Of a stretch of 64,000 nt of DNA, positions 1 through 64,000 are shown one piece after another. The stretch covers positions 224,001 to 288,000 of the forward strand of contig CAXXOU010000004.1 of NCBI GenBank assembly GCA_963677495.2. The letters run 5' to 3'. This DNA is from Candidatus Cloacimonadales bacterium. Lineage in GTDB: Bacteria > Cloacimonadota > Cloacimonadia > Cloacimonadales > JAFGVF01. Positions within the stretch are counted from its first letter, which is position 1, and every line of letters starts with the position of its first letter. The notes beneath the pieces were generated by a model. That model was not told where the DNA came from. It did not search any database and was given only the letters and a program-made list of their open reading frames with translations. The position numbers and the translations under genes were made by a program.

Positions 1-27
1 TGTAGATTAACAATTGACTGTTAATCA

Positions 28-702
28 ATGAAAAAAGCAGTTAAACAATACTTAGAACTACTCGGGCTCTCAGGTATCGAATACCTGAGAAAGCCTGAAG
101 AGATTAAACCCCCAACTCTTACTCCCGAACAAAAGGGACTGCATTTAGAGCATCTCAGAAAGCAGTACGCCAACTGTAAAAAGTGTAAACTTCATCAGGG
201 TAGAACCAACTTTGTTTATGGAAACGGTAATCCGGATGCTAGACTTGTCTTGATTGGTGAAGGTCCGGGTGAACAAGAGGATAAGACCGGTGAGGTATTT
301 GTAGGCCCAGCCGGACAATTACTAACAAAGATGTTGGCAGCGATAAACCTATCTCGAGAGGATGTATACATTTGCAATATAGTTAAATGTAGACCACCTG
401 CTAACAGAAACCCTGAACCTGATGAAGTAAAAGCATGCAGAGATTATCTTGTGGAACAGATAAGGATTATTCAACCTGAATATATACTTCTGTTGGGAAG
501 AGTTGCTGCACATAATCTACTGGAGACTGGTGATCCTTTAAGTAGATTACGAGGAAACAATTTCAAATTTGAAGGTGCAAACGTTCTTGCAACTTACCAT
601 CCTTCAGCATTATTAAGAAACCCTACATTCAAAAAAGGTGCCTGGGTAGATCTTCAAAGACTAAGAGATCTAATGGGCATTGCTCCAAAATCGAACAAGT
701 AA
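28..702 (+). CDS. Uracil-DNA glycosylase, family 4 (4Fe-4S)
   Basis: CKKCKL, GEGPG, FVGPAG, NIVKCRPPANRNP and TYHPSALL motifs. Confidence 0.95.
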   Translation: MKKAVKQYLELLGLSGIEYLRKPEEIKPPTLTPEQKGLHLEHLRKQYANCKKCKLHQGRTNFVYGNGNPDARLVLIGEGPGEQEDKTGEVFVGPAGQLLTKMLAAINLSREDVYICNIVKCRPPANRNPEPDEVKACRDYLVEQIRIIQPEYILLLGRVAAHNLLETGDPLSRLRGNNFKFEGANVLATYHPSALLRNPTFKKGAWVDLQRLRDLMGIAPKSNK

Positions 703-906
703 ACTTCAAAACTAAACCCGAAAGCAGTTAAACGTAACGTTAAAATGTCAAAAATTAGTTAAAACTAAACCTACCTTTTCTCTTGGTATTTATAGTATTT
801 ACGATTTTTTGAAAAAAGCTTTACTAAAAGATATTGCCTAATTTTGTGGGTTGCAATTACCTAAGTATATAAATATGAATAAATAAAATAGTAATCGGGA
901 GGATTT

Positions 907-2457
907 ATGAACGTTCCGAAAAAGATTACCGAACTGCGTAGCTTAAGAGATAAAGCGATGCTCGGTGGCGGTCAGAAGCGAATTGATGCCCAGCATGCTA
1001 AAGGTAAACTCACAGCACGTGAGCGTATTGACCTTTTAGTGGATGAGGACAGTTTTGAAGAGTTTGACCTTTTCGTGAAGCACAATTGCCATAACTTTGG
1101 TATGGAAGAAAACCGTATTGCAGGTGATGGTGTTATTACCGGTTGTGGTACTGTTAATGGTAGACTAGTATTCCTTTTTGCACAAGATTTCACCGTATTT
1201 GGTGGCTCATTATCAAAAACTTATGCAGAAAAGATTTGTAAAATCCAGGATATGGCAATGAAAGCCGGTGCTCCGGTTATCGGCCTAAACGATTCCGGTG
1301 GTGCTAGAATCCAGGAAGGCGTTGAAGCTCTTGCAGGTTATGCAGAGATTTTCTATCGCAATGTGATGGCTTCAGGTGTAATCCCTCAAATCTCAGCTAT
1401 TCTCGGACCTTGTGCCGGTGGTGCTGTGTATTCTCCTGCGATTACTGACTTTATTATCATGAATAAAAAGAACAGCTATATGTTCGTTACCGGACCTAAA
1501 GTTGTTAAGACTGTGCTTAATCAGGATACAACTCCTGATGCTCTTGGTGGTGCGATGGTACACGCAACTAAGAGTGGTGTTACTCACTTTGTTACTGATA
1601 GTGAAGAGGAGACAATTCTTCTTATAAAGAAACTTCTTAGCTATATCCCATCAAACAATCTTGAGTCACCCCCTGTTGTTACTTCATCTGATCCTGTTAG
1701 TAGACCTTGTGATGAGTTGAATACAATTATTCCTGATAATCCAAACAAACCTTATGACATCTTAGATGTTATTCATACAATAGCTGATGATGGTGAGTTC
1801 TGTGAAATTCATAGAAACTATGCCCAGAACGTTGTTGTTGGTTTCGGTAGACTTAACGGACATACAGTCGGTTTTGTTGCAAACCAACCTAAGTTCCTTG
1901 CCGGTGTGCTTGATATTAATGCCTCAAACAAAGCTGCAAGATTCATCAGATTCTGTGACTCATTTAATATCCCATTAGTTGTGCTTGAAGATGTACCGGG
2001 TTTCCTTCCGGGACAGAATCAGGAACATAATGGTATTATCAGTAATGGTGCAAAACTACTTTATGCTTTTGCTGAAGCTACTGTTCCAAAGATTACAGTT
2101 ATTCTTAGAAAAGCGTATGGTGGTGCATACTGTGTTATGAACAGTCGTCACATGAGAGCAGATATGGTTTATGCTTGGCCATCAGCTGAGATTGCAGTTA
2201 TGGGACCAGCCGGTGCTGTTGAAGTTATCTTCAGAAAAGAGGCTAAGAACTCAGACAATCCAAAACAGGTTCTTCTTGATAAAGAAAACGAGTATCGTGA
2301 TAAGTTTGCTAATCCATATAATGCTGCTGAACGTGGTTATGTTGATGATGTTATTGAACCATCAAGAACAAGATTCAGACTTATTAGAGCTCTTGAAATG
2401 TTAGCAACTAAGAAGGATGTCATCCCTGCCAGAAAACATGGTAACATCCCATTATAG
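907..2457 (+). CDS. mmdA: Acyl-CoA carboxyltransferase, methylmalonyl-CoA decarboxylase alpha subunit type
   Basis: [46 protein letters not shown]; operon with biotin carrier and Na+-pump beta subunit. Confidence 0.9.
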
Positions 2458-2465
2458 GTAATATT

Positions 2466-3149
2466 ATGAAAAGCAAAATATTAATCACACTTATCATGCT
2501 CATACTTGGTTCTTTCCTTTTTGCAGAACCGGTTAAAGTTATAGGTGTGTTTTGTGGAGAAAAGCAGGAGTTCACTGTTCAAGCTGGAGAAACTCTTTCT
2601 CAAATCTGTGATAAACTGAATATCCCTGTTAAGAAGATAAAATCATTATTGCAGACTGAACTTGATGCTTACAATGAAGCTAATAATCAGGATTTGCCTA
2701 ACTATCATAGAGATTGGGATGCAAAGACTTTAGCAGATCTAAAGGTTACTCCTGAAAGGTTTAAAGAGGTTTATCAGAAGTTCATTGATGAAAGATATGA
2801 GTTTGGTGGCAATATTACTATAGTTGGAATCTCAGTTGTGTTCGTGAGTTTACTTGTAATCTGCCTTCTCATCGGACTCTTTGAGCATATTGGTAAAGAA
2901 AGAAAGCCTAAAACTAAGTCTAAAACAGTTGCAACTTCAGTTGGAAACGTTACCGGTGATGCAGAATCAATGAGTTCTAATTCAATAGTAGCAGTCATAA
3001 TCGCTTTGCATAAGTATAGAACAGAAATAGAAGAGCGTCGTAAAATAATGCTTACTTTCAAAAGAACTCCGGTTTCATTATGGGGTTCACATAACAAAGG
3101 TGATATGCCAAACTATAACTTTAATCAACCTACACGAGGTCGTAAATAA
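2466..3149 (+). CDS. OadG/MmdD-type decarboxylase membrane anchor with an extra N-terminal exported domain
   Basis: Signal peptide, LysM-like segment, TM helix GISVVFVSLLVICLLI, IVAVIIAL motif; operon position. Confidence 0.75.
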   Translation: MKSKILITLIMLILGSFLFAEPVKVIGVFCGEKQEFTVQAGETLSQICDKLNIPVKKIKSLLQTELDAYNEANNQDLPNYHRDWDAKTLADLKVTPERFKEVYQKFIDERYEFGGNITIVGISVVFVSLLVICLLIGLFEHIGKERKPKTKSKTVATSVGNVTGDAESMSSNSIVAVIIALHKYRTEIEERRKIMLTFKRTPVSLWGSHNKGDMPNYNFNQPTRGRK

Positions 3150-3886
3150 TGAAAAGATATAATCTTAAGATAAATGGTGAGACTTACAGCGCCTATATAG
3201 TTAGTTATCATGATTCAGGTGCTGTTGTTGAGGTTAATGGTAATAAGTTCTCAGTAGAGTTCTTAGAAGATGGTTCTGCTTCAATTCCAAAGATTGAGCG
3301 TTCTGCTCGTGAGTTACCTGCAACTCCTGAATTTGAAAACAATAATGATAGCGATGGTAGCATTTACTCTCCAATCCCGGGTGTGATTGTAAAAGTACTT
3401 GCTGAAGAGGGTGAGGAAGTTAAGAAAGGTCAGCCTATTGTGATTCTTGAAGCTATGAAGATGGAATCAGAGATTCCTGCACCTTGTAATGGTAAGATTG
3501 CTGAGATTCTTGTAAAAGAGAAAGCTCCTGTTACTGAAGGTCAGCTCATGGTGAAAGTTACACCTTCTAACAAACCTGCACCTGCTCAGAAACCTAAACC
3601 TCAGCCAAAGAAAAAAGCACCTGTTCAAGCTCCTGTAGCTCCTGCTCCAACTCCTGCACCTTCAGCCGGAGGAAAAGGTGTTTCAGCTCCTATTCCAGGC
3701 ACTATACTTGGTATTAAAGTTAAAGTTGGTGACAGAGTTAATGCAGGTGACCCTGTAATCATCCTTGAAGCAATGAAAATGGAATCAGAGATTTCATCAG
3801 AATATGCCGGAACAGTTACTAACATCAGATTCAACACAGGCGACGCTGTGCAAGAAGGTGATGTTATGATAGAATTAGGAGACTAA
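3149..3886 (+). CDS. mmdC: Biotin carboxyl carrier subunit with two biotinyl domains
   Basis: Two EAMKM motifs separated by a Pro/Ala/Lys-rich linker. Confidence 0.9.
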   Translation: MKRYNLKINGETYSAYIVSYHDSGAVVEVNGNKFSVEFLEDGSASIPKIERSARELPATPEFENNNDSDGSIYSPIPGVIVKVLAEEGEEVKKGQPIVILEAMKMESEIPAPCNGKIAEILVKEKAPVTEGQLMVKVTPSNKPAPAQKPKPQPKKKAPVQAPVAPAPTPAPSAGGKGVSAPIPGTILGIKVKVGDRVNAGDPVIILEAMKMESEISSEYAGTVTNIRFNTGDAVQEGDVMIELGD

Positions 3887-3888
3887 TC

Positions 3889-5016
3889 ATGCAAGAAATG
3901 GTGAATTTCTTTCACACTACCGGATTTGCTAACTTCAATCTTGGATACTTCTCCATGATTGTTATCGGTTTAGTATTTATCTATCTTGGTATTGCTAAAC
4001 ATTATGAGCCACTTTTACTTGTCCCTATCGGGTTCGGTATTGTGGTTGGTAACATTCCCGGTATATCAATGCAGGGACAGAGTGTCTATGACACCGGTTC
4101 TGTTATGTACTACCTTTATCAAGGCGTTAGTAGAGGTTATTATCCTCCGCTTATCTTCCTCGGTATTGGTGCTATGACAGACTTCTCGACCTTGATTGCT
4201 AATCCGAAGCTAATTCTACTCGGTGCAGCTGCTCAGGCCGGTATCTTTATTACATTTATCGGATCACTACTATTAGGCTTCAACCTTATGGAAGCAGCAT
4301 CTATTGGTATTATCGGTGGTGCTGATGGTCCTACATCTATATATATAGCATCTAAGCTTGCACCTCATCTTCTTGGTGCTATTGCTGTGGCTGCTTATTC
4401 ATATATGGCACTTGTGCCTGTGATTCAACCACCTATCATGAGACTTCTTACCACCAAGAAAGAGCGTGTTATCAAGATGAAGACACCTCGTATTGTCTCT
4501 AAACGTGAAAAGATTATCTTCCCAATAGTGGCTATGATTATCACTACTTTCATCGCTCCGGGTGGTATCGCACTTCTCTCTATGCTTTTCTTCGGAAACT
4601 TACTTAAAGAGTGTGGTGTTACAGAACGTCTTGCCAACACTGCAAGAACATCCATGAACGATATGGTTGTGATTCTGCTTGGTTTCACAGTTGGTGCATC
4701 TACAAATGCTAAATACTTCTTGAATGTGACTTCTATCAAGATCTTCCTGCTTGGTGCTTTCTCATTCTGTATTGCAACAGCATTTGGTGTACTTTTTGCC
4801 AAGTTCATGAACCTTTTCCTCAAAGAAAAAATCAATCCGCTTATCGGTAATGCAGGTGTTTCAGCTGTGCCTGATTCAGCTCGTGTTTCACAGGTAATCG
4901 GACAGGAATATAATAAGTCAAACTACCTTCTTATGCATGCTATGGCTCCAAACGTTGCCGGTGTTATCGGTTCCGCTGTTGCTGCTGGTGTGATGCTTGG
5001 TATTTTGGCTCATTAA
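3889..5016 (+). CDS. mmdB: Na+-translocating decarboxylase beta subunit
   Basis: EPLLLVPIGFG, IGIIGGADGPT, AYSYMALVP, GVSAVP motifs; polytopic membrane protein. Confidence 0.95.
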   Translation: MQEMVNFFHTTGFANFNLGYFSMIVIGLVFIYLGIAKHYEPLLLVPIGFGIVVGNIPGISMQGQSVYDTGSVMYYLYQGVSRGYYPPLIFLGIGAMTDFSTLIANPKLILLGAAAQAGIFITFIGSLLLGFNLMEAASIGIIGGADGPTSIYIASKLAPHLLGAIAVAAYSYMALVPVIQPPIMRLLTTKKERVIKMKTPRIVSKREKIIFPIVAMIITTFIAPGGIALLSMLFFGNLLKECGVTERLANTARTSMNDMVVILLGFTVGASTNAKYFLNVTSIKIFLLGAFSFCIATAFGVLFAKFMNLFLKEKINPLIGNAGVSAVPDSARVSQVIGQEYNKSNYLLMHAMAPNVAGVIGSAVAAGVMLGILAH

Positions 5017-5041
5017 TAGATAAAAAGTAAACCATTCTTCC

Positions 5042-5075
5042 AAAAGCCTATTCTTGAAAAGGAATAGGCTTTTTT
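5042..5075 (+). terminator. Intrinsic terminator of the decarboxylase operon
   Basis: aaaagcctattc / gaataggctttt hairpin followed by T run. Confidence 0.85.
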
Positions 5076-5077
5076 GT

Positions 5078-5302
5078 TGTCATGCTGAGCGAAGTGAGTT
5101 TTGCGAACGCAGTCGAACCGAAGACCATCGGGAGGAGCTCGCTTGCCGAAGGCGAGCAACTATTTATCTCTCCGATAACTTTAGTCTCCAAACTAAATAA
5201 GAGCTATTTTCCGAAGGAAAACATTCATAAGATAAGTCAATACTGCAACAGATATCCACTAAAGCCACCGGAGCGAACTGTTCAACTTCGCTCAGGGTGA
5301 CA
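5078..5302. repeat. Palindrome-bounded MITE/REP-like element, copy A
   Basis: Ends tgtcatgctgagcg ... cgctcagggtgaca; internal blocks shared with 50373-50623. Confidence 0.8.
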
Positions 5303-5579
5303 AACACGGGAGCGGTCACCTGTGTGAGTTTGCGAGCATGGAGAATTGCGTAATAGGTTTCATTCACGAACTTCGAAGTACGTAATTCTCCGAACTTCTT
5401 TCAGTCGTAATGGTGACCGCTTTCGTAAGTGTACACAGTGCCTTTTTCAACAACTTACGGCATTTCAGGGAGTTTGTCGGCCTGATAAGGCAACGGACTT
5501 CCTAAAATGCACTTCGAAGTGGCTATTCCTGATTTCGTTCTCGCGTCACGCTATCGCTGCAACGCAAGTCCGAAATTGA

Positions 5580-5775
5580 CATACACAGCGCCTTTTTCAA
5601 CAACTTAGCTATATTTATTGCCCTTTTAGCTCTCTTTTACTGCTCTATCCATCAACGCACTGTGCTCCCACTGTGCACGCACTGTGAAGGCACTGCCAAC
5701 CCACTGTTTCACTGGGTGCACAGTGCGTGCACAGTGGGAAAACAGTGGGATGACTGTGTTTTGGTAAAAAGTTTA
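5580..5775 (+). repeat. 196-bp dispersed repeat with 11-bp-period CACTGT/ACAGTG array, copy 1
   Basis: Colinear with 39186-39381; 5680-5756 is identical to 39286-39362. Confidence 0.9.
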
Positions 5776-5839
5776 CAGGAAGTTTGCGATATCGAAAATG
5801 ATGTATAAAAGTATAACAGTGATAGAACTGAGAAATATC

Positions 5840-5881
5840 TTGACTGAATTAAGTAGCTCTTAATAATTAAGCGTTACTTAA
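5840..5881 (+). promoter_or_regulatory. Promoter with tandem TTAAG-N5-CTTAA operators
   Basis: TTGACT at 5840-5845; palindromes at 5849-5863 and 5867-5881 overlap the spacer and -10 region. Confidence 0.7.
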
Positions 5882-5916
5882 ACTAATAAAAGGTATATAA
5901 TAAAGGAGTGAGACAT

Positions 5917-6591
5917 ATGATTGGAGAAAGAATAGTCGAACTTAGAAAGGAATTTGGGATTTCACAAGCGAAACTAGCTGAACAGTTAGGAGTAAAACCG
6001 GCAGCAGTATCTCAATTTGAAAAGGGTAAAACTAAGCCAGCTATCGAAACATTACTGAACATTGCTGATATTTTTAAAGTTAATCTACATTGGCTCTTGA
6101 AGAATGAGGGACAGAAGTATATAAATAGTACGAGTGAAGAGATACATTTTGTCGATTCACCTGTTTCTTTTAACACTGAGATTGATATGATGGAACTTCC
6201 TGTAGTTGGTGAGATTTCTGCAGGTCAACCACTCCCATGTTATCAAGATGCGGGTGAATCAGTGAAGATTAATGCTAATGAGTTAAGTGGGAATCCTGAT
6301 GATTTTCTCTGCTTTAGAGTAAATGGTGAGAGTATGCAACCTGAAATTATGCATGGAGATAAGGTCCTGATAAGGAAATCAAATGATTGGGATGCAGCTG
6401 AAGGGAAGGTTTGTGCTGTGAGACTTGACGGAGAAATAACCTTGAAGAAACTTGCCTTCAATGAAGATGATAAGAGTATAAGATTGATACCTCTAAACGT
6501 AGAGTTTGAGGATATTATCATAAGACCGGATGAGCATAGTGATATTATGCTGTTAGGCATACTTGTTTATCTCTACAGGAAAATTCAATGA
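5917..6591 (+). CDS. XRE HTH plus S24 peptidase (LexA/CI-like) repressor
   Basis: N-terminal HTH, LPVVGEISAG cleavage site, GESMQP Ser and TLKKL Lys; start moved to ATG 5917 after aggag. Confidence 0.9.
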   Translation: MIGERIVELRKEFGISQAKLAEQLGVKPAAVSQFEKGKTKPAIETLLNIADIFKVNLHWLLKNEGQKYINSTSEEIHFVDSPVSFNTEIDMMELPVVGEISAGQPLPCYQDAGESVKINANELSGNPDDFLCFRVNGESMQPEIMHGDKVLIRKSNDWDAAEGKVCAVRLDGEITLKKLAFNEDDKSIRLIPLNVEFEDIIIRPDEHSDIMLLGILVYLYRKIQ

Positions 6592-6603
6592 TAAGGTAGT
6601 TAA

Positions 6604-7386
6604 ATGAAAAGACAGTTGATTAGACATATTATTCAGGGCGTACTCTTCGTTCTAACTTTGGTTTTTATTTATTTTAGTTATACAGGTATACTTGCAACAG
6701 TGCATTCTGTATGCCCGAATGCTGTAGTTTGTTTCGGATTACCGGGTATAATAAACAAGTTTTATGCCTTTGTACCTGCTTTGCTAGTTGGATTAGCTAT
6801 TCTGCTATCTAGTATGTTCTTTGGTAGATGGTTCTGTGGATATGTATGTTTCTTTGGGACACTACAAGAAAAGAGCTTCCAGGCTTTTAGCAAAAAAAAG
6901 AAACTAAAAGAGAAGATGTCACACTATTATGAGAAGAAACTTAGCATAACTAAATACTTGATTCTCATTTTTACAATGATAAGTGCTATCTTCTTTAGTA
7001 TCCATTTTTACCATAAGTTCTGTCCGGTAATTGTAATTACATCATTAAATCATATTAGTTGGCAGGGAATTATAATTGTAGTTGTCTTTACTATAGTTGC
7101 TTTCTTTTCAAGCAGATTTTGGTGCAGGTTTTTATGTCCATATGGAGCGTTAATGAATCTGTTTCAATATTTTGGGAAGCTGTTAAGAGTTCCAAGATTG
7201 AAAATATTCCGTAACCTTGAGCTCTGTGTTGATTGTAATTTGTGTAACAGATCGTGTCCTATGAATATTAGCATATCTGATAAAGAAGTGATAGATGATG
7301 TGAATTGTATACATTGTGGTGAGTGTATAGCCCATTGTCCTAAGAATAAAGGGCTTTTGGAAAAATTTCCAAACAAAAAAAGTTAG
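6604..7386 (+). CDS. Membrane polyferredoxin (NapH/MauN-like)
   Basis: GRWFCGYVC, RFWCRFLCPYG, two CxxCxxCxxxCP motifs, TM helices. Confidence 0.88.
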   Translation: MKRQLIRHIIQGVLFVLTLVFIYFSYTGILATVHSVCPNAVVCFGLPGIINKFYAFVPALLVGLAILLSSMFFGRWFCGYVCFFGTLQEKSFQAFSKKKKLKEKMSHYYEKKLSITKYLILIFTMISAIFFSIHFYHKFCPVIVITSLNHISWQGIIIVVVFTIVAFFSSRFWCRFLCPYGALMNLFQYFGKLLRVPRLKIFRNLELCVDCNLCNRSCPMNISISDKEVIDDVNCIHCGECIAHCPKNKGLLEKFPNKKS

Positions 7387-7615
7387 AGTTATGGATAAAA
7401 GTCCAAAACAGTAGTTAAAGAGTTAAAATACAGTAAGATATAATGTGTTAAAGTTCTTTAAAATGTTCCAACATGGCGTTGTAACTCTTTGTTAGAAGGA
7501 AATTTATAAAAAAGTAGTTGACAACTGTTTGCTTTTGATTAAATTGTATACTGTACTTAGTGATAGATAAGTGATGAATTAATTGGCCTACAGACCCTAC
7601 ATAGAATGCCCTCCG

Positions 7616-7656
7616 AACACAACGGTTGCCTCCCGGTAATCGTTGTGTTTTTTTAT
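7616..7656 (+). terminator. Terminator-like hairpin in the glmS leader
   Basis: aacacaacggttgcc / ggtaatcgttgtgtt stem followed by T run. Confidence 0.7.
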
Positions 7657-7723
7657 TGGACAAAAATCTCTCTTATCATATCTTCAAATCAAGAATACTA
7701 AAATCAAAGATGAGGTACTAAGA

Positions 7724-9562
7724 ATGTGCGGAATAGTAGGATATATAGGTAATAAGAATGCTGTTAAAGTATCAGTTGATGCCTTGAAAAGACTTGAGTA
7801 TAGGGGATATGATAGCTCAGGCGTAGCGACTTTACAAAAAAATAACTCACTTTTCATTGCTAAGAAAAAGGGTAAGATAAAGGAGTTAGAGAAGGAACTG
7901 ATCAGTTCTGACTTTAAATTATCAGAGTTAGCAATTGCTCATACAAGATGGGCTACACACGGTGAACCCAATGAGATTAATGCTCATCCTCACAGTGATT
8001 GTAGTGGTAAAGTAGCTCTTGTACATAATGGAATTATTGAAAATTATAAAGCACTTCGAAAACGATTAGAGGGCGAAGGTTGTGTTTTCATGTCACAGAC
8101 AGACACGGAAGTGTTAGCACATTTAGTTGGCTACTTTTATAAAGAAGGTGTTGAACTTGTTGAAGCTGTTCAATCAGCCCTCAAACTTGTCGAAGGAACT
8201 TATGGGATAGCTGTAATATCTCCTAATGAACCGGGGAAGATCGTTGCTGCACGTAAAGGGTCACCACTTATTCTTGGAATTGGAGATGATGAACATTTCA
8301 TCGCATCTGATGTGAACGCAATTATTATCCATACTAAGAGAGTTATCTACCTGCAGGATGAGGAAGTTGCTGTAGTTACAAATGATAGTTTTGAACTTTC
8401 AACCATACACAATGAATCACTTCAACCTAAAATCTCTGAAATTGACTGGGATGCAACAGATAGCGAGAAAGGTAACTTCAAACACTTCATGCTTAAAGAA
8501 ATATTCGAACAATCAATTACAATTAGACATGCATTCCGTGGACGATTGATTGAGTCATTAGCTACTGCCAGACTTGGTGGTATGAATATGACTTTGCCTG
8601 AGTTACAGAAGGTCAAGAAGATAATCTTGATTGCATGTGGAACATCTTACCATACCTGTATTCTTGGTAAATATCTGCTTGAAAAGATGGCAAGAATGCC
8701 TGTACAGATTGACTATGCGAGTGAGTTCAGATATAGAAATCCAATAATCCAGGAAGACACGATTGTCTTTGTAATAAGCCAATCTGGTGAAACTGCTGAT
8801 ACTATTGCTGCTTTACGTGAAGCAAAAGCGAAAGGAGCACGTGTACTTGGTATTACGAATGGTATCGGTTCTACAATAGCACGAGAAACCGATGGTGGTA
8901 CTTATATCCATGCCGGAACTGAGATTGGTGTTGCTTCGACTAAAGCTTTTACCTCGCAAGTAACAATTCTGTATCTCTTAGGTATCCTCTTTGGTAGAAT
9001 GAGAAATCTGTCTCATGTGGATGGTTTGCACTATATGGAAGAACTTAAGAAGATTCCTGAAAAAGTAGAGTCTATTACGAAACAATCTGATAAGATTAGA
9101 GAAATAGCAAAGAAGATTGTTGATTCTAAGAATGCATTATTCCTTGGTCGTGATGTACATTTCCCTGTTGCCCTAGAAGGTGCTTTGAAACTGAAAGAGA
9201 TATCATATATCCATGCAGAAGGTTATCCGGCAGCAGAGATGAAACATGGTCCTATCGCACTTATTGATGAAGAGATGCCGGTTATTGCGATTGCTATGAA
9301 AGATGTGCTTTATGATAAAGTGTTCTCTAACTTGCAGGAAGTGAAAGCCAGAAAAGGTAGATTATTTACAATTGCTTCAGAAGATGATGATCAATTGAAG
9401 TCAATCTCAGAAGAAGTTATCTATATCCCTCATACAATCCATGAGCTTCAGCCGTTGTTATCTGTGATTCCATTGCAACTACTGGCATATCATGTGGCTG
9501 ATTTGAGAGATCTTGATGTGGATCAACCACGTAACTTAGCAAAGTCAGTTACTGTAGAATAG
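7724..9562 (+). CDS. glmS: Glutamine-fructose-6-phosphate transaminase
   Basis: MCGIVG start at 7724, LEYRGYDS, HTRWATHG, PRNLAKSVTVE. Confidence 0.98.
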   Translation: MCGIVGYIGNKNAVKVSVDALKRLEYRGYDSSGVATLQKNNSLFIAKKKGKIKELEKELISSDFKLSELAIAHTRWATHGEPNEINAHPHSDCSGKVALVHNGIIENYKALRKRLEGEGCVFMSQTDTEVLAHLVGYFYKEGVELVEAVQSALKLVEGTYGIAVISPNEPGKIVAARKGSPLILGIGDDEHFIASDVNAIIIHTKRVIYLQDEEVAVVTNDSFELSTIHNESLQPKISEIDWDATDSEKGNFKHFMLKEIFEQSITIRHAFRGRLIESLATARLGGMNMTLPELQKVKKIILIACGTSYHTCILGKYLLEKMARMPVQIDYASEFRYRNPIIQEDTIVFVISQSGETADTIAALREAKAKGARVLGITNGIGSTIARETDGGTYIHAGTEIGVASTKAFTSQVTILYLLGILFGRMRNLSHVDGLHYMEELKKIPEKVESITKQSDKIREIAKKIVDSKNALFLGRDVHFPVALEGALKLKEISYIHAEGYPAAEMKHGPIALIDEEMPVIAIAMKDVLYDKVFSNLQEVKARKGRLFTIASEDDDQLKSISEEVIYIPHTIHELQPLLSVIPLQLLAYHVADLRDLDVDQPRNLAKSVTVE

Positions 9563-9575
9563 ATAAAGTAAAAAT

Positions 9576-9610
9576 TATAAAAGGCCCGTGAAATTCGGGC
9601 CTTTTTATAT
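9576..9610. terminator. Bidirectional terminator
   Basis: aaaaggcccg / cgggcctttt between convergent genes. Confidence 0.85.
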
Positions 9611-9620
9611 TGTTAAAGTA

Positions 9621-10103
9621 CTAAAGTAATTCAGTTAGTTGTCCTGTCTCAACATCAACTTTGATCAGTTCAACTCCAGCTTCTTTCATCATCTCTTCAG
9701 CAAGTTGATCATTATATGGCTCTGCGATGTATACTTTTCTAATCTCAGAATTGATAATAATCTTAGCACAGATACTACATGGTTGGTTTGTACAATAAAG
9801 CTCTGCACCTTTAATTGAGTGCCCGTTTACCGCTGCTTGAATGATAGCATTTTGCTCAGCATGGACTCCTCGACACATCTCATGTCTTTGTCCGGAAGGG
9901 ATATTCATCTGTTGTCTGAGGCAACCTGTTTCGGAGCAATGTCTTACTCCTTTAGGTGAACCATTATAACCTGTTGATAGTATCTGGTTGTTGCGGACAA
10001 TCACTGCACCAACTTTGCGTCTTGTGCAGGTTGAGCGTTCGGAAGCTAAATAAGCCATTTTCATAAAGTATTGCTGCCAATAAGGACGTTGTTCTGACAT
10101 CAT
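9621..10103 (-). CDS. dCMP/cytidine deaminase family (ComEB-like)
   Basis: STGYNG, HAEQNA, PCSIC motifs. Confidence 0.93.
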
Positions 10104-10181
10104 GTACCCCTTTTTCGTGATGTGATAAGCATAACATCATTTATAACTTGTCAAGTGGCAATTCAAACAAATTCTGGAATC

Positions 10182-11426
10182 ATGAATAAGATACAGAAAC
10201 CAAAACTTGATTTACATGGCACCATAGAACTTGAAGGCTCAAAGTCAATCCTGCAAAGACTGATTCTCATATCGCTTTTCTTAAAAGATGAACTAAGAGT
10301 TACTAACTGGAGTAGCTCCAATGATGTAACTGAGATGTCTAAAGCAGTTGGAGTTGAGTCCACAGAGAAAGATGTACTCCTCTCAGTTTCATGTTTACAG
10401 GATACTATACACATTGATGAGTCAGCCACAGCGTTGAGATTCTTAGTTACTTATGCATCACTCAATGAAGGAAAGAAAACATCAATCACAATGGGGAAGA
10501 GGTTAGCAAAAAGACCACATGATATCCTCTTTGATTTACTGAGAAAGCTTGGAGCTGCTATTGATGTTATAGATTGTAGAATTGATATAGTAGGTTCTAA
10601 ACCTACTTTGAAATCAATAGATGTTCCTGCTAATGTTAGCAGTCAGTACATATCTGCTTTATTACTCTGTGCTCCATTATTCGAAAACGGTCTCACATTC
10701 AAACTCATCCCTCCGATTGTATCAAAAAACTATATCGAACTTACAATTGCCTTAATGACAACTTTTGGTATCACAGTCAGTTATGAAGAGAATGTGATTA
10801 CTATCCCACCAAAGAGTAATTATAAAGATATCAATAACTTCACTTGTGAAGCAGACCTTTCCTCAGCCATATACCCCCTTTGTGTCGGACTTTTCTCAGA
10901 AAAGGGAATTGGAGTCACTCCTATCTCTAATCACACGAAACAACCCGATTTTGTCTTCTGGAAGCTACTTTCAGATGCCGGTGCTGATATAAAACTTCAT
11001 TATAGAGAAGATAGTGAGGAAGCAGTGCTCATTTCTAAACTTACAGATTATGATGGGTTTACCTTTGATGCAATGAGAGCCCCGGACCTCGTACCTGCAT
11101 TGGCTCTACTCGCTTTGTTCGCTGATACAGAGTCTATGATTACGAATGTAGATTATCTTAAGAATAAAGAATCAAATAGAGTTGTAGGCATTGTAAATAA
11201 CTTCAAACTCTTAGGTGCTGATATAGAATATAATGATAGCACTTTGACTATTCAACCTCTATCTGATAACCCAAATAGCGTAACCTTAGATACACAAAAC
11301 GACCATCGATTAGCAATGGTATTTTATATCATTACTCTTATGTTTCCACAAGTTAGCATAAATGAAAGAGATTCTATAGGGAAGTCATACCCACACTTTA
11401 TAGATGATATTGCAAATTTAAAGTAA
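10182..11426 (+). CDS. aroA: EPSP synthase
   Basis: GSKS, SATALRF, SSQYISALL, KESNR, DHRLAM; likely start 10182. Confidence 0.92.
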   Translation: MNKIQKPKLDLHGTIELEGSKSILQRLILISLFLKDELRVTNWSSSNDVTEMSKAVGVESTEKDVLLSVSCLQDTIHIDESATALRFLVTYASLNEGKKTSITMGKRLAKRPHDILFDLLRKLGAAIDVIDCRIDIVGSKPTLKSIDVPANVSSQYISALLLCAPLFENGLTFKLIPPIVSKNYIELTIALMTTFGITVSYEENVITIPPKSNYKDINNFTCEADLSSAIYPLCVGLFSEKGIGVTPISNHTKQPDFVFWKLLSDAGADIKLHYREDSEEAVLISKLTDYDGFTFDAMRAPDLVPALALLALFADTESMITNVDYLKNKESNRVVGIVNNFKLLGADIEYNDSTLTIQPLSDNPNSVTLDTQNDHRLAMVFYIITLMFPQVSINERDSIGKSYPHFIDDIANLK

Positions 11427-11430
11427 TTAG

Positions 11431-11463
11431 AAAAAGGCAACTCAAAATTGAGTTGCCTTTTCA
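11431..11463. terminator. Bidirectional terminator
   Basis: aaaaaggcaactc / gagttgcctttt. Confidence 0.85.
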
Positions 11464-11479
11464 AATTAAATAGTTTCGA

Positions 11480-12424
11480 TTACAAAGTAATAATTGTACC
11501 TGTCTTACCTTCTAAAGCTTCGGTAAGGTACTCATGAGAAGTGATGATAACTCTTTTACCACCTTTCTCAAGGTAATCAACTGCTGCTAAAATCTTTGGT
11601 CCCATACTACCTTTTGGGAAGTGACCTTCAGCGTGATAGCGTTTTGCATCTTCAGTGTTAAGAGTAGATAGCTCTTCCATCTCAGGCTTACCCCAATTGA
11701 TAGCAACTTTCTCAACACCGGTAAGGATGATAAGTGTATCAGCTTCGATCTGGTTCGCAAGAAGAGCAGAAGCAAAGTCTTTATCGATAACTGCATCCAC
11801 ACCTTCAAGGGTTTGGTTGTTTTCAACATATACAGGAATACCACCACCGCCACAAGAGATAACGATAGTACCGTTTTCCATGAGAGCTTGAATTGCTTTA
11901 GCAGGAATAATATCTTTTGGTTTTGGTGAAGGAACAACCTGACGCCATCCACGGCCTGCATCTTCAGTCATTGACCAGCCATATGCTTCTTGAAGATCTT
12001 TTGCTTGTTCTTCAGTATAGAAAGGACCTACCGGCTTAGATGGATTGCTCATACTTGGATCGTTCTTATCCACAACAATCTGTGTAAGGATTACTGCAAC
12101 CTCAGGTTCAAGACCTGCATTCTTAAGAATATTCTGTAAGCTTTGGTCAATCATATAACCCATTGTACCTTCGGTAGCAGCATTAAGAACGCCTAAAGGA
12201 AGTGGTGCAACACCACGGTCGATACCTGCGTTTTGTTGAATAAGCATGTTGCCAACTTGAGGTCCATTACCATGAGAGATAGCAATCTGGTAACCCTCTT
12301 TAATAAGTTTAGCGATACCATTAAGACTTTCACGAGTATTAGCGAACTGCTCTGTGATAGTTCCTTTTTGTCCGGCTTGGATAATAGCGTTTCCGCCGAG
12401 AGCCAAAACGATTTTCTTATTCAT
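11480..12424 (-). CDS. arcC: Carbamate kinase
   Basis: ALGGNA, HGNGPQVG, AVIDKD, GSMGPK. Confidence 0.97.
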   Translation of the reverse strand: MNKKIVLALGGNAIIQAGQKGTITEQFANTRESLNGIAKLIKEGYQIAISHGNGPQVGNMLIQQNAGIDRGVAPLPLGVLNAATEGTMGYMIDQSLQNILKNAGLEPEVAVILTQIVVDKNDPSMSNPSKPVGPFYTEEQAKDLQEAYGWSMTEDAGRGWRQVVPSPKPKDIIPAKAIQALMENGTIVISCGGGGIPVYVENNQTLEGVDAVIDKDFASALLANQIEADTLIILTGVEKVAINWGKPEMEELSTLNTEDAKRYHAEGHFPKGSMGPKILAAVDYLEKGGKRVIITSHEYLTEALEGKTGTIITL

Positions 12425-12514
12425 ATTATTCTCCTGATACTTTTATTTCTGAAAAGCAAAGTAGGAGACGGTTAAATCTCCTACTTTTAAATATCTATAA
12501 GCTCTACTTATCTG

Positions 12515-13834
12515 TTAGTAGCCTCTTTCTTTGAGTAACTCAGCAAGAGTTGGTTTTCCAATCTCCTGAAGATCATAACTAACACGAGTAGATGGCTGAT
12601 CGATTTTCACAATTCTTCTCAGATCGATTGGAGTACCGATTACAACTGCATCGCACTCAGTCTTTCTGATTGTTTCTTCGAGATCTTTAATCTGCTGTTC
12701 ACCATATCCCATTGCTGGAAGAAGAACACCAACTTCAGGATATTTCTCAAATGTTTCCTGAATCTCACCAACAGCCCAAGGGCGAGGATCAACGAGGTCT
12801 GCAGCACCGCATTTCTCAGCAGCTACAACACCTGCACCATAAGCCATTTCGCCATGTGTGAGAGTTGGACCATCTTCTACAACAAGCACATTCTTGCCAA
12901 GTAATAATTCAGGATCTTCTACTGTAAGAGGAGAAGCAGCTTCTACAATCTTAGCTGTAGGGTTGATAGCACGGCAGTTTTCGCGTACTTCCTGAATATC
13001 ATCAAGGTCAGCTGAGTCGATTTTATTGATAACAATAATATCAGCTAAACGAACGTTTGTTTCGCCAGGATAGTAACTGATTTCATGACCAGGTCTATGT
13101 GGGTCAACAACAACAATGTTAACTTCTTGATCTGAAGTATAGAATGGTGTGTCATTATTACCACCGTCCCAGATGATTACATCAGCTTCTTTCTCAGCTT
13201 CACGCACGATTGCTTCATAGTCAACACCGGCATAAATGATGCTTCCCATTGCAATGTGTGGTTCATACTCTTCCATCTCTTCGATAGTACATTTGTGCTT
13301 TGCAAGGTCTTCAATTACTTCAAAGCGTTGAACTTTCTGAGCTACAAGGTCACCATAAGGCATTGGATGACGGATAGAAACAACCTTTTTACCTACGCTC
13401 TTAAGATAGCGAACAACGGCTCTAGTTGTCTGACTCTTTCCGCAACCTGTTCTAGCTGCACAAATAGTGATAAGTGGTTTAGTTGTTTTAACGCGACCAT
13501 GTTTTTCACCCATAAGCATGAAGTCAGCACCGGCTGCATTAACCATAGCAGCATTATGCATAACTCTTTCGTAAGGGAGATCACTATATGCAAGTACAAC
13601 GATATCTATATCATGTTCCTTAATAAGTTCTGGAACTTTTGCTTCAGGCAGAATTGGAATACCATTCGGATAAAGTTTTCCCGCTAAAGCAGCAGGATAT
13701 TTTTTGTCATCTATGCCCGGAATCTGAGTTGCAGTGAATGCGATTACATTATACTCCTCATTATCTCTAAAGTAATTGTTGAAATTGTGGAAATCTCTTC
13801 CCGCAGCGCCCATAATGATAACTTTCTTTTTCAT
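12515..13834 (-). CDS. arcE: COG2403 / cyclic 2,3-diphosphoglycerate synthetase-like protein; probable arginine synthetase
   Basis: GAAGRDFHNFN, RTGCGKSQT P-loop, RHPMPYG, WDGGNND, EDGPTLTHG; directly upstream of arcC. Confidence 0.75.
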   Translation of the reverse strand: MKKKVIIMGAAGRDFHNFNNYFRDNEEYNVIAFTATQIPGIDDKKYPAALAGKLYPNGIPILPEAKVPELIKEHDIDIVVLAYSDLPYERVMHNAAMVNAAGADFMLMGEKHGRVKTTKPLITICAARTGCGKSQTTRAVVRYLKSVGKKVVSIRHPMPYGDLVAQKVQRFEVIEDLAKHKCTIEEMEEYEPHIAMGSIIYAGVDYEAIVREAEKEADVIIWDGGNNDTPFYTSDQEVNIVVVDPHRPGHEISYYPGETNVRLADIIVINKIDSADLDDIQEVRENCRAINPTAKIVEAASPLTVEDPELLLGKNVLVVEDGPTLTHGEMAYGAGVVAAEKCGAADLVDPRPWAVGEIQETFEKYPEVGVLLPAMGYGEQQIKDLEETIRKTECDAVVIGTPIDLRRIVKIDQPSTRVSYDLQEIGKPTLAELLKERGY

Positions 13835-14207
13835 GGAAACTCCTTTCTAAATGGATTTCCACCAAAAGTGGGGTTCAAAGATAATCAGTCAAGAAAAATT
13901 TAGGTTATTTCTTGGCAATATCTTTTTTGACTTTTTTTGGGGTCTCCTATCAGGCTCTTTATAGCTTATAATGCAAGAGTAGCCTAATTGATTGGGATTG
14001 AAATATGTACGTGATTTATGCTTAAGTGAGTATGCTACAGGATAGATGCAATAAAGGTATGTATTGGACCAATTAAATCAGCTCATCTTTTACCCAAAAC
14101 AAACTCATTAGCAATTTTTTTTATCAACTTCTCTTCAACTATTTAATCAAAAGACATCTTTCAACCTGTTCTTTATATAACATCAATCTCTCACTGCTCC
14201 CTCTATG

Positions 14208-14339
14208 CTCAGCATTAATTCCTGTGAGACACTTGGGTAACCCTTGGGAAACACTTGGGTAATCCTTGGGTTAATTACCAAGGGATAACCAATTTATTAT
14301 TAAGTTAGAATTGATTAGCAAGCAGTTGTTAATGCTGAG
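14208..14339. repeat. IR-bounded element with 11-bp CTTGGG array
   Basis: ctcagcattaa / ttaatgctgag; four 11-bp units at 14231-14274, then inverted CCAAG. Confidence 0.7.
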
Positions 14340-14487
14340 GGAAGAGAGAGGGATAAGGGATAATTTGAGGTGCAAGCCCTTTAGTGTTTTTGATACCAGC
14401 CCTTTGGAAATATAACAAAGACATGTAGCCCTATAGGGGCGAAAGACAACCAACAACAATTATCGTAACATTCCATCTAAAATCATC

Positions 14488-14625
14488 TTACCCCCATTCA
14501 ATAAAGATATGACAAAGATTATATATTTATCCACAACTTGTGACTAACTTACTGCTTTGAGTAAGTGAGTAGTAAGAGAGTAGTAAGTGTGAAGTAAGAG
14601 AGAAGTAAGAATTGAATGGGGGTAA
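14488..14625. repeat. MITE-like element with perfect 15-bp inverted repeats and an 11-bp AGTAAG array
   Basis: ttacccccattcaat (14488-14502) / attgaatgggggtaa (14611-14625); units at 14560-14610. Confidence 0.75.
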
Positions 14626-14859
14626 TCGTAGGAACATAAAATGCTATTTCTCCCGATTTTCCAATGACCAACAAAAGCATAATGTTTATATCCATCCCTT
14701 ATCCAACTTATAAGATTCCTATATGTTTATATAGGTTTCATATAAGAGACATATAGGGAACTTTTAGGGATTATGTGTCCGTTGCTCCTGTGCCTGACGG
14801 GAGATTGGAGGAATAAAATCATTTAAAATTGTGTTGGGATTATATGATGAAGATGTTCG

Positions 14860-15060
14860 TTAGGGTGACCCCTTTAGGATCAGGTTTGTTTTTATTCCCG
14901 TCCATAAGCTAAAGCCTATGGCTATTATTGGGTTATCCTTGTAGGATAAATGGGCTGCAATGCCCTTAGATAGAACCCTAATTGGGTTCACCAATGTTAG
15001 CCACAGGTTTCAACCTGTGGAATATGATAAAACAATAATTCAATCCTAAATGGATTGCCC
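14860..15060. repeat. REP-like palindrome cluster
   Basis: Hairpins such as ccacaggtttcaacctgtgg, gaaccctaattgggttc, ccataagctaaagcctatgg. Confidence 0.7.
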
Positions 15061-15198
15061 ATTTATCCCTTGCTGATGAAAATCAATAGTGTCATTAAGG
15101 TATAATACAATTTCTTTCTTGCCATCTCGAAACCATATCTTAATATTTGCCTTAACAGATAATAATACTCAATGCAGGAGATTTAAGGGTGTTTATTT

Positions 15199-17211
15199 AT
15201 GAGACTTAAAAGATTAGATTTGAATGAAAATGATGTAGAGGATTTTGGATTAAGTACGATCAGAAGTAAAGAACTAGGACATGTGATTGCATTAGTAGGT
15301 GAAAATGGTGCTGGAAAATCTAGATATTTGAATGCTATCGAAAAACAAATTAAAAATATAAAAACTCCTATATCTTTGATTGATAAACTGTTTAAGCTTA
15401 ATAGGAGTTATGCTAGAGATGCTGATAACTACCAAAAAGCAATCAATACAATAGGTAGAGAAGAAATGGAAATTAGGCTTTCATATTTACGTTCTGAAGA
15501 ATATGAACACAATATAAATCATCAATCAGAAATTGATGAGATTGAGAGAATTCTGGCAGACAATTATGATTTGCCAACTTTTAGCAATACAGAAGAAGCT
15601 GAAACTTTCGAATCTAATACTAAGCAAGTAGTAGTTGACTTTGTTAAAAAGAGATTAGTTGTTATTAAGCATGAGGATATTGTCAATCTACATCAGCAAA
15701 TGAAAAACCCAAAAGTAGGACTTAACGATATTTTAGACAAAGCCAATATTAAAAAGGATTTCAATAAGTTGTTTGAGTCTGTTCTAGAAGATGGATTGAC
15801 ATTTTTTCAAGGCTTAGGCAATGACCTTGCAATGCATCAAATTTTGGAGAGAGAAGACCCCAGAAAAAGTGAGTTCAAAAAGAAAGAAGCTCAATGTGAT
15901 AAACTAATTGGACTGACTAGAGAATTTTTGGATAAGGATTTATCATGGGAGAGAGAAACTTTGAATCATGAACCTAGTCATGAGGGATACAAGCTTTCTG
16001 TAAAAGGTGCATGGTGTTTGAACGGTTACAAGTTCAACTATACTGATTTATCAGAAGGAGAGAGAGTATTGTTTTGTATAGTTTTAATACTTTTCCTATG
16101 TAGCTCAAACTCGGAAGCATCTGCATCTGAATCTATTATATTTTTTGATGAGCCAGAATTGAATTTACATCCTAAAATAGCTATGCGCTTGATAAACAAG
16201 CTTTCTGAACTAATTCAAAATGAAGGACAGTTAATCATAGCAACCCATTCTTTACCAATTATTGCGAATTTGGATTATCGATCAATCTTCATGGTTGATG
16301 ACAACAAAATATACAACCCATGTGCACCCAATATTCCAAAAACTATTAATAAATTGATGGGATTTGAAAATGAAATCATCAGACTTACAGAGTTTCTAAA
16401 GTCACCTGCGGCATGGGCAATGAACAGCTTTCTTGTTGAGTGTTTAACACACCCAAATGAGATAAAAGATATTAAAAAAAACGATCCTGAACTACTTGCA
16501 TTGATTCAAACAATAAACAAAGAATCGGTTAAGATATTGGATTTTGGGGCAGGACAAGGTAGAATGCTTATCGGGTTAAAAGAGCATGAAGAATTTTGGA
16601 AGAAAGTAAAATATGATTGTTATGATCATGAGGGAGAAAATGAGGAATTACTTAAATCTTTGGGAGCAAAAAATGTTATCAATAAACAACATGATCTACC
16701 AGAGAGGAATTATGATATAGTTTCTTTAATAAATGTATTACATGAAGTAGATGTGCTTGAGTGGGGTTGCCTTCTTACTAAGATAAAAAATTGTTTAAAG
16801 GATGATGGACATTTAGTCTTAATTGAAGACTCAATGATCCCTATAGGAGAGTTACCTTGTGATAATGGTTATATTATTCTTTCTGAAATTGAGCTGAAGA
16901 CACTCCTTGGTAAAAAGGCAACAAGAGTTTCTCTAAAGGATACAGTAAAGAGTGATTACGATGATAGGATTGTATGTGTATCGATTTCAAAAGCGTCAAT
17001 GAACAGTTTTGATTCAGAAATAGTGCGAGAAACTTTGCTTGAGTTAAAGAAGAACACTTTCAGAGAAGTAAAAGAATTTTACTCGAAGGAAGATGAGAAA
17101 CCATTGAACAAAGAATCTGTTAGGGATGGTCGTAATTTTGCTAGAAAAGCTATACTACATACTAATAGTATTATCGCATTAGAAAAGCTAACGAAAGCAA
17201 TGAAAATATGA
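15199..17211 (+). CDS. ABC/AAA_21-type ATPase fused to a C-terminal class I SAM-dependent methyltransferase
   Basis: GENGAGKS Walker A, LSEGE signature, FFDEPELNLHP Walker B, IATHS; ILDFGAGQGR and YDIVSLINVLHE MTase motifs. Confidence 0.85.
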   Translation: MRLKRLDLNENDVEDFGLSTIRSKELGHVIALVGENGAGKSRYLNAIEKQIKNIKTPISLIDKLFKLNRSYARDADNYQKAINTIGREEMEIRLSYLRSEEYEHNINHQSEIDEIERILADNYDLPTFSNTEEAETFESNTKQVVVDFVKKRLVVIKHEDIVNLHQQMKNPKVGLNDILDKANIKKDFNKLFESVLEDGLTFFQGLGNDLAMHQILEREDPRKSEFKKKEAQCDKLIGLTREFLDKDLSWERETLNHEPSHEGYKLSVKGAWCLNGYKFNYTDLSEGERVLFCIVLILFLCSSNSEASASESIIFFDEPELNLHPKIAMRLINKLSELIQNEGQLIIATHSLPIIANLDYRSIFMVDDNKIYNPCAPNIPKTINKLMGFENEIIRLTEFLKSPAAWAMNSFLVECLTHPNEIKDIKKNDPELLALIQTINKESVKILDFGAGQGRMLIGLKEHEEFWKKVKYDCYDHEGENEELLKSLGAKNVINKQHDLPERNYDIVSLINVLHEVDVLEWGCLLTKIKNCLKDDGHLVLIEDSMIPIGELPCDNGYIILSEIELKTLLGKKATRVSLKDTVKSDYDDRIVCVSISKASMNSFDSEIVRETLLELKKNTFREVKEFYSKEDEKPLNKESVRDGRNFARKAILHTNSIIALEKLTKAMKI

Positions 17212-17235
17212 TGCAAAAACATGTAGGAGTATAGA

Positions 17236-17979
17236 ATGATTAGAGAAGGATTTATAATAATGATGGATATACTTGGATACAAAGATTTTGTTACAAAGAA
17301 GTTCGATTATAATGATTTCTTTGATGTATGGAGAGATTTAAAATATACTATCGAATCAAGTCAAGAAACCATTAAAAAGAGAATCCCTAGCTTTGATATT
17401 TACATTACTGGTTTCTCGGATACTTACTTTATCTGCATCTCTTTTCAAGATAGGTTTGTTAAAGAAAATACTGACGATATAGAGTATTGTTTTCTATTTA
17501 TAAACCATTTTCTGCCTGAGTTATTGCATAAATCGCTGTTAAGTAAAATCTACCTTAGAGGTGCAATAAGTTTTGGTGAATATGCTATTGATACAGAAAA
17601 TAATATAATAATAGGTGAAGCCTTAAATGATGCTGCAGAATGGTGTGAATCTACCAATTGGATGGGAATAATCTTATCCCCAAGTGCTGCGATTCAATTA
17701 GAAAAAGTGATGAAGCGTCCTGATGGTGATGGAGAATCATTGCATAGAAAGGCATTAATACTTAGTATGTATGCAACCTACCCAATCCCATACAAAAATA
17801 ACAATTACGGAAGTAAGTATGCGTTTAACCTTTTAGCTCCTTTTCCATTTACAAGTGCTAGTTTCTTTCTAAAAGAGCTAAGGAAAAAGTTTAGTGAAAC
17901 AGTTAACTCTCATAGTGAAGATAAATATAAGAACACGATGAAGTTTCTTGAGTTTTGTCTAGAAAAGATAGAGAAGTGA
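17236..17979 (+). CDS. Class III nucleotidyl-cyclase-like protein
   Basis: MDILGYK, FSDTYF, LRGAISFGE, IGEALNDA pattern; RBS aggag. Confidence 0.6.
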   Translation: MIREGFIIMMDILGYKDFVTKKFDYNDFFDVWRDLKYTIESSQETIKKRIPSFDIYITGFSDTYFICISFQDRFVKENTDDIEYCFLFINHFLPELLHKSLLSKIYLRGAISFGEYAIDTENNIIIGEALNDAAEWCESTNWMGIILSPSAAIQLEKVMKRPDGDGESLHRKALILSMYATYPIPYKNNNYGSKYAFNLLAPFPFTSASFFLKELRKKFSETVNSHSEDKYKNTMKFLEFCLEKIEK

Positions 17980-18024
17980 GACAATTAGGAATTGGGCATG
18001 GTCTAAACTATATCCTTAATAAAT

Positions 18025-18285
18025 TGTGCGACCCATATAGGGTCGAAATCACTTTTTTGGGAACAGAGACCATGGGCTTACGCCACATGGCTATTCACAT
18101 TCTGTCCTTATCGGACAGGGAGAAGAGCTAATAGCTTGTAGCCTATAGCCTATAGCTTACAGTTAATAGTTAGTGTTGTTCGTTAGGGTCGCAATTCCCC
18201 GAACTCCCTTTGGTCGTAATGGTGACCGCTACTGTTTATTCAATTCTCGAAGATGCGGACAGGATGTCCGCGGTCCCAGTTAGAC
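18025..18285. repeat. REP-like palindromes and heptamer tandem repeats
   Basis: cgacccatatagggtcg, ccatgggcttacgccacatgg, gcggacaggatgtccgc, (tagcyta)n. Confidence 0.7.
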
Positions 18286-18350
18286 AATTTATTTGACTTT
18301 TTATGCTAGTTATGTTATATATGGATTGTATGAATAAAAGGAAGTGAATT

Positions 18351-19655
18351 ATGCAAAATCCTACAAAGACAATACTGAAAAAGCGTGATGGAGGGCAGTT
18401 AACTGCCTCAGAGATAAAGCATTTTATTGAATCATATTTAAAGGGAGTGGTTCCTGAGTACCAGATGTCAGCGATGCTGATGGCAATATATATGAAAGGA
18501 ATGGTTCCGGAAGAGATAGCAACACTTACAGATGTATACATAAAATCCGGTGATTTCATTGAATTCCCTAATGACATTATTACAGTTGATAAACACTCAA
18601 CCGGTGGAGTAGGTGATAAGATATCTTTGATGTTAGCACCGCTTGTAGCTTCTTTTGGAGTTCATGTTCCTATGATATCAGGCCGTGGCTTAGGTCATAC
18701 CGGTGGTACTTTAGATAAGTTAGATTCTATCCCCGGTTTCAAAACCAATATAGAAACAGAAGAGTTTAAGCGCATTGTGACTGAAGTTGGTTTGTCTATT
18801 ATAGGTCAGACTGAAAGACTTGTTCCTGCTGATAAGAGAATTTATGCCCTCAGAGATGTGACTGCTACTGTAGAAAGCTTACCACTTATCACAGCCAGTA
18901 TTATGAGTAAGAAGATAGCAGAAGGAGCAAAGAACCTTGTTGTTGACCTTAAAGTTGGTGAAGGTGCTTTCATGGACTCTATGGAAAAGGCTGAACAGCT
19001 AGCTGAACTTCTCATAAACACAGGTGAACAATTCGGACAGAAGGTTACAGTTGTCTTTACTAATATGAATGCTCCACTTGGTTTCTATGTCGGTAACTCA
19101 TTGGAAGTAATCGAGACTTTCGAATATCTCAAAGGTAAACATATACCTGATGTAGACCTTATAACAAGAACTCTCGCTACTGAGATGCTGATAATGACCG
19201 GTAAATACACTGACTGGAACAAAGCTTTCAATGAAACAGGTGTTAAGATTGCTGATGGTACAGCTCTTAAATATTGGGAGAAGATGCTGGAAGTACAGGG
19301 GGCTGATATGAGAGTTTGCAATGACTACAGTCTCTTCCCAAAAGCTAAATATGAAATCCCAATCGTATCACACAAATCAGGTAGAATCAAACGCATTGAT
19401 AGTAGAGCTATCGGATATGCACTTATAGATGTTAAAGCCGGACGCAGAAAGATAACAGATGAACTTGATTTTAGCTCAGGTGCTCTCCTAACTCATAAGA
19501 TTGGCAATGGTGTCTTTGAGAATGAAGACTTAGGCGTTGTATATTGCAACAACAAAGCAGACGGTGAGAAAGTTGCCAAGTTCATTGCCCAGTGTTATGA
19601 GATAGTACCTGATGAGGTAGAAAAGCAGGATGTGATATTGGGGATTTGGAGATAG
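18351..19655 (+). CDS. pdp: Pyrimidine-nucleoside / thymidine phosphorylase
   Basis: DKHSTGGVGDK, SGRGLGHTGGTLDKL, SIMSKK. Confidence 0.95.
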   Translation: MQNPTKTILKKRDGGQLTASEIKHFIESYLKGVVPEYQMSAMLMAIYMKGMVPEEIATLTDVYIKSGDFIEFPNDIITVDKHSTGGVGDKISLMLAPLVASFGVHVPMISGRGLGHTGGTLDKLDSIPGFKTNIETEEFKRIVTEVGLSIIGQTERLVPADKRIYALRDVTATVESLPLITASIMSKKIAEGAKNLVVDLKVGEGAFMDSMEKAEQLAELLINTGEQFGQKVTVVFTNMNAPLGFYVGNSLEVIETFEYLKGKHIPDVDLITRTLATEMLIMTGKYTDWNKAFNETGVKIADGTALKYWEKMLEVQGADMRVCNDYSLFPKAKYEIPIVSHKSGRIKRIDSRAIGYALIDVKAGRRKITDELDFSSGALLTHKIGNGVFENEDLGVVYCNNKADGEKVAKFIAQCYEIVPDEVEKQDVILGIWR

Positions 19656-19702
19656 GTTTTAGTCAATAGCCACGTTTCGTAGAACGTTTCTCCGGAACGT
19701 TT

Positions 19703-19900
19703 GACCCGATAGGGTCACAAAATACTAGCCAATGGGTCCACGACCCATGGACATGAAACAATGAGACCGCAATCCGATTAGGATTGCACTAATCCCATTC
19801 CCCAAACAGAGGTATAATGCAATCCATGTAGGATTGAAATTACATTAACCCAGACCATGGATCGTGGACCCATTGGCTAGTATTATGCTTTCCTCCGGAA
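19703..19900. repeat. REPIN-like doublet (inverted REP pair)
   Basis: 30-bp arms 19721-19750 and 19855-19884 are reverse complements at 29/30. Confidence 0.85.
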
Positions 19901-20216
19901 AGAGATTGTAACAGTAGCTCGAGTCCATCTCAGTCCTACTGGTGACAGCTTCGAAAACACTGCTGTCTGCATTTTAGGAAGTCCGTTTCCGCTACGCAAG
20001 CTACGCATCAGACAAACTCCCTGAAATGCGATCAATTCCTCCGAATTGTACATTTGCAATAACCCCTTATCTCTTCCGTAAAGCCTGTGAATTACTTGAC
20101 ATGTTATTTAATCTCTTTAATTATTGTACTGCAACTCATAAGGAAAGAAAGTTAATAAACGATTTATTAGTCTATAGGATAATTGATAGAGATTCTTAAA
20201 ATGATTTGGAGTAGTT

Positions 20217-21614
20217 ATGAAAAAACTTTTGTTTGTACTAATTGTAGTAGTTTTACTACCTGTTGCTTTGTTTTCTCAGGATACTTGGGATAGAATTATA
20301 CATCCCTTTGATGATAATTACTTTAATTTCAGAATCTATGAGATCATAAAGTGTAATGACAATGGATATGCCATAAGAGGTTATTGTGATTATGCAGCAA
20401 GTGAGGAGGTGTTTGAAATTAGAACTTATATTACAAAGATAAACTCTACCGGTTATATTGAATGGACTCAACAGGATTCGCTTTCGGGATATAGTGAATA
20501 CAACTTATATGATCAAGTTGGTTTTACTCAAACTAACGATGGTGGTTTTATTGTAGCTGCCAAATATAGTTTATTTAAGTATGACCAAGATGGAAATCGA
20601 GAATGGGAAGATACAAATATCGAAAACAATCCGTTTGTTTACAGTTCGATAGAGTCAGATCAAGATGGCAACGTATATGTAACCGGATCAGTTAACGGAA
20701 TACCCGTGATAAAAGTTATTGATGAAGACAATAATATAATCTGGGAAGAGTCATATGCATGGGATGATATAACTATGGGGAATGCAATCAAACTAAAACC
20801 TTATATCTCTGATGGATTTCTTTGTATTTTTTCCGTTGATTATCAGACTGAAGGACTCTATGGACTTCGAATAGTATATTTTAATAGTGAAAGAGAAATT
20901 GTCTGGAGCTATGATACAATTGATAACCCTGAGTTTCATGGTTTTTGTCAATCAATAACATATTCTTTGTTTGATGACTATTTCTATATAAATAATGCCA
21001 ACTCTGTACTTATCCTAGATAGTCAGGGAGTATATATAAATTCTTTTAGTTATTTACCAAGATCAATGCATGAGCTGAAGGCATATACTGATGATACATT
21101 TATTTCAAGAGTATCAGGAGGTTATGAAGTTTATGATAGAACCACTTTCGAGATAACCTATTCTTCACAAAATGAAACAGGTTTAGATTTAGGAAATATA
21201 TACGGGTTTAAATCTTTTGAAATCCTAGAGGATGGATATATGATTACATGTGGTACAACATGGGAGGGAAACATTCATATTTTTAAAACGAACTCCCTAG
21301 GCGCAGTACCTATAGAAGAAGATACATCAACTCCGCAGTGCCAACTGAAGTTAAACAGTTATCCGAACCCATTCAATCCGCAGTCCACAATTGAATACTA
21401 TGTGCCAAAACGAGGATTGGTTGATGTTAGTGTATATAACGTAAAAGGCCAGAAAGTACGTATTTTAATGAACAAATTACATAATCAAGGAACATATTCT
21501 ATTGTCTGGGATGGGAAAGATAGTAACAATAAACCTGTTTCATCCGGTATATATTTCTATAATGTTAAAACAGAGGACCAGATACAGACTAAGAAGTGTA
21601 TTCTGATGAAATAA
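20217..21614 (+). CDS. Secreted beta-propeller-like protein with C-terminal FlgD/T9SS-type domain
   Basis: Signal peptide; SYPNPFNP...YNVKGQKV...WDGKD...SGIYF. Confidence 0.8.
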   Translation: MKKLLFVLIVVVLLPVALFSQDTWDRIIHPFDDNYFNFRIYEIIKCNDNGYAIRGYCDYAASEEVFEIRTYITKINSTGYIEWTQQDSLSGYSEYNLYDQVGFTQTNDGGFIVAAKYSLFKYDQDGNREWEDTNIENNPFVYSSIESDQDGNVYVTGSVNGIPVIKVIDEDNNIIWEESYAWDDITMGNAIKLKPYISDGFLCIFSVDYQTEGLYGLRIVYFNSEREIVWSYDTIDNPEFHGFCQSITYSLFDDYFYINNANSVLILDSQGVYINSFSYLPRSMHELKAYTDDTFISRVSGGYEVYDRTTFEITYSSQNETGLDLGNIYGFKSFEILEDGYMITCGTTWEGNIHIFKTNSLGAVPIEEDTSTPQCQLKLNSYPNPFNPQSTIEYYVPKRGLVDVSVYNVKGQKVRILMNKLHNQGTYSIVWDGKDSNNKPVSSGIYFYNVKTEDQIQTKKCILMK

Positions 21615-21629
21615 TCGATAAAGAAAAGG

Positions 21630-21667
21630 AAATAATAGACCAATGCTTAGGTATTGGTCTATTATTC
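21630..21667 (+). terminator. Intrinsic terminator
   Basis: aataatagaccaat / attggtctattatt. Confidence 0.7.
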
Positions 21668-21996
21668 TATAAGCGTTAGGATTACTGTTTTACTTTATGC
21701 TCATGAGCCTAGTGTACGTATTAAGTTAATAATGAGAAAATCACTTGACGTTAACAATGAATTAATTTCATTTAATCATAATTGAAAGATGAAGCATAGA
21801 TGTGTGTACGTAATAAATAGTGCGTAATTAGGTAAAAATTGTTTAACATGGTTGAAGTGTTAAGAAAAGTTCTAATAGTAATTGAGATAAGTACTTATTG
21901 AAAGTTCTTGACACATGAGTCGGTCAAAATAATTTGTGCTGAAATTGTCTTTAAATAAGTTAAGATAGATAAGTAAGATATAAATAAGGAGACATC

Positions 21997-22182
21997 ATGC
22001 CAGTACCTAAACGGAAGACATCTAAGACACGTAGAGATAAGAGACGTACTCATTATAAGATTTCTGCTCCTGCCTTCAGTGTGTGTCCAACCTGTGGCGA
22101 ACCATTCAAGCCACATAATGTATGCAAAGCATGCGGATCATACAAAGGAAAGCAGGTTATCGAAGTAAAGAGTGATAAATAG
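21997..22182 (+). CDS. rpmF: 50S ribosomal protein L32
   Basis: [10 protein letters not shown], CxxC...CxxCG. Confidence 0.97.
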
Positions 22183-22184
22183 GG

Positions 22185-23180
22185 ATGCAAATAGCTTTAG
22201 ACGCATTTGGCAGTGATCACGCACCTTATCCAGAAGTGGAAGGTGCGGTTCTTGCTATTAGGGAGAATATTTGTGACAAGATATTCCTCGTGGGCAAGGA
22301 AGACATTCTAGCCAAAGAGTTGGAAAAGTATTTTTACGATAAGTCCAGAATTGAGATAGTTCCGGCATCAGAACGAATAGAGATGAGTGATAAGGCTGTA
22401 AAGGCTGTTCGCAAGAAGAAAGACTCATCTTTAGTGCGAACTGTGGAACTTCACAAAGAGGGAATTGCGGATGCTGCTGTTAGTGCAGGGAATACCGGTG
22501 CAGTTATGAGTGCATCTTTATTCTCATATAAACGCATTAATAATATCATGCGTCCGGCACTTGCTGTTGTTTTCCCAACAGCAGAAAACCCGGTTATACT
22601 TCTGGATGTTGGTGCCAATGTTGATTGTTCACCGGAGCATCTTCAGCAGTTTGCAGTCTTAGGAACTTTATATAGTCAGTATTTCTTTCAAACTAAATCA
22701 CCGAGAGTATCTTTATTAAACATTGGTGAAGAGGCGGAGAAAGGAAATGATCTGGTTAAGCGGACATACGAGTTACTTTCCAACGAAGAGAGAATTAACT
22801 TTCATGGAAACATTGAAGGTAAGTATCTTCTTCAGGGAGGAACAGATGTTATCGTATGTGATGGATTTGTTGGAAATGTGATGTTGAAGACCTTTGAAGG
22901 TTCAGTTCTTTCTGTTCTTAAGATTATTAAAGAACAGATAGCTAAGGACTGGATAGCAAAGATCGGAGCATTGCTTTCTTTCCCTGCTTATGCATATCTA
23001 AAAAAACGATTAGACCACACTGAATACGGTGGTTCACTCCTTGTTGGAGTAAGAGGTATTACGATAATCGGACATGGCAGTTCAAATGCCCAGTCAATAA
23101 AGAATGCTGTAAAGTATGCGACTAGAATCGTAGATTCAGGTTTCGTAAAGCATTCAATCGATTATTTTGAAAGGCAGTAA
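22185..23180 (+). CDS. plsX: Phosphate acyltransferase
   Basis: IALDAFGSDHAP, SAGNTGA, DVGAN, CDGFVGN. Confidence 0.97.
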   Translation: MQIALDAFGSDHAPYPEVEGAVLAIRENICDKIFLVGKEDILAKELEKYFYDKSRIEIVPASERIEMSDKAVKAVRKKKDSSLVRTVELHKEGIADAAVSAGNTGAVMSASLFSYKRINNIMRPALAVVFPTAENPVILLDVGANVDCSPEHLQQFAVLGTLYSQYFFQTKSPRVSLLNIGEEAEKGNDLVKRTYELLSNEERINFHGNIEGKYLLQGGTDVIVCDGFVGNVMLKTFEGSVLSVLKIIKEQIAKDWIAKIGALLSFPAYAYLKKRLDHTEYGGSLLVGVRGITIIGHGSSNAQSIKNAVKYATRIVDSGFVKHSIDYFERQ

Positions 23181-23182
23181 TT

Positions 23183-24172
23183 ATGAAATATAAAGCAAAG
23201 TATACTGCATTTGGTCGTTATGTTCCAGAGAAGATTTTGAACAATCACGATCTTGAGAAGATTGTTGATACAAATGATGAATGGATCAGAACAAGAACCG
23301 GAATGTTTGAAAGGAGAATTGCAGCTCCTGAACAGGCAGCAAGTGACTTGGCTACTAAAGCAGCCGAAAACTGTATTGAAAACTCAAATATAAAATATAA
23401 AGATATCGATATGATTATCTGTGGAACAATTTCACCGGACCATGCTTTCCCATCTACTGCATGTTTTGTTCAGAAGAACTTAGGTCTTAAAGGAATCCCT
23501 GCTTTTGATATATCTGCAGGATGCCCCGGATTTATCTATGCTTCTGATATTGCAAGACAGTTTGTGGAGAATGGAACTAAGAAGAATGTTTTGGTTATTG
23601 GTGTTGAATTACTCTCAAAAATCCTTAACTGGAATGATAGAAATACCTGTGTTCTTTTTGGTGATGGTGCCGGAGCAGCAATTATTTCAAGAGCCCAGAG
23701 TAATGAGACTTCACAGATTATTGATTCAGAGATTCTTGCTGATGGAAACTATACCGAACTTCTAGTTCAGGAAGCCGGTGGTTCAAGAAACCCTGCAAGT
23801 GAAGAGACTGTTAGAGAAAATCAACATACAGTTTCAATGCAGGGAAATAGAGTGTTCAAATTGGCTGTGAAATCCATGTACTCAGTTAGCGAAACTGTTG
23901 TGAAGAGAAACAACATGGGTTTCAATGACCTTGACTGGCTAGTTCCTCATCAGGCAAATATGAGAATTATTGAAAGTCTTGGTAATAAGATGAAGATTAA
24001 TAAAGATAAGGTAATAGTTAATATTCAGAAATATGCTAATACCTCATCAGCAACTATTCCAATTGCTATAGCAGAAGCTATTGAAGAGGGTAAGATTAGG
24101 CGTGGAGATGTTATTAATACTGTATCTTTTGGTGCCGGATTAACCTGGGGTAGTGTACTCTTCAGATTTTAG
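23183..24172 (+). CDS. fabH: Beta-ketoacyl-ACP synthase III
   Basis: AGCPGF, LFGDGAGA, PHQAN, NTSSA. Confidence 0.97.
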   Translation: MKYKAKYTAFGRYVPEKILNNHDLEKIVDTNDEWIRTRTGMFERRIAAPEQAASDLATKAAENCIENSNIKYKDIDMIICGTISPDHAFPSTACFVQKNLGLKGIPAFDISAGCPGFIYASDIARQFVENGTKKNVLVIGVELLSKILNWNDRNTCVLFGDGAGAAIISRAQSNETSQIIDSEILADGNYTELLVQEAGGSRNPASEETVRENQHTVSMQGNRVFKLAVKSMYSVSETVVKRNNMGFNDLDWLVPHQANMRIIESLGNKMKINKDKVIVNIQKYANTSSATIPIAIAEAIEEGKIRRGDVINTVSFGAGLTWGSVLFRF

Positions 24173-24181
24173 GAGATAGTA

Positions 24182-25138
24182 ATGAAATTTACAAATAAAG
24201 AGATTGCTTTTGTTTTCCCGGGACAGGGAGCACAATATATAGGTATGACTTCTGATTTTCAGGAAGCAAACCCACATTTAAAAGAGATTTTAACTAAGTT
24301 TGATGAAGTTCACAATACTAAGCTAGCCGGAATAATGATGGATGGCCCTGAAAGTGAACTTAAAGAGACTAAATATACACAACCTGCAATTCTCTTCCAT
24401 AGCTATTGTGCTTGGAAAAGTTTTGTAGAGAAAGCTGATATAACACCAAGTTTTGTTGCCGGACATTCATTAGGAGAGTTTTCTGCTCTTGTTGCGAATG
24501 GAGTGCTTTCAGTAGAAGATGCAATGCACCTTGTTCATAGAAGAGGACAGTTCATGATTGATGCTAATGGTGATCAACCATATGCAATGTATGCAATTAT
24601 TGGAATGGACTCAGAAGGTGTTAAAGCTGCATGTGAAGAAGCTCAGAGCGAAGGTGTAGTAATTGCTGCAAACTTCAATACTCCGGTTCAGACTGTTATA
24701 TCAGGAAGTGAAGCCGGAGTTAAAAAAGCTGCTGAAATCTGCAAAGCTAATAAAGCTAAAAGAACTATTCCTTTAACTGTTGGTGGTCCTTTCCATTCTC
24801 CACTTATTGAAAAAGCCGGAGTATGGTTAAACGAAGAGATGCAGAGCATGAACTTCAAGAATACAGCTATTCCTGTTGTTTCTAATGTTGACGCAGAACC
24901 AGCTTCAGAAGGATCTAAGATTATCGATAATCTTACAAAACAGGTAACTTCATCAGTACTCTGGGTTGACTGTGTTAAAAGAATGGTTGCAGAGGGTGTG
25001 AAAGTCTTTATTGAGTTCGGACCAAACAAAGTTCTTAGCGGAATGATAAAAAAAATAGACAGGAATGCAATTGTTTATAACGTTGATAAACTTTCAGATA
25101 TAGAAACAGTTTTAGAAGGATTGAACAATGCTGAATAG
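24182..25138 (+). CDS. fabD: Malonyl-CoA:ACP transacylase
   Basis: FPGQGAQ, GHSLGE, PFHS. Confidence 0.97.
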   Translation: MKFTNKEIAFVFPGQGAQYIGMTSDFQEANPHLKEILTKFDEVHNTKLAGIMMDGPESELKETKYTQPAILFHSYCAWKSFVEKADITPSFVAGHSLGEFSALVANGVLSVEDAMHLVHRRGQFMIDANGDQPYAMYAIIGMDSEGVKAACEEAQSEGVVIAANFNTPVQTVISGSEAGVKKAAEICKANKAKRTIPLTVGGPFHSPLIEKAGVWLNEEMQSMNFKNTAIPVVSNVDAEPASEGSKIIDNLTKQVTSSVLWVDCVKRMVAEGVKVFIEFGPNKVLSGMIKKIDRNAIVYNVDKLSDIETVLEGLNNAE

Positions 25139-25874
25139 ATTAAATGATAAGGTTACAATTGTAACTGGTAGTGCACGTGGCATAGGTTTTGGTATTGCAG
25201 AGAGATTTGCAGAAGAAGGTGCACTGGTTGTTATACTTGATCTTATGCAAGATGCTGTAGATGAAGCTGTAGCTAAGCTTACAGCTAAAGGTTATAAAGC
25301 TGAAGGTTATGCAGCGAATGTTACAGATGGTGACAAAGTAGCAGAGATTTATAAAGAGTTAAGTAAAAAACATGGACATATTGATGTACTTATCAATAAT
25401 GCCGGTATTACTAAAGATAACCTTATCATGCGAATGAAAGAATCTGATTGGGATGCAGTAATTGCAGTTAACCTTAAAGGTACGTTTATTTGTACACAGA
25501 AGTTAAGCAGATACCTTCTTAAACAAAAAGCCGGAGTGATAGTAAATATTGCTTCTGTTATCGGAATCATGGGAAATGCAGGTCAAGCAAACTACGCTGC
25601 TTCTAAAGGTGGAGTAATAGCTTTGACTAAATCTACTGCTAAAGAGTTTGCTTCAAGAGGCATTAGAGTAAATGCAGTTGCACCAGGATTTATTGAAACT
25701 GAGATGACACAAAATCTCGGAGAAGACGTTATTGCTGAATATGCTAAAGCTATTCCATTAAATAAAATGGGTTCAGTGAAGAACGTTGCAGACTTATGTT
25801 TATTCCTAGCTTCAGATGAAGCAGAATATATTACCGGACAGGTCATCAATGTTGATGGCGGTCTAATTATCTAA
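25128..25874 (+). CDS. fabG: 3-oxoacyl-ACP reductase
   Basis: TGSARGIG, NNAGITKD, NYAASK. Confidence 0.97.
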   Translation: MLNRLNDKVTIVTGSARGIGFGIAERFAEEGALVVILDLMQDAVDEAVAKLTAKGYKAEGYAANVTDGDKVAEIYKELSKKHGHIDVLINNAGITKDNLIMRMKESDWDAVIAVNLKGTFICTQKLSRYLLKQKAGVIVNIASVIGIMGNAGQANYAASKGGVIALTKSTAKEFASRGIRVNAVAPGFIETEMTQNLGEDVIAEYAKAIPLNKMGSVKNVADLCLFLASDEAEYITGQVINVDGGLII

Positions 25875-25902
25875 GAGTATAAATAAAACTTAGGAGGATA
25901 TA

Positions 25903-26139
25903 ATGGATATCGCACAAGAAGTAAAAAAAATCATAATGGAAGAATTAAACGTAGATGAAAGTCAAATCACAGATGAAGCTAACTTCATCGATGATTTAGG
26001 TGCTGATTCATTAGATACAGTTGAGCTTGTAATGAAGTTCGAAGACAAATTTGATATTGAGATTCCTGAAGAAGATCAGGACAAACTTCGTACAGTTGGT
26101 CAAGCTATCAGTTATCTTACTTCAAAACTTAACGGTTAA
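25903..26139 (+). CDS. acpP: Acyl carrier protein
   Basis: [12 protein letters not shown]. Confidence 0.98.
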
Positions 26140-26218
26140 TCTTAGAAATTTAAGGTTGTTCGGGTGCCAGCATTTGGACAACCTTTTCTATTCTAATCAT
26201 TAATGAACAGAGGTTTTT

Positions 26219-27454
26219 ATGAAAAGAAGAGTTGTTATTACAGGTTTAGGAACCATAAACCCTGTAGGAAATAGTGTTGAAGAAACATGGACTAATCTCT
26301 TAGCCGGTAAGGTTGGAATTAGAGATATTGATAGATTCGACACAGAGAAGTTTGGTGTGAAGTTTGCTGCTCAAATTAATGGGTACAATGCTGCAGACCA
26401 TTTTGATGTTAAAGAAGCTAGAAAAATAGACTTATATGCCCAGTATGCTGTTGTAGCTGCTCGTCAGGCTATGGAAGATTCAGGACTTAAAGATTTCGAT
26501 TTCAATCCTGATAGATTTGGATGTATTACAGGTGCCGGTATCGGTGGTATTCATACTTTTGAAGAGGAAGTAGAGAAGAAAGTGAATAAAGGACCTAGAC
26601 GTATCAGTCCGTTTTTTATTCCTAAGATGATATCAAACATTGCATCAGCTCACATCTCAATTGAACATAACTTAAAGGGTATTAATTTTAACGTTGTTTC
26701 TGCGTGTGCAAGCTCAAACCATGCAATTGGTACTGCATTTAGATCTATCCAATACGGAGATGCTGATTTAGTACTTACAACAGGATGTGAGGCTTCTGTT
26801 TCACCTATGGCTGTTGGTGGTTTCACTTCAATGAAAGCACTTTCTACCAGAAACGATGATCCTGCTACCGCTAGCAGACCTTTTGATAAAGATAGAGACG
26901 GTTTCGTAATCTCTGAAGGTGCAGCAGTACTTGTTCTTGAAGAACTTGAACACGCCAAAGCTCGTGGAGCAAAGATTTATGCTGAGCTACTTGGTTATGG
27001 AGCTACTGCAGATGCTTACCATATTACCGCTCCAACAGAGACAGGTGAAGGTAGTACAAGAGCAATCAAAATGGCTCTTGCAGATGCAGGATTAAAACCT
27101 GAAGATATCGACTATGTTAATGCTCATGGAACATCAACTCCATTGAATGATGTTACTGAAACAAGATCTATTAAAACAGTTTTTGGTGAGCATGCTTATA
27201 ACTTAAAAATTAGCTCCACTAAGTCAATGGTTGGTCATATGTTGGGTGCAGCAGCAGCTATGGAAGCTATTGTTTGTATCAAATCAATTAATGATCAGAA
27301 AATACATAAGACAGCTAATTTAGTAAATCCCGATGCAGAATGTGATTTAGATTATGTTATGGGTGAGTCAATTGATCATAAGGTTACTTACGCACTAAGT
27401 AACTCTCTTGGTTTTGGTGGTCAGAACTCAGCAATTGTTATTGGAAAATACTGA
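26219..27454 (+). CDS. fabF: Beta-ketoacyl-ACP synthase II
   Basis: SACASS, NAHGTST, KSMVGH, NSLGFGG. Confidence 0.97.
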   Translation: MKRRVVITGLGTINPVGNSVEETWTNLLAGKVGIRDIDRFDTEKFGVKFAAQINGYNAADHFDVKEARKIDLYAQYAVVAARQAMEDSGLKDFDFNPDRFGCITGAGIGGIHTFEEEVEKKVNKGPRRISPFFIPKMISNIASAHISIEHNLKGINFNVVSACASSNHAIGTAFRSIQYGDADLVLTTGCEASVSPMAVGGFTSMKALSTRNDDPATASRPFDKDRDGFVISEGAAVLVLEELEHAKARGAKIYAELLGYGATADAYHITAPTETGEGSTRAIKMALADAGLKPEDIDYVNAHGTSTPLNDVTETRSIKTVFGEHAYNLKISSTKSMVGHMLGAAAAMEAIVCIKSINDQKIHKTANLVNPDAECDLDYVMGESIDHKVTYALSNSLGFGGQNSAIVIGKY

Positions 27455-27493
27455 TTTTATGGGGGCTAATGCCCCCTCATTTCAGAGGTAGTA

Positions 27494-28267
27494 TTGAATA
27501 CAATTATAAAACGTCTATCCGGTATATTCAATTCTCGTCGTGAAACGATAATAATTGAAGATAGCGAATGGGAAGAGAAACTTCAAGAGTTTCAAAAAAG
27601 AATAAACTATAAGTTCAATGATGTAAATCTCCTGAAAAGTGCTTTTACGCACAACTCATATTTCAGGAAGAAAGCACCTTACGCCTGCTCTATTTCACCA
27701 TTTGAACGAATGGAGTTCCTAGGAGATTCGATTCTAGGTCTGTTCGTGTCGCAAGAGTTATTCCTTACTTTCCCGGAGAGCCAGGAAGGTACTTTGTCAA
27801 AGATGAAATCAAAGATTGTATCAGAGAAGTATCTTACCGTAAAAGCTAAAGAGATTGAGCTCGGAAGCTATTTAATGCTGAGTGATGATGAGGATAGAAA
27901 TGGAGGTCGAAAACGTCCGTCAATCCTATCTGATGCCATGGAAGCATTAATATGTGCTGTATATCTTGATAGCGACCTTGAAGAGGCTGGAGCTTTAGTT
28001 AGAAATATAGTCCTTACTAACTTTAGGAAGCTTATAAATCAAGATGAATTAAAGAACTTTAAGAGCATTCTACAGGAATATAGTCAATCTAAATTCCAAA
28101 CACCTCCTACTTACGAAAAAGATGGAGAAATTGGTCCAGATCATAATAAAACATTTATCATGAGTGTGTTTATTAATGGTGAAAAAGTTGGAACAGGTTC
28201 AGGTTCGAGTAAAAAAGAAGCCCAACAAAACGCTGCGAAAGAAGCATGTAATCTACTAAACATATAA
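27494..28267 (+). CDS. rnc: Ribonuclease III
   Basis: ERMEFLGDSIL, DAMEALI, dsRBD ending KKEAQQNAA; TTG start uncertain. Confidence 0.95.
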   Translation: MNTIIKRLSGIFNSRRETIIIEDSEWEEKLQEFQKRINYKFNDVNLLKSAFTHNSYFRKKAPYACSISPFERMEFLGDSILGLFVSQELFLTFPESQEGTLSKMKSKIVSEKYLTVKAKEIELGSYLMLSDDEDRNGGRKRPSILSDAMEALICAVYLDSDLEEAGALVRNIVLTNFRKLINQDELKNFKSILQEYSQSKFQTPPTYEKDGEIGPDHNKTFIMSVFINGEKVGTGSGSSKKEAQQNAAKEACNLLNI

Positions 28268-29238
28268 TGAAAATCTATCCAATTTTCATACCTCAGCAAG
28301 GCTGTGCTTATCAGTGCATCTATTGTAATCAATTCGAAATAACCGGGACTCAAGAAATAGATAAAGAAAAACTAATCTCTGAATTAAACATGTTCAAACT
28401 AAAGAACAAAGGTTTAGTCAAAGAGATTGCATTCTTTGGGGGAACTTTTACTGCTCTAGATCCCAACGTAAGGATAGAGTATTTTAATCTGATCGAACCA
28501 TTTCTTGATTCTAAAACTACTGTTCGATACTCTACTAGACCCGATTGTATTGATACAAGAATTCTAGCGGAAAGTATATTGAATCATGTTACAACGATTG
28601 AGCTTGGCATTCAAAGTTTTGAAGATAATGTCTTGAGATTATCTGGTAGGAATTACACATCCAAAGTAGCTATAAATGCAGCAAAAGCAATTAAGGAAAA
28701 TGGAATCAAACTAGGTGTTCAACTTATGCCTGGTCTTCCAGGTTATTCTCAAGAGTCATTAGCTAGAACTATTAGTATTACAAAAAAGATTAAGCCTGAT
28801 TTTGTTAGAATTTATCCCCTGTTAGTATTACATGATACACCTTTGGAACAGCTTTACAAAAAAGGTGTCTATAATCCTTTAAAGTTGCAAGATGCTGTTT
28901 TTGATGCAGTTGAGATGATAGATCAGTTTGAAGAATATGGAATCAAAATCGCAAAAGTAGGTTTGCATTCTGATATCACAGAAAGAGATGCAGTAGTCGC
29001 CGGGCCTTTCCACCCAAGTTTCGGAGAACTGGTAAAAGGTGAGTTACTAATTCGCAAAATGTTAAAAGAGATTAATCAGGATTGTGTACTGGAAATATCA
29101 GATAAAAATATTTCTTTACTTTACGGTCACAATCAATATATATTGAAACAGCTCTTAAAAAGATGTAGTTTCACAATTCATGAAATAGTGAAAAGTATGA
29201 AACTTAAGAAAGGGGAATTCAGAATATTATCGAGATGA
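28267..29238 (+). CDS. Radical SAM protein (Elp3/YhcC-like)
   Basis: CAYQCIYC, FFGGTF, STRPD, GPFHPSFGE. Confidence 0.88.
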   Translation: MKIYPIFIPQQGCAYQCIYCNQFEITGTQEIDKEKLISELNMFKLKNKGLVKEIAFFGGTFTALDPNVRIEYFNLIEPFLDSKTTVRYSTRPDCIDTRILAESILNHVTTIELGIQSFEDNVLRLSGRNYTSKVAINAAKAIKENGIKLGVQLMPGLPGYSQESLARTISITKKIKPDFVRIYPLLVLHDTPLEQLYKKGVYNPLKLQDAVFDAVEMIDQFEEYGIKIAKVGLHSDITERDAVVAGPFHPSFGELVKGELLIRKMLKEINQDCVLEISDKNISLLYGHNQYILKQLLKRCSFTIHEIVKSMKLKKGEFRILSR

Positions 29239-29247
29239 GGTAGTAAA

Positions 29248-30861
29248 ATGAAACGATATATTTTTCTTGTATTAATTGTGACTTTGTTATTGGGGTGCGA
29301 AATCAAGAGTCCTAATGGGACCAAGTGGGAAATAGATTTGAATCTTCCACTCATGGATGAAGTTTACCCAATAATTGACTTGGTTGATGATGAATATGTA
29401 TTCATGGATGAGGCGGATAGTACTCTATATGTTGAAACAAAAGGAGAGATTAATTCCAGAGAGATTGATGAGCTTAAAGTTGAACTTAATTCTGAGTTTA
29501 CTCTTAATAGCTTGAATAGCGATACTCCATCTTACCCCGGTAGTATTCCGTTCTTGTCAATTTTGCCTGATTATACTATCGAAGTCGTAGCCGGTAAAAT
29601 ACTATCCGGTGATTTAGTCGTAGTCATGAATGATATTGTAACTGAAGTTCATGATGGTACGGTTACTATTGTGTTTAATGAAGTCTATGATGAGAATGGA
29701 GAGAATTTCTCTCCAAGTATTGATATCAATCAGTTTGGTTCTCAAGAGCATAGATTTGAGCTAAATAATCATGTTATAAAATCTTCCGACGATATTATGT
29801 CCGGTAATACTGTAAATGAGCTAACTTTTACAATTAATATCCAAGATAATATGGGCTCTGCTGAAAGCATAAACTATGGTTCAATTGATATACGTCTTTC
29901 AGATATGGTCTATTTTGAATCTTTCTTGGGAAACATAACAGGATACTATTTAGATATTGAAGAAGATTTAGCAAATGTTGATATAGAATATCCACAGAAT
30001 ATTGATGATGTTGTTGTGATAGAAGATGCTAGAGTTGAATTAGATTTAATCTCAGACATTGGTTTCGAAACTACTTTTGATGGTTATATAACTTCATACA
30101 ATGATGACGGAGATAGTATTCGAATTGAGATTCTTGATGATAATGATAATAATTTCAGTATACCATCTGCTGAAGTATTGATTGATTCTGGTTATCCGAC
30201 AACCAGTCCTGTCACAAACCAATTTGTTAGCGATAAACAAATTGATCAGTTGTTTTCAATAATGCCAACAAGCCTTGTTATCCATAGCTCAAGAGTTTAT
30301 GTTCAGAATCCTGTAAATAGTTATGGTTTTATTGCATTGAATCATTCAGTATACGGTGACTACACTGGTATTATTCCATTCAATTTCTCTTTAAACGATT
30401 CATCAGTACCTTTGATAACAGATGATAGCAGTACAGCTCTAATTTCAAAGGAAAACCAGGATATTATTGAAGAGCATTGTCAGCGAGCTGAAATAGAGTT
30501 AGCTATAGAGAACAAATTGCCTATAGGTGGTCGAATTCAGATTTTTATTCATAATGAGCCATTAGGTGGTACAGTAGATTCATTGAATCTAGCAATGCTA
30601 CAACTAAAGGGTGAGTCTAGTGAGGATGAAGAAGAACCGGTAGGATATTATGTAAGCTCATTAAGTGAAAACACAGCATTCAATATACCAATTGAAAACT
30701 TTGAAGTATTCCTTAATGATGAAGTATATATCAAATTCCTGATGTATGCAGACGTTACTGATGAGCCTATATTAATCTCTGGTACTGTTAATGATTATAT
30801 AAGGATTTCGGGGGCATTGAAACTTACAGTGTTAATGCAACAACTTGGGGAGGCAGAGTAA
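29248..30861 (+). CDS. Acidic lipoprotein of unknown function
   Basis: LLLGC lipobox; long open frame. Confidence 0.7.
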   Translation: MKRYIFLVLIVTLLLGCEIKSPNGTKWEIDLNLPLMDEVYPIIDLVDDEYVFMDEADSTLYVETKGEINSREIDELKVELNSEFTLNSLNSDTPSYPGSIPFLSILPDYTIEVVAGKILSGDLVVVMNDIVTEVHDGTVTIVFNEVYDENGENFSPSIDINQFGSQEHRFELNNHVIKSSDDIMSGNTVNELTFTINIQDNMGSAESINYGSIDIRLSDMVYFESFLGNITGYYLDIEEDLANVDIEYPQNIDDVVVIEDARVELDLISDIGFETTFDGYITSYNDDGDSIRIEILDDNDNNFSIPSAEVLIDSGYPTTSPVTNQFVSDKQIDQLFSIMPTSLVIHSSRVYVQNPVNSYGFIALNHSVYGDYTGIIPFNFSLNDSSVPLITDDSSTALISKENQDIIEEHCQRAEIELAIENKLPIGGRIQIFIHNEPLGGTVDSLNLAMLQLKGESSEDEEEPVGYYVSSLSENTAFNIPIENFEVFLNDEVYIKFLMYADVTDEPILISGTVNDYIRISGALKLTVLMQQLGEAE

Positions 30862-32105
30862 TGAAAAAAACAATAATTATTCTATCTATCCTTATGACTA
30901 TCGCACTTTGCTCTGCAACTTCCAGGTCAAATGGATTTGCAGGTAGTTTTATGATGCGAGCAAATACAACTGATGCAATCTTCTGGAACCCAGCCAATTT
31001 AGTAGATGATAAAGCATACATGGAATTGCCATTTACAAATTTCGATTTCGCAGTCTCTAACAATGCATTTACTATAGATACTTATAACTCGGTAGCCGGT
31101 CAAATGATTGATGTAGATTTGAAAGATAAACTGATGAAAGACTTGAATGGTGCGTTAGTACTAAAAGCTAGGGCATCAGTTCAAGAGTTTGCATGGAGTG
31201 ATGGTAAAACCGGACTAGGATTAAGAACGCACTATGCTTTAAACAGCAGATTTTCTGAAGAGTATATAAGACTAGCACTATACGGTAACACTCAGAATTA
31301 TTATGAGTTTGATGAAAAAAACAATAATATTGATATGTTAAGCTATATGGATCTTGCTTGGAGTTATGGTGGCTTATCAATGCCATATGTTAATGACTAT
31401 TTTCCTGCGACTTGGGGGGTTACACTAAGTACTCTGATCGGAATCAATAGTGTCGAAACCAAAGAGTATTCTGGGCATTTTTCTAATGGATTAGAAGGTG
31501 ATGAGATTAATGGTGCAGATTTTGTTCAAGACATTACTCTGATTTCAAGTACAGGTGGGATCGGATATAAAGGATTACTAGGTTTAGCACTTGAGCCAGT
31601 GGAAAATCTTAACTTAGGTATGACTTTTGATAACCTTTTTGCTAAGATATACTGGGAACTGGATAATCAAGAAATTCATTATATAGTCCATGCAGATTCG
31701 ATATTTATCTTGGATTTAGACGAGGATTTTTATAGTGAAGAACAAACAAATATGCAGATAAGTAAGCGTTCAACAAAGCTTCCTTTTGAATTCGCTTTAG
31801 GTTCAAAGTATAGTTACAAAAAAAGTTCTCTTTCCATGGATTATAGACAGGCTACTAAGAGTTCTGCATTTACTTCTGATAAACCTGATATATCACTAGG
31901 ATTTGAAACTATGTGGGCAGCAATGCCTATACAGCTTGGTATTAGATTTGGTAACAGTACAGTTCCAATGATTTTTGCATGGGGCTTAGGTTATAGATCC
32001 GATACATTAGAATTTGGAATTAACATCCAATCTTATGATAGCTTTATTCCGGGAGATGATTCTAAGGGTACTGCCATAGGAATTCATTGGAGAACAAGGA
32101 TTTAA
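30861..32105 (+). CDS. Probable outer-membrane beta-barrel (DUF5723/TraF-like)
   Basis: Signal peptide, IFWNPANL motif, amphipathic strands. Confidence 0.6.
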   Translation: MKKTIIILSILMTIALCSATSRSNGFAGSFMMRANTTDAIFWNPANLVDDKAYMELPFTNFDFAVSNNAFTIDTYNSVAGQMIDVDLKDKLMKDLNGALVLKARASVQEFAWSDGKTGLGLRTHYALNSRFSEEYIRLALYGNTQNYYEFDEKNNNIDMLSYMDLAWSYGGLSMPYVNDYFPATWGVTLSTLIGINSVETKEYSGHFSNGLEGDEINGADFVQDITLISSTGGIGYKGLLGLALEPVENLNLGMTFDNLFAKIYWELDNQEIHYIVHADSIFILDLDEDFYSEEQTNMQISKRSTKLPFEFALGSKYSYKKSSLSMDYRQATKSSAFTSDKPDISLGFETMWAAMPIQLGIRFGNSTVPMIFAWGLGYRSDTLEFGINIQSYDSFIPGDDSKGTAIGIHWRTRI

Positions 32106-34084
32106 TGATATATAGTATTTTTATCCTTATTGCCCTGTTTATTAGCTGGATCTATTATCGTAAAACAACACCTGAGTTATCATTAAGAGAAAAGTTAGTA
32201 TATATTGCATTTAGAACAATTGCTTTATCTGTAATTTTATTGTACTTGTTTAACCCAATTTATACTTACTCTAAAAGATTCCTTCAAGCTGATCATGTGG
32301 TAATTTTAAATGATATCTCAGATAGTATGGATGCTGAATTGAATGATTACTCAAAGAACAGTATTATTGCCCATGAATTGGAAAAATTAGAAAGAGCATT
32401 AGAAGAGAAGAGTTATGAAGTAACTACATTATCATTCGCAAATGGTATTGATGGAGCTCCGAATAGTACTTCAATTTCAAAAACTTTAGATGATCTGAAT
32501 TCTAGAGTTGATTTGAATAAGGTGAAAGAGCTTTATCTTTTCTCTGATGGATGGTTCCAGGATAACAACTACAACGATATTATAATCTTGAATAAACCTA
32601 TCAATTCCTATATTTATGAATATACTGAGCAAGTTGACTCACTTAAGATAGTTTCAATTGATTATAACGATACATGCTTCCTTAACGAAACATCTCCCTT
32701 TGAAATAAACATTGAAAGCAGTGTAAAGACTAAGGCAAACTGTTCAATGCTAGTTGATGGTGTTGTTGTTAGTGCAAAGGAAGTAGATGTCAAAGCAGAC
32801 CAATTAGTTTCAATAGAATTTGAATATAAATTCCATAATTTAGGTATACAAACGATCGATTTTGTTGTAAGTAAAGAAGGTACTGAAGAGCTCCATGCTG
32901 ATGCTACAGTTAGAGTGATTAAAGCTAAAGATAAAGTAATGTTGGTAAGTGATGCACTAAATTGGGAAACAAAACAAATAAAAGATGCTCTAAAAAATAA
33001 TGCCAGATTCTCGATAGAAGTACTCCAGGCAAAGCACAAAAGATTATATTCTGGAAATCAGTTAATAAGAGATGAAGTGAAACTGTCTGATTATTCGCTT
33101 ATGATTCTCGTGAATAACGGAAACCTGAAATTGAGCAATGGAACAATACAAATTCTTACTAATAGACTCATTGCCGGGTCGAGTATCATATTAATAGGTG
33201 AACCTGTTAAAGGCCTTGAGCAAATTCAAGCTATGAAGAGTTCTCAAATGTCTAGAATGTTTGAGGGTACTTTGAACCTAACAAGTATTGGAAAAAGTTA
33301 TTCAGTTTTTTCCAACTTTCAAGCACAAAAAAGGAACATACCACCGGTTAAGTACAAGTATTACAGTTTAGAGCATGGAAGTGAAATCCTAGCAACATTT
33401 GATAATCAGGATTTGTCTCCTGCAATATCATTAAAAAAGTCAGGAACCGGCTTATTTCTTCATTTTGGACTCCAGAATCTATGGAAGTGGAGCTTGTGGG
33501 ATGAAGAAAACAGTTATGGAAAAACAATTGAGAACTTGGCCAATTGGTTAAGCAATAATCAAGATAAAAAAATGCTTCTCTCTGCCTCTAAACCGTCTTA
33601 TCTTTATGGGGAAAAAGTAGAGCTACAGTTCCAGGCATTTGATGAAAAGTTGGAGAGGATTTATGGTTTAAACCCTCTGCTTAAAATTGTTAACTCTGAA
33701 GGTAGTAACATAGATAAAAACTATATGATTGAAGATGATGACTTATACAGTGCAACTGTCGAAAATCTTAAACCGGGTGTATATTCAGCAATAGCATCAA
33801 TTCCCAATATGCAAACGGAGCTGAAGGAAGAGTTTATTGTTAAAGATACCGGTGTGGAGTCTATGAATCTTGGTTTCAATCTTGAGAATCTTAAGTATAT
33901 AAGTGCTATAACACGTGGAGCTAGTTTCACTGATGTGACAGATGTACCTATAGTGAAAGCTAAAACTGAGCGTATCGCAAAAGAGTTCGAAATACATTTA
34001 TATAAGAAAGTATGGTTGCTAGTTATATTTCTTATTGCATTTTCAGTTGAATTGCTTCTGAGGAGAAGAAAAGGATTAATTTAA
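32105..34084 (+). CDS. Membrane-anchored protein with vWA-like and glutamine-amidotransferase-like regions
   Basis: N- and C-terminal TM helices, NDISDSM / LFSDG MIDAS-like motif, ELLLRRRKG terminus. Confidence 0.65.
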   Translation: MIYSIFILIALFISWIYYRKTTPELSLREKLVYIAFRTIALSVILLYLFNPIYTYSKRFLQADHVVILNDISDSMDAELNDYSKNSIIAHELEKLERALEEKSYEVTTLSFANGIDGAPNSTSISKTLDDLNSRVDLNKVKELYLFSDGWFQDNNYNDIIILNKPINSYIYEYTEQVDSLKIVSIDYNDTCFLNETSPFEINIESSVKTKANCSMLVDGVVVSAKEVDVKADQLVSIEFEYKFHNLGIQTIDFVVSKEGTEELHADATVRVIKAKDKVMLVSDALNWETKQIKDALKNNARFSIEVLQAKHKRLYSGNQLIRDEVKLSDYSLMILVNNGNLKLSNGTIQILTNRLIAGSSIILIGEPVKGLEQIQAMKSSQMSRMFEGTLNLTSIGKSYSVFSNFQAQKRNIPPVKYKYYSLEHGSEILATFDNQDLSPAISLKKSGTGLFLHFGLQNLWKWSLWDEENSYGKTIENLANWLSNNQDKKMLLSASKPSYLYGEKVELQFQAFDEKLERIYGLNPLLKIVNSEGSNIDKNYMIEDDDLYSATVENLKPGVYSAIASIPNMQTELKEEFIVKDTGVESMNLGFNLENLKYISAITRGASFTDVTDVPIVKAKTERIAKEFEIHLYKKVWLLVIFLIAFSVELLLRRRKGLI

Positions 34085-34150
34085 AACAAGTATATACGTA
34101 GACACAAAAAAACAAGCCTGGGTTGCTAGGCTTGTTTGCATTTTATAAAA

Positions 34151-34960
34151 CTAGTTTTCTTTGTGAACTACTAATTGTGGATAAGGAATCTCAATATCAT
34201 TCTTATCACAAGCTTCTTTTACCTGTTCTAATAGATCGAAATGAACATCCCAATAATCTGCAGCATTTACCCAGACTCTGCAAGCAAAATCCAAAGAGCT
34301 GGCATTGTGTACTGCCAGTCTTACGAAAGGTGCGGGATCTTTCTTAACTTTTGGATGAGCCATAGCCACGTCCATGATAACTTTTTTAACTTTTTCTATA
34401 TCATTATTGTATGAAGCTGAGAATGCGAAATCTACACGCCTTTCAGGTGACGTAGAAAAATTTGTAATTGGGGCGTTTGCTAAAGCACCATTAGGAATAA
34501 TAATAGTCTTTTTATCAACGGTTTCTAGTGTAGTGAATAGAATTGCCAATCCTTTTACTGTACCATCCATTCCATTGGCACTAATATAATCGCCAACTTT
34601 AAACGGTTTCAGAACTAATAACAAAATACCACCTGCAAAATTTGCTAGACTGCCTTGAAGAGCTAAGCCAATAGCAAGACCGGCAGCACCAAGTATTGCT
34701 ACTAATGATGACATCTGTACACCAAGCATAGTGCCTACAATAATCAGGAGAACAAGTTTTAACATGAACCTTATCAAGGAAGTCATGAAATCAGCTACTG
34801 TAGCCTCAGTTTGTTTTTTCTTGAACCCTTTGTTTACTAGGTTAAGAATGATTTTTACAACAATTGCACCAATGATCCAAACAGCAAGTGCACCTGCAAG
34901 TTTAACTGAATATGTAGAAATAAACGGAATAATGGTTTCTTTTACCATTTCTAGTGACAT
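34151..34960 (-). CDS. mscS: Small-conductance mechanosensitive channel
   Basis: GLAIGLALQGSLANFAGG, PFKVGD, IEIPYPQ. Confidence 0.95.
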   Translation of the reverse strand: MSLEMVKETIIPFISTYSVKLAGALAVWIIGAIVVKIILNLVNKGFKKKQTEATVADFMTSLIRFMLKLVLLIIVGTMLGVQMSSLVAILGAAGLAIGLALQGSLANFAGGILLLVLKPFKVGDYISANGMDGTVKGLAILFTTLETVDKKTIIIPNGALANAPITNFSTSPERRVDFAFSASYNNDIEKVKKVIMDVAMAHPKVKKDPAPFVRLAVHNASSLDFACRVWVNAADYWDVHFDLLEQVKEACDKNDIEIPYPQLVVHKEN

Positions 34961-35042
34961 AATATTTACCTCCAGAATTATACTACAGTAAATAATACAG
35001 TAAGATTAGTGTAAAGCAAATATTAATTGGGGAAGGTAAAAA

Positions 35043-35119
35043 TGGGGTGGCTGACGGGACTTGAACCCGCGACAACATGAGCCACAATCATGTACTCTGC
35101 CAGCTGAGCTACAGCCACC
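35043..35119 (-). tRNA. tRNA-His(GTG)
   Basis: Cloverleaf with G-1, anticodon GTG, encoded CCA. Confidence 0.95.
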
Positions 35120-35134
35120 ATATGATAGAAAAAA

Positions 35135-35211
<77 letters not shown>

Positions 35212-35261
35212 GCATTCTTGTATATAAAATGTGCTTATCTTACGATAAGCAGTTAAATTCT

Positions 35262-35338
35262 TGGTAGCGGCGCAGGGACTTGAACCCCGGACACTCGGAT
35301 TATGATTCCGATGCTCTAACCAACTGAGCTACGCCGCC
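35262..35338 (-). tRNA. tRNA-Met(CAT), elongator type
   Basis: TCGGA-ATCATAA-TCCGA anticodon arm, paired 1:72 (Ile2 not excluded). Confidence 0.9.
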
Positions 35339-35339
35339 A

Positions 35340-35416
35340 TGGTAGCGAGGGGAGGATTTGAACCTCCGGCCTTTGGGTTATGAGCCCAACGAGCTACCTA
35401 ACTGCTCCACCTCGCG
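35340..35416 (-). tRNA. Initiator tRNA-fMet(CAT)
   Basis: C1:A72 mismatch, three G-C pairs in the anticodon stem. Confidence 0.95.
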
Positions 35417-35479
35417 TCAACGTATAAGCACTTTTTTAAATCGAACTCACTCCGTCAAGCAAAATTAATCAAATTATTA

Positions 35480-35983
35480 CTATTTCTTTAAGAGCTCTTC
35501 TAAATGCTCAATATACTTTGTAGGGCCACCTTGTTGGTAACCTGTTTGAGCTAGTGTAGTTCCATCATGACTTACTAGCATGATTGTTGGAAATCCACGT
35601 ACTCCATATTTCTTCATTAGCATTTGATTTTGAGCCTTCAGCTCATCGGGTTGCGGTACACTTTTCGGAAAATCTGCTTTGAAAAGAACAAAATTCTTCT
35701 CTGCATATTCAATGAATTCAGGTTGAGCAAACACTTCATCATGAAGTTTGAAGCACCAACCACACCAGTCTGATCCTGTGAAATTAATTAAGATTGGTAG
35801 ATCCTTCTCTTTTGCAAGTGACAAACTTGCTTCAAAGTCCTCTGACCATTCTAGTCCAGAAGCCTCTATACCTGCTTTATCCACTTTAGGAACTTCGCTC
35901 TGAGTGCAACCAATGTTTAATACAATTCCAAAAAGGATCAGAGTTATGTAGATTAATCTATACTTATTCAACTTTATCTCCAT
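35480..35983 (-). CDS. Exported thioredoxin-family protein
   Basis: FTGSDWCGWC, GFPT, lipobox-like IGC. Confidence 0.9.
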   Translation of the reverse strand: MEIKLNKYRLIYITLILFGIVLNIGCTQSEVPKVDKAGIEASGLEWSEDFEASLSLAKEKDLPILINFTGSDWCGWCFKLHDEVFAQPEFIEYAEKNFVLFKADFPKSVPQPDELKAQNQMLMKKYGVRGFPTIMLVSHDGTTLAQTGYQQGGPTKYIEHLEELLKK

Positions 35984-36383
35984 TTAAGTATACTTCAAAA
36001 GAGATCTCCGAGCTTTCTCTAAGCATAGCAGATACTCCACAATACTTTGTTGCAGAGAGTTCTACTGCACGCTTTAGTTTATACTCACTCAGATTTTCTC
36101 CACTGAATTGATACTTTATCTTTATCGCACTATATATCTTTGGATGTTTATCTGAATTCTCAGCATCAACTTCCAGCTTAAATTCGAAATCATTGTAACC
36201 ATAATTATTCAATATATAAACGACATCCATACCTGTACAACCGGCTAAAGCAGATAGCAATAACGGTTTAGGCGATGGACCTGCACCTTGCTTTTCGGGT
36301 TTATTAGAGTCCATGACAAGTGTATGGCCCCCTTGGACGGATTCAAACTTGAAACCGCCCTTCCAGGTCACTTCTGTTTTCAT
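35964..36383 (-). CDS. OsmC-family protein
   Basis: GPSPKPLLLSALAGCTGMD, KYCGV. Confidence 0.9.
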   Translation of the reverse strand: MKTEVTWKGGFKFESVQGGHTLVMDSNKPEKQGAGPSPKPLLLSALAGCTGMDVVYILNNYGYNDFEFKLEVDAENSDKHPKIYSAIKIKYQFSGENLSEYKLKRAVELSATKYCGVSAMLRESSEISFEVYLNGDKVE

Positions 36384-36384
36384 A

Positions 36385-36840
36385 TTACTTTTTCTTTTTA
36401 TGATCGGATATAATCACTTCATAAGTCTTTATGAACTTGTTGAGACTACTATATATTTCATCTCTATCCTTTGCTTCAAGCTGATCATAAATCTTGCGCT
36501 GATGTGCAAAAATCTTTTTAGTACATTCTGTAGCAAGGCTTTGGCCGCCTTCAGTTACGACAGCGTACCATCTTCTTCTGTCTTCTTCAGAATGCTTTCT
36601 TAAAGCAAAACCTTTAAGAACTAAGTTGTCCATAATTCTTGTTACTCTACTGTGTGACACATTCAAAGCTTTTGCTAACTGGTTCATGCTAACAGGCTTG
36701 TTTTGTGTGAAAAGGTATTGTAACATATTACATTCCATTTTACCAATATTCATTGATGATTTATGGAGTGAATCACGTTCGTACAGTATCTTCTGCATTC
36801 TGTTGGTAAGGGCTATGAATTCCTCTACTGAGTATTTCAT
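36385..36840 (-). CDS. MarR-family regulator
   Basis: Winged HTH, EDRR wing motif. Confidence 0.9.
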   Translation of the reverse strand: MKYSVEEFIALTNRMQKILYERDSLHKSSMNIGKMECNMLQYLFTQNKPVSMNQLAKALNVSHSRVTRIMDNLVLKGFALRKHSEEDRRRWYAVVTEGGQSLATECTKKIFAHQRKIYDQLEAKDRDEIYSSLNKFIKTYEVIISDHKKKK

Positions 36841-37114
36841 TTTAACCTCCTATGGTTAATTATTTTTCTTGGGTTCGATTTTTCACTTATGACTATATTC
36901 GAGATAACATTTATAATATAACAAATCTAATGACACTCGCAACAAAATTTATTTCTATATAAGGTTTATTAAGAATTCATATATATGTACAATATACTCT
37001 TGGATTAACTGCAAGCTTTTTTCTTTGATACCAATACATTAGATTTCAAAGGCTATGCCATTAATTTCCTTATTGCCACGTAAAACAAATTATGAATCTT
37101 ATTCAACAAGTCAA

Positions 37115-37876
37115 CTAAAAAGTTATTCCGCTTTCACCTTTACTACTTCCGCCACTCCGTGGAGCATGCTTTAGAATGCTGTCTGCTAAGCGTGAAAATG
37201 GTAGTGATTGAAGATAAACATATCCATGGCCTTGTAAGGTTGTTAAAAACATACCTTCACCACCAAACAACATGGATTTTAAACCACCAGACATCTCTAT
37301 GTCGTAGTTTACGCCTTCCGAGAAGGCAACTAGACAGCCGGTATCAACTCTTAGTTTTCCACCTTTGAGCTCTTTTCGCACTATTGTCCCCCCGGCATGT
37401 AGGAAAACCAGCCCATCACCACTTATCTTTTGAAGGATGAATCCCTCTCCACCAAAAAAGCCGGTACCAACTCGTTTTGTGAATGCGATATCTATCTTTG
37501 TACCAAATGCTGAGCATAAATATGCATCTTTTTGGCAAAACAATACGTTGCCTGTTTCTGCTAAATCGACTGGTATGATTTTACCGGGATATGGGGCTGC
37601 AAAAGCTACTTTTTGAACTGAGTTAACAGAATTAGTAAAGTGAGTAAGGAAGAGAGATTCTCCACTCAAAGCTCGTTTTGCACTTTGAAATAGCTTCCCT
37701 GCTAATCCACCTGCCACTTCAGAACCATCACCAAGTTTAGACTCAAATGTAATTCCATTATCCATCCAGTTCATAACACCTGCTTCAGCCACAATCGTCT
37801 CTTGAGGATCAAGACTGATCTCTACAACCTGCATATCATCACCAATTATCTCATATTCTACTTCATGTGAACGCAC
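37115..37876 (-). CDS. TIGR00266/AIM24-family protein
   Basis: [32 protein letters not shown]. Confidence 0.9.
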
Positions 37877-37887
37877 AACTCTCTCCT

Positions 37888-38958
37888 TTACCGGCTTAGT
37901 TTCTGAAACTTAACTCTTATCGCTCCATTTTTTATGGAGAATAGCTCTTTACTCTGTTTGAAGCTCCTTGGATGGATTACATATACATCATTTGTTTTTG
38001 CCATCTTAACAAGGCTTTTTAGTGATTCTGTTCCATTGATTCTAACACCATAAGGTGGATTAGTTACAATTAACTTGTTATGCAATTCACTATATTGCTT
38101 GATATCCTTTACTTGCCAGTCGATAATGTCTTCTACATTAGCTTGTTTGGCATTGTGTCTGGCAGTTTCGATAGCTTTTTCATCAATGTCTGAACCCGTT
38201 ATTACAAAATTTGGAGCATCAATTATCTCCTCATTCAAACTGTTAATTGTACTTTGAAATCTATCCCTTTGAAACGTAGGCCAATCCTGAAAAGCATATT
38301 TCCTAAAATTGGACATTGGTAATCTCTTTGCCATCACAGCCATTTCTATTGGTATTGTCCCGGATCCACAAAGTGGATCTAGTAAAGTTTTAGATACAGG
38401 AGATACAGTGCTAAGCATAGCTGCAGCTATCGTCTCACGAAGAGGAGCTTTCTCCCGCCAGTCCATATATCCTCGTTTATGCAAATGTTCTCCACTACTA
38501 TCTACACTTATTGAAAACTTGTTCCTATATGCGTTGACAACTATTAGTTGAGAGTTCTCTTTCTGTGGGACAGAATCAACTTCTATCTCTCTGTTTGCCC
38601 ACTTGTTGAGGGATGATATAACTGTGAGCCCTATCGCTTTTTCATGATAAAGCTTTGAATCTACAGAGTTTACATGCAAACAGATGTTTTGTCTTTCAAG
38701 AATTTGATTCCAATCCAATTTGATAAATTTAGCTTCTAACTCCTGAAATGTAGTAGCAGTAAAGATATCAAATCTAACTAGAAATCTTGAGAATACTCTG
38801 CATTTAAGATTGCATAGAATCAATAGTGATTGATGTCCTACGAACTCAATTCCGCCCTTCATCCGGACGTAGTTCTTCACACCTAAGTCGCGTAATTCTT
38901 TTTCTGCAATATGTTCCAATCCCGGCAATACTACGCCGAATATTTTGTAAGGTTTCAT
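37888..38958 (-). CDS. THUMP-domain rRNA methyltransferase (RlmL-like)
   Basis: [29 protein letters not shown]. Confidence 0.9.
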
Positions 38959-39185
38959 TGTACTAATGAAAATTTCGATATGAAATTGTGTCAATAAATA
39001 CTTCCCCTAATTTTGTAGGAGTTTTAAATATTCTCAACTTGTGATCGAAGACAGTGCGATTTGCAATGACTTACATCATTGGAGTCATAGCGACCGAAGG
39101 GAGTTGGACTCATAGTGATGTAACCTTGCCACTTCTCGCTATTCGCCCATCTCCCTTCGGTCGCTATTGCGACAGCTTCTGAATG

Positions 39186-39381
39186 CATACACAGTGCCTT
39201 TTGCAATAACTTAGCTATATTCATTGCTCTTTTAGTTCCCTTCCATTGCTCTATCCATCTACGCACTGTACACTCACTGTGATCCCACTGTGAAGGCACT
39301 GCCAACCCACTGTTTCACTGGGTGCACAGTGCGTGCACAGTGGGAAAACAGTGGGATGACTGCGTTTTGGTTAAGAGTTTA
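39186..39381 (+). repeat. 196-bp dispersed repeat, copy 2
   Basis: Colinear with 5580-5775. Confidence 0.9.
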
Positions 39382-39732
39382 GTTAAAGTTTCCATTATCG
39401 CAAGATGACCCAGGAAGAAGTGATTCACAATGAAGCGGGAATCGCTTATTCTGGCATAATCTAAAAGGAGTAATAGATCATACACTTTAACTTAGCTGCT
39501 ATGTCATGCAAATTCCATTATCCAAAGTAAGATTTTTCTCGCTTTATCCATGGGTAAACAACGGTCAAGAATGACACTGGTTATACAGAAAGAGACAAAT
39601 GGATTTGATAATAGTATTGGAATAGTCACAAGAATGTGCAAATAAATAAAAATATGAACTACATAAATATTGATTTACTGTTTGGAATACCAATAGCATA
39701 TTGAACATGAGATTTATTTCTAAGGAGAAAGC

Positions 39733-42700
39733 ATGAGGTTAACTTATATCTTATTTGTTTTGATGCTGATGATGACACAATTTCTTTTTGCAGGTGATAT
39801 ACTTGTAACAAATATTGAAAACAGTGTAGAAGTTTCCTATTCTGGGAAAGATAATAAAGATCTTCTTTTAGAAGTACCAAATACAGGAAGGGTTAATTGT
39901 TCTTGGAATATCACTTTACCTGACGGGACAATATATAAAGGCATGGGAAATAGTCATCATCATTTAATGAGCACACCTGCAATATATAGGGATATAAGAG
40001 TCGTTGCATTAAATCTCTTTGATATGAGCGATATTGAAAGCATTACACTTATGATAAATGCAGATAACTCAACCTTAGGTCTTAATGAAAAGAATGATTC
40101 AAATAACATATCGAAATCCTACAACAGGATTTATAAAGATAACATTACTAACTACACTCCTCAAAGAAACACAATGAAGGACAAGATTCTTTACTACTAT
40201 CCGGCTAATGTGCAAGATTATGTTATTGAACTTGGTAACTGGAAAGAGAGAACCGGATTTGATGTGGTTTATAGACCTTTAAACGATGTTACAAACAATA
40301 CTGCTTGGATTCAAGATTCTATTCAACAGGAGTATGATTCAGATTATCCACCTTCATATGTTGTACTATTCGGTGATGTTGATGGAGACTATAGTATCCC
40401 AACATTTTGGTATGATTACGCTACAGGTAGTGCTGAAGGTGATCACCCATATACATTGCTTGAAGGAGATGATCCAATCGAAGATATTGCTATTGGTAGA
40501 ATCTCTTTTAGTTCAACTAGTGAACTGGCCACAATAATCAATAAAATCATTATGTATGAAGGAATGCAATACGTACCATTAGGTTGGCAAAATAGAGTGT
40601 TACTTGTCAGTGATACTGATGAATCCGGAATAACTACTCTGACAACTAACCAGTATGTGAAAGAGATTATGACTGAATACAATCCTGACTTTGAGTTTAT
40701 TGAGTTAATTGGAACTGACCCAAGTGTTAGCTTAGTTACAGCAAATTTAAACATGGGGATCTCCTATTTCAATTATAGAGGATTTCTTGGTATGAGTGGA
40801 TGGGATGCTTATGAAGCATTCGATCTTTTGAATGGGCCAAGACTCCCAATTGTCAGTACAGTTACGTGTGATACAGGTAGTTTTGGAAATGGATTGAGTA
40901 GAACAGAAGCCTTCTTGCGAGCAGGCACACCACAGTTACCTGCAGGTGCAGTTGCTTCATTTGGTTGCTCAACTGCTGATACTCATACATGCTATAATAA
41001 TTTAGTAGATGCATCATTTTATGAGGGCTTGTTTGTACATGATATGACTACTATCGGTGAAGCTCTTACGTATGCAAAGAATCAACTCTTCACTGTGTAT
41101 GCTAATTCTCAACCGGAGATGCTTGATTATAATTATCAGATATTTAACCTTATGGGGGATCCTACTACAATAGCTCTAAAAGGTAGTCCCAGGCAGTTCA
41201 ATGTGGATATATCTTCCTATGGTGGAGGGAGAACTTTACCTGTTACGATCACCGGACTTGACGGTCAACAGTATTACTATTCAGTATGCTCAGAAGCAGA
41301 GGGGATTATTGCTTCCGGTTATTCAAACGAGGAGAGTTTAACTCTTCCGGTTGGAGCCGATAGTGCAACTGTAAAACTATTAGTATTATCCGACGGATAC
41401 AAGCCGGTTGAGCATGTTGTTAGTGTCGGAAATGGAGCTACTTTCTTATTTCACAATACTGTAGTTGCCTATGGAGATATAGAAACCGACCTGCTATATC
41501 CTAATATTGAAGCATCAATTGATATAGAATGTTCTGCAAACAATCTGGAATATGGTATCTTTCAAGCTGAATATGAGCTTATTAACAATAAAGGTGAGAT
41601 TATTCATTCAGGACAAACTGAATTTATCAATAATGATATAGCTTGTCATCTAAACAACTATCTGTCTTTACCGGCTTTTAGTAAGCAACAGCTTACTGAT
41701 AGATTACTGATAAGGTGTTCTGTTGAATGCTATGGGAATCCTACTTTTGATGCTGAAATAGATGTCTTTACCGGAAGTATAAACATATCACATAGATTTG
41801 ATAACACAAATGGAATAGAAGCAATCTTAGGTGAAACAACAAGATTAGTGATTGATATGGGAAATCCTACTCCAAATGACTTCACGGTTGATTGGCTCAG
41901 CTCTGGTAATGAGGGGCTTCAGTACATTAATACTAATGTCATTGATGCAGATACATGTACTCAGTACTATAATTTCCATTGTGAAGCTTCCTTAGAACCT
42001 AATATGGTTCATTACATACCTATAACATTACAGGCAACTCAATACAATGGGATTCAGTTTAGTTGGACGGAGTATATTGAGTTTCCGGTGATTTACCGAG
42101 AGAATACATCATATTTTGACAATACAGGTCAATACTCAATATATACATCTGTAATGCAAAATGCACCTGAGTTGATAAATACAGAATGGGTTGAGCTAAA
42201 CCCTCAGTTAGGAGGAGCTGGAATAAATACCGGGATTGTCGATGAAATCAGAGAAGGAGACCAAACTGTAACATTAGATTTGCCATTTGCTTTTAGCTGG
42301 TATGGAGAGGAGTTTGATACAATCTCAATCTGTTCCAATGGTTGGATTTCTATGGGCGAAACTCCGCAAATTACATATAGGAATTGGAGATTCCCGGGAC
42401 CATTAGGACCAGCAAATATGATAGCTCCTTTCTGGGATGATTTGATTACTACCGATGGAGGAGTGTTCACTTATTATGATCCAACTAATGAAAGGTTCAT
42501 CGTTGAATGGGATTGCAAAGCAAGGTTCGATGATACGATAGAAAGGTTTCAGATGCAGATGTTTACAAGTGGGGAAGTACTTTTTATTTATGATGATGTA
42601 ACCGCTGTAGATGATACTTATCAATATAGACACGGTTCCTACTTCACTACCGGTTTCGAAGGAGCTAATTCAACTCAAGGATTTGAGTATGTTTTTGGAA

Positions 42701-43683
42701 ATGAGTATGTTCAAGGTGCTACGGAAGTAAGTAATGGTTTAAAGCTACTTATAAAAGAAGCAGATAATCAGCAAAGAACTGCCTTTCTACCTGTAAGTTA
42801 CTATTACCTCAACATGCTTACTGATCAGCAGTTAGATTTAGTGATTCCTATCTGTTCATTAGAAGGTGACTTCGATGTTAGTTTAGTCCTGGATGAGAAT
42901 CAGAATTGGTTAAATATAGCAAGCTTAGATAACTGCAATGTTGTTGAAGGAGAAAGGAGTGAGATAAATCTATCAGTTTCAAGTAATGGTTTAGAACCGG
43001 GAGAATATAATACAACTGTAGGGCTAATTTCAGATAACTTAAGTATTCATGGTTTGCAGATACCAATTATCCTTTATGTCTCCGACATACCACTTGATGA
43101 AATGTACAGTATAGCTCAAATGCCAAATATTGACTTCATCCATAATAGTGATACTAATATCACTGACTTCAATGGTTTTATCAAGCTCGAAGACTATTTC
43201 AGAGGGGCAATAATATCTTACAATATAGAACTCAATCCCTTTGCTACTTTTGTTCAGATTGAAGACGGTTTTGTAAGCTTTTCTGAAGACGTAGACCAGA
43301 ATTATAGTGTGTTAATAACTGCAAATTCAGAACAGACTTCTGCGTCTGGTCAGATTCTGATAAGAGCCTTCGAAGATGTAGATGATGAAGATAACGTACA
43401 AACACCTCAGACATTAGGCTTAACCAACTATCCAAATCCATTTAATCCAACTACAACGATCAGTTTCTCGTTAGAAAAGAAAAGCACTATTACATTAAGT
43501 ATCTACAATATTAAAGGGCAGTTGATCAACGAGTTAGCAGAAGATATGTATTCACAAGGCACACACACAATTGAGTGGGATGGTGCAGAAGAAAGGGGTA
43601 AAAGAGTTACTTCAGGTATCTACTTTATCAGGCTAAAAACTTCAGACTCAGAAGTAGTTAGGAAGGTTGCTTTGATAAAGTAG
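39733..43683 (+). CDS. Secreted C25 (gingipain-like) peptidase with accessory domains and FlgD/T9SS-type tail
   Basis: VLFGD, IAIGRI, FNYRG, VTCDTG, NLMGDP; APFWDDL domain; NYPNPFNP. Confidence 0.85.
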   Translation: MRLTYILFVLMLMMTQFLFAGDILVTNIENSVEVSYSGKDNKDLLLEVPNTGRVNCSWNITLPDGTIYKGMGNSHHHLMSTPAIYRDIRVVALNLFDMSDIESITLMINADNSTLGLNEKNDSNNISKSYNRIYKDNITNYTPQRNTMKDKILYYYPANVQDYVIELGNWKERTGFDVVYRPLNDVTNNTAWIQDSIQQEYDSDYPPSYVVLFGDVDGDYSIPTFWYDYATGSAEGDHPYTLLEGDDPIEDIAIGRISFSSTSELATIINKIIMYEGMQYVPLGWQNRVLLVSDTDESGITTLTTNQYVKEIMTEYNPDFEFIELIGTDPSVSLVTANLNMGISYFNYRGFLGMSGWDAYEAFDLLNGPRLPIVSTVTCDTGSFGNGLSRTEAFLRAGTPQLPAGAVASFGCSTADTHTCYNNLVDASFYEGLFVHDMTTIGEALTYAKNQLFTVYANSQPEMLDYNYQIFNLMGDPTTIALKGSPRQFNVDISSYGGGRTLPVTITGLDGQQYYYSVCSEAEGIIASGYSNEESLTLPVGADSATVKLLVLSDGYKPVEHVVSVGNGATFLFHNTVVAYGDIETDLLYPNIEASIDIECSANNLEYGIFQAEYELINNKGEIIHSGQTEFINNDIACHLNNYLSLPAFSKQQLTDRLLIRCSVECYGNPTFDAEIDVFTGSINISHRFDNTNGIEAILGETTRLVIDMGNPTPNDFTVDWLSSGNEGLQYINTNVIDADTCTQYYNFHCEASLEPNMVHYIPITLQATQYNGIQFSWTEYIEFPVIYRENTSYFDNTGQYSIYTSVMQNAPELINTEWVELNPQLGGAGINTGIVDEIREGDQTVTLDLPFAFSWYGEEFDTISICSNGWISMGETPQITYRNWRFPGPLGPANMIAPFWDDLITTDGGVFTYYDPTNERFIVEWDCKARFDDTIERFQMQMFTSGEVLFIYDDVTAVDDTYQYRHGSYFTTGFEGANSTQGFEYVFGNEYVQGATEVSNGLKLLIKEADNQQRTAFLPVSYYYLNMLTDQQLDLVIPICSLEGDFDVSLVLDENQNWLNIASLDNCNVVEGERSEINLSVSSNGLEPGEYNTTVGLISDNLSIHGLQIPIILYVSDIPLDEMYSIAQMPNIDFIHNSDTNITDFNGFIKLEDYFRGAIISYNIELNPFATFVQIEDGFVSFSEDVDQNYSVLITANSEQTSASGQILIRAFEDVDDEDNVQTPQTLGLTNYPNPFNPTTTISFSLEKKSTITLSIYNIKGQLINELAEDMYSQGTHTIEWDGAEERGKRVTSGIYFIRLKTSDSEVVRKVALIK

Positions 43684-43685
43684 TG

Positions 43686-45122
43686 TTATACTTTAACCCT
43701 TTTCCAACCACCACCCAAATATACAATAAAACTTAAGATAGAGATAAGGAGATTACTGACTACCATAGCCCAGAATAGGCTGTCATAGCTGTATGGTTTT
43801 ACTATATTTGAGAGTCTATCAAACAGATTGGGCATGAGGTTATATATCACAGGGAACTTCTCGTATATTTTACCTGCTAGAATATAGGTCAAAGGAATTC
43901 TGAAGAGCCAAAGTCTTGAGATGTTTAAAAGCATAGTCGGTCTTGTATACCCTGACCCGTTAAAGACTCCATTAAAGACAAAGACAAAGCTAAAGAGGAA
44001 TGTTGCCAATGATGTTATCTTAAACATCCTCGCACCATGTTTTATGACTTCAGGGTCATTTATGAATAGAGAAATAAGTTCACCACCAAAGAAGAAGATG
44101 ATGGAACAACCAAAAGTCATAATCACAACGATAGTACCTAACGCGTGTAAGACACTCTTCTCAGCTCGGTGAATCTTCCCTGCTCCCAAGTTTTGTCCAA
44201 CAATAGACGATAAAGCATTGCTTAAGCCCATTGATGGCATCATGAAAAAACCTGTGAGTCTATTTCCTAGGGAGAATACACTAATAACCAATGTACCGTA
44301 AGTATTAACGAAACCCTGTAGCAGCAAGAAGCCTAAACTGGTTATAGACTGAGATATCGATGCAGGGATGCTTATACTGATAATTGTCTTTAACAATTTT
44401 GGATTGGGGATAAAGTCTTTTGGGTGTGGAATCAGAATTGGTGCTTTCTTCTTTACATAATAAAAGGCTAAGCCTGCACCTAATACTCTGGAAAATACTG
44501 TTGCCCAAGCAGCTCCCATTATTCCGTATGCCGGTAAGAGTCCAAACCCGAATATGGCAATTGGATCTAAGACTATATTACACGAAACTGATATGAGTGA
44601 GATAACCATTGGAGTAATTGTGTCTCCTAAGCCATGTGAGAAACTCTGATAACTCATAAATATGAACATAAACGCCATCCCAATCATGACAATTTGGATA
44701 TAGCTTATAGCGTCAGCTCTAATCGCTTCGGGAACTTGCATTAACACAACAATATTATCAATAAATAGTAAAGCTACTATTAGAAAGACTAAAGTGAAGA
44801 GAGTAAGTAACAAAACAAACTGTCCGGTCACCAGTTTAATCTTCTCAGATTCATTAGCTCCTTTATACCGAGAAACAAGTGCAGTCCCGGCAACCATGAA
44901 TCCAAACCCGAACGCCATAATGGTGAAAACTATCGGGAAAGCTAATCCGACAACAGCAACTGCTTCCAAAGCATCCGTTGGCATTTTACCCAACCAAAAA
45001 GCGTCAGTCAGATTATAGATTGTCTGAATAAGGTTTGCTAGCATTATTGGGAGAGCAAGCTTAATCAGATTAGATAGTATGGGTCCGTTTGTTAGGTCTT
45101 TACCTTGGTTTTGTTCATTCAT
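43686..45122 (-). CDS. MATE efflux transporter
   Basis: LTNGPI..LALPIM, YNLTDAFWLG, LDPIAIFG, GQNLGAG. Confidence 0.93.
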   Translation of the reverse strand: MNEQNQGKDLTNGPILSNLIKLALPIMLANLIQTIYNLTDAFWLGKMPTDALEAVAVVGLAFPIVFTIMAFGFGFMVAGTALVSRYKGANESEKIKLVTGQFVLLLTLFTLVFLIVALLFIDNIVVLMQVPEAIRADAISYIQIVMIGMAFMFIFMSYQSFSHGLGDTITPMVISLISVSCNIVLDPIAIFGFGLLPAYGIMGAAWATVFSRVLGAGLAFYYVKKKAPILIPHPKDFIPNPKLLKTIISISIPASISQSITSLGFLLLQGFVNTYGTLVISVFSLGNRLTGFFMMPSMGLSNALSSIVGQNLGAGKIHRAEKSVLHALGTIVVIMTFGCSIIFFFGGELISLFINDPEVIKHGARMFKITSLATFLFSFVFVFNGVFNGSGYTRPTMLLNISRLWLFRIPLTYILAGKIYEKFPVIYNLMPNLFDRLSNIVKPYSYDSLFWAMVVSNLLISILSFIVYLGGGWKRVKV

Positions 45123-45260
45123 GCAGTCACTAAATTATCCTATCAGAACTTGACTATCTTTTTCTTTAACTCATTTAACTGAGTCTGACATTAGTCGCAT
45201 ACCCTATCACGGGTTTACCCGTTGTATATTGACATTATATGATTAAATAACAGGATTTGA

Positions 45261-45405
45261 AAAAGAATAAGGGAAGATGAACAAGCTATATGACCCGTTG
45301 AGTCCACAAACTCGTTAGCCATGTTTAGCCCATCTTCCACTTAGTCTGAACAGTACATTGGGCATTAAAGCCCGTATTTTACAATGATAGACTACTTGTT
45401 CTTTT
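45261..45405 (+). ncRNA. IS110 bridge RNA (target-binding and donor-binding loops)
   Basis: Outer stem 45261-45271/45395-45405, stems ggaagatg/catcttcc and tagtct/agacta, each with an inner hairpin; guide segments match target and donor junctions. Confidence 0.85.
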
Positions 45406-45426
45406 ATTTTTGTAAAGGAGAATATT

Positions 45427-46410
45427 ATGAAAAAGAAAGTGATTGGAGTAGATGTATCAATGGAGAAGCTAGATATAGTGATTTACGATGGGAATAAGCA
45501 CAAGCATTCGATAATTGATAATACTCCAAATGCCTTTGAAAGATTCTTAAAGCGATTTGCTTCCGGCTCTGTTCATATATTCATGGAAGCAACTGGTGTC
45601 TATCACATTCAGATTGCTGTTAAAGCTTATGAACTAGGTCATAATATCTATGTAGTTAATCCTCTTGTTATAAAGAGTTTTTCTGATGCTATGATGAGTA
45701 GAGCTAAGACGGATAAAGTAGATGCTAAGATGATTGCTGAATATGGATACAAATGTGATTATAGACCTTTTACTCCATCATCAAAAGCAAGATTAGAGTT
45801 GTTGGAACTATTAAGAGACTATAACTATTTAATAGAAATACAAACCAAGATAACCAATCGTATTCATGCATATAAGCATGGTTTACAAGTGTCTAAAGAT
45901 GCTCAAAAAGTTCATAAATCACTACTTAAAGAGATCAAGAAAAACATTTTCATGCTAAAGAAAGCCATCGAACAAATAGTAGTTAAAAGCTATCACAGGA
46001 TATATAATAAACTTATTGCAATCAAAGGTGTAGGAATTATGACTATTGCAACAGTTATTGCTTTTTATGAAGATTTCACAGATTTTGAGACATCAAAACA
46101 AGCTATTTCTTTTGCTGGTATGAATCCACATATTCGGCAATCGGGAAAAAGTCTTAGGGGACGCGGAAGTATAAGTCGAAAAGGTAGCCCAGAGATTAGG
46201 AGAATGCTATACTTAGCTGCGGGAGTAGCCAGGATACATAATCAGTATTTTCAAGAGTTTTACGTCAGATTAAGAAGTAGAGGTAAAAGTTATAAGCAAG
46301 CAATAGTAGCTGTGGCCAATAAGCTTCTACGCCAGATCTTTGCCGTTGTTAAGTATGACAGAGAATGGATACCTAATTATGCTTCATTAAAAGAACAACT
46401 TGGTGCATAA
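45427..46410 (+). CDS. IS110 DEDD recombinase/transposase
   Basis: IGVDVS, FMEATG, AKTDKVDA, IKGVG, QSGKS, AVANKL. Confidence 0.96.
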   Translation: MKKKVIGVDVSMEKLDIVIYDGNKHKHSIIDNTPNAFERFLKRFASGSVHIFMEATGVYHIQIAVKAYELGHNIYVVNPLVIKSFSDAMMSRAKTDKVDAKMIAEYGYKCDYRPFTPSSKARLELLELLRDYNYLIEIQTKITNRIHAYKHGLQVSKDAQKVHKSLLKEIKKNIFMLKKAIEQIVVKSYHRIYNKLIAIKGVGIMTIATVIAFYEDFTDFETSKQAISFAGMNPHIRQSGKSLRGRGSISRKGSPEIRRMLYLAAGVARIHNQYFQEFYVRLRSRGKSYKQAIVAVANKLLRQIFAVVKYDREWIPNYASLKEQLGA

Positions 46411-46812
46411 CAATCTGAATGTAATAGTATTGTGGACAAGTATCGTTCGGAGATAACTTATCCACAATCCATGCCTAATGGAGCTCTTCACTTAAGCTCC
46501 AATAGTCGTGGTGTGGAATGTGGGTAAGTTAAGATACTTGCCCATGATGCTATGGAATGTAGTCTGATTTAATATTGTTAAATTATAGAATATTTTATTG
46601 ACGTGAGATACAGTACATGGTAAATCCGTGGAAAGATATCAGTTTAGTACTACACATCTGTCCCGATTCTGTTTAAACTCAAACAATTCTGGAAAATAAT
46701 TGACTTATATGCTTAGTAAGAAATACTGACATCAAACGAAAAGATAGGTTTAGGTTTTTTAATGGTGATGAAAAGCAAGATTTTAATTCTCAGTTCTAGA
46801 AGGTTTAATAAA

Positions 46813-46850
46813 TAAAGAGCATTTGTCTACAGACAGATGCTTTTTTTATT
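46813..46850 (+). terminator. Terminator-like hairpin just upstream of nadC
   Basis: agagcatttgtc / gacagatgctttt followed by T run, abutting the RBS. Confidence 0.65.
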
Positions 46851-46860
46851 GGAGTGAAAT

Positions 46861-47682
46861 ATGAATATCAAAGAGCTTGTACAACTTAGTCTTGATGAAG
46901 ATATATTTACAGGTGATGTAAGTACTGATTACCTTGGGCTGGGTAAAAGTACTGCTACAGCTAAGTTTGTTGTAAAGAAATCCGGTGTAATTTCAGGTCT
47001 TGATGTAGCGAAAACTGCTTTTGAATGTGTAGATACAAATACTGACTTTATTGCTCATGTTTCGGATGGTTCCTTTGTTGAAAAGGGAACAGTTATTGCC
47101 TCAATTACCGGGTTGTCTTCATCACTTCTTAAAGCTGAAAGGGTCGCACTTAATTTTATTCAAAGAATGAGCGGTATCGCAACTTTAACTCATGAGTTTG
47201 TAACTGTTCTGGAGGGGACAGGTTGCAAGATTTTAGATACTAGAAAAACAACTCCTTTACTTCGAGAAGTTCAGAAGTATTCGGTGAGAATGGGTGGTGG
47301 ATTTAATCATCGCTTTGGACTCTATGATATGATTATGCTTAAAGAAAATCATATCCGTGCCGCAGGTTCTATTACAGAAGCTGTTAAACTTGTTAAATTG
47401 AGAAACACTTCCTACAAGATTGAAGTGGAAGTCACGAACTTACAGGAACTCGATGAAGCTGTTTTAGCAGGTGTAGACAGGGTTATGCTAGATAACATGT
47501 CATTAGAACAAATGCGAAAAGCAGTTGAACTGTATAAGGGAACTGTTGAACTGGAAGCATCAGGAAATGTAACTCTAAAAACTGTTAGAGAAATTGGCTT
47601 AACAGGTGTAGATTTTATCTCAAGTGGAGCACTAACTCACTCTTATACTTCACTTGATATCAGTATGTTATTTAATGAATAA
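46861..47682 (+). CDS. nadC: Quinolinate phosphoribosyltransferase
   Basis: ERVALN, DTRKTTP, NHRFGL, MLDNM, EASGN. Confidence 0.97.
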   Translation: MNIKELVQLSLDEDIFTGDVSTDYLGLGKSTATAKFVVKKSGVISGLDVAKTAFECVDTNTDFIAHVSDGSFVEKGTVIASITGLSSSLLKAERVALNFIQRMSGIATLTHEFVTVLEGTGCKILDTRKTTPLLREVQKYSVRMGGGFNHRFGLYDMIMLKENHIRAAGSITEAVKLVKLRNTSYKIEVEVTNLQELDEAVLAGVDRVMLDNMSLEQMRKAVELYKGTVELEASGNVTLKTVREIGLTGVDFISSGALTHSYTSLDISMLFNE

Positions 47683-47700
47683 GATATAAAGGGAGCAATC

Positions 47701-48414
47701 ATGAAGAAGCAAATGCTCACACTGGCGAGAATGCAAGCTTTCGATGACAAAATCGGTGATAAGCTGAAGCAGAAAGAGGTTTTACCAAAACAACTTGAAT
47801 CACTGGTATCTGCTGTAGAGGCTGCAGACAAAGAGATGACAGAAGCTAAAGAGATTCTTGACCAGACTCAGGTTGAACAAAAGAACAATGAATCCGCAAT
47901 CCAAGTTAACAAAGATCAGATTGCTAAGTACGCAGTACAACTTAACTCAATCAAGACCAATAAGGAGTACAAAGCTCTAAATAAAGAGATTGAGGGATTA
48001 ACTGCAAAGAATGGAAAGCTTGAAGAAGATATCCTTAAGCTCATGGATGATATTAAAGCTAAAAAAGCAATCTTGAAAGAAAAACAGGATGCTAAGAAAG
48101 CTGCAGAAGCTGAACTTCATTCTCAGGAAGAGGAACTTAAGAAGATGATTACTGCTGTTGATAAGGACATCGAGAAGTTTAAAAATGAGCGTAATACTCT
48201 TGCAAAAACACTTCCTGTCCCACTTACAAGAAGATACATCCTACTTCTTAAGAATAAAAAGAGAAAAGCTGTTGTTTATAATCAGAAGAACGCATGTTCA
48301 GGCTGTGGATATAAGATTCGTCCTCAGGTTCTCCTTGAGCTTGAAGATGAGAACAAACTTCACTATTGTGAAAACTGTTCAAGAATACTTATGAATAAAC
48401 CATCTGATATCTAA
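47701..48414 (+). CDS. Coiled-coil protein with C4 zinc ribbon (DUF164-type)
   Basis: KTNKEYKAL, CSGC...CENCSRIL. Confidence 0.88.
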   Translation: MKKQMLTLARMQAFDDKIGDKLKQKEVLPKQLESLVSAVEAADKEMTEAKEILDQTQVEQKNNESAIQVNKDQIAKYAVQLNSIKTNKEYKALNKEIEGLTAKNGKLEEDILKLMDDIKAKKAILKEKQDAKKAAEAELHSQEEELKKMITAVDKDIEKFKNERNTLAKTLPVPLTRRYILLLKNKKRKAVVYNQKNACSGCGYKIRPQVLLELEDENKLHYCENCSRILMNKPSDI

Positions 48415-48434
48415 ATCAGATTGATTCATACAAT

Positions 48435-48466
48435 TAAGCCCGAAGTTAGATTCGGGCTTTTTTATT
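48435..48466. terminator. Terminator between convergent genes
   Basis: aagcccgaa / ttcgggctt followed by T run. Confidence 0.8.
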
Positions 48467-48480
48467 TATAGTTAATATTT

Positions 48481-50232
48481 TTATTTTAAAAGTACCATCT
48501 TGTATGCTTCGCTGAAGCTACCATTCCTTACTCTTACAAAATATATACCTGATGGCATTGTTGAATTTTTCCTATCTTCTCCGGCCCAATCAATAGCACT
48601 AGGACCTGCTTTTAAACGTTTTCCATCAATCAAATTTGCTACTCTACGTCCTTTGATATCATAGATAGACATGTAAACAGGAGAAGTTTCATCTACAACA
48701 TTGAAACTGATTGTAGTTGATGGATTAAATGGGTTTGGATAGTTCTTCAGCCTTAGTTCTTTTGGTACTACATGTGCATCAGCAATTGAAAGAGGTTCCG
48801 GTGTCATATATCCGGCTTTAATCATCCAGTTGGCTTGCATATAACTCAGGTTCATCCACTGACTCCCAAAGCATGCCCAAGTTCCGTTATTGAAAACTTG
48901 TGGTCCCTGATCCTTCCACACGATCTTGCCTGTTTCATTATTAGTAACTCTATATCCCAAGAAATACTCAGCATCACTATTAATCAGGATTGGCACTTCA
49001 AGATTGTGAGTAAACCATGTATCAGCCTGTAGTACCTCTACATCCTGTTCATAAATAATACTTCCGGGAAGCATCTGCCCTGTAGTATATTCGTAAACAA
49101 ACATTGTTATATCACAACTATCTGTTGTTGTTGGAGCATAGAAAGAGATGTCGGTGAATATCTTTATATCTGTTTCGGGTATATCTTCAGGTAACACTCT
49201 CAATGCAACATTACAAGGATTGGCAGTGTTCAAACTGTGTATTTCATGCGGATCTGTGCAGACAGAGAACTCATAATGATTATCCATTTCAATTAAACTC
49301 AAATCAATATTCGTGTTATCACTATCAATTGTAACAACTTCGGAGGTAAAATGCATTCGATCTCTATAAGCAGTAACTGTATAAGTTCCGGTTGTAAGAC
49401 CGTTAAAGCTAAATAAGCCAGTAGAATCAAGAGTTGTTGTCATTGAAGTATTGCCCTCTAGTACAACTGTTGTACCAGATAAATCGATTCCCGGGCATAC
49501 AACTGAACCTGTAACTTGAAGATTAATATTCTCAAGTACTGCTTGAATAGTTATCTCTGCAGCTTGAACACAATCAGCTAAAGGTAATCCTGCATTTACA
49601 TGTGTGAATCCTGCAGCATAACAGCGATGTGGATCGTCCGGTGATGAATGCTGATCCTGATACCACATACCAAGATACGCCATAAACTCACAAAGATAAT
49701 TTCCCATATCACCATCCCAATCAATCCAGGCATTAATGGTTGTTAAACTGTTAACTGCTTCCATCATCTTTTCCATCGGTAATGTAGAATATCTGTTTGT
49801 TCCAACAGGGACTGTATCATCTGGAGGAGAAGGTGTTGGTTGGTATGGTGCAATATCGTCAGGAACCCAATAGTCATTATTTGTTGCAAGATGCTCAATT
49901 TCCCATGGCCCGGCACCGGCGCCAAAGCTAATTATTGCAACGGGATGTAATGTATCCGCAACTGCCCAAAAGTCTTCCCAAGTATCTTGATAATCTACTT
50001 CAAAGTCTCGCACATTTGGTGGTGGGAAGAATGAGTAGATATCATACCCTAGATTATTCCAGTTAGCTCCATTCCAGCCACTGGGATTTAGAGATGGATC
50101 GGTACTGAACTGCGATACCATTGATCCCGTAGGATCCCAATATCCAGTGACCATTACGTTCGGTAAACGGTCTTCAGAATACAATGCACTAAACATTAAA
50201 ATGCTTATAACAACGAATAAAATCCTTTTCAT
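48481..50232 (-). CDS. Secreted pyroglutamyl-peptidase I (C15)-like protein with FlgD/T9SS-type tail
   Basis: Signal peptide, VMVTGY, EIE, GNYLCEF, AGFTHV; NYPNPFNP. Confidence 0.78.
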   Translation of the reverse strand: MKRILFVVISILMFSALYSEDRLPNVMVTGYWDPTGSMVSQFSTDPSLNPSGWNGANWNNLGYDIYSFFPPPNVRDFEVDYQDTWEDFWAVADTLHPVAIISFGAGAGPWEIEHLATNNDYWVPDDIAPYQPTPSPPDDTVPVGTNRYSTLPMEKMMEAVNSLTTINAWIDWDGDMGNYLCEFMAYLGMWYQDQHSSPDDPHRCYAAGFTHVNAGLPLADCVQAAEITIQAVLENINLQVTGSVVCPGIDLSGTTVVLEGNTSMTTTLDSTGLFSFNGLTTGTYTVTAYRDRMHFTSEVVTIDSDNTNIDLSLIEMDNHYEFSVCTDPHEIHSLNTANPCNVALRVLPEDIPETDIKIFTDISFYAPTTTDSCDITMFVYEYTTGQMLPGSIIYEQDVEVLQADTWFTHNLEVPILINSDAEYFLGYRVTNNETGKIVWKDQGPQVFNNGTWACFGSQWMNLSYMQANWMIKAGYMTPEPLSIADAHVVPKELRLKNYPNPFNPSTTISFNVVDETSPVYMSIYDIKGRRVANLIDGKRLKAGPSAIDWAGEDRKNSTMPSGIYFVRVRNGSFSEAYKMVLLK

Positions 50233-50372
50233 AATAACTCCTGAGAGATTGCTTTAGTAAATGAACCAATATCTTTGTATTAAAGTCAAGAAGTAATTGA
50301 GATTATCACTTAGAGTAGAGCTGAAGCAGTCACCATTACGACTGAAAGGAGTTCGGGGAAATGCGACTGATG

Positions 50373-50623
50373 TGTCACCCTGAGCGCAGTGAATGTAGTG
50401 AACAAAATGAAAGGAGTCGAACCGACGACCAACGGAAGGAGCTCGTAAGCCGATAGGCGCACAACTATCGGGTCGCTCGGATAGCTTTAGTGGATTTCGA
50501 TAGTAATATTGACTTATCTTCATTGTTTTCCTATCGGAAAATTGCTCTTCTTTTGCTGGGAGACTAAAGTTAACGGAGAGTTCCTTCAGCTACATTCGTA
50601 TCCTCATTCCGTTCAGTATGACA
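50373..50623. repeat. Palindrome-bounded MITE/REP-like element, copy B
   Basis: Ends tgtcaccctgagcg ... cgttcagtatgaca; blocks shared with 5078-5302. Confidence 0.8.
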
Positions 50624-50650
50624 CTCATGGTTATCTGAATAATAATTATC

Positions 50651-50692
50651 TTGACTCAAAGATAGATATATAGTTTATTACCTATATACCTA
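50651..50692 (+). promoter_or_regulatory. Promoter with ArsR-type inverted-repeat operator
   Basis: TTGACT at 50651; tagatatatag / ctatataccta (10/11). Confidence 0.6.
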
Positions 50693-50705
50693 AGAAGGAG
50701 GTGTT

Positions 50706-50984
50706 GTGTTAAAGGATAATGTCTTTAAAGCCCTGTCAGATCCGAACAGAAGAAAGATTCTTCAACTACTTAAGAATCACGATAATCTGACAGTTGGTGA
50801 TATAGCGAAAGAGTTTTCGATTGCTCAACCTTCAGTAAGTGAGCATCTGAAATTATTAAAACATGCAAACCTTGTGTATTCAGAGAAGAAAGGGCAATAC
50901 GTACACTATTTCTTGAACACATCAGTGTTTGAGGATGTAGTTGCATACTTCATGGATATTATTAATACTAAAGCTACAGATTGA
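50706..50984 (+). CDS. sdpR: ArsR-family autorepressor (SdpR-like)
   Basis: FKALSDPNRRKIL, SEHLKLL, YFLNTSVFE; adjacent to sdpI. Confidence 0.85.
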   Translation: MLKDNVFKALSDPNRRKILQLLKNHDNLTVGDIAKEFSIAQPSVSEHLKLLKHANLVYSEKKGQYVHYFLNTSVFEDVVAYFMDIINTKATD

Positions 50985-50998
50985 GTGAAGGAGTATAA

Positions 50999-51655
50999 AT
51001 GAATAACATAAAGAAATATTTTCTCAGTATAACGGTAATAATACTACAGTTAGTTGTATCAGCCAGATTTATTATAACTATGGGATCAGGCGCATTGATT
51101 CCAACACACTGGAATATTAAAGGTGAAGTTGATGGTTGGATGCCTATTATGCAGGCAGCTCTAGTCTTTGTCGGAGCAAATCTACTTATATTCCTGCTAA
51201 TGCTATTCCTCCCCTACATATCCCCAAAGTATAGGAAGCAGGAAGAGAGATTTAAGAAGATTATTCCACAGTTCACAGGTATCATGAACTTCTTCTTTGG
51301 CTTAGTACATATTTATAGTATGTATCTTTCAAAGTATCCTCAGATTGGTCAAAAGGGCAACTACATGCTTGCTATTATCGGTATTATGTTTGTAGCTATA
51401 GGCAACCTTCTACCAAAAATTCCTCAAAACTATTTTGCAGGGATACGCACACCTTGGACTCTAAGCTCGGAAGAGAACTGGCGCAAAACCCATAGACTTG
51501 GTGGACGTAGCTTTGTATTTGGTGGTATTATAACTGCTAGTGCTTCTTTCTTCCCTAAAGATCCAACAGCTTCAATTGTTGCATTCGGTATCTTTATGGC
51601 ATGTGTGCTTATCCCATTAGGGTATTCATTCTACCTGTACAAGAGAGGTGACTAA
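50999..51655 (+). CDS. sdpI: SdpI-family immunity membrane protein
   Basis: IPTHWNIKGEVDG, GNLLPK, GIRTPWTL, WRKTHR. Confidence 0.9.
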   Translation: MNNIKKYFLSITVIILQLVVSARFIITMGSGALIPTHWNIKGEVDGWMPIMQAALVFVGANLLIFLLMLFLPYISPKYRKQEERFKKIIPQFTGIMNFFFGLVHIYSMYLSKYPQIGQKGNYMLAIIGIMFVAIGNLLPKIPQNYFAGIRTPWTLSSEENWRKTHRLGGRSFVFGGIITASASFFPKDPTASIVAFGIFMACVLIPLGYSFYLYKRGD

Positions 51656-52959
51656 TGAAGATTGTTTTTATTCTACTTGTTCTTAGCACAACCTTGCTAT
51701 TTGCTACAGATAAAAGTGTAGCAGATGATTATTTTAATGCTCTAAAAACTGAGAACTATAAACATGCTTTTGATATAAGTACGAAAGCATTGCAAGATGC
51801 ATTACCGGAAGCTAAACTTCAAGAGATTTGGGAATCACTTCCCGTTCAAATGGGAAAGTATGAAGAACTAATAAAGGTGGAAACTGTTGAGCAGAAAGAG
51901 ATGGTCACCTACATATACAGTCTTAGTTTTGAGAAGTCAGTACTTGATATGAAGATCACTGTAGACAATGATAAGCTCGTCACCGGACTGTTCTTCACAC
52001 CATCATCAGTTCCAAAACCCGGTGAAGAGAACAAGCTTCCTAATTATATTGCCCCTGACAATATAGAGGAAGAGAAGATTAGTTTCAACTGTGATGGATA
52101 TGATATAAATGGTAAGATTGTCACTCCAAAGGGAGTTAAAGAGTTCCCTATTGTTCTGATGCTGACAGGCTCAGGTCCAAATGATATGGATGAGACAATT
52201 TACCAAAGAAAGCCTTTTAGAGACATAGCATATGGACTTGGTAACAAAGGCATAGCAACTCTAAGATGGAGCAAACGCACCCGTGATTATCCTAACATTG
52301 TAGACGATAAACCTCAGTTCAATATTGAAAACGAATATGCTGAAGAGGTTACAGCTGCTTTAAGCTTCATAAAGACTAAGTACCCAAAAGCCAAGTTATA
52401 CCTGTTAGGTCACAGCCTTGGTGCAACTGTCATACCTGCGATTGCAAACTCAACTAACGACTTCGAAGGTTATCTTATGCTTGCAGGCACAGCTTTCAAA
52501 CTTGAAGATGTTGTACTCGACCAGTACAAACGTATCTTTGCTATGGATGGACTTGATGATAAAGAGAAAGAGATTATTGAGGAGACCAAAAGACAAGTTA
52601 AGGAAGTCAAAGCTCTAACAGAAGAGACTAAGGTGTCTTCTCCCCTTCTTTTAGGTGTCAGCAAACCATACTGGTTATCAATGAATAGATACAATCAAGT
52701 CGATGAGTTTAAGAAGATGACTAAACCTGTACTCGTTCTGCAGGGAGAGAAGGATTATCAGGTGCTAATGGATGACTATGAAGCTTGGGAAGAAGCTGCT
52801 GATGAGAGAAAGAACTTCACGTTCAAAAGCTACCCATTCCTTGACCATCTGTTTATGCTCTGTACCGGTGAAAGCACACCTGATTCCTATTTAGAGAAGA
52901 AGTATGTCTCTAAAACACTTATAAATGATATTGCTGAATGGATAATATCAATCCAGTAA
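51655..52959 (+). CDS. Secreted alpha/beta hydrolase with DUF3887-like N-terminus
   Basis: GSGPNDMD, GHSLG, QGEKDYQV, LDHLF. Confidence 0.88.
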   Translation: MKIVFILLVLSTTLLFATDKSVADDYFNALKTENYKHAFDISTKALQDALPEAKLQEIWESLPVQMGKYEELIKVETVEQKEMVTYIYSLSFEKSVLDMKITVDNDKLVTGLFFTPSSVPKPGEENKLPNYIAPDNIEEEKISFNCDGYDINGKIVTPKGVKEFPIVLMLTGSGPNDMDETIYQRKPFRDIAYGLGNKGIATLRWSKRTRDYPNIVDDKPQFNIENEYAEEVTAALSFIKTKYPKAKLYLLGHSLGATVIPAIANSTNDFEGYLMLAGTAFKLEDVVLDQYKRIFAMDGLDDKEKEIIEETKRQVKEVKALTEETKVSSPLLLGVSKPYWLSMNRYNQVDEFKKMTKPVLVLQGEKDYQVLMDDYEAWEEAADERKNFTFKSYPFLDHLFMLCTGESTPDSYLEKKYVSKTLINDIAEWIISIQ

Positions 52960-53039
52960 CAATTCATCTTGACTTAATTGTTAATATTTTTATTTTTCGA
53001 TGAATGTAGAGATGCTTATTCATCTAAAAGGAGTAGTCT

Positions 53040-54365
53040 ATGATTAAATTTAAACATGTTCATATTTGGGGATTTAAGAATCCTGAGCTAGAAGTTAGAT
53101 TGGATTTTTCCCAGAATAACACATCCATTTTGCATGGGCAGAATGGATCTGGGAAAACAACCTTTTTAAGGATCCTCTTCGCTTTACTTTCCCACGACTC
53201 TCAGATATTGAAAGATGAGAATGTCAGAAGAATTGAGCTAGTTTTTAAAGATTTGAGCAAGAAAGGAGCAAATTCGGTTGCAAAATTGAACATGTTAAAT
53301 GATTTCGAACCAGACTTGTTTAAAAATGATCATACAATATTTAAAAATATTGATATTAAATATAATTGGGAGCAATTTGACAGCAAGTTTCCATACCAGC
53401 TAAAGTCAGTATTTTTAGGAATAGATAGAGGTGTTCCGATACAAACAGAGAAAATAAGTTCAGATATGATTTATGAGTACTTCAGGCATCCAAGATATCG
53501 AAGTGTTCTAAGAGATTTAGGAGTTAAAACGGACTATTCCTCATTAAAAGAGTTATCAAAAAGTTTAACATCGTTCATCAATCTTAGAAATAGACGTATG
53601 AGAAGAAGAAACAGAATCAATGATGAGATTTTATTAACAAAAAACAATATAATGTTAAACAGAATCAATGTAGATGACATTGAATACTTAATAATTGATC
53701 GATATTTAGAGGCCAGATATGCGACAACTCAACGAATTCAAGAAGCATTGTTTCAAACTTTTGCTATAGCTATCGAAAAAGATCCAAAACTTGTTGAAAA
53801 GTTGCCCAAGGATTTTGATGGAATTATTGATGAGAGTAGAGATCGACTAATTGAAGCTTTAGAGGAGTCACCTGACAATGCTTTTACTCGAAAATTGAAA
53901 AGGATTTTGCAAGATAAGGATTATTTAGCATTAGAGCAAGATGACAGTAATCTAGTAAAAACACTACTATATAAGATGATAACTGAGTTAGATAAAGAGA
54001 AACAATTGATACAATCGATAAATGTACTAATAGATACCTTTAATTCACATATGTCTGATAATAAAAAATTGGTGATAAAAAATAGAAGTTTAGAAGTCTC
54101 CATCAATGAAGACAATCATCCGTTAAGTAAGCTTTCAAGTGGTGAAAGACATTTACTAACGTTTCTTGTTACTGTGTTAGTCCTTGGAGAGAACAGAGAC
54201 TTCCTAATTGTTGACGAACCTGAAATTTCACTAAACACATTGTGGCAACGAACACTGCTCCCCCTTATGGAAAAGTTAGTTCCAAATACACAAATAATTG
54301 TTGCTACACATAGCCCCTCTATTGCAAAATATAATCTCTCTAACTTAGTAGATCTGCGGAGATAG
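53040..54365 (+). CDS. ABC/AAA ATPase, PARIS AriA-like
   Basis: GQNGSGKT, LSSGE, IVDEPEISL, ATHSP. Confidence 0.85.
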   Translation: MIKFKHVHIWGFKNPELEVRLDFSQNNTSILHGQNGSGKTTFLRILFALLSHDSQILKDENVRRIELVFKDLSKKGANSVAKLNMLNDFEPDLFKNDHTIFKNIDIKYNWEQFDSKFPYQLKSVFLGIDRGVPIQTEKISSDMIYEYFRHPRYRSVLRDLGVKTDYSSLKELSKSLTSFINLRNRRMRRRNRINDEILLTKNNIMLNRINVDDIEYLIIDRYLEARYATTQRIQEALFQTFAIAIEKDPKLVEKLPKDFDGIIDESRDRLIEALEESPDNAFTRKLKRILQDKDYLALEQDDSNLVKTLLYKMITELDKEKQLIQSINVLIDTFNSHMSDNKKLVIKNRSLEVSINEDNHPLSKLSSGERHLLTFLVTVLVLGENRDFLIVDEPEISLNTLWQRTLLPLMEKLVPNTQIIVATHSPSIAKYNLSNLVDLRR

Positions 54366-54367
54366 TA

Positions 54368-55276
54368 ATGCTAATATATGACCCAGAAGAAGAGCTTGCT
54401 GATGCTTTTATGCATAAAACTCCATTAATTGTAGTAGAAGGAGTTGATGATGTGCCTATATATTATAGAATTGCTGCGAAAGCAAACCTTAATCCAGAAA
54501 TTGTCGCTGCAGAAATATATTTTGATATTGATGAAGGCTGTGAAGCTGTAATAGAGTTTACCAAACAATTACAGCATCAATTGACGAGTAACGCAGAGTT
54601 ATTAAACTACTTCTTAGCAATAATTGATTGTGATACAAGATATTATCGAAATACAATTCCTAACTTAACTGGAATTTTCATACTTAGATATTATTCTATC
54701 GAATCCCACTTCGTGACAAGAAATCATACAAAAGAATTAATCAGGTTATTAACTAATGCTCCAAGTGCAAAGATAATTAATCAAGATATAGACTTTGTCG
54801 AAACGCCATTTGTTAACTTGTTAGAGCTTTTGTATTATTCATCTTTAGAAGCCCTTAAAAATTCTATGATAGACACATATACATCTTTGATTGGGTTTAG
54901 TGAAAGCATCATAAGAGTAATCAATGATTCTCAACTCAAAGACTTGATACTTTTAAAGAAACAGGAGTTAGACGAGTTTGCAGAGAACTATAACCTCTCT
55001 TTGGACAGAGAGGTTTTAAAACATATATCTAAGGGTAAATGGTTACTAGATATTTACGTTAAAGGTATAGTTAAAGGGATAAAATCTTTGCAAACATATT
55101 GTGGGCAACATAGACTTCAGTCTTGCGATTGTTGTAAATCGGGGAAACCTAACAAGTGCATGTTTAAAATGTCGAAAGGGTTTCAAGAACAAGCTATAAA
55201 AGCGATATTGCTTCAACATATTGATATAGAAGAAATAACATACATTATTGATGAATTCAATAAACTTGCACAATAG
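54368..55276 (+). CDS. DUF4435 TOPRIM-like nuclease, PARIS AriB-like
   Basis: VVEGVDD, GCEAV, IIDCD, YSIESHF, KGKW. Confidence 0.8.
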   Translation: MLIYDPEEELADAFMHKTPLIVVEGVDDVPIYYRIAAKANLNPEIVAAEIYFDIDEGCEAVIEFTKQLQHQLTSNAELLNYFLAIIDCDTRYYRNTIPNLTGIFILRYYSIESHFVTRNHTKELIRLLTNAPSAKIINQDIDFVETPFVNLLELLYYSSLEALKNSMIDTYTSLIGFSESIIRVINDSQLKDLILLKKQELDEFAENYNLSLDREVLKHISKGKWLLDIYVKGIVKGIKSLQTYCGQHRLQSCDCCKSGKPNKCMFKMSKGFQEQAIKAILLQHIDIEEITYIIDEFNKLAQ

Positions 55277-55291
55277 ATTCTCGGAGTTACA

Positions 55292-56104
55292 ATGAAATAC
55301 TTTATCTCATTTGATTTTGAAGGTATAGCCGGAGTGACATTCTGGCGTGAGACAGAGAAAGATGCACGGTTCGAGAAGCTTGCAACCAAGCAGCTTTTAG
55401 CATATATGGAAGGGATTAAGGCTGAAGACCCGGATGCTGAGATACTACTTTGTGATTCACATAATGATGGTAGTAATATTCATTGGGAGTTAATGCCGGA
55501 ATATGTAAAGCTTGTACGTGGTTATCCAAGAACATACTATATGGTTGAGGGTTTGGATAAGAGTTTCGATAAACTGATTCTCTTCGGATATCATAGTCCA
55601 ATTGGTGGTGGTGGGATGATGGATCACAGCTACTCATCTTCATCTTTCTATGAAGTTAAAGTCAATGGTCAGATTGTCGATGAAGCTCTTATCAACAGCT
55701 ATTACAGCTCTGAGTTAAGAATCCCAACAGCGTGCTATTATGGTGATGATAAAGGCATTGAGTTTGCTAAGCAACACTTCAAAGGTGCTATCTTCGTTGA
55801 AGCCAAGAAAGCTGTTTCTAGATTCTCCGGTGTTATGGAGTCTGAAGAAGTAATACTCAAGCGCCTTGTTCAAGCAGGAAAAGATACTGTAAGTGTTGAG
55901 GTTAAGCCATTAGAACTCAAATATCCTGTGAAAGTTGAGATTAAATTTACTGATTCGACCAGAGGCTATATTGCAAGTATCATCCCCGGGGTTGAGACAA
56001 TCTCACCACGAGAAACTGTCTATACAGCTAAGGATTACAAAGAATTTTATAGATATCTAATGACAGTTGCAACCATGTGTTCGACCGCAAGTGGGATTAG
56101 GTAG
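55292..56104 (+). CDS. dppA: M55 D-aminopeptidase (DppA-like)
   Basis: ISFDFEGIAG, CDSH, GYHS, DHSY. Confidence 0.9.
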   Translation: MKYFISFDFEGIAGVTFWRETEKDARFEKLATKQLLAYMEGIKAEDPDAEILLCDSHNDGSNIHWELMPEYVKLVRGYPRTYYMVEGLDKSFDKLILFGYHSPIGGGGMMDHSYSSSSFYEVKVNGQIVDEALINSYYSSELRIPTACYYGDDKGIEFAKQHFKGAIFVEAKKAVSRFSGVMESEEVILKRLVQAGKDTVSVEVKPLELKYPVKVEIKFTDSTRGYIASIIPGVETISPRETVYTAKDYKEFYRYLMTVATMCSTASGIR

Positions 56105-56189
56105 ATACGGGGATTTGTTTATAAGTGTGTTCCGATTCCAGTCATCTGGGATGAATACGAACAGACTTTAGTGCAAACTCATAGAAAGC

Positions 56190-56570
56190 AAGCATTATCC
56201 CAACGGGATAAAATGTGAGTAGCCATTTATGAAATGCATGTACTAAGCAACAACTTATAATACATCATTCTCCCGAAAACCCCTAACTTTCAAGTAGGGG
56301 CATGTGGGAAAACAAATTAGCCTTCCCCCCCTCCCCGGATTTTGCATCGAAATCCGGGGAGGGTGGGATTTTAATATCATAATAAAGATAAGCCACCAGA
56401 TAAATCTGGTGGTTCTGGGAAACAATTGTTGCGGAATATAATGTATATGAATTATCGTATTTCTTTTCTCATTATGAATGTTTAACCCCGTTGGGGTTGC
56501 GTTGTAGGAGGGTATCATAAACCCCGAATTGCATTCGGGGCTACTCACATGTAACCTTTTCAGGGTTTAT
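56190..56570. repeat. Cluster of REP-like palindromes
   Basis: ctccccggattt..aaatccggggag, ccaccagataaatctggtgg, aaccccgttggggtt, ccccgaattgcattcgggg. Confidence 0.7.
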
Positions 56571-56573
56571 GAA

Positions 56574-56807
56574 TTCAGCACACAAGGTGCTGGTTGTTAT
56601 TCTGATGTTGTCTATGGGCTTGCGCCCATAGCTATTGTTGTTCAGCACATAAAGTGCTGGTATCAGAAACACAAAATGGGCTTGCGACTATAGCTATTCA
56701 TGTTCAGCACATAGAGTGCTGGGATTTAAAACACTAATGGGCTTGCGCCTATAGCTATTCATGTTCAGCACATAAAGTGCTGGTATCAGAAACACAAAAG
56801 GGCTTGT
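56574..56807 (+). repeat. Tandem array of about 62-bp REP-like units (about 4 copies)
   Basis: Units start at 56574, 56641, 56703, 56764 with ttcagcac..gtgctgg and tgggcttgcg..atagctatt. Confidence 0.85.
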
Positions 56808-56832
56808 GCTCATCTCTAAATAAAAGTTGTAA

Positions 56833-57300
56833 TTACAACTTTAGGAATACCTCATAATTGGTTACTTTATCAATAAGAGTTGGGGCGTACCTTTTCCAGA
56901 TAGCTAGAGAAGCCTTGTTACCGACTTCAATTGTACTTCTTAGTTCCGAAATACCCATTGCCCCTGCTTCATCCAATATAAGCTTAAAAGCTTCAGTAGT
57001 ATATCCTCTACCTCTGTTCTTCGAAGCTAACCAGTAACCACATCTGGCAGAATTTCTTTCCTCATTAATATGGCTAATGGATATCATGCCAATTGCTGAA
57101 TCGTTCAACATAATACAATAACTGATAGAATTCGTTTTATTCATCCATTGGATGACGGTTTCATACATATTGTCACTGGTGATATTAGTATCCTTCATAC
57201 CCAATTCTATTCGCAGAATCTCATCACCATTTACAGTATAATGCAAATCTACTATATTATCTTTGTTTATTCTCTCAATTCTTAACCTATCTTTCTGCAT
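56833..57300 (-). CDS. GNAT acetyltransferase (RimJ/RimL-like)
   Basis: CGYWL..RGRGYTTEA, NKASL. Confidence 0.85.
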   Translation of the reverse strand: MQKDRLRIERINKDNIVDLHYTVNGDEILRIELGMKDTNITSDNMYETVIQWMNKTNSISYCIMLNDSAIGMISISHINEERNSARCGYWLASKNRGRGYTTEAFKLILDEAGAMGISELRSTIEVGNKASLAIWKRYAPTLIDKVTNYEVFLKL

Positions 57301-57425
57301 TGCTTGAAACAGAAAAAATGGTTCGAGAAGTCAAGTGTAAAATAATGTGATAATCGCTGAGAATTCAATTGACCAAGATTAATAATCAATATAATAGGAG
57401 ATAACTTTTATATGAGGATTTAAGA

Positions 57426-59043
57426 ATGGAATATATATTTACAAATGGCACAATATTGACTATGACTGATGAGGAAAATCCTGAAGCAGTTTATGTGAAA
57501 AATGACACTATACAATTCGTTGGATTATATGATATATGCGTCTCTTTAGCATCTGACACAGTTGAAGTTATAGATTTGAAAGGAAGAGTTTTACTTCCCG
57601 GATTTATCGATACTCACACTCATTTCTTTGAGTATGCAAAAACCTTCTTCGCTGTTGACCTTAATCCTGCTCAGTCAGTTGAAGATGTTCGTAAGATTCT
57701 AATAGATTATCGTGCTAAAATGTCAGATGAGATTGAATGGGTAGGGGGTAGTGGTTGGAATAAGAATATATATCCTGATCTTACCGGTTTTAATAAGACT
57801 TTACTAGACGAGATATTCCCGGATATACCTGTCTCGATTGAGAGTAAAGATTTCCATACAAAGATATGCAATAGTCTAGCACTTGAACGAGCCGGAATTG
57901 ATAGAAATACTCCTGATCCTGACGGTGGTAAGATAGGTAGATTTGATGATGGAGAGCCGGATGGTTTTACTTATGAAAAGGCTTGGGATTTAATTGATAG
58001 TGTTAAACCTTCTTACTCCAAAGAACTGATGAAGAAAGCTGTTAATAAGGCAGTTCAGCAATGCTATAAGTATGGGCTTACAGGTGTACATGTGATGAGA
58101 GGACGAGGAGAAGTTTGAACTCTACAAAGAGATGTGTAGTGAAGATCTTAAGTTCAGATTCTGTTGGCATTTCCCATCCGCTATATTGGACTCTATAATC
58201 TCAAAAGGCATCACTTCATACACAGGAGATGAAACAATCAAAATCGGTGGCATGAAAATCTTCATGGATGGTTCACTAGGCTCACAATCAGCATGGATGT
58301 ATGAGCCATACTCCGGAACAGAGAATTATGGAATGGTAATACTTCCTGAAGAGGAACTTTATAAACTAGTTAAGAAAGGTGCATTAAACGGGGTTAGTAG
58401 CACTATTCATGGGATAGGAGACAGGTGTAACAACTTGATCTTAAGAGTTTTTGAGCGAGTTAATAATGAACTGGGAGTTAAGCTTCCCCATAGAATTGAA
58501 CACTTACAGTGTATCAGGCCTGAAGATCACCACTATTTGATCGAAAATGATGTTTATTGTGCGGTACAACCTGTTCATATTAAAGCTGATGTTGAAACAA
58601 TCAAAGAATATTGGCCTCATTGTGAGAAAAATGTTTATCCACTTAAATCACTATTGAATAAAGGTGTGACCTTAGGTTTTGGTTCTGACGCACCGGTTGA
58701 AACTATAAATCCATTTGAAGGAATCTATTCAGCTGTAACAAGAAAATACTTGAACAAACCAGAAAACGAAAGCTGGACACCTGAGCAAACATTATCAGTT
58801 ATGCAAGCAATTAGGGGATATACGATAGATGCTGCCAAGGGCTCTATGTCAGAAAAACTAAGAGGTTCTATCGAGCAGGATAAACTTGCTGATTTAATTA
58901 TTTTGGATTCCTTACCTGGGACTACGAATAGTAGTAAAGAGCTGGAAGAATGGTTGTGTATTGAGTCAGATTTAACAATGATAGCAGGAGAAATCGTATA
59001 TCAGAAAATGGCTGATAACACAGAAGCTCTCAACTTCTTGTAA
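57426..59043 (+). pseudogene. Amidohydrolase_3 (YtcJ-like) split by a 1-bp insertion near 58098
   Basis: PGFIDTHTH in ORF 57426-58118; KIFMDGSLGS, HRIEH, GSDAPV in ORF 58132-59043; removing one A restores HVMEDEEKFELYKEM. Confidence 0.8.
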
Positions 59044-59251
59044 GAGAGGTAAATCACTAACAGATATCTCTCAGCTCCAATTACCACATATGTTAAGCTT
59101 AATTACCTAGCTAATAATTACTTGACATTATCAGATATTGCGTTGTAATGTGTTATTGGGAAATTGTCTACAATAGTAAATTGTAAGTTAACAATAGCTT
59201 TTAATATTGGATTTCACCAAAATTGATTATTATTTAGACGAGGTATCGTTA

Positions 59252-59830
59252 ATGTATAATATTATTAAACGAGCATTTACAGATGCTCAGCAAGTACTTG
59301 ATCAGTTTATTACAGACGAGAACTTGCAAGTGGTTGAAGCTATCAGTCAGTGTCTGATCGAAGCTTTTAACAAAGGAAATAAAGTAATAATTTTTGGAAA
59401 TGGAGGCAGTGCAACTGATGCAATGCATTTTGCTGAGGAGTTTACAGGTCGATTCAGAAAAGATCGGAGAGCTTTACCGGCAATAGCATTAAGTGACAGT
59501 TCACATATCACATGTGTAGGCAACGATTACGGGTTTGAAGACATTTTCGCTCGTGGGGTAGAGGCTTACGTCAAAGATGGAGATGTTGTTATTGGATTAT
59601 CAACAAGTGGAAATTCCGGTAACATCATTAAGGGTTTAAATAAAGCTAAGGAAATGAAGGCTACCACGATCGCCCTTCTTGGAAAGGACGGTGGTAGATT
59701 AAGAGGGAAGTGTGATCGGGAAATAATAGTACCCGGTGACACATCTGATCGCATTCAGGAAATACATATGATGGCATTACATATCATCATAGAAGGGGTC
59801 GAGAGAGCCCTGTTCCCTGAAAACTATTAA
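59252..59830 (+). CDS. gmhA: Sedoheptulose-7-phosphate isomerase
   Basis: FGNGGSA, GNDYG, STSGNS, RIQEIH; start 59252 after gagg. Confidence 0.95.
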   Translation: MYNIIKRAFTDAQQVLDQFITDENLQVVEAISQCLIEAFNKGNKVIIFGNGGSATDAMHFAEEFTGRFRKDRRALPAIALSDSSHITCVGNDYGFEDIFARGVEAYVKDGDVVIGLSTSGNSGNIIKGLNKAKEMKATTIALLGKDGGRLRGKCDREIIVPGDTSDRIQEIHMMALHIIIEGVERALFPENY

Positions 59831-59843
59831 AGAGAGTGTGCAT

Positions 59844-62800
59844 ATGAAGTTAAAACTAGTAATTGTAATTTTCCTATTGTTGACTTTGTTATCATTGCAA
59901 GCAACAGTGCGAAATGTTGCTCCGGTGCTAGACACATCTTATGATGTTGTTCTAGTTTCTATACAGGAGGGTGATCTAGATAGTATGGGTAACACTGTAC
60001 AACAGATAGTTGATCCTGCTTCGATAACAGATGGAGATGGAGGTGTTGTATCAGCTATTGCTGTTACAGAAGTTGATAACACTAATGGTAGTTGGCAATA
60101 TTCACTGAATGATGGTGCAAGTTGGCATGATTTTTCAGCAACTACAGGCTCAGTTGTTGATATTTCAACACAAGCAAGACTGTTGGATGGCTCCTTATCA
60201 GGTGGGCAGACAAACAAGATAAGGTTTGTACCTTTACCAGATTATCCTGACACATTAGCGTGGACTCCACCGGACATTCCTTATGATGGAGCTTCCTATT
60301 TTAAGTTCAGAGCTTGGGATAGAGTAGCAGGTATCACTGGACTTACAGCTGACGTTTCTTTAAATGGTGGCAGTACATCGTTCAGTTCTAATGAAGATGT
60401 TGCTAGAATTACTATACTTGCCGTAAATGATGATCCGGTTCTATATTACAATGGTCAAGAAGTGACCGGAGTAATGGATTTAGGGTTTGATATTGACGAA
60501 GATACTTCATATCACTTTCAGTCAGGTGAGTTAATCGTAGATGACCCTGATATTGGCAATAATCAAATCATTTTTGATATAGAAGCAAGGAAAGGCATCC
60601 TTGACTTTGTAAACGTTAGCGGAAGATTCATTTCCGGTAACGGTACTTCTAATGTTACAATCGTGACTGACTTGGTTGAGCTTAATCAAATACTTGATGA
60701 TTGTTCATATTACTATCCAAACCAGGATTTGAATCATACAGAAGTTTTGACAATCCGCATAAATGACCAGTTCTGGAGTGGAATAGGTGGCGGACAGGAT
60801 GTTGTAAGACAGCTGACTTTCTGGATTAATCCGGTAAATGATGCACCTGTACTTAATACCGGATATACACCTAGATTAACTTCCATCCCAGAAGATGATT
60901 TAGATAATGATGGCAATTCTATAAGTAGTATTATTCCTAACGGTTCTATATATGATGTAGACACTACCGCTGTAGAAGCTATGGCAGTTATATCTGTGGA
61001 TAATACAAACGGTACTTGGGAATACTCTACCAACAATGGTGATAATTGGCAAAGTATTAGTCAACAGATCGGGGTCAATGACCAATTTGAAACAAATGCC
61101 CTACTTCTTGATGGTGAGTTAACCGGAGATCAGACTCATAGAATGAGATTCTTACCAAACCTTAATTTCCATGGGACAGCATCATTTGCTTTTAGGGCTT
61201 GGGACAAAACAGATGGGCTCTCAGCCTCTCGTATAAATGCAACTGTAAACGGTGATACGATGAGTATTAGTGCAGCTTCGGACAACGGACTAATATCAGT
61301 AACATCTATAAATGATGTTCCGGCTGTTTATTATAAGAACGAGCATGAGGCTGATACACTTCAAGTGTTTATTCCAATAACTTCTCCGATGAATCATACG
61401 TTTGCTCCTGAAGATTCATTGGATATTTTTGATCCGGATATAGGCAATAATGTAATGATGGTCAACATTATTACTGAAAGAGGTACTATGACATTCCATG
61501 GTGCTCGATCAAGATATGTTTCCAATAATGGTACCGGGAATGTAACTTTGACCGGAAACTTGGATACAATAAATGCTCATCTAGATAATGTAACATATAC
61601 TGTACCAGCGGGGGAAACCGGGTATGATTTCGTAGATTTTGTTATGAGTGACTTTGGCTATAGTGGATCAGGGGCATCTCAAACAATCCACAATATTATG
61701 CTTGTTCAGCTTTCTAATGTACCTCCTGTATATGAAAGCATCCCAATAACAAGTGCTTATGAGGACTCATTATACGAGTATATAATCACGACTTCTGATG
61801 CAGATACAAATCGTGTTTACATAGATTCATCTGTGCTTCCGGAATGGCTAACAATTACCGATAATGGTGACAATACCGCTACACTCTCCGGTATTCCAAC
61901 CAATGATCATGTTGGAGCTAATCCTGTTACAATAGATATTTGGGATTGGGTTACACCTGATACACCTGTACTTCAGCAGTTTGTGATAAATGTAATAAAT
62001 ACTAATGATGCTCCTCGTTTTACATCTAACCCAATATTGCAAGTCGATGAAGGTAGTCTGTATCAGTACAATGTAACTGCAGAAGATGTAGATGGAGGAA
62101 GTAATTTAGCTTTAGATGCTACAGTGCATCCGGATTGGCTTACTTTTACCGATAATGGTGATGGAACAGGATTACTTACAGGTACCCCTCTTAATGTACA
62201 TGTAGGTTTCCATCCGGTAACACTAACACTGACTGATGGTATTATTAGTTCAAATGTAACTCAGAGCTTTAATGTTGAAGTTATTGATGTGAACAGCCCA
62301 CCTTTTGTGACAGTACCAATACCTGATCAAAATACTGTTGAAGATTTCACACCGAATATTGTGATAGATTTAAGAAACCATTTTGATGATATAGATCCAA
62401 ATACAACACTAGTTTATTCTGCAACTTCTAATTTTGCAGAGATAAGAGCAAATGTTGTGGGTACAGATTTGATTCTTTCTCCTGCACCTGATTTCTTCGG
62501 CTCTACCGACGTTGAAGTAACAGCTGATGATCAACATGCATCTGGTGGAATTAGACCTTCAAATCAAACTAGAGACTGGATAACTGATACATTTACAGTT
62601 AATCTAGCACCTGTGAATGATGCTCCTAGATTCGTTTCTACTCCTGTTACAGTAGCGACCGAGAATGTTGCTTATACTTATAATGCACAAGCTATTGAAG
62701 TTGACCCCGGAGACCCAATAATTCTAGGTGCTACGACTTTACCTGGTTGGAGTTCATTTACAGATAATGGAAATGGCTTAGGTGTTTTAAGTGGTACACC

Positions 62801-64000
62801 AGCACCTGCTGACTTAGGTTTCCATGCAGTTACACTCACTGCAATTGATAATATAATACCTACCCCAGCAGAACAGAGTTTTGATATTTATGTTAACAGT
62901 ATTCCTGTTTTCATAACTCAACCGGTAACATTAGTAGATGAAGATGCTGTTTATACTTACAATATAGGCACAACTGATAATAATCCTGATGCTGTTTTGA
63001 CAATTAGTGCAAACAACTTACCTACTTGGTTAACCCTTACAGATAATGGTGATGGGACAGCCCTCTTAACAGGAACACCAACAAATGATTTTGTTGGAGA
63101 TAATTCAATCACAATTGAGTTATCAGATGGATATGTTACTACGCCTGTTGAACAGACATTTGACATTACAGTAAACAATATGAATGATGCACCGTTCTTC
63201 ACTAGCACCCCGGTGTTAATTAGTAATGTGAATCAGCTCTATGTTTACAATGTAACAGTTGATGACATTGATGCAAACCAGACATTAAATCTAACATCTT
63301 CTGCCTTACCTGGTTGGTTATCTTTTACAGATAATAATGACGGTACCGGTATTCTTACTGGAACTCCACAATTAGGAGATGATGGTATTGAAAACATCTC
63401 ATTATTTGTAGATGATGGAGAAGTACTTAGTCCTGTTGAACAGAGTTTTGTTCTTGAAGTTAGAGAGCCCAACGAAGCTCCTTACTTCTCATCTAATCCT
63501 ATTGACTCAGCATTACAAGATCAACCATACGCATATAATATTGTTGTTGAAGATAACAATGCTTGGGCATCAATATCAATAACAGGTCTTTTAATACCTA
63601 ACTGGTGCACAATAACCGATAATGGAGATGGTACAGCTGTACTTTCAGGTACACCTGGAGCAATTGACTTAGGAGCTCATGATGTAATTCTTGAAGCAAC
63701 TGATGGAATTATTGCAACTCCAATACAGCAAGTATTCACAATCACAGTTTACGATCAGAATACACCTCCTGTATTTACTTCTGTACCAATTACAGATGGT
63801 ATTGAGGACCAGCTATATCAATATACATTAACAGCCAATGATGCAAATTTCTGGGCTGTACTTTCATTTGCTGCACCTACTCTACCAAGCTGGTTAGTAT
63901 TAACTGACAATGGAGATGGAACTGCTCTTTTAGAAGGTACTCCTCTTAACGAGCATGTTGGAAATAATCCTGTAATTATTGAAGTAACAGATGGTGTTTC
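59844..64000 (+). CDS. Large secreted Ig/cadherin-like repeat protein (over 1380 aa, truncated by window end; absent from the ORF track)
   Basis: MKLKLVIVIFLLLTLLSLQA signal; VNDAP linkers; seven LP.WL..TDNGDGT..L.GTP repeats; FRAWD modules. Confidence 0.85.
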   Translation, partial: MKLKLVIVIFLLLTLLSLQATVRNVAPVLDTSYDVVLVSIQEGDLDSMGNTVQQIVDPASITDGDGGVVSAIAVTEVDNTNGSWQYSLNDGASWHDFSATTGSVVDISTQARLLDGSLSGGQTNKIRFVPLPDYPDTLAWTPPDIPYDGASYFKFRAWDRVAGITGLTADVSLNGGSTSFSSNEDVARITILAVNDDPVLYYNGQEVTGVMDLGFDIDEDTSYHFQSGELIVDDPDIGNNQIIFDIEARKGILDFVNVSGRFISGNGTSNVTIVTDLVELNQILDDCSYYYPNQDLNHTEVLTIRINDQFWSGIGGGQDVVRQLTFWINPVNDAPVLNTGYTPRLTSIPEDDLDNDGNSISSIIPNGSIYDVDTTAVEAMAVISVDNTNGTWEYSTNNGDNWQSISQQIGVNDQFETNALLLDGELTGDQTHRMRFLPNLNFHGTASFAFRAWDKTDGLSASRINATVNGDTMSISAASDNGLISVTSINDVPAVYYKNEHEADTLQVFIPITSPMNHTFAPEDSLDIFDPDIGNNVMMVNIITERGTMTFHGARSRYVSNNGTGNVTLTGNLDTINAHLDNVTYTVPAGETGYDFVDFVMSDFGYSGSGASQTIHNIMLVQLSNVPPVYESIPITSAYEDSLYEYIITTSDADTNRVYIDSSVLPEWLTITDNGDNTATLSGIPTNDHVGANPVTIDIWDWVTPDTPVLQQFVINVINTNDAPRFTSNPILQVDEGSLYQYNVTAEDVDGGSNLALDATVHPDWLTFTDNGDGTGLLTGTPLNVHVGFHPVTLTLTDGIISSNVTQSFNVEVIDVNSPPFVTVPIPDQNTVEDFTPNIVIDLRNHFDDIDPNTTLVYSATSNFAEIRANVVGTDLILSPAPDFFGSTDVEVTADDQHASGGIRPSNQTRDWITDTFTVNLAPVNDAPRFVSTPVTVATENVAYTYNAQAIEVDPGDPIILGATTLPGWSSFTDNGNGLGVLSGTPAPADLGFHAVTLTAIDNIIPTPAEQSFDIYVNSIPVFITQPVTLVDEDAVYTYNIGTTDNNPDAVLTISANNLPTWLTLTDNGDGTALLTGTPTNDFVGDNSITIELSDGYVTTPVEQTFDITVNNMNDAPFFTSTPVLISNVNQLYVYNVTVDDIDANQTLNLTSSALPGWLSFTDNNDGTGILTGTPQLGDDGIENISLFVDDGEVLSPVEQSFVLEVREPNEAPYFSSNPIDSALQDQPYAYNIVVEDNNAWASISITGLLIPNWCTITDNGDGTAVLSGTPGAIDLGAHDVILEATDGIIATPIQQVFTITVYDQNTPPVFTSVPITDGIEDQLYQYTLTANDANFWAVLSFAAPTLPSWLVLTDNGDGTALLEGTPLNEHVGNNPVIIEVTDGV

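Follow-up and report, generated by a model that had tools for sequence, protein, structure and literature searches.

Several described systems contain a component that resembles one of the two genes analysed here. To our knowledge, the ABC-ATPase defence systems known so far use nucleases. Accessory genes with ABC-ATPase-like domains also occur in restriction–modification (RM) operons, as in PrrC and RloC, which act as a fallback once restriction has been blocked and whose effector is an anticodon nuclease. Class III nucleotidyl cyclases, the fold family of the Pycsar cyclase PycC, possess two metal-binding aspartates and a transition-state asparagine–arginine pair. In PARIS, the ATPase acts as a sensor that releases the effector, according to the accessible part of PMC12839542, and the Panoptes protein OptS is a small palm-domain nucleotide synthase of immunity that can act constitutively as a decoy maker, according to the accessible part of PMC12657218.

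The locus occupies positions 15199–17979 of the window, the whole stretch of 64,000 nucleotides that was analysed, and comprises an ABC ATPase fused to a class I S-adenosylmethionine (SAM)-dependent methyltransferase (gene 1) and a small cyclase-fold protein (gene 2). Its best explanation, which we hold with about even confidence, is a strain-specific foreign islet in which two independent, uncharacterised genes of defence type are stacked, rather than a conserved two-gene system.

Table 1 Features of the two-gene islet and its boundaries (positions in the window).
Feature	Position	Strand	Basis or detail
Left boundary, short dispersed repeats, some hairpin-forming	14191..15064		about 14191-14357, 14488-14647, 14647-14811, 14844-15064
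Gene 1 (P0001, 670 aa), ABC ATPase fused to class I SAM methyltransferase	15199..17211	+	ORF call
ABC ATPase module, residues 1-380	15199..16338	+	motif positions
Walker A GENGAGKS (residue 34)	15298-15321	+	motif search
Signature LSEGE (residue 284)	16048-16062	+	motif search
Walker B IIFFDEP (residue 313)	16135-16155	+	motif search
H-loop ATHS (residue 348)	16240-16251	+	motif search
Class I SAM methyltransferase domain, residues 434-600	16498..16998	+	Pfam, model, conservation
SAM motif I ILDFGAGQG (residue 446)	16534-16560	+	motif search
Intergenic gap, 24 bp	17212..17235	+	AGGAG at 17225-17229, 6 nt before the gene 2 ATG (sequence read)
Gene 2 (P0002, 247 aa), minimal class III cyclase-fold protein, unnamed family	17236..17979	+	ORF call
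Cyclase-fold domain, residues 1-204	17236..17847	+	span of Foldseek and VIA matches
D11 (DILG)	17266-17268	+	conservation
D62 (FSDT)	17419-17421	+	conservation
R108 (RGA)	17557-17559	+	conservation
C-terminal helical hairpin, residues 205-247	17848..17976	+	secondary structure; KY.NT motif
Right boundary, short dispersed repeats	18029..18236		about 18029-18130, 18126-18169, 18168-18236

Organization of the locus

An earlier note on this DNA had described a two-gene unit with a 24-bp gap, and the open reading frames (ORFs) agree with it in gap and coordinates. The genes share a strand, are separated only by this short gap, which carries an AGGAG element and no terminator-like site (the sole one on the plus strand is at 18211–18228), and are probably co-transcribed. 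The stretch is present in four sequencing runs, from one sample of one study, none of which is listed as RNA. The AT-richness that the note had called visible is real but only modest, gene 1 and gene 2 having GC contents of 0.324 and 0.316, whereas 32 long ORFs from the window have 0.370 ± 0.030. Both genes are missing from five relatives, synteny being broken at the locus, and in a genome of the same genus (G113) the flanks of the islet lie approximately 85 kb apart. Equal AT-richness and equal absence from relatives fit a joint acquisition.

The note had placed the pair between arcE and pdp. The right neighbour is indeed pdp (NCBIfam TIGR02644, 505.8 bits). The left neighbour (12515–13834), 1.36 kb away, has only a weak match to cobW and none to NCBIfam, so that arcE is not confirmed; the gene beyond it is arcC. 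Both boundaries are composed of short dispersed repeats, with copies in genomes of the same genus. Those of the left boundary, a block that includes the inverted repeats I1 and I5, have 55 further matches in the genome itself, and those of the right boundary have 40. A mobile cassette with terminal repeats of its own was rejected, as no inverted or direct repeat pair frames both genes. An Rfam scan of positions 13000–19000 (E ≤ 1) detected no RNA family, and the 1.36-kb upstream spacer contains no retron-like or other known RNA.

The operon-like layout, in which the two genes are 24 bp apart, gene 2 is preceded by a Shine–Dalgarno element of its own and the gap is free of terminator-like sites, is consistent with a lineage-specific two-component system, as are the low GC content and the absence from relatives that both genes have in common. 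Here the ATPase–methyltransferase would sense infection and would control, or be controlled by, the cyclase-fold protein, acting as a source of a nucleotide signal or as an effector. In view of the distribution of the two families, described below, we consider this reading rather unlikely.

The ATPase–methyltransferase fusion

The full ABC-ATPase motif set that had been read in gene 1 is present, comprising Walker A, signature, Walker B and the ATHS H-loop (Table 1), and the motif residues are invariant across a 16-member alignment (A1). Residues 30–355 match the Pfam families AAA_21 (3.5e-18) and AAA_15 (5e-14). The long, putatively helical insert that had been noted is likewise found at the level of the sequence, where approximately 240 residues separate Walker A from the signature.

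In PADLOC, gene 1 matches only generic ABC-ATPase models, the top one being PtuA of Septu, also found in retron Ec78, an ATPase of the same kind (2.2e-20, residues 1–440). The NCBIfam PtuA model reaches 43.7 bits, below its cut-off of 500, and membership of Septu was rejected: there is no adjacent PtuB HNH nuclease, the sole adjacent gene on the same strand is the cyclase-fold gene 2, and gene 1 carries the fused SAM methyltransferase. The AriA models of PARIS match residues 28–355 (2.5e-18), whereas the AriAB model covers part of the ATPase only (278–359) and neither an AriB Toprim/DUF4435 partner nor a Toprim domain in either gene was found, which led to the rejection of PARIS. In contrast to that system, the candidate effector here is a methyltransferase that forms one protein with the ATPase. 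MADS, which pairs an ATPase with methylation, is represented by a PADLOC mad3 match (residues 3–360, 1.5e-15). However, the NCBIfam antiphage_MADS3 model reaches 25 bits against a cut-off of 420, and MADS consists of several genes, among them one for a DNA methyltransferase, whose motifs gene 1 lacks; membership of MADS was considered and rejected, as was membership of Gabija.

The fused domain, which the earlier note had assigned to the class I SAM methyltransferases, bears this assignment out in its Pfam matches (Methyltransf_23 at residues 434–542, 2.7e-11; also Methyltransf_12), in its motif I and in its predicted structure (residues 421–670, pLDDT 87.1). Judged by sequence and model, it is a class I SAM-dependent methyltransferase with a Rossmann-like fold and a glycine-rich motif I. 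In the family, motif I (LDxGxGxGR) is invariant, as are the NVLHE and GE motifs. The model has at least 500 Foldseek matches at E ≤ 0.001, of which those listed are all of methyltransferase fold, with small-molecule O/N-methyltransferases, NRMT1, METTL6 and TehB at the top; the best PDB profile match is 3i9f, a type 11 methyltransferase (2.6e-9). The absence of DNA methyltransferase motifs also stood up: neither [DNS]PP[YFW] (motif IV) nor PC[QH] occurs in gene 1, and the former occurs in none of the 16 family members. A DNA methyltransferase of the N6A/N4C or C5 type was rejected because these motifs are absent and the closest structural matches are to methyltransferases of small molecules, proteins and tRNA. 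The domain is accordingly classed, by motifs and modelled fold, as a predicted methyltransferase of the small-molecule, protein or RNA kind.

The ATPase would serve as an ATP-driven sensor or switch, with the methyltransferase as its output on a substrate of non-DNA type. A sensor and an output joined in this way would make gene 1 a self-contained one-protein module.

The cyclase-fold protein

Gene 2 has no match in Pfam, PADLOC or NCBIfam at E ≤ 1. Its AlphaFold2 model (pLDDT 91.3) matches the class III cyclase 4ni2_B in Foldseek (1.9e-6) and 3et6_B in VIA (Z 12.7, r.m.s.d. 3.5, 170 residues aligned). The modelled structure has the class III nucleotidyl cyclase fold that the earlier note had suspected from the motifs. 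By sequence, membership of the class III cyclase family was not detected: apart from the empty Pfam search, Guanylate_cyc is not among the nine families matched by 40 relatives, and a profile–profile comparison with the class III cyclases of the genome itself has a probability of only 2.4%. A PDB profile search with the family alignment (A2) gave a chance antibody match only (E 0.76).

The motifs DILG, FSDT and RGA hold the most conserved positions of the family, D11 being kept in at least 90% of members and D62 being invariant. These two residues align to the two invariant metal-binding aspartates of the genome's own class III cyclases, albeit in a weak alignment (probability 2.4%). In the same weak alignment the asparagine position is taken by N131, which is variable in the family, and the arginine position by E135; on this alignment the family would retain both metal-binding aspartates and lack the canonical asparagine–arginine pair. 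The C-terminal hairpin is scarcely covered by the structural matches, and within its motif K230 is invariant and N233 nearly so.

PycC (PDB 7r65, 8jsf and 8jsz) shares the fold of gene 2 (Z 9.7–10.9, 164–173 residues) and probably both metal-binding aspartates, but the putative asparagine and arginine positions are not conserved in the gene-2 family. Membership of Pycsar was rejected, as no PADLOC model, including that of Pycsar, matches gene 2 at E ≤ 1, and no cNMP-binding effector is adjacent, the neighbours being gene 1 and pdp. Around relatives, the 33 + 10 neighbour proteins scanned contain no cNMP-binding Pfam domain of any kind, and gene 1 has no cNMP-binding domain. The match to the Panoptes synthase OptS (mCpol, PDB 9mnr; Z 7.2, 109 residues) is much weaker than those to class III cyclases, and membership of Panoptes is considered unlikely, gene 1 being the only same-strand neighbour of gene 2 and no adjoining gene being an apparent OptE-like membrane effector.

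Gene 2 may bind a nucleoside triphosphate with metal and make or hold a nucleotide product, and would do so independently of gene 1.

Taken together, the pair matches no named system, as the earlier note had thought: the PADLOC matches of gene 1 are to generic ABC-ATPase models, and gene 2 has none. In the literature, including the accessible parts of PMC12839542, PMC10853773 and the MANTIS preprint, neither family was found described.

Relatives of gene 1

Full-length relatives of gene 1 share 32–37% identity with it, and the closest are from Flavobacteriia. Among 232 genomes of the phylum of the window, the family is present only in the genome analysed here (G000), with one further partial and weak match, and it is present in 2 of 401 genomes sampled from the order Flavobacteriales. 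The relatives are solo genes in every locus examined. One adjoins a relaxase together with an HpaII RM system and a HATPase_c_3 protein (L007), another SIR2_2, ResIII and PIN (L009) and a third Bro-N (L006). A distant relative belongs to the accessory region of a prophage, where it follows a repressor-like gene. Searches with gene 1 against plasmids, and with its alignment against viral contigs, gave no match.

Five relatives (L002–L005 and L008) reside among housekeeping genes. This setting, together with the presence in the host of five or more canonical class III cyclase genes, agrees with a role for one or both genes outside phage conflict, gene 2 being, for example, a divergent enzyme of cAMP/cGMP signalling and gene 1 a regulated housekeeping methyltransferase. 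We consider such a role improbable, given that both distributions are rare and patchy, that both genes are missing from close relatives, that relatives occur in prophage, plasmid and RM-island contexts and that the ATPase is of the AAA_21/PtuA/AriA kind. Taken one at a time, and judged by where their relatives occur, both genes may plausibly serve in defence.

Relatives of gene 2

The gene-2 family is large, with 1290 representative clusters at E ≤ 1e-3, and its best identity to gene 2 is 33%; a word-based homologue search returned only gene 2 itself. It is found in 26 of the 232 genomes of the same phylum, where prophages hold the nearest relatives. Phrog_23933, of unknown function, is matched by 29 of 40 family members, and 12 loci are from viral contigs. 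A tblastn search of gene 2 against phage records gave no match. A search for longer proteins with alignment A2, which constitutes weak evidence, found no fused forms.

Accessory genes that are read against the remainder of a prophage are termed morons. In 32 loci the gene-2 relative occupies one and the same prophage slot. There it is a solo gene on the opposite strand, flanked by two D12 Dam methylases on one side and by the tape-measure gene of the tail on the other. Other relatives are located inside a type I RM locus (L077 and L108), in a type III RM locus that is also type IIG/Eco57I (L084), between Mod and Res of type III RM followed by Shedu (L115 and L122) and in a type IIG/Eco57I locus (L076), or adjoin AbiEii (L082), Type ISP (L089) or a DndB-like gene with Dam (L083). 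Phage and island copies are interleaved in the family tree, and the family would appear to move between prophages, as reversed solo morons, and RM or defence islands.

The recurrence of methyltransferases raises the alternative that members of the gene-2 family are methyltransferase-associated accessory factors, sensing, for example, SAM/SAH, methylation state or anti-restriction attack, and that gene 1 merely supplies the methyltransferase here. The relative has a methyltransferase gene at most two genes away in the 32 prophage loci (two Dam) as well as in L076 (Eco57I-type), L077 and L108 (type I M), L083 (Dam), L084 (type III Mod, MmeI-like) and L115 and L122 (N6_N4 methylase), and in the window the upstream gene 1 ends in a methyltransferase domain. 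However, the prophage loci represent one lineage, in which the gene-2 relative is convergent with the Dam genes and therefore not co-transcribed with them; defence islands of any sort commonly contain RM genes; no methyltransferase is near L081, L082, L085–L088 or the copies on Bacillus plasmids; and the methyltransferase of gene 1 is not of DNA type. These points make an accessory-factor role very unlikely.

Some sub-branches have an upstream partner. In one of them a protein similar to M1E1E6, of about 220 aa, is encoded directly upstream on the same strand in all three loci, which span two phyla (Bacillus plasmids and L083), the two genes overlapping or lying 1–3 bp apart. In L077 and L108 a 342-aa protein is encoded upstream on the same strand. 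The family is therefore not always autonomous, and this variety of same-strand upstream partners is a point in favour of a two-component system in the window. In a broader version, the family would consist of widespread, unnamed, minimal cyclase-fold enzymes of immunity or counter-immunity with interchangeable upstream partners, and the pair in the window would be a real new system that combines a nucleotide synthase, possibly a constitutive or decoy signal maker like that of Panoptes, with an ATP-driven sensor whose output is a non-DNA methyltransferase. We regard this version as unlikely.

Co-occurrence of the two families

The earlier note had proposed a new defence system and had named the failure of the genes to co-occur elsewhere as something that would refute it. 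A gene-2 relative was found within 5–6 kb at none of 11 loci of gene-1 relatives (10 distinct), and a gene-1 relative was found at none of 57 loci of gene-2 relatives (59 scanned, approximately 40 distinct sequences). None of the five genomes with the gene-1 family contains the gene-2 family anywhere. Complex prediction for the two proteins gave no answer (score 0.00 in two runs without controls) and carries no weight either way.

For the relatives that were found, evolution has followed separate courses in the two families. Against a two-component system stand this lack of co-occurrence, seen across five genomes, 10 distinct loci of gene-1 relatives and 57 loci of gene-2 relatives, the solo state of gene-1 relatives at all loci examined, the solo and reversed orientation of gene-2 relatives in the 32 prophage loci, and the different lineages of the nearest relatives, Flavobacteriia for gene 1 and prophages of the same phylum for gene 2. 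The lack of co-occurrence makes two separate add-ons likelier than one new system, and the idea that sensing is coupled to methylation and nucleotide signalling within a single system finds no support in it. As the known relatives of either gene are only 31–37% identical, a pair restricted to a donor lineage that has yet to be sampled would escape these searches. Tight adjacency in one genome is insufficient here to infer a two-gene system.

Implications

PrrC and RloC provide a parallel by description: relatives of gene 2 are embedded in RM operons of types I and III, and gene 1 combines an ATPase with a fused output domain. The effector differs, being an anticodon nuclease in PrrC and RloC, whereas the candidates here are a methyltransferase and a cyclase fold. 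If gene 1 is immune in function, its non-DNA methyltransferase would be a new output for a well-known class of sensor. If gene 2 is, it would represent a new and very common cyclase-fold family, comprising the 1290 clusters and having no Pfam, NCBIfam or PADLOC model. The reversed solo slot in one prophage lineage and the seat in RM operons of both types make the gene-2 family a tractable candidate for superinfection exclusion or for a back-up of restriction.

Organization of the locus

Genes 1 and 2 were proposed in the earlier note as a single new defence system, and the two-gene unit with its 24-bp gap was recovered as two open reading frames. The gap carries AGGAG six bases 5′ of the gene-2 ATG and contains no terminator-like site; the sole such site on the + strand lies downstream of gene 2. 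The GC contents of genes 1 and 2, 0.324 and 0.316, compared with 0.370 ± 0.030 across the window's 32 long ORFs, make the AT-richness that had been called visible real yet modest. The unit had also been placed between arcE and pdp. The right-hand neighbour is indeed the pyrimidine-nucleoside phosphorylase gene (pdp), whereas the left-hand neighbour, 1.36 kb from gene 1, gives just a weak cobW match and no NCBIfam match, which leaves the name arcE unconfirmed; the carbamate kinase gene arcC follows beyond it. Just downstream of pdp, ARAGORN calls a tRNA-Cys of unusual length and anticodon, possibly a spurious prediction or an atypical tRNA-like element.

No match to either gene was detected in five same-genus or same-family relatives. 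Synteny is broken here, with ~85 kb separating the left flank from pdp in the complete genome of a same-genus member (G113). The spacers on either side of the two genes are mosaics of short dispersed repeats with units of ~45–160 bp, for which the genome itself holds 55 further matches (left spacer) and 40 (right spacer), with copies in same-genus genomes too. The hairpin-forming repeats look MITE- or REP-like. A cassette framed by a repeat pair was rejected, as no such pair flanks genes 1 and 2.

Coordinates and contexts of the locus features and of the related loci
Feature	Location	Coordinates	Strand	Detail
Left flank	window	11432–13938		G113, 623.5–626.0 kb
Left spacer	window	14100–15198
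Hairpin arms	window	14186–14218/14329–14361
Hairpin arms	window	14488–14502/14611–14625
Gene 1	window	15199–17211	+	ORF, 670 aa
Gene 2	window	17236–17979	+	ORF, 247 aa
Right spacer	window	17980–18350
Terminator-like site	window	18211–18228	+
pdp	window	18249–19654		G113, 538.6–540.0 kb
tRNA-Cys call	window	19769–19864	−	96 nt, anticodon ACA
Gene-2 relatives, prophage slot	L075, L078–L080, L094, L096, L097, L123–L128 and others
Gene-2 relative	L077, L108			downstream of type I RM M and S genes
Gene-2 relative	L115, L122	3034–8650 (L115, whole unit)		between type III Mod (N6_N4 methylase) and Res (ResIII and endonuclease domain), then Shedu SduA
Gene-2 relative	L084			between type III Res gene and MmeI-like enzyme
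Gene-2 relative	L076			downstream of SNF2 helicase and Eco57I-type methylase
Gene-2 relative	L082			near AbiEii
Gene-2 relative	L089			near Type ISP
Gene-2 relative	L085			near DUF6119
Gene-2 relative	L083			upstream of Dam methylase and DndB-like gene
M1E1E6-like/cyclase-like unit	L153	4328–5639
M1E1E6-like/cyclase-like unit	L154	4314–5657
M1E1E6-like/cyclase-like unit	L083	5982–7297
Cyclase-like paralog	G001, L081	1595–6351 (trio)
Cyclase-like paralog	G001, L082	5981–10771 (trio)

Gene 1, an ATPase–methyltransferase fusion

Pfam assigns residues 30–355 to AAA_21 (3.5e-18) and AAA_15, and residues 434–542 to Methyltransf_23/12. Gene 1 possesses Walker A, the signature motif, Walker B, the H-loop and SAM motif I, all of which are invariant across an alignment of 16 full-length relatives (32–37% identity); Pfam, motifs and model thus agree with the earlier description of an ABC-ATPase motif set fused to a class I SAM methyltransferase. 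PADLOC returns ABC-ATPase models only, with PtuA the best (2.2e-20, residues 1–440), besides AriA (2.5e-18) and the mad3, Old, HEC and PDC ATPases. The curated NCBIfam models of Septu PtuA and MADS MAD3 give 43.7 of 500 bits and 25 of 420 bits, respectively, both far under threshold.

The model of residues 421–670 (pLDDT of 87.1) resembles generic class I methyltransferases, with the closest structures being small-molecule O- and N-methyltransferases, the protein N-terminal methyltransferase NRMT1, the tRNA enzyme METTL6, and TehB. The top matches of this segment in structure and PDB profile searches include no DNA methyltransferase. The motif [DNS]PP[YFW] is absent from gene 1 and from all 16 aligned family members, which upholds the earlier remark that the DPPY/NPPY-type motif is missing.

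Gene 2, a cyclase-fold protein

Gene 2 has no match in Pfam, PADLOC or NCBIfam at E ≤ 1. An exhaustive HMMER search yielded 1290 representative clusters at E ≤ 1e-3 (top identity of 33%), and gene 2 is therefore a member of a large unnamed family. A protein-atlas search returned only 'hypothetical protein' clusters, with Bacillota and Pseudomonadota among the sources, and the sole library match is phrog_23933 (function unknown), in 29 of 40 members.

The AlphaFold2 model, built on a 40-sequence alignment, has a pLDDT of 91.3. Foldseek places class III guanylyl and adenylyl cyclases at the top (1.9e-6), and VIA-align matches guanylate cyclase (Z of 12.7, rmsd of 3.5 over 170 residues) ahead of the Pycsar cytidylate/uridylate cyclases (Z of 10.9 to 9.7), GGDEF domains (Z of ~8) and Panoptes mCpol (Z of 7.2). 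The class III cyclase-like fold that the earlier note proposed for gene 2 is thus borne out by its model. The most conserved positions of the family are D11, G14, D62, R108-G109, G127, W136, K230 and N233. Profile–profile alignment with five canonical cyclase domains of the same genome is weak (probability of 2.4%); in it, D11 and D62 fall on the two invariant Asp of the cyclases, and the invariant Asn and Arg align with N131 and E135, neither of which is a conserved position in the gene-2 family. Canonical class III cyclase-domain proteins of 366–841 aa number at least five in the genome of the window (contigs C1–C4, loci L145–L151), so the host has its own cyclic-nucleotide signalling.

Genomic contexts and co-occurrence

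Relatives of gene 1 are solo genes, five of them amid housekeeping genes. One is carried by a mobilisable element, next to an HpaII RM system and a HATPase_c_3/Hypoth_Ymh protein, one is flanked by SIR2_2 on one side and by ResIII and PIN genes on the other, and one is preceded by a Bro-N gene. A distant relative of 617 aa lies in the accessory region of a prophage, preceded by a repressor-like gene and close to an O-antigen acetylase moron. The 20 scanned neighbours of gene-1 relatives include no HD hydrolase.

Relatives of gene 2 in 32 loci occupy one slot, between two tandem D12 Dam methylases and the tape-measure gene, of a single prophage lineage of the phylum of the window (contigs of ~20–40 kb); there the relative is alone on its strand, just before the tape-measure gene. 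Viral contigs supply twelve gene-2 loci. Outside prophages, the relatives occupy defence islands. In one genome (G001), two paralogous cyclase-like genes each adjoin a 140-aa receiver-domain protein and a ~1200-aa protein with a C-terminal HATPase_c domain, the three genes running in the same direction in one locus and converging in the other.

In the family tree, phage and island copies are interleaved, with gene 2 in an unresolved polytomy among both. One sub-branch keeps a different partner directly upstream, an M1E1E6-like (Pfam) protein of ~220 aa; this unit, whose cyclase-like protein has 214–228 aa, is found on two Bacillus plasmids as well as in a genome from the phylum of the window, with an overlap or a 1–3 bp gap, and the partners are 47–50% identical across phyla. 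The pMC319 copy has an ATP-binding protein and HNH pair on one side and an OLD-family nuclease on the other. Because of such partners, and of a 342-aa upstream gene common to L077 and L108, the gene-2 family is not always autonomous.

No gene-2 relative was detected around gene-1 relatives in 11 loci (10 distinct; six-frame search), no gene-2 family member in five whole genomes carrying the gene-1 family, and no gene-1 relative in 57 loci around gene-2 relatives (16 from the phylum of the window, with metagenome and viral contigs giving the other 41; owing to some redundancy, ~40 sequences are distinct). The pair thus failed the co-occurrence test that the earlier note itself had named as a refutation, and the proposal of one new two-gene system is not supported. 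Among the 232 genomes of the phylum, the gene-1 family is present only in that of the window, besides one partial match, and the gene-2 family in 26; a Flavobacteriales-order sample, with three candidates scored per genome, has the gene-1 family in 2 of 401 genomes. Against this absence of co-occurrence, a real lineage-specific pair is unlikely; the sub-branches with conserved upstream partners keep it alive, and a pairing limited to an unsampled donor could escape detection because relatives of either gene are only about one-third identical.

The most likely reading, at roughly even odds, is that genes 1 and 2 are independent of each other, two uncharacterised genes of defence type that lie stacked in an islet specific to the strain. 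Gene 1 would be a self-contained ABC-ATPase–methyltransferase, and gene 2 a minimal cyclase-fold protein of a family both phage-borne and island-borne; we infer their defence roles and mechanisms from homology class and context. A methyltransferase-linked role for the gene-2 family appears improbable, and a role outside phage conflict for one or both genes equally so. A literature search found no description of either family, and neither has a curated model. Each family is a reasonable candidate for a simple phage-challenge test.

Follow-up and report, generated by a model that had tools for sequence, protein, structure and literature searches.

An IS110-family insertion element, its predicted bridge RNA and the palindromic repeats of a Candidatus Cloacimonadales genome

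The closest described system to the locus analyzed here is IS621, whose bridge RNA targets REP elements in E. coli (Choi 2003, cited in Durrant 2024, PMC11208160). According to the passages on natural targets in the latter article, 144 of 173 IS621 insertion sites lie in REP elements, and the common natural target differs from the sequence encoded by the loop at one A/G position (PMC11208160). The sections on the core in a further article describe its second base as a nearly invariant T while the first varies, and report GT, AT and TT cores as active; top strands are cut just after the core, and in each right guide the core complement is followed on its 3' side by two bases that act as handshake guides (Hiraizumi 2024, PMC11208158).

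We analyzed a stretch of 64,000 nucleotides (the window) comprising positions 224001-288000 of contig C4 in the 3.4 Mb genome G000; coordinates given without a contig are window positions. The window contains an IS110-family element and, at 19700-19915, a hairpin repeat. According to the original prediction, the bridge RNA of the element is programmed against REP-like repeats, and the hairpin arms are its empty target sites. The general idea of a REP-like target stood, but the family concerned is an abundant palindromic one, here referred to as the CCGTGG family (40 loci), and not the low-copy hairpin. Taken as a whole, it is very probable that the element homes by bridge RNA into the CCGTGG family of its host, and that the feature at 19721-19884 is the stem of a hairpin of about 215 bp from a small dispersed family and not a programmed IS110-family target.

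Judged from its sequence, the element appears to be the same kind of system as IS621, and REP-like targeting by an IS110-family bridge RNA is already known. Both have a recombinase with DEDD and Tnp domains (E = 1.9e-30 to IS621, 8wt6), and a 5' leader with two internal loops, each running from a left guide with its core through a stem to a right guide with the core complement, followed by two handshake bases. In both, the second core base is T, the target is a dispersed palindromic repeat and the pairing at the natural target is partly by wobble. They differ in that the core is AT (donor) and GT (target) here but CT in IS621, and the right target guide has 7 bases instead of 4. Moreover, the present host is an uncultured bacterium, its target, an 11-bp-phased CCGTGG array, was restricted to this species in a search of 41 genomes, no RAYT gene was seen beside the CCGTGG copies (none of the 14 Y1 matches within 1.8 kb), and the present copies carry different cores at their two junctions, GT on the left and AT on the right.

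The IS110-family element and its leader

The element in the window (copy A) and its flanks have the following features, all on the plus strand; the loops were assigned from the fold.

45208..45222, plus strand: left flank of copy A, the left half of a short CCGTGG-type palindrome
45214..45222, plus strand: left target TTTACCC (45214-45220), then the target-derived core GT (45221-45222)
45223..46618, plus strand: copy A of the IS110-family element, 1396 bp including the right-hand core AT (46617-46618)
45271..45338, plus strand: target-binding loop, from the fold and the alignment of seven leaders, with left guide and core GACCC-GU (45292-45298)
45299..45324, plus strand: remainder of the target loop, with stem (45299-45313), right guide GUUAGCC (45314-45320), core complement AU (45321-45322) and handshake bases GU (45323-45324)
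45342..45394, plus strand: donor-binding loop, with left donor guide and core ACAGUAC-AU (45350-45358)
45380..45387, plus strand: remainder of the donor loop, with right guide UACA (45380-45383), core complement AU (45384-45385) and handshake bases GA (45386-45387)
45427..46410, plus strand: recombinase gene, 327 amino acids, with DEDD RuvC-like and Tnp domains
46619..46631, plus strand: right flank of copy A, right target GGTAAAT and then the right half of the palindrome

The genome has four matches to the IS110 DEDD domain, one of them inside the window. The recombinase encoded there matches PF01548 at 5.5e-25 and PF02371 at 3.8e-22, both above the cut-off; residues 5-309 align with the IS621 recombinase at the E value given above, and the match to ISCro4 (9t56) has an E value of 5.8e-31. 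Residues D9, E54, D96, D99 and S239 are identical in the ISCro4 alignment and are presumably equivalent to D11, E60, D102, D105 and S241 of IS621, as numbered in the parts of the IS621 literature used here. Copy B (C2:338137-339544) is 98% identical to copy A. The two differ at 27 positions, all within 45672-46622, so the leader is identical in both. Two more copies, C and D, located close to the end of C4, show 71% DNA and 58% protein identity to the window copy. Copies A and B lack long terminal inverted repeats, and their left core is GT and their right core AT; lineage C/D and the related elements from five other genomes carry AT on either side.

The fold of the leader consists of two stem-loops that both contain an internal loop, with a z of -2.4 that would be weak evidence by itself, and the consensus fold of seven related leaders gives the same two-loop layout as copy A. 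Both donor guides correspond to the ends of the element itself (ACAGTAC-AT and TGTA). With its domains, catalytic residues, core and loop-guide pairing, the element at 45223-46618 can be classified as an IS110-family element with a predicted bridge RNA. The words previously proposed as guides, gacccgttg (45292-45300), tagcca (45317-45322) and tacaatg (45380-45386), indeed lie in its 5' non-coding part. The pairing of tacaatg with cattgta is also real, but cattgta is the element's own donor junction (GTAC-AT plus TGTA) and is not specific to the hairpin. In Rfam the leader matched no family: only 4 tRNAs were matched at gathering score, and nothing credible was obtained over 45100-46700 at E values up to 10. 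A cluster of four tRNA genes lies at 35046-35416 on the minus strand.

Searches for close relatives gave 3 loci in genome contigs and 6 loci in metagenome contigs, with identity of at most 32% in each, and when the proteins of 203 genomes of the order were searched, no match outside G000 exceeded 44% identity. The exact lineage A/B is known from only two insertion sites. Among contigs of four public runs (one sample) that carry the element, no joint, circle junction or empty site was found, and the loose ends in these contigs reflect only copies B and C/D. None of the four runs is recorded as RNA.

Several further observations concern the ends of these elements. Joining 46598-46618 to 45223-45230 would create TTGACG, 17 bases and TATATT, which by eye resembles a sigma-70 promoter and would exist only in a circle or tandem form. 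The joined ends of lineage C/D (TTGACG, 16 bases, TATAGT) and of the related element L024 (TTGACT, 17 bases, TATATT) read similarly, again by eye. In the right non-coding end, an 80-120-bp piece with a hairpin (46428-46548) is conserved between lineages A and C and matches G001:C1:365398-365519 and 236741-236821 at 83-85% identity; despite these matches, G001, a genome of the same genus, has no recombinase relative at E<=1e-40. In L018, a Bacteroidales MAG contig, the region upstream of the recombinase gene contains the right end of a distant IS110 relative (CACAGTAT-CT) immediately next to the left end of the same element (CGTATGTTTG). This junction is head-to-tail, as in a tandem dimer or an assembled circle, and its core is CT as in IS621. 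At the left junction of L024 (genome G174), the first 16 bases of the element (TGTATATTGACATCAT) occur twice in tandem.

Register of the core and the CCGTGG repeat family

The target predicted originally, GACCCGTTGGCTA, is by our comparison of junctions and guides one base out of register, and the correct core would have T as its second base. The earlier guides, gacccgttg and tagcca, had been joined by an overlap on TG, while the evidence here, from lineage C/D and from five other genomes, sets the core two bases earlier. The left junction of lineage C/D reads GGGACC-AT-TGTATAG and the right one ACAGTAC-AT-TCGAAAGG. The corresponding target is present uninterrupted as the 16-mer GGGACCATTCGAAAGG at C4:1496635 and C4:67121, and its 15-base core occurs at two further loci of the genome. 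Since AT is present once in the uninterrupted target, AT is the crossover core. The left flanks of copies C and D are identical over 48 bp and the right flanks over 191 bp, so the two copies go back to a single insertion event followed by duplication, not to two events.

The surroundings of C and D (G000:C4:1492300-1498640) are themselves repetitive. The two copies are identical over 1626 bp, including the 48-bp left flank and a 191-bp right-flank unit, and stand 4.1 kb apart in a mosaic of repeat modules with occurrences at dozens of loci (62 blastn rows). The arrangement looks like a segmental duplication of an insertion within a repeat cluster.

The five elements from other genomes (L021, L022, L023, L024 and L025; 41-44% protein identity) have the same arrangement. 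In each, AT directly precedes a left end of TGTAT or CGTAT, the right end reads AGTAC-AT before the right flank, and the right guide complements its own right flank, as follows.

L025: right guide UUUCAA-AU, flank AT-TTGAAAGG (AT-TTGAAA)
L024: right guide UUCGCA-AU, flank AT-TGCG
L021 and L023: right guides UUCAGG-AU or UUCAGA-AU, flank AT-CCTGAC
L022: right guide UUCGGG-AU, flank AT-CCTGAG, paired via wobble

Their left guides end in CC-AU or UC-AU and match the left flanks. In 6 of the 7 leaders the left guide ends in two bases complementary to those that end the right guide (AU/AU), the remaining one being copy A with GU/AU. A TG register is self-consistent only in copy A, because its stem starts with UG and its right target starts with G.

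Copy B leads to the same register. When it is excised with the AT/GT core, the site is collinear with all 25 of the repeat-family rows compared, while excision with TG requires a one-base insertion relative to every one of them. A TG core would also place G at the position where IS621 has a nearly invariant T, which counts against it. The pre-insertion sites in the AT/GT register are TTTACCC-GT-GGTAAAT for copy A and TCAACCC-GT-GGTTAAG for copy B. Thus, the occupied site given previously, TACCCGTTGGTAA, is not a pre-insertion site, as one T was counted twice; the correct form is TACCC-GT-GGTAA. The two registers differ in what they predict: the circle junction would read ACAGTAC-AT-TGTATATT in the AT/GT register and ACAGTACA-TG-TATATT, with one T fewer, in the TG register, and TG also implies an empty allele of site A or B reading CCCGTTGGT. 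An empty orthologous site for copy A or B was not found. In G001, the genes flanking the copy A locus stand 75 bp apart, with neither element nor palindrome between them.

In the AT/GT register the programmed target is (G/A)ACCC-(G/A)T-GG(C/T)TAA, also given as ACCC-GT-GGT(T/A)A. It corresponds to an 11-bp subunit of the CCGTGG palindromic family, which is abundant and built of CCGTGGTNNAC words, in the 11-bp forms CCGTGGTTAAC, CCGTGGTTTAC and CCGTGGTCAAC, with a typical end of GGTCAACCCGTGGTCAAGTATGCC. The 86 bp directly to the left of copy B belong to this 40-locus family (blastn E<1e-8, 85-95% identity). Its loci are matched on both strands, i.e. they are palindromic, and 39 of the 40 lie outside any open frame of 100 codons. 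Copy B was inserted in the last word of a family member, and beyond copy B the consensus of the family resumes in the right flank GGTTAAGTATGC. Copy A interrupts a 28-bp palindrome made up of such words, which matches family members over 24 bases at 91.7% identity.

We then scanned the genome in the AT/GT register, allowing G-T and U-G wobble and at most one unpaired base among positions 3-15. As a result, 95 sites were obtained, 60 of them in the CCGTGG family, whose intervals sum to less than 8 kb of the 3.4 Mb genome. Complete pairing over the scanned positions is seen at site B and at just 4 of the sites present in the genome. Site A, unpaired at positions 3 and 13, would fail the threshold of the scan itself. 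The right guide pairs with the CCGTGG repeat only through two wobble pairs, and under a strict Watson-Crick count the best genome sites include two arms of a hairpin-family copy other than the one in the window (C4:612984 and C4:613126). The word ACCCGTGGT occurs 77 times in the genome versus 2 for ACCCGTTGG. The junction sequences, the register, the pairing of guides with target and the enrichment of sites in the CCGTGG family are all established by these comparisons.

The CCGTGG family resembles REP/BIME sequences in being dispersed, multi-copy (40 loci), extragenic (39 of 40) and palindromic, and in serving as an IS110-family target. It differs in that its units consist of 85-95 bp of 11-bp words, as against single hairpins of 20-40 bp. 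An association with RAYT, known for REPs, was not observed: although the genome has 14 Y1-transposase (PF01797) matches, 13 of them above the cut-off, none comes within 1.8 kb of a CCGTGG copy, and the nearest hairpin copy is 8.8 kb away from one. These 14 matches fit a genome rich in REP-type repeats, yet none adjoins either family. The CCGTGG family was absent, at E<=1e-6, from 40 relatives, including three species of the same genus.

We propose the following course of events for the element. A bridge RNA from the 5' end would carry the target loop (GACCC-GU ... GUUAGCC-AU-GU) and the donor loop (ACAGUAC-AU ... UACA-AU-GA), and the recombinase would exchange strands at a two-base core with T second; both element copies would in this way have landed in CCGTGG-family words. 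The RNA would presumably be produced from the leader, and a circular intermediate may be formed in which TTGACG, 17 bases and TATATT make up a junction promoter across the joined ends. By analogy, recombination probably proceeds as for IS621.

The hairpin repeat at 19700-19915

The hairpin element and the copies of its family are as follows; no strand is assigned to the first three features.

19700..19915: hairpin (long inverted-repeat) element of about 215 bp, from alignment with other copies, DNA fold and flanking genes
19721..19750: left arm of the long stem, holding the reverse complement of GACCCATTGGCTA at 19726-19738
19855..19884: right arm of the long stem, holding GACCCATTGGCTA at 19867-19879
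Full copies of the family: window 19700-19915, C4:612959-613171 and C1:563052-563250
Truncated copy: C4:85142-85277
Fragments: C2:106727, C4:352582, C2:115017 and C4:242026

In a single-stranded DNA fold of 19695-19920, a long stem of about 30 bp (19721-19750 with 19855-19884) encloses two small internal hairpins. The fold energy is -54.7 kcal/mol (z -11.5), which none of 200 shuffles equalled. Alignment with the other loci shows that the unit of about 215 bp has one small hairpin at each outer end. A nhmmer profile made from the three full copies recovered these and about 5 partial copies in the genome, together covering only about 1.5 kb. Therefore, 19700-19915 is a low-copy hairpin repeat: the family is palindromic by its fold, and REP-type abundance is absent. 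What had been described as a REP doublet is accordingly the two arms of one stem.

On one side of the hairpin lies a pyrimidine-nucleoside phosphorylase gene and on the other a gene with a T9SS sorting domain. In G001, synteny at this locus stops after the upstream gene, and no match to the locus was obtained in G002 and G003. The element is like MITE-like long-inverted-repeat elements in its size of about 215 bp, non-coding nature, arms of 30-50 bp, few dispersed copies and co-varying arms; it is unlike them in that no target-site duplication and no parent transposon were identified. Likewise, it shares palindromic structure and dispersal with REP/BIME sequences but differs from them in having only 3 full copies. 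Both arms of each hairpin copy share one variant (CCAATGGGTCC in the window, CCATGGGGC in the copy at C4:613k), so the arms change together, as if the stem were maintained or copied from arm to arm.

The presence of GACCCATTGGCTA on both arms was confirmed, as was its 12/13 match to GACCCGTTGGCTA, from which it differs at one position where a G-T wobble is possible. Outside the two arms this 13-mer was not found anywhere in the genome, and the other full copies carry CCCCATGGCTA or CACATGGCTA at its position, lacking the second T. This T matters for the pairing. At offset 2, pairing with the arm is seen for the left guide (02222212) but fails for the right guide (220200020), and offset 3 gives the opposite result. 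In other words, the left half site GACCC-AT pairs at 7/7 positions including the core, one of them by wobble, and the right guide then meets TGGCTAG and fails; shifted by one base, GGCTAG pairs with the right guide and the left guide fails. Owing to the extra T, the two half sites of each arm, GACCC-AT on the left and GGCTAG on the right, are spaced one base too widely to be read continuously, and the arms are no target sites in the correct register. Their seemingly better fit compared with the occupied site arose from counting the loop-closing stem bases UG (45299-45300) as guide. Moreover, none of the four element copies in the genome overlaps the hairpin family.

How the resemblance between arms and guides came about can be explained in several ways. 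Somewhat better than even is the chance that it is pure coincidence and that the hairpin is unrelated to the insertion element. In the window, matches to GACCCGTTGGCTA with up to 2 mismatches number 2 against 0.43 expected, and 8 of 100 window shuffles reached at least this count; the two matches are the arms of one inverted repeat and hence not independent. Across the genome, three sites (the two arms and C4:304885) lie within 1 mismatch of the 13-mer predicted originally, about as many as base composition predicts by a rough hand estimate (about 1.5), and the choice of where the guides end had been free. Against coincidence, the 95 best sites obtained with the correct register include three arms of other hairpin copies. 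This would be unlikely in about 1.5 kb of family sequence unless a relationship exists between the CCATGG words of the hairpin and the CCGTGG words of the target, as may be the case.

It is rather unlikely, but conceivable, that the hairpin family is a secondary or ancestral target, in which copies without the extra T are usable and the window arms are rare half-match off-targets. The three arms just mentioned, C4:612984 (minus strand), C4:613126 (plus strand) and C2:106763 (minus strand), stand near the top of the 95 predicted sites with one unpaired position each, although the family occupies so little of the genome. At C4:612984 the right guide pairs fully by Watson-Crick pairs, with a single mismatch on the left. 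On this sequence comparison, these copies are reasonable candidate targets. For the window arms, the 7/7 pairing of left guide and core with one wobble is relevant, as a match over the core plus one arm can support IS621 insertion according to the portions of a 2026 preprint consulted (10.64898/2026.08.31.748434), so that rare use of these arms may occur. However, that result concerns IS621 in a cell-free system plus re-analysis, as described in a preprint without peer review. Furthermore, none of the four copies was inserted in the hairpin family, and the core G of the left guide fits CCGTGG, not CCATGG.

The least probable reading by far, with core TG, guides GACCCGUUG and UAGCCA, ideal target GACCCGTTGGCTA and the hairpin arms as empty full-match sites, can call on the single wobble-compatible difference between arms and target and on guide ends that agree in copy A alone, but it does not hold for 6 of the 7 leaders compared, conflicts with the uninterrupted C/D targets, has G for the nearly invariant T, requires a one-base insertion at site B relative to 25/25 family members, relies on a 13-mer missing from every other hairpin copy, and is matched by neither the A nor the B insertion.

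Guides, host repeats and unlike cores

The homing of the element into CCGTGG repeats is part of a wider picture, as related elements, too, have targets that are present in multiple copies in the respective hosts. When one mismatch is allowed, CGTCATCCTGAC occurs 13, 24 and 38 times in G186, G191 and G192, versus 1, 1 and 0 for a reversed-pattern control. Similarly, GGACCATTYRAAAGG, at the same mismatch tolerance, has 34 occurrences in G000, 28 in G003, 13 in G002 and a single one in G001, with control counts of 0, 2, 0 and 0, respectively. In G003 the common variant ends in TTTGAAAGG, and the guide of its element is UUUCAA; in G000, 4 exact sites end in TTCGAAAGG, and the guide of lineage C/D is UUUCGA.

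Copies A and B both have GT at the left junction (45221-45222 in A), which is the target core, and AT at the right junction (46617-46618 in A). AT is the core in three of the four guide cores and is used by all relatives. If top strands are exchanged immediately 3' of the core, GT is expected to end up at the left junction and AT at the right one; this was seen in 2 of 2 events, which is weak evidence.

We tentatively suggest, as a joint reading that we hold to be possible but less probable than its negation, that the bridge-RNA guides of this clade follow the repeat families of each host and that the unlike cores of A and B reflect a process in which only the top-strand exchange is inherited. 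On this reading, a few guide substitutions would retarget sister elements to the locally common variant of a palindromic module, for example UUUCGA where GGACCATTCGAAAGG occurs and UUUCAA in a sister species dominated by variants ending in TTTGAAAGG. Lineage A/B would then have jumped to a different, 11-bp-phased array, found in this species only among those searched. The unlike cores bear on the single-strand, copy-and-paste transposition put forward in the consulted parts of the preprint (10.64898/2026.08.31.748434), and if the reading is true, they would be a natural record relevant to whether elements of this kind transpose in that way.

The preferred reading, in which CCGTGG repeats and not the hairpin are the target, also illustrates that delimiting bridge-RNA guides matters for target prediction, since an error of one base in the core made a non-target look like the best target. 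The element would be a case, from outside Proteobacteria, in which RNA-guided insertion is naturally tuned to a REP-like family. Further features are a core that is AT/GT and not CT, and the covariation of guides and targets across six related insertions, one being that of lineage C/D and the others coming from five other genomes, one each. Its 7-base right guide, wobble pairs and unlike junction cores would be natural variants of features that are being engineered in bridge recombinases. Finally, 11-bp-phased arrays and hairpin modules are hereby linked to a mobile element that probably uses them as landing pads.

Follow-up and report, generated by a model that had tools for sequence, protein, structure and literature searches.

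Evidence for an intact IS110-group element with an IS621-type bridge RNA and an N-T core in a Candidatus Cloacimonadales bacterium

The 64,000-nt stretch of Candidatus Cloacimonadales bacterium DNA analyzed here (contig CAXXOU010000004.1; hereafter the window) very probably contains, at 45223-46618, an intact insertion sequence of the IS110 group with an IS621-type bridge RNA at its left end and a core of the form N-T. As judged from the sequences, the core reads AT in the donor and GT in the target, which places the crossover one base to the left of the TG core proposed in an initial annotation of this DNA. This conclusion is carried by the anatomy of the element, the covariation of its RNA fold, the covariation of its guides with its flanks, the register of its core and two insertions into targets of the same type. 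We infer that the element may also be reprogrammable and active.

The element, its copies and its recombinase

The ends of the element were set by empty paralogous sites and by relatives, the latter from the 10 of 232 same-phylum genomes that gave a match at E <= 1e-40.

45223..46618, + strand: IS110-group insertion sequence, 1,396 bp, from the first RD base (TGTATATTGAC) to the donor core AT
45427..46410, + strand: gene for the 327-aa recombinase (RuvC-like DEDD domain plus Tnp domain)

The upstream neighbor is a MATE-type efflux gene on the minus strand (43686-45122), the downstream neighbor is a gene at 46861-47682, and the right end of the element is 208 nt long. Elsewhere in the window, two large secreted-looking proteins (39733-43683 and 48481-50232) have in common a C-terminal module of about 80 aa (…NYPNPFNP.TTISF…), which may be a sorting signal of the kind that type IX secretion uses.

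Four copies of the element are found in the host genome, with identities of 100, 98, 71 and 71%, and none of their open reading frames has an internal stop. The 98% copy is on a contig other than that of the window copy, and the two (copies 2 and 1) are inserted at separate sites of one repeat type; they differ at 26 of 1,396 bases, the first 449 bases being free of differences, and of the 19 differences that fall in the gene 14 are silent and five change the protein. The two 71% copies (the sister copies) are identical to each other and are separated by 4,137 bp. Near identity of the 98% pair at two sites, together with the identity of the sister copies, would be signs of recent mobility.

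The sister copies (L003 and L004, at C4:1491252-1499676 of the host genome) are in the same local repeat, with flanks whose identity extends over only 76 nt to the left and 197 nt to the right, and an unoccupied copy of the site is situated between them. One relative (L014, genome G170) has a tandem duplication of the element's initial 16 bases (TGTATATTGACATCAT) at its left junction, and the left guide fits the flank of the outer TGTATATTGACATCAT copy.

The recombinase matches PF01548 (5.5e-25; N-terminal RuvC-like DEDD) and PF02371 (3.8e-22; C-terminal Tnp, with the catalytic serine), and its best matches among proteins of solved structure are ISCro4 (5.8e-31) and IS621 (1.9e-30), the alignment with ISCro4 spanning the DVS, MEAT, KTDxVDA and SG motifs. 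Residues D9, E54, D96, D99 and S239 are invariant across nine relatives and are located in the motifs that hold D11, E60, D102, D105 and S241 of IS621, which are given as its catalytic residues in the published account (PMC11208158). A single-protein scan of the genome contigs returned only three distant relatives, of 30-32% identity, which were set aside.

Are the RNA and gene parts of a mobile element, or are they the immobile relics of a decaying or domesticated one, whose guide matches are left from past insertions? A relic could account for there being just two copies despite 77 ACCCGTGGT sites, for the imperfect match between guides and site, for a donor-loop handshake that is half-formed, and for a target core unlike the donor core, but it is hard to reconcile with four copies free of internal stops, with intact catalytic residues, with a 98% pair whose left ends are identical and in whose genes 14 of the 19 differences are silent, and with sister copies that are identical. 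Also, the contigs of the only public runs that contain the stretch, four from one sample and study with no RNA run listed, showed no joint, circle or empty site over 44900-46950, a weak point in favor of a relic because contigs drop rare forms; over the same interval they showed both 98% copies as variants, plus loose ends equal to the flanks of copy 2. We consider a relic improbable. The initial annotation had inferred an intact recombinase and, with both Pfam domains, the catalytic residues and uninterrupted reading frames in place, the element is apparently intact.

Fold and guides of the bridge RNA

RNA and gene share a strand, and the 3′ end of the RNA is 21 nt upstream of the start codon. 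Its parts, and the DNA that they address, are as follows.

45261..45405, + strand: bridge RNA body, closing stem 45263-71 with 45395-403 around the target-binding and donor-binding arms
45299..45314, + strand: hairpin of the target-binding loop, U-G closing pair 45299/45314 and stem gagt/actc (helix 4)
45359..45374, + strand: hairpin of the donor-binding loop, U-G closing pair and stem gggc/gccc (helix 6)
45290..45298, + strand: left target guide AUGACCC with core GU, in the sense of the target top strand
45315..45324, + strand: right target guide UUAGCC (45315-20), core-binding AU (45321-22) and handshake GU (45323-24)
45350..45358, + strand: left donor guide ACAGUAC with core AU (ACAGUACAU), identical to the right end 46610-18 at 9/9 positions
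45380..45387, + strand: right donor guide UACA, core-binding AU (45384-85) and handshake GA (45386-87)
45214..45222, + strand: left target half, LT tttaccc (45214-20) and target core GT (45221-22)
46619..46624, + strand: right target half, RT ggtaaa
46610..46618, + strand: left donor half, LD acagtac (46610-16) and donor core AT (46617-18)

The 145-nt fold has a minimum free energy of -40.5 kcal/mol (z = -4.64; one of 200 shuffles was as good), and contains the stems ggaagat/atcttcc, gagt/actc, agtctg/tagact and gggc/gccc. We aligned 10 distinct left ends from same-phylum relatives. Six helices with 37 pairs in total make up their consensus fold, in which 96.2% of positions are paired and 21 of the pairs are changed on both sides, so that covariation across homologous left ends, which the initial annotation had put forward as a check, is strong. 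In 500 shuffles neither the observed share of paired positions nor the covariation score was equaled, and when partners were slid by 1-3 columns pairing was 35-48%. The closing stem with two large loops, as originally described, is thus confirmed by free energy, z-score and covariation, and the strings that had been cited are all where they were said to be: acccgttg at 45293-300 and 45217-224, acagtacat at 45350-58 and 46610-18, gcca at 45318-21 and taca at 45380-83. The first loop has an additional 5-bp helix (45285-89 with 45325-29) that was absent from that description.

A covariance model built from the 10-relative alignment matched the window at exactly 45261-45405 and matched 28 of 85 further loci, all 28 directly upstream of a gene match. 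Within the host genome, where scoring covered 150 of the roughly 2,449 candidates from a first look, its matches were the four copies of the element only. An Rfam search of 44900-46900 with E up to 10 gave only noise and no bridge-RNA family. At C1:317359 the host genome has a lone string, ...CATGTCAT joined directly to CGTATATTGAC, that resembles the left junction of GTCAT-targeting relatives, and there the covariance model found no bridge RNA.

Each of the four loop strands can be read against DNA at the ends of the element. On the target side, the left guide AUGACCCGU (45290-98) agrees with the flank TTTACCCGT at 7/9 positions in copy 1 and with the flank of copy 2 at 6/9, while UUAGCC pairs with GGTAAA or GGTTAA by way of one G-T wobble, giving in the window five of six pairs with the wobble counted. 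The AU that follows pairs with the donor AT, and with the target GT through a U-G wobble. On the donor side, the left guide has its 9/9 match in the right end, a match that most relatives also have downstream of the gene, and UACA pairs with TGTA at 45223-26, the string UACA-AU being complementary to AT-TGTA at 6/6 positions; in relatives whose element begins with C, not T, an A of this guide is changed to G. In the sister copy the left guide GACCAU adjoins the flank GGGACCAT, and UUUCGAAUGU is exactly complementary to the right junction. The initial reading that four guides match the element's junctions therefore holds for all four loop strands, the exception being the final tg (45299-300) assigned to the first guide: of these letters, the first is the U in the U-G pair that closes the hairpin and the second is the G with which its stem begins (alignment columns 97/112 and 98/111).

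Do the guides vary with the flanks in other insertions? To compare them, we fixed each boundary by the donor loop alone and only then set the flank against the target loop. For the right guide and right flank, 26 of 38 relatives could be evaluated (the other 12 have a right end that is missing or matches at fewer than 8/9 positions), and the mean match was 4.38/6 to the element's own flank and 2.49 to those of others. For the left guide and left flank it was 5.14/7 and 3.02, respectively, in the 21 of 38 that could be evaluated, the other 17 having either a donor-loop 3′ strand that is parsed differently (the AGGAUUGA type) or a contig end. No value as high was reached in 20,000 permutations on either side, which bears out the expectation of the initial annotation that guides covary with flanks, although the relatives are kin and the permutation tests thus overstate independence. 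These relatives span several types of target, among them ACCC-GT-GGTAAA, GGACC-AT-TCGAAA, TTGTC-AT-TCTGAA and CGTC-AT-CCTGA.

The published handshake rule is that the bases after each right guide pair with the non-cognate DNA (PMC11208158). In the window, both bases of the target-loop handshake GU pair with donor positions 6-7 (AC), and in the donor-loop handshake the G pairs with target position 7 (C) and the A is unpaired at position 6 (C), one pair of two. Among relatives, pairing of the second handshake base with position 6 is seen in 17 of 21 cases for each loop when the DNA is the non-cognate one and in 0 of 21 when it is the cognate one, as would be expected if the bases after the right guides are handshake bases, the role they had been given originally.

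Pairing of the window RNA at the two sites it has used is partial, covering 11 of the 15 positions of the RNA's ideal target, and the first three bases of the left guide fit neither site well. The ideal 15-mer itself, ATGACCC-GT-GGCTAA, does not occur in the genome, with up to one mismatch allowed.

The register of the core

The joined ends of the element and its target are best written as donor ACAGTAC-AT-TGTATATT and target ACCC-GT-GGTAAA. In the initial annotation the core had instead been read as TG, in place of the CT of IS621, a claim that is contradicted by the empty paralogous sites and by the shifts of register described below. A TG core would keep the same bridge RNA, with the element at 45225-46616 between the two TGs and an empty site of ACCCGT-TG-GTAAAT, and we regard it as very unlikely. 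There is something to be said for it: TG is found at both junctions of the element and of its 98% copy, and the RNA string acccgttg equals 45217-224 at 8/8 letters. But these two copies are the only ones with TG at both junctions. Their relatives have TG/TT or CG/TC, so that no TG is common to both junctions when the flanks of other copies are compared, as the initial annotation had suggested doing, and what the relatives do have is AT, one base to the left of the TG position, at both junctions. Across the clade the left-junction core is AT in 18, GT in two and TA in one of 21.

Uninterrupted paralogous sites lead to the same register. Their flank 10-mers are separated by GTG in 25 of 37 cases for copy 1 and in 12 of 26 for copy 2, GTTG being absent from all of them, and in the window the empty-site pattern of the TG register had no match. 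For the sister subfamily there is an exact empty site, GGGACC-AT-TCGAAAGG, located 250 bp from one copy and with both flanks identical, which fits the AT register only. Similarly, a shift of one base into the TG frame lowers the guide-flank match on the right from 4.38/6 to 1.15/6, and on the left it is then 1.95/9. As for the 8/8 string, its final two letters belong to the hairpin stem, and the U does not track the first base of the element in five of 10 relatives. The TG reading also predicts a circle junction of ACAGTACA-TG-TATATT (ACAGTACATGTATATT) and an orthologous empty site of ACCCGTTGGTAAAT. When the core is taken to be the repeat common to the junctions of a single copy, the register can slip by one base.

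With the core thus read as N-T, the element conforms to IS621, in which the second base of the core is nearly always T whereas its first base varies (PMC11208158). That the left end is merely a 5′ leader controlling transposase translation, with flank matches due to chance, has a negligible probability: the position of the RNA on the gene's strand, 21 nt before the start codon, would suit a leader, but the loop strands vary with the flanks across relatives, the 9/9 match to the right end lies downstream of the gene in most of these, and the RNA of a relative stands in the published bridge-RNA alignment.

A question raised by the AT register is how an element could insert with unlike cores. Both independent insertions have a GT target core and an AT donor core, GT being kept at the left junction and AT at the right one, and this is the sole unlike pair among the 19 relatives in which both cores can be read. 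Published design rules require target and donor cores to match (10.1101/2025.05.14.653916). In the window RNA the core-binding site of the left target guide is GU and the other three are AU, whose U pairs with A or G. In IS621, according to the published work, the bottom strands are cut four bases from the top-strand cut, and positions 6-9 become heteroduplex regardless; a mismatch at position 8 might then be the same in kind as the designed mismatches at positions 6-7. Also, throughout the clade both partners have C at position 7, which in effect makes CAT the shared string.

It is possible, though less likely than not, that unlike cores are used naturally by this bridge system, together with clade-specific steps beyond the IS621 model. 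The code would then be split, the left target guide spelling G and the U of the right target guide pairing with A or G. The retention of GT at the left junction and AT at the right one in both insertions is what would be expected if it is the top-strand products that are inherited. Any extra steps might, on a reading that we hold loosely, involve RNA or DNA structure at the right end or a register-shifted excision, to which the right-end hairpin and the 9-nt scars described below would belong.

Target repeat, circle junction and known systems

The left target half is part of a palindromic unit in a dispersed ACCCGTGGT repeat. This string occurs 77 times in the genome relative to 8.6 occurrences expected from base composition, and two of the 77 sites are occupied. 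The repeat, seen at 45205-45222 and 46619-46632 and genome-wide, consists of units of about 11 bp (GTGGTYWACCC), often three or four in tandem, and ends in ...CAACCCGTGGTAAAGTATGCC. A complete genome of the same genus (G113) keeps the neighboring genes and has a different spacer without the target repeat, and it offers no empty site there; the absence of the repeat from the orthologous spacer suggests that the repeat itself is mobile or has recently spread. A second palindromic repeat family (ACCATTTCGAAGGTCTAAGGACCATTCGAAAGGT) is dispersed in the host genome, with at least 30 matches.

At two element-free places on the minus strand of C4, near 608549 and 1193748, the 9-letter right tip of the element (ACAGTACAT) stands directly before the sister right target half TCGAAAGG. 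Near 608549 normal target repeat is present on both sides, only nine letters being replaced. CT precedes the replaced block in the target, as it does in the element's right end, so that a deletion shifted nine bases to the left could produce it, and the two places may be scars of aberrant excision.

The following features at the two ends bear on the excised form.

45225..45230, + strand: TATATT, -10 half of a candidate promoter that is complete only across the excised-circle junction
46598..46603, + strand: TTGACG, -35 half of the candidate circle-junction promoter
46424..46553, + strand: long conserved hairpin of the right end, 86% identical between two subfamilies over 132 nt

When the ends were joined by script, TTGACN or TTGGCA was followed after 16-18 nt by TAT(A/G)(T/G)T in 10 of 10 relatives, the spacer here being 17 nt. 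Upstream of the integrated copy we found no promoter of comparable quality. The hairpin of about 130 nt (also in L002 and L020) has four compensatory pairs and is conserved better than the gene, in subfamilies whose elements are 71% identical overall; it is confined to the four copies of the IS, is absent from relatives with right ends of 27-30 nt, and matched neither the RNA covariance model nor Rfam.

We envisage the following cycle. Expression of the RNA would be from a promoter that exists only in the circle, with a start expected about 7 nt beyond TATATT, near 45237, and the RNA would be bound by the 327-aa DEDD/serine recombinase, by analogy with IS621. In the target arm the 5′ strand, AUGACCC-GU, spells the left half and core and the 3′ strand, UUAGCC-AU, complements the core and right half; in the donor arm ACAGUAC-AU and UACA-AU do likewise for the joined ends of the element. 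The recombinase would unite the circle, with its junction ACAGTAC-AT-TGTATATT, with a target ACCC-GT-GGT(A/T)A of the dispersed repeat; both top strands would be cut after the T of the core and swapped, and the junction then resolved, the handshake bases GU and GA pairing solely with the other DNA partner after first strand exchange. This register predicts a circle junction of ACAGTACATTGTATATT.

The IS621 donor is ACAGTAT-CT-TGTAT, with which the donor here, ACAGTAC-AT-TGTAT, can be aligned base for base. Both arms here are contained in one 9-bp closing stem and no separate 5′ stem-loop is seen, a layout that would differ from that of IS621. Protein similarity to IS621 is low (about 30% identity, estimated by eye from the ISCro4 alignment), the cores are AT in the donor and GT in the target rather than CT in both, the target arm has an extra 5-bp helix, and the right end is 208 nt long with a conserved hairpin. 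These differences notwithstanding, the IS621-type architecture recognized in the initial annotation stands, with two loops, four guides, handshake bases and guides that covary with flanks. Features shared with IS621 (PMC11208160, PMC11208158) are a left-end non-coding RNA with a target-binding and a donor-binding loop, 5′ loop strands that are top-sense over 7 nt plus the core, 3′ strands complementary to the core and right half, handshake bases next to each right guide, T as the second base of the core, a promoter (here a candidate one) split across the circle junction, a recombinase that combines DEDD residues with a serine, and a repeated palindrome as the target.

The closest solved relative, ISCro4/IS622 (10.1101/2025.05.14.653916; PDB 9t56), is the best solved-structure protein match and shares the guide and handshake scheme, but it has a CT core, is enterobacterial and has been shown to be active in human cells. 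The IS1111 group, with its seekRNA or right-end bridge RNA, is of the IS110 family and shares the two-loop idea (Extended Data Fig. 10 legend). Its RNA is in a long right end, however, its left end being short; here the RNA is in the left end. Membership in IS1111 (right-end guide RNA, short left end, long subterminal inverted repeats) was rejected for this reason.

The clade is already present in the data of Durrant et al. 2024, as far as its supplement could be searched. Supplementary files 4 and 5 contain clade donors (donor_seq2512-2514, 2659-2660 and 4086; ...ACAGTACATTGTATATTGAC and ...ACAGTACATCGTATGTTGG) alongside IS621-like donors with the pattern ...TAT-CT-TGTAT, and one RNA row of the IS621-seeded alignment is the RNA of relative L019, to which our covariance model links the window RNA (144.6 and 133.7 bits, respectively). 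None of the loop and junction strings of the window itself occurs in the searchable parts of that supplement. In the 31-nt donor windows given there, the clade junction is one or two bases off the IS621 register, an offset that would be expected if the longest repeat had been taken as the core, which is how we read the description of the methods.

The bridge RNA mechanism was described in PMC11208160 and PMC11208158 and extended in later work (10.1101/2025.05.14.653916, PMC13626964 and 10.64898/2026.08.31.748434). With mechanism and architecture published in 2024-2026, and with the clade already in a published data set, our finding is an ordinary one. Bridge recombinases are under development as programmable tools for genome rearrangement, and working orthologues with other core preferences would widen the set of addressable sites. 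In this case a slipped register would have led to incorrect predictions of both target and circle junction, a warning to anyone who decodes such elements automatically. The element described here adds a compact, readable orthologue from a little-studied phylum (232 species genomes in the set used here), with AT as its donor core, and it appears to be a natural example of unlike target and donor cores.
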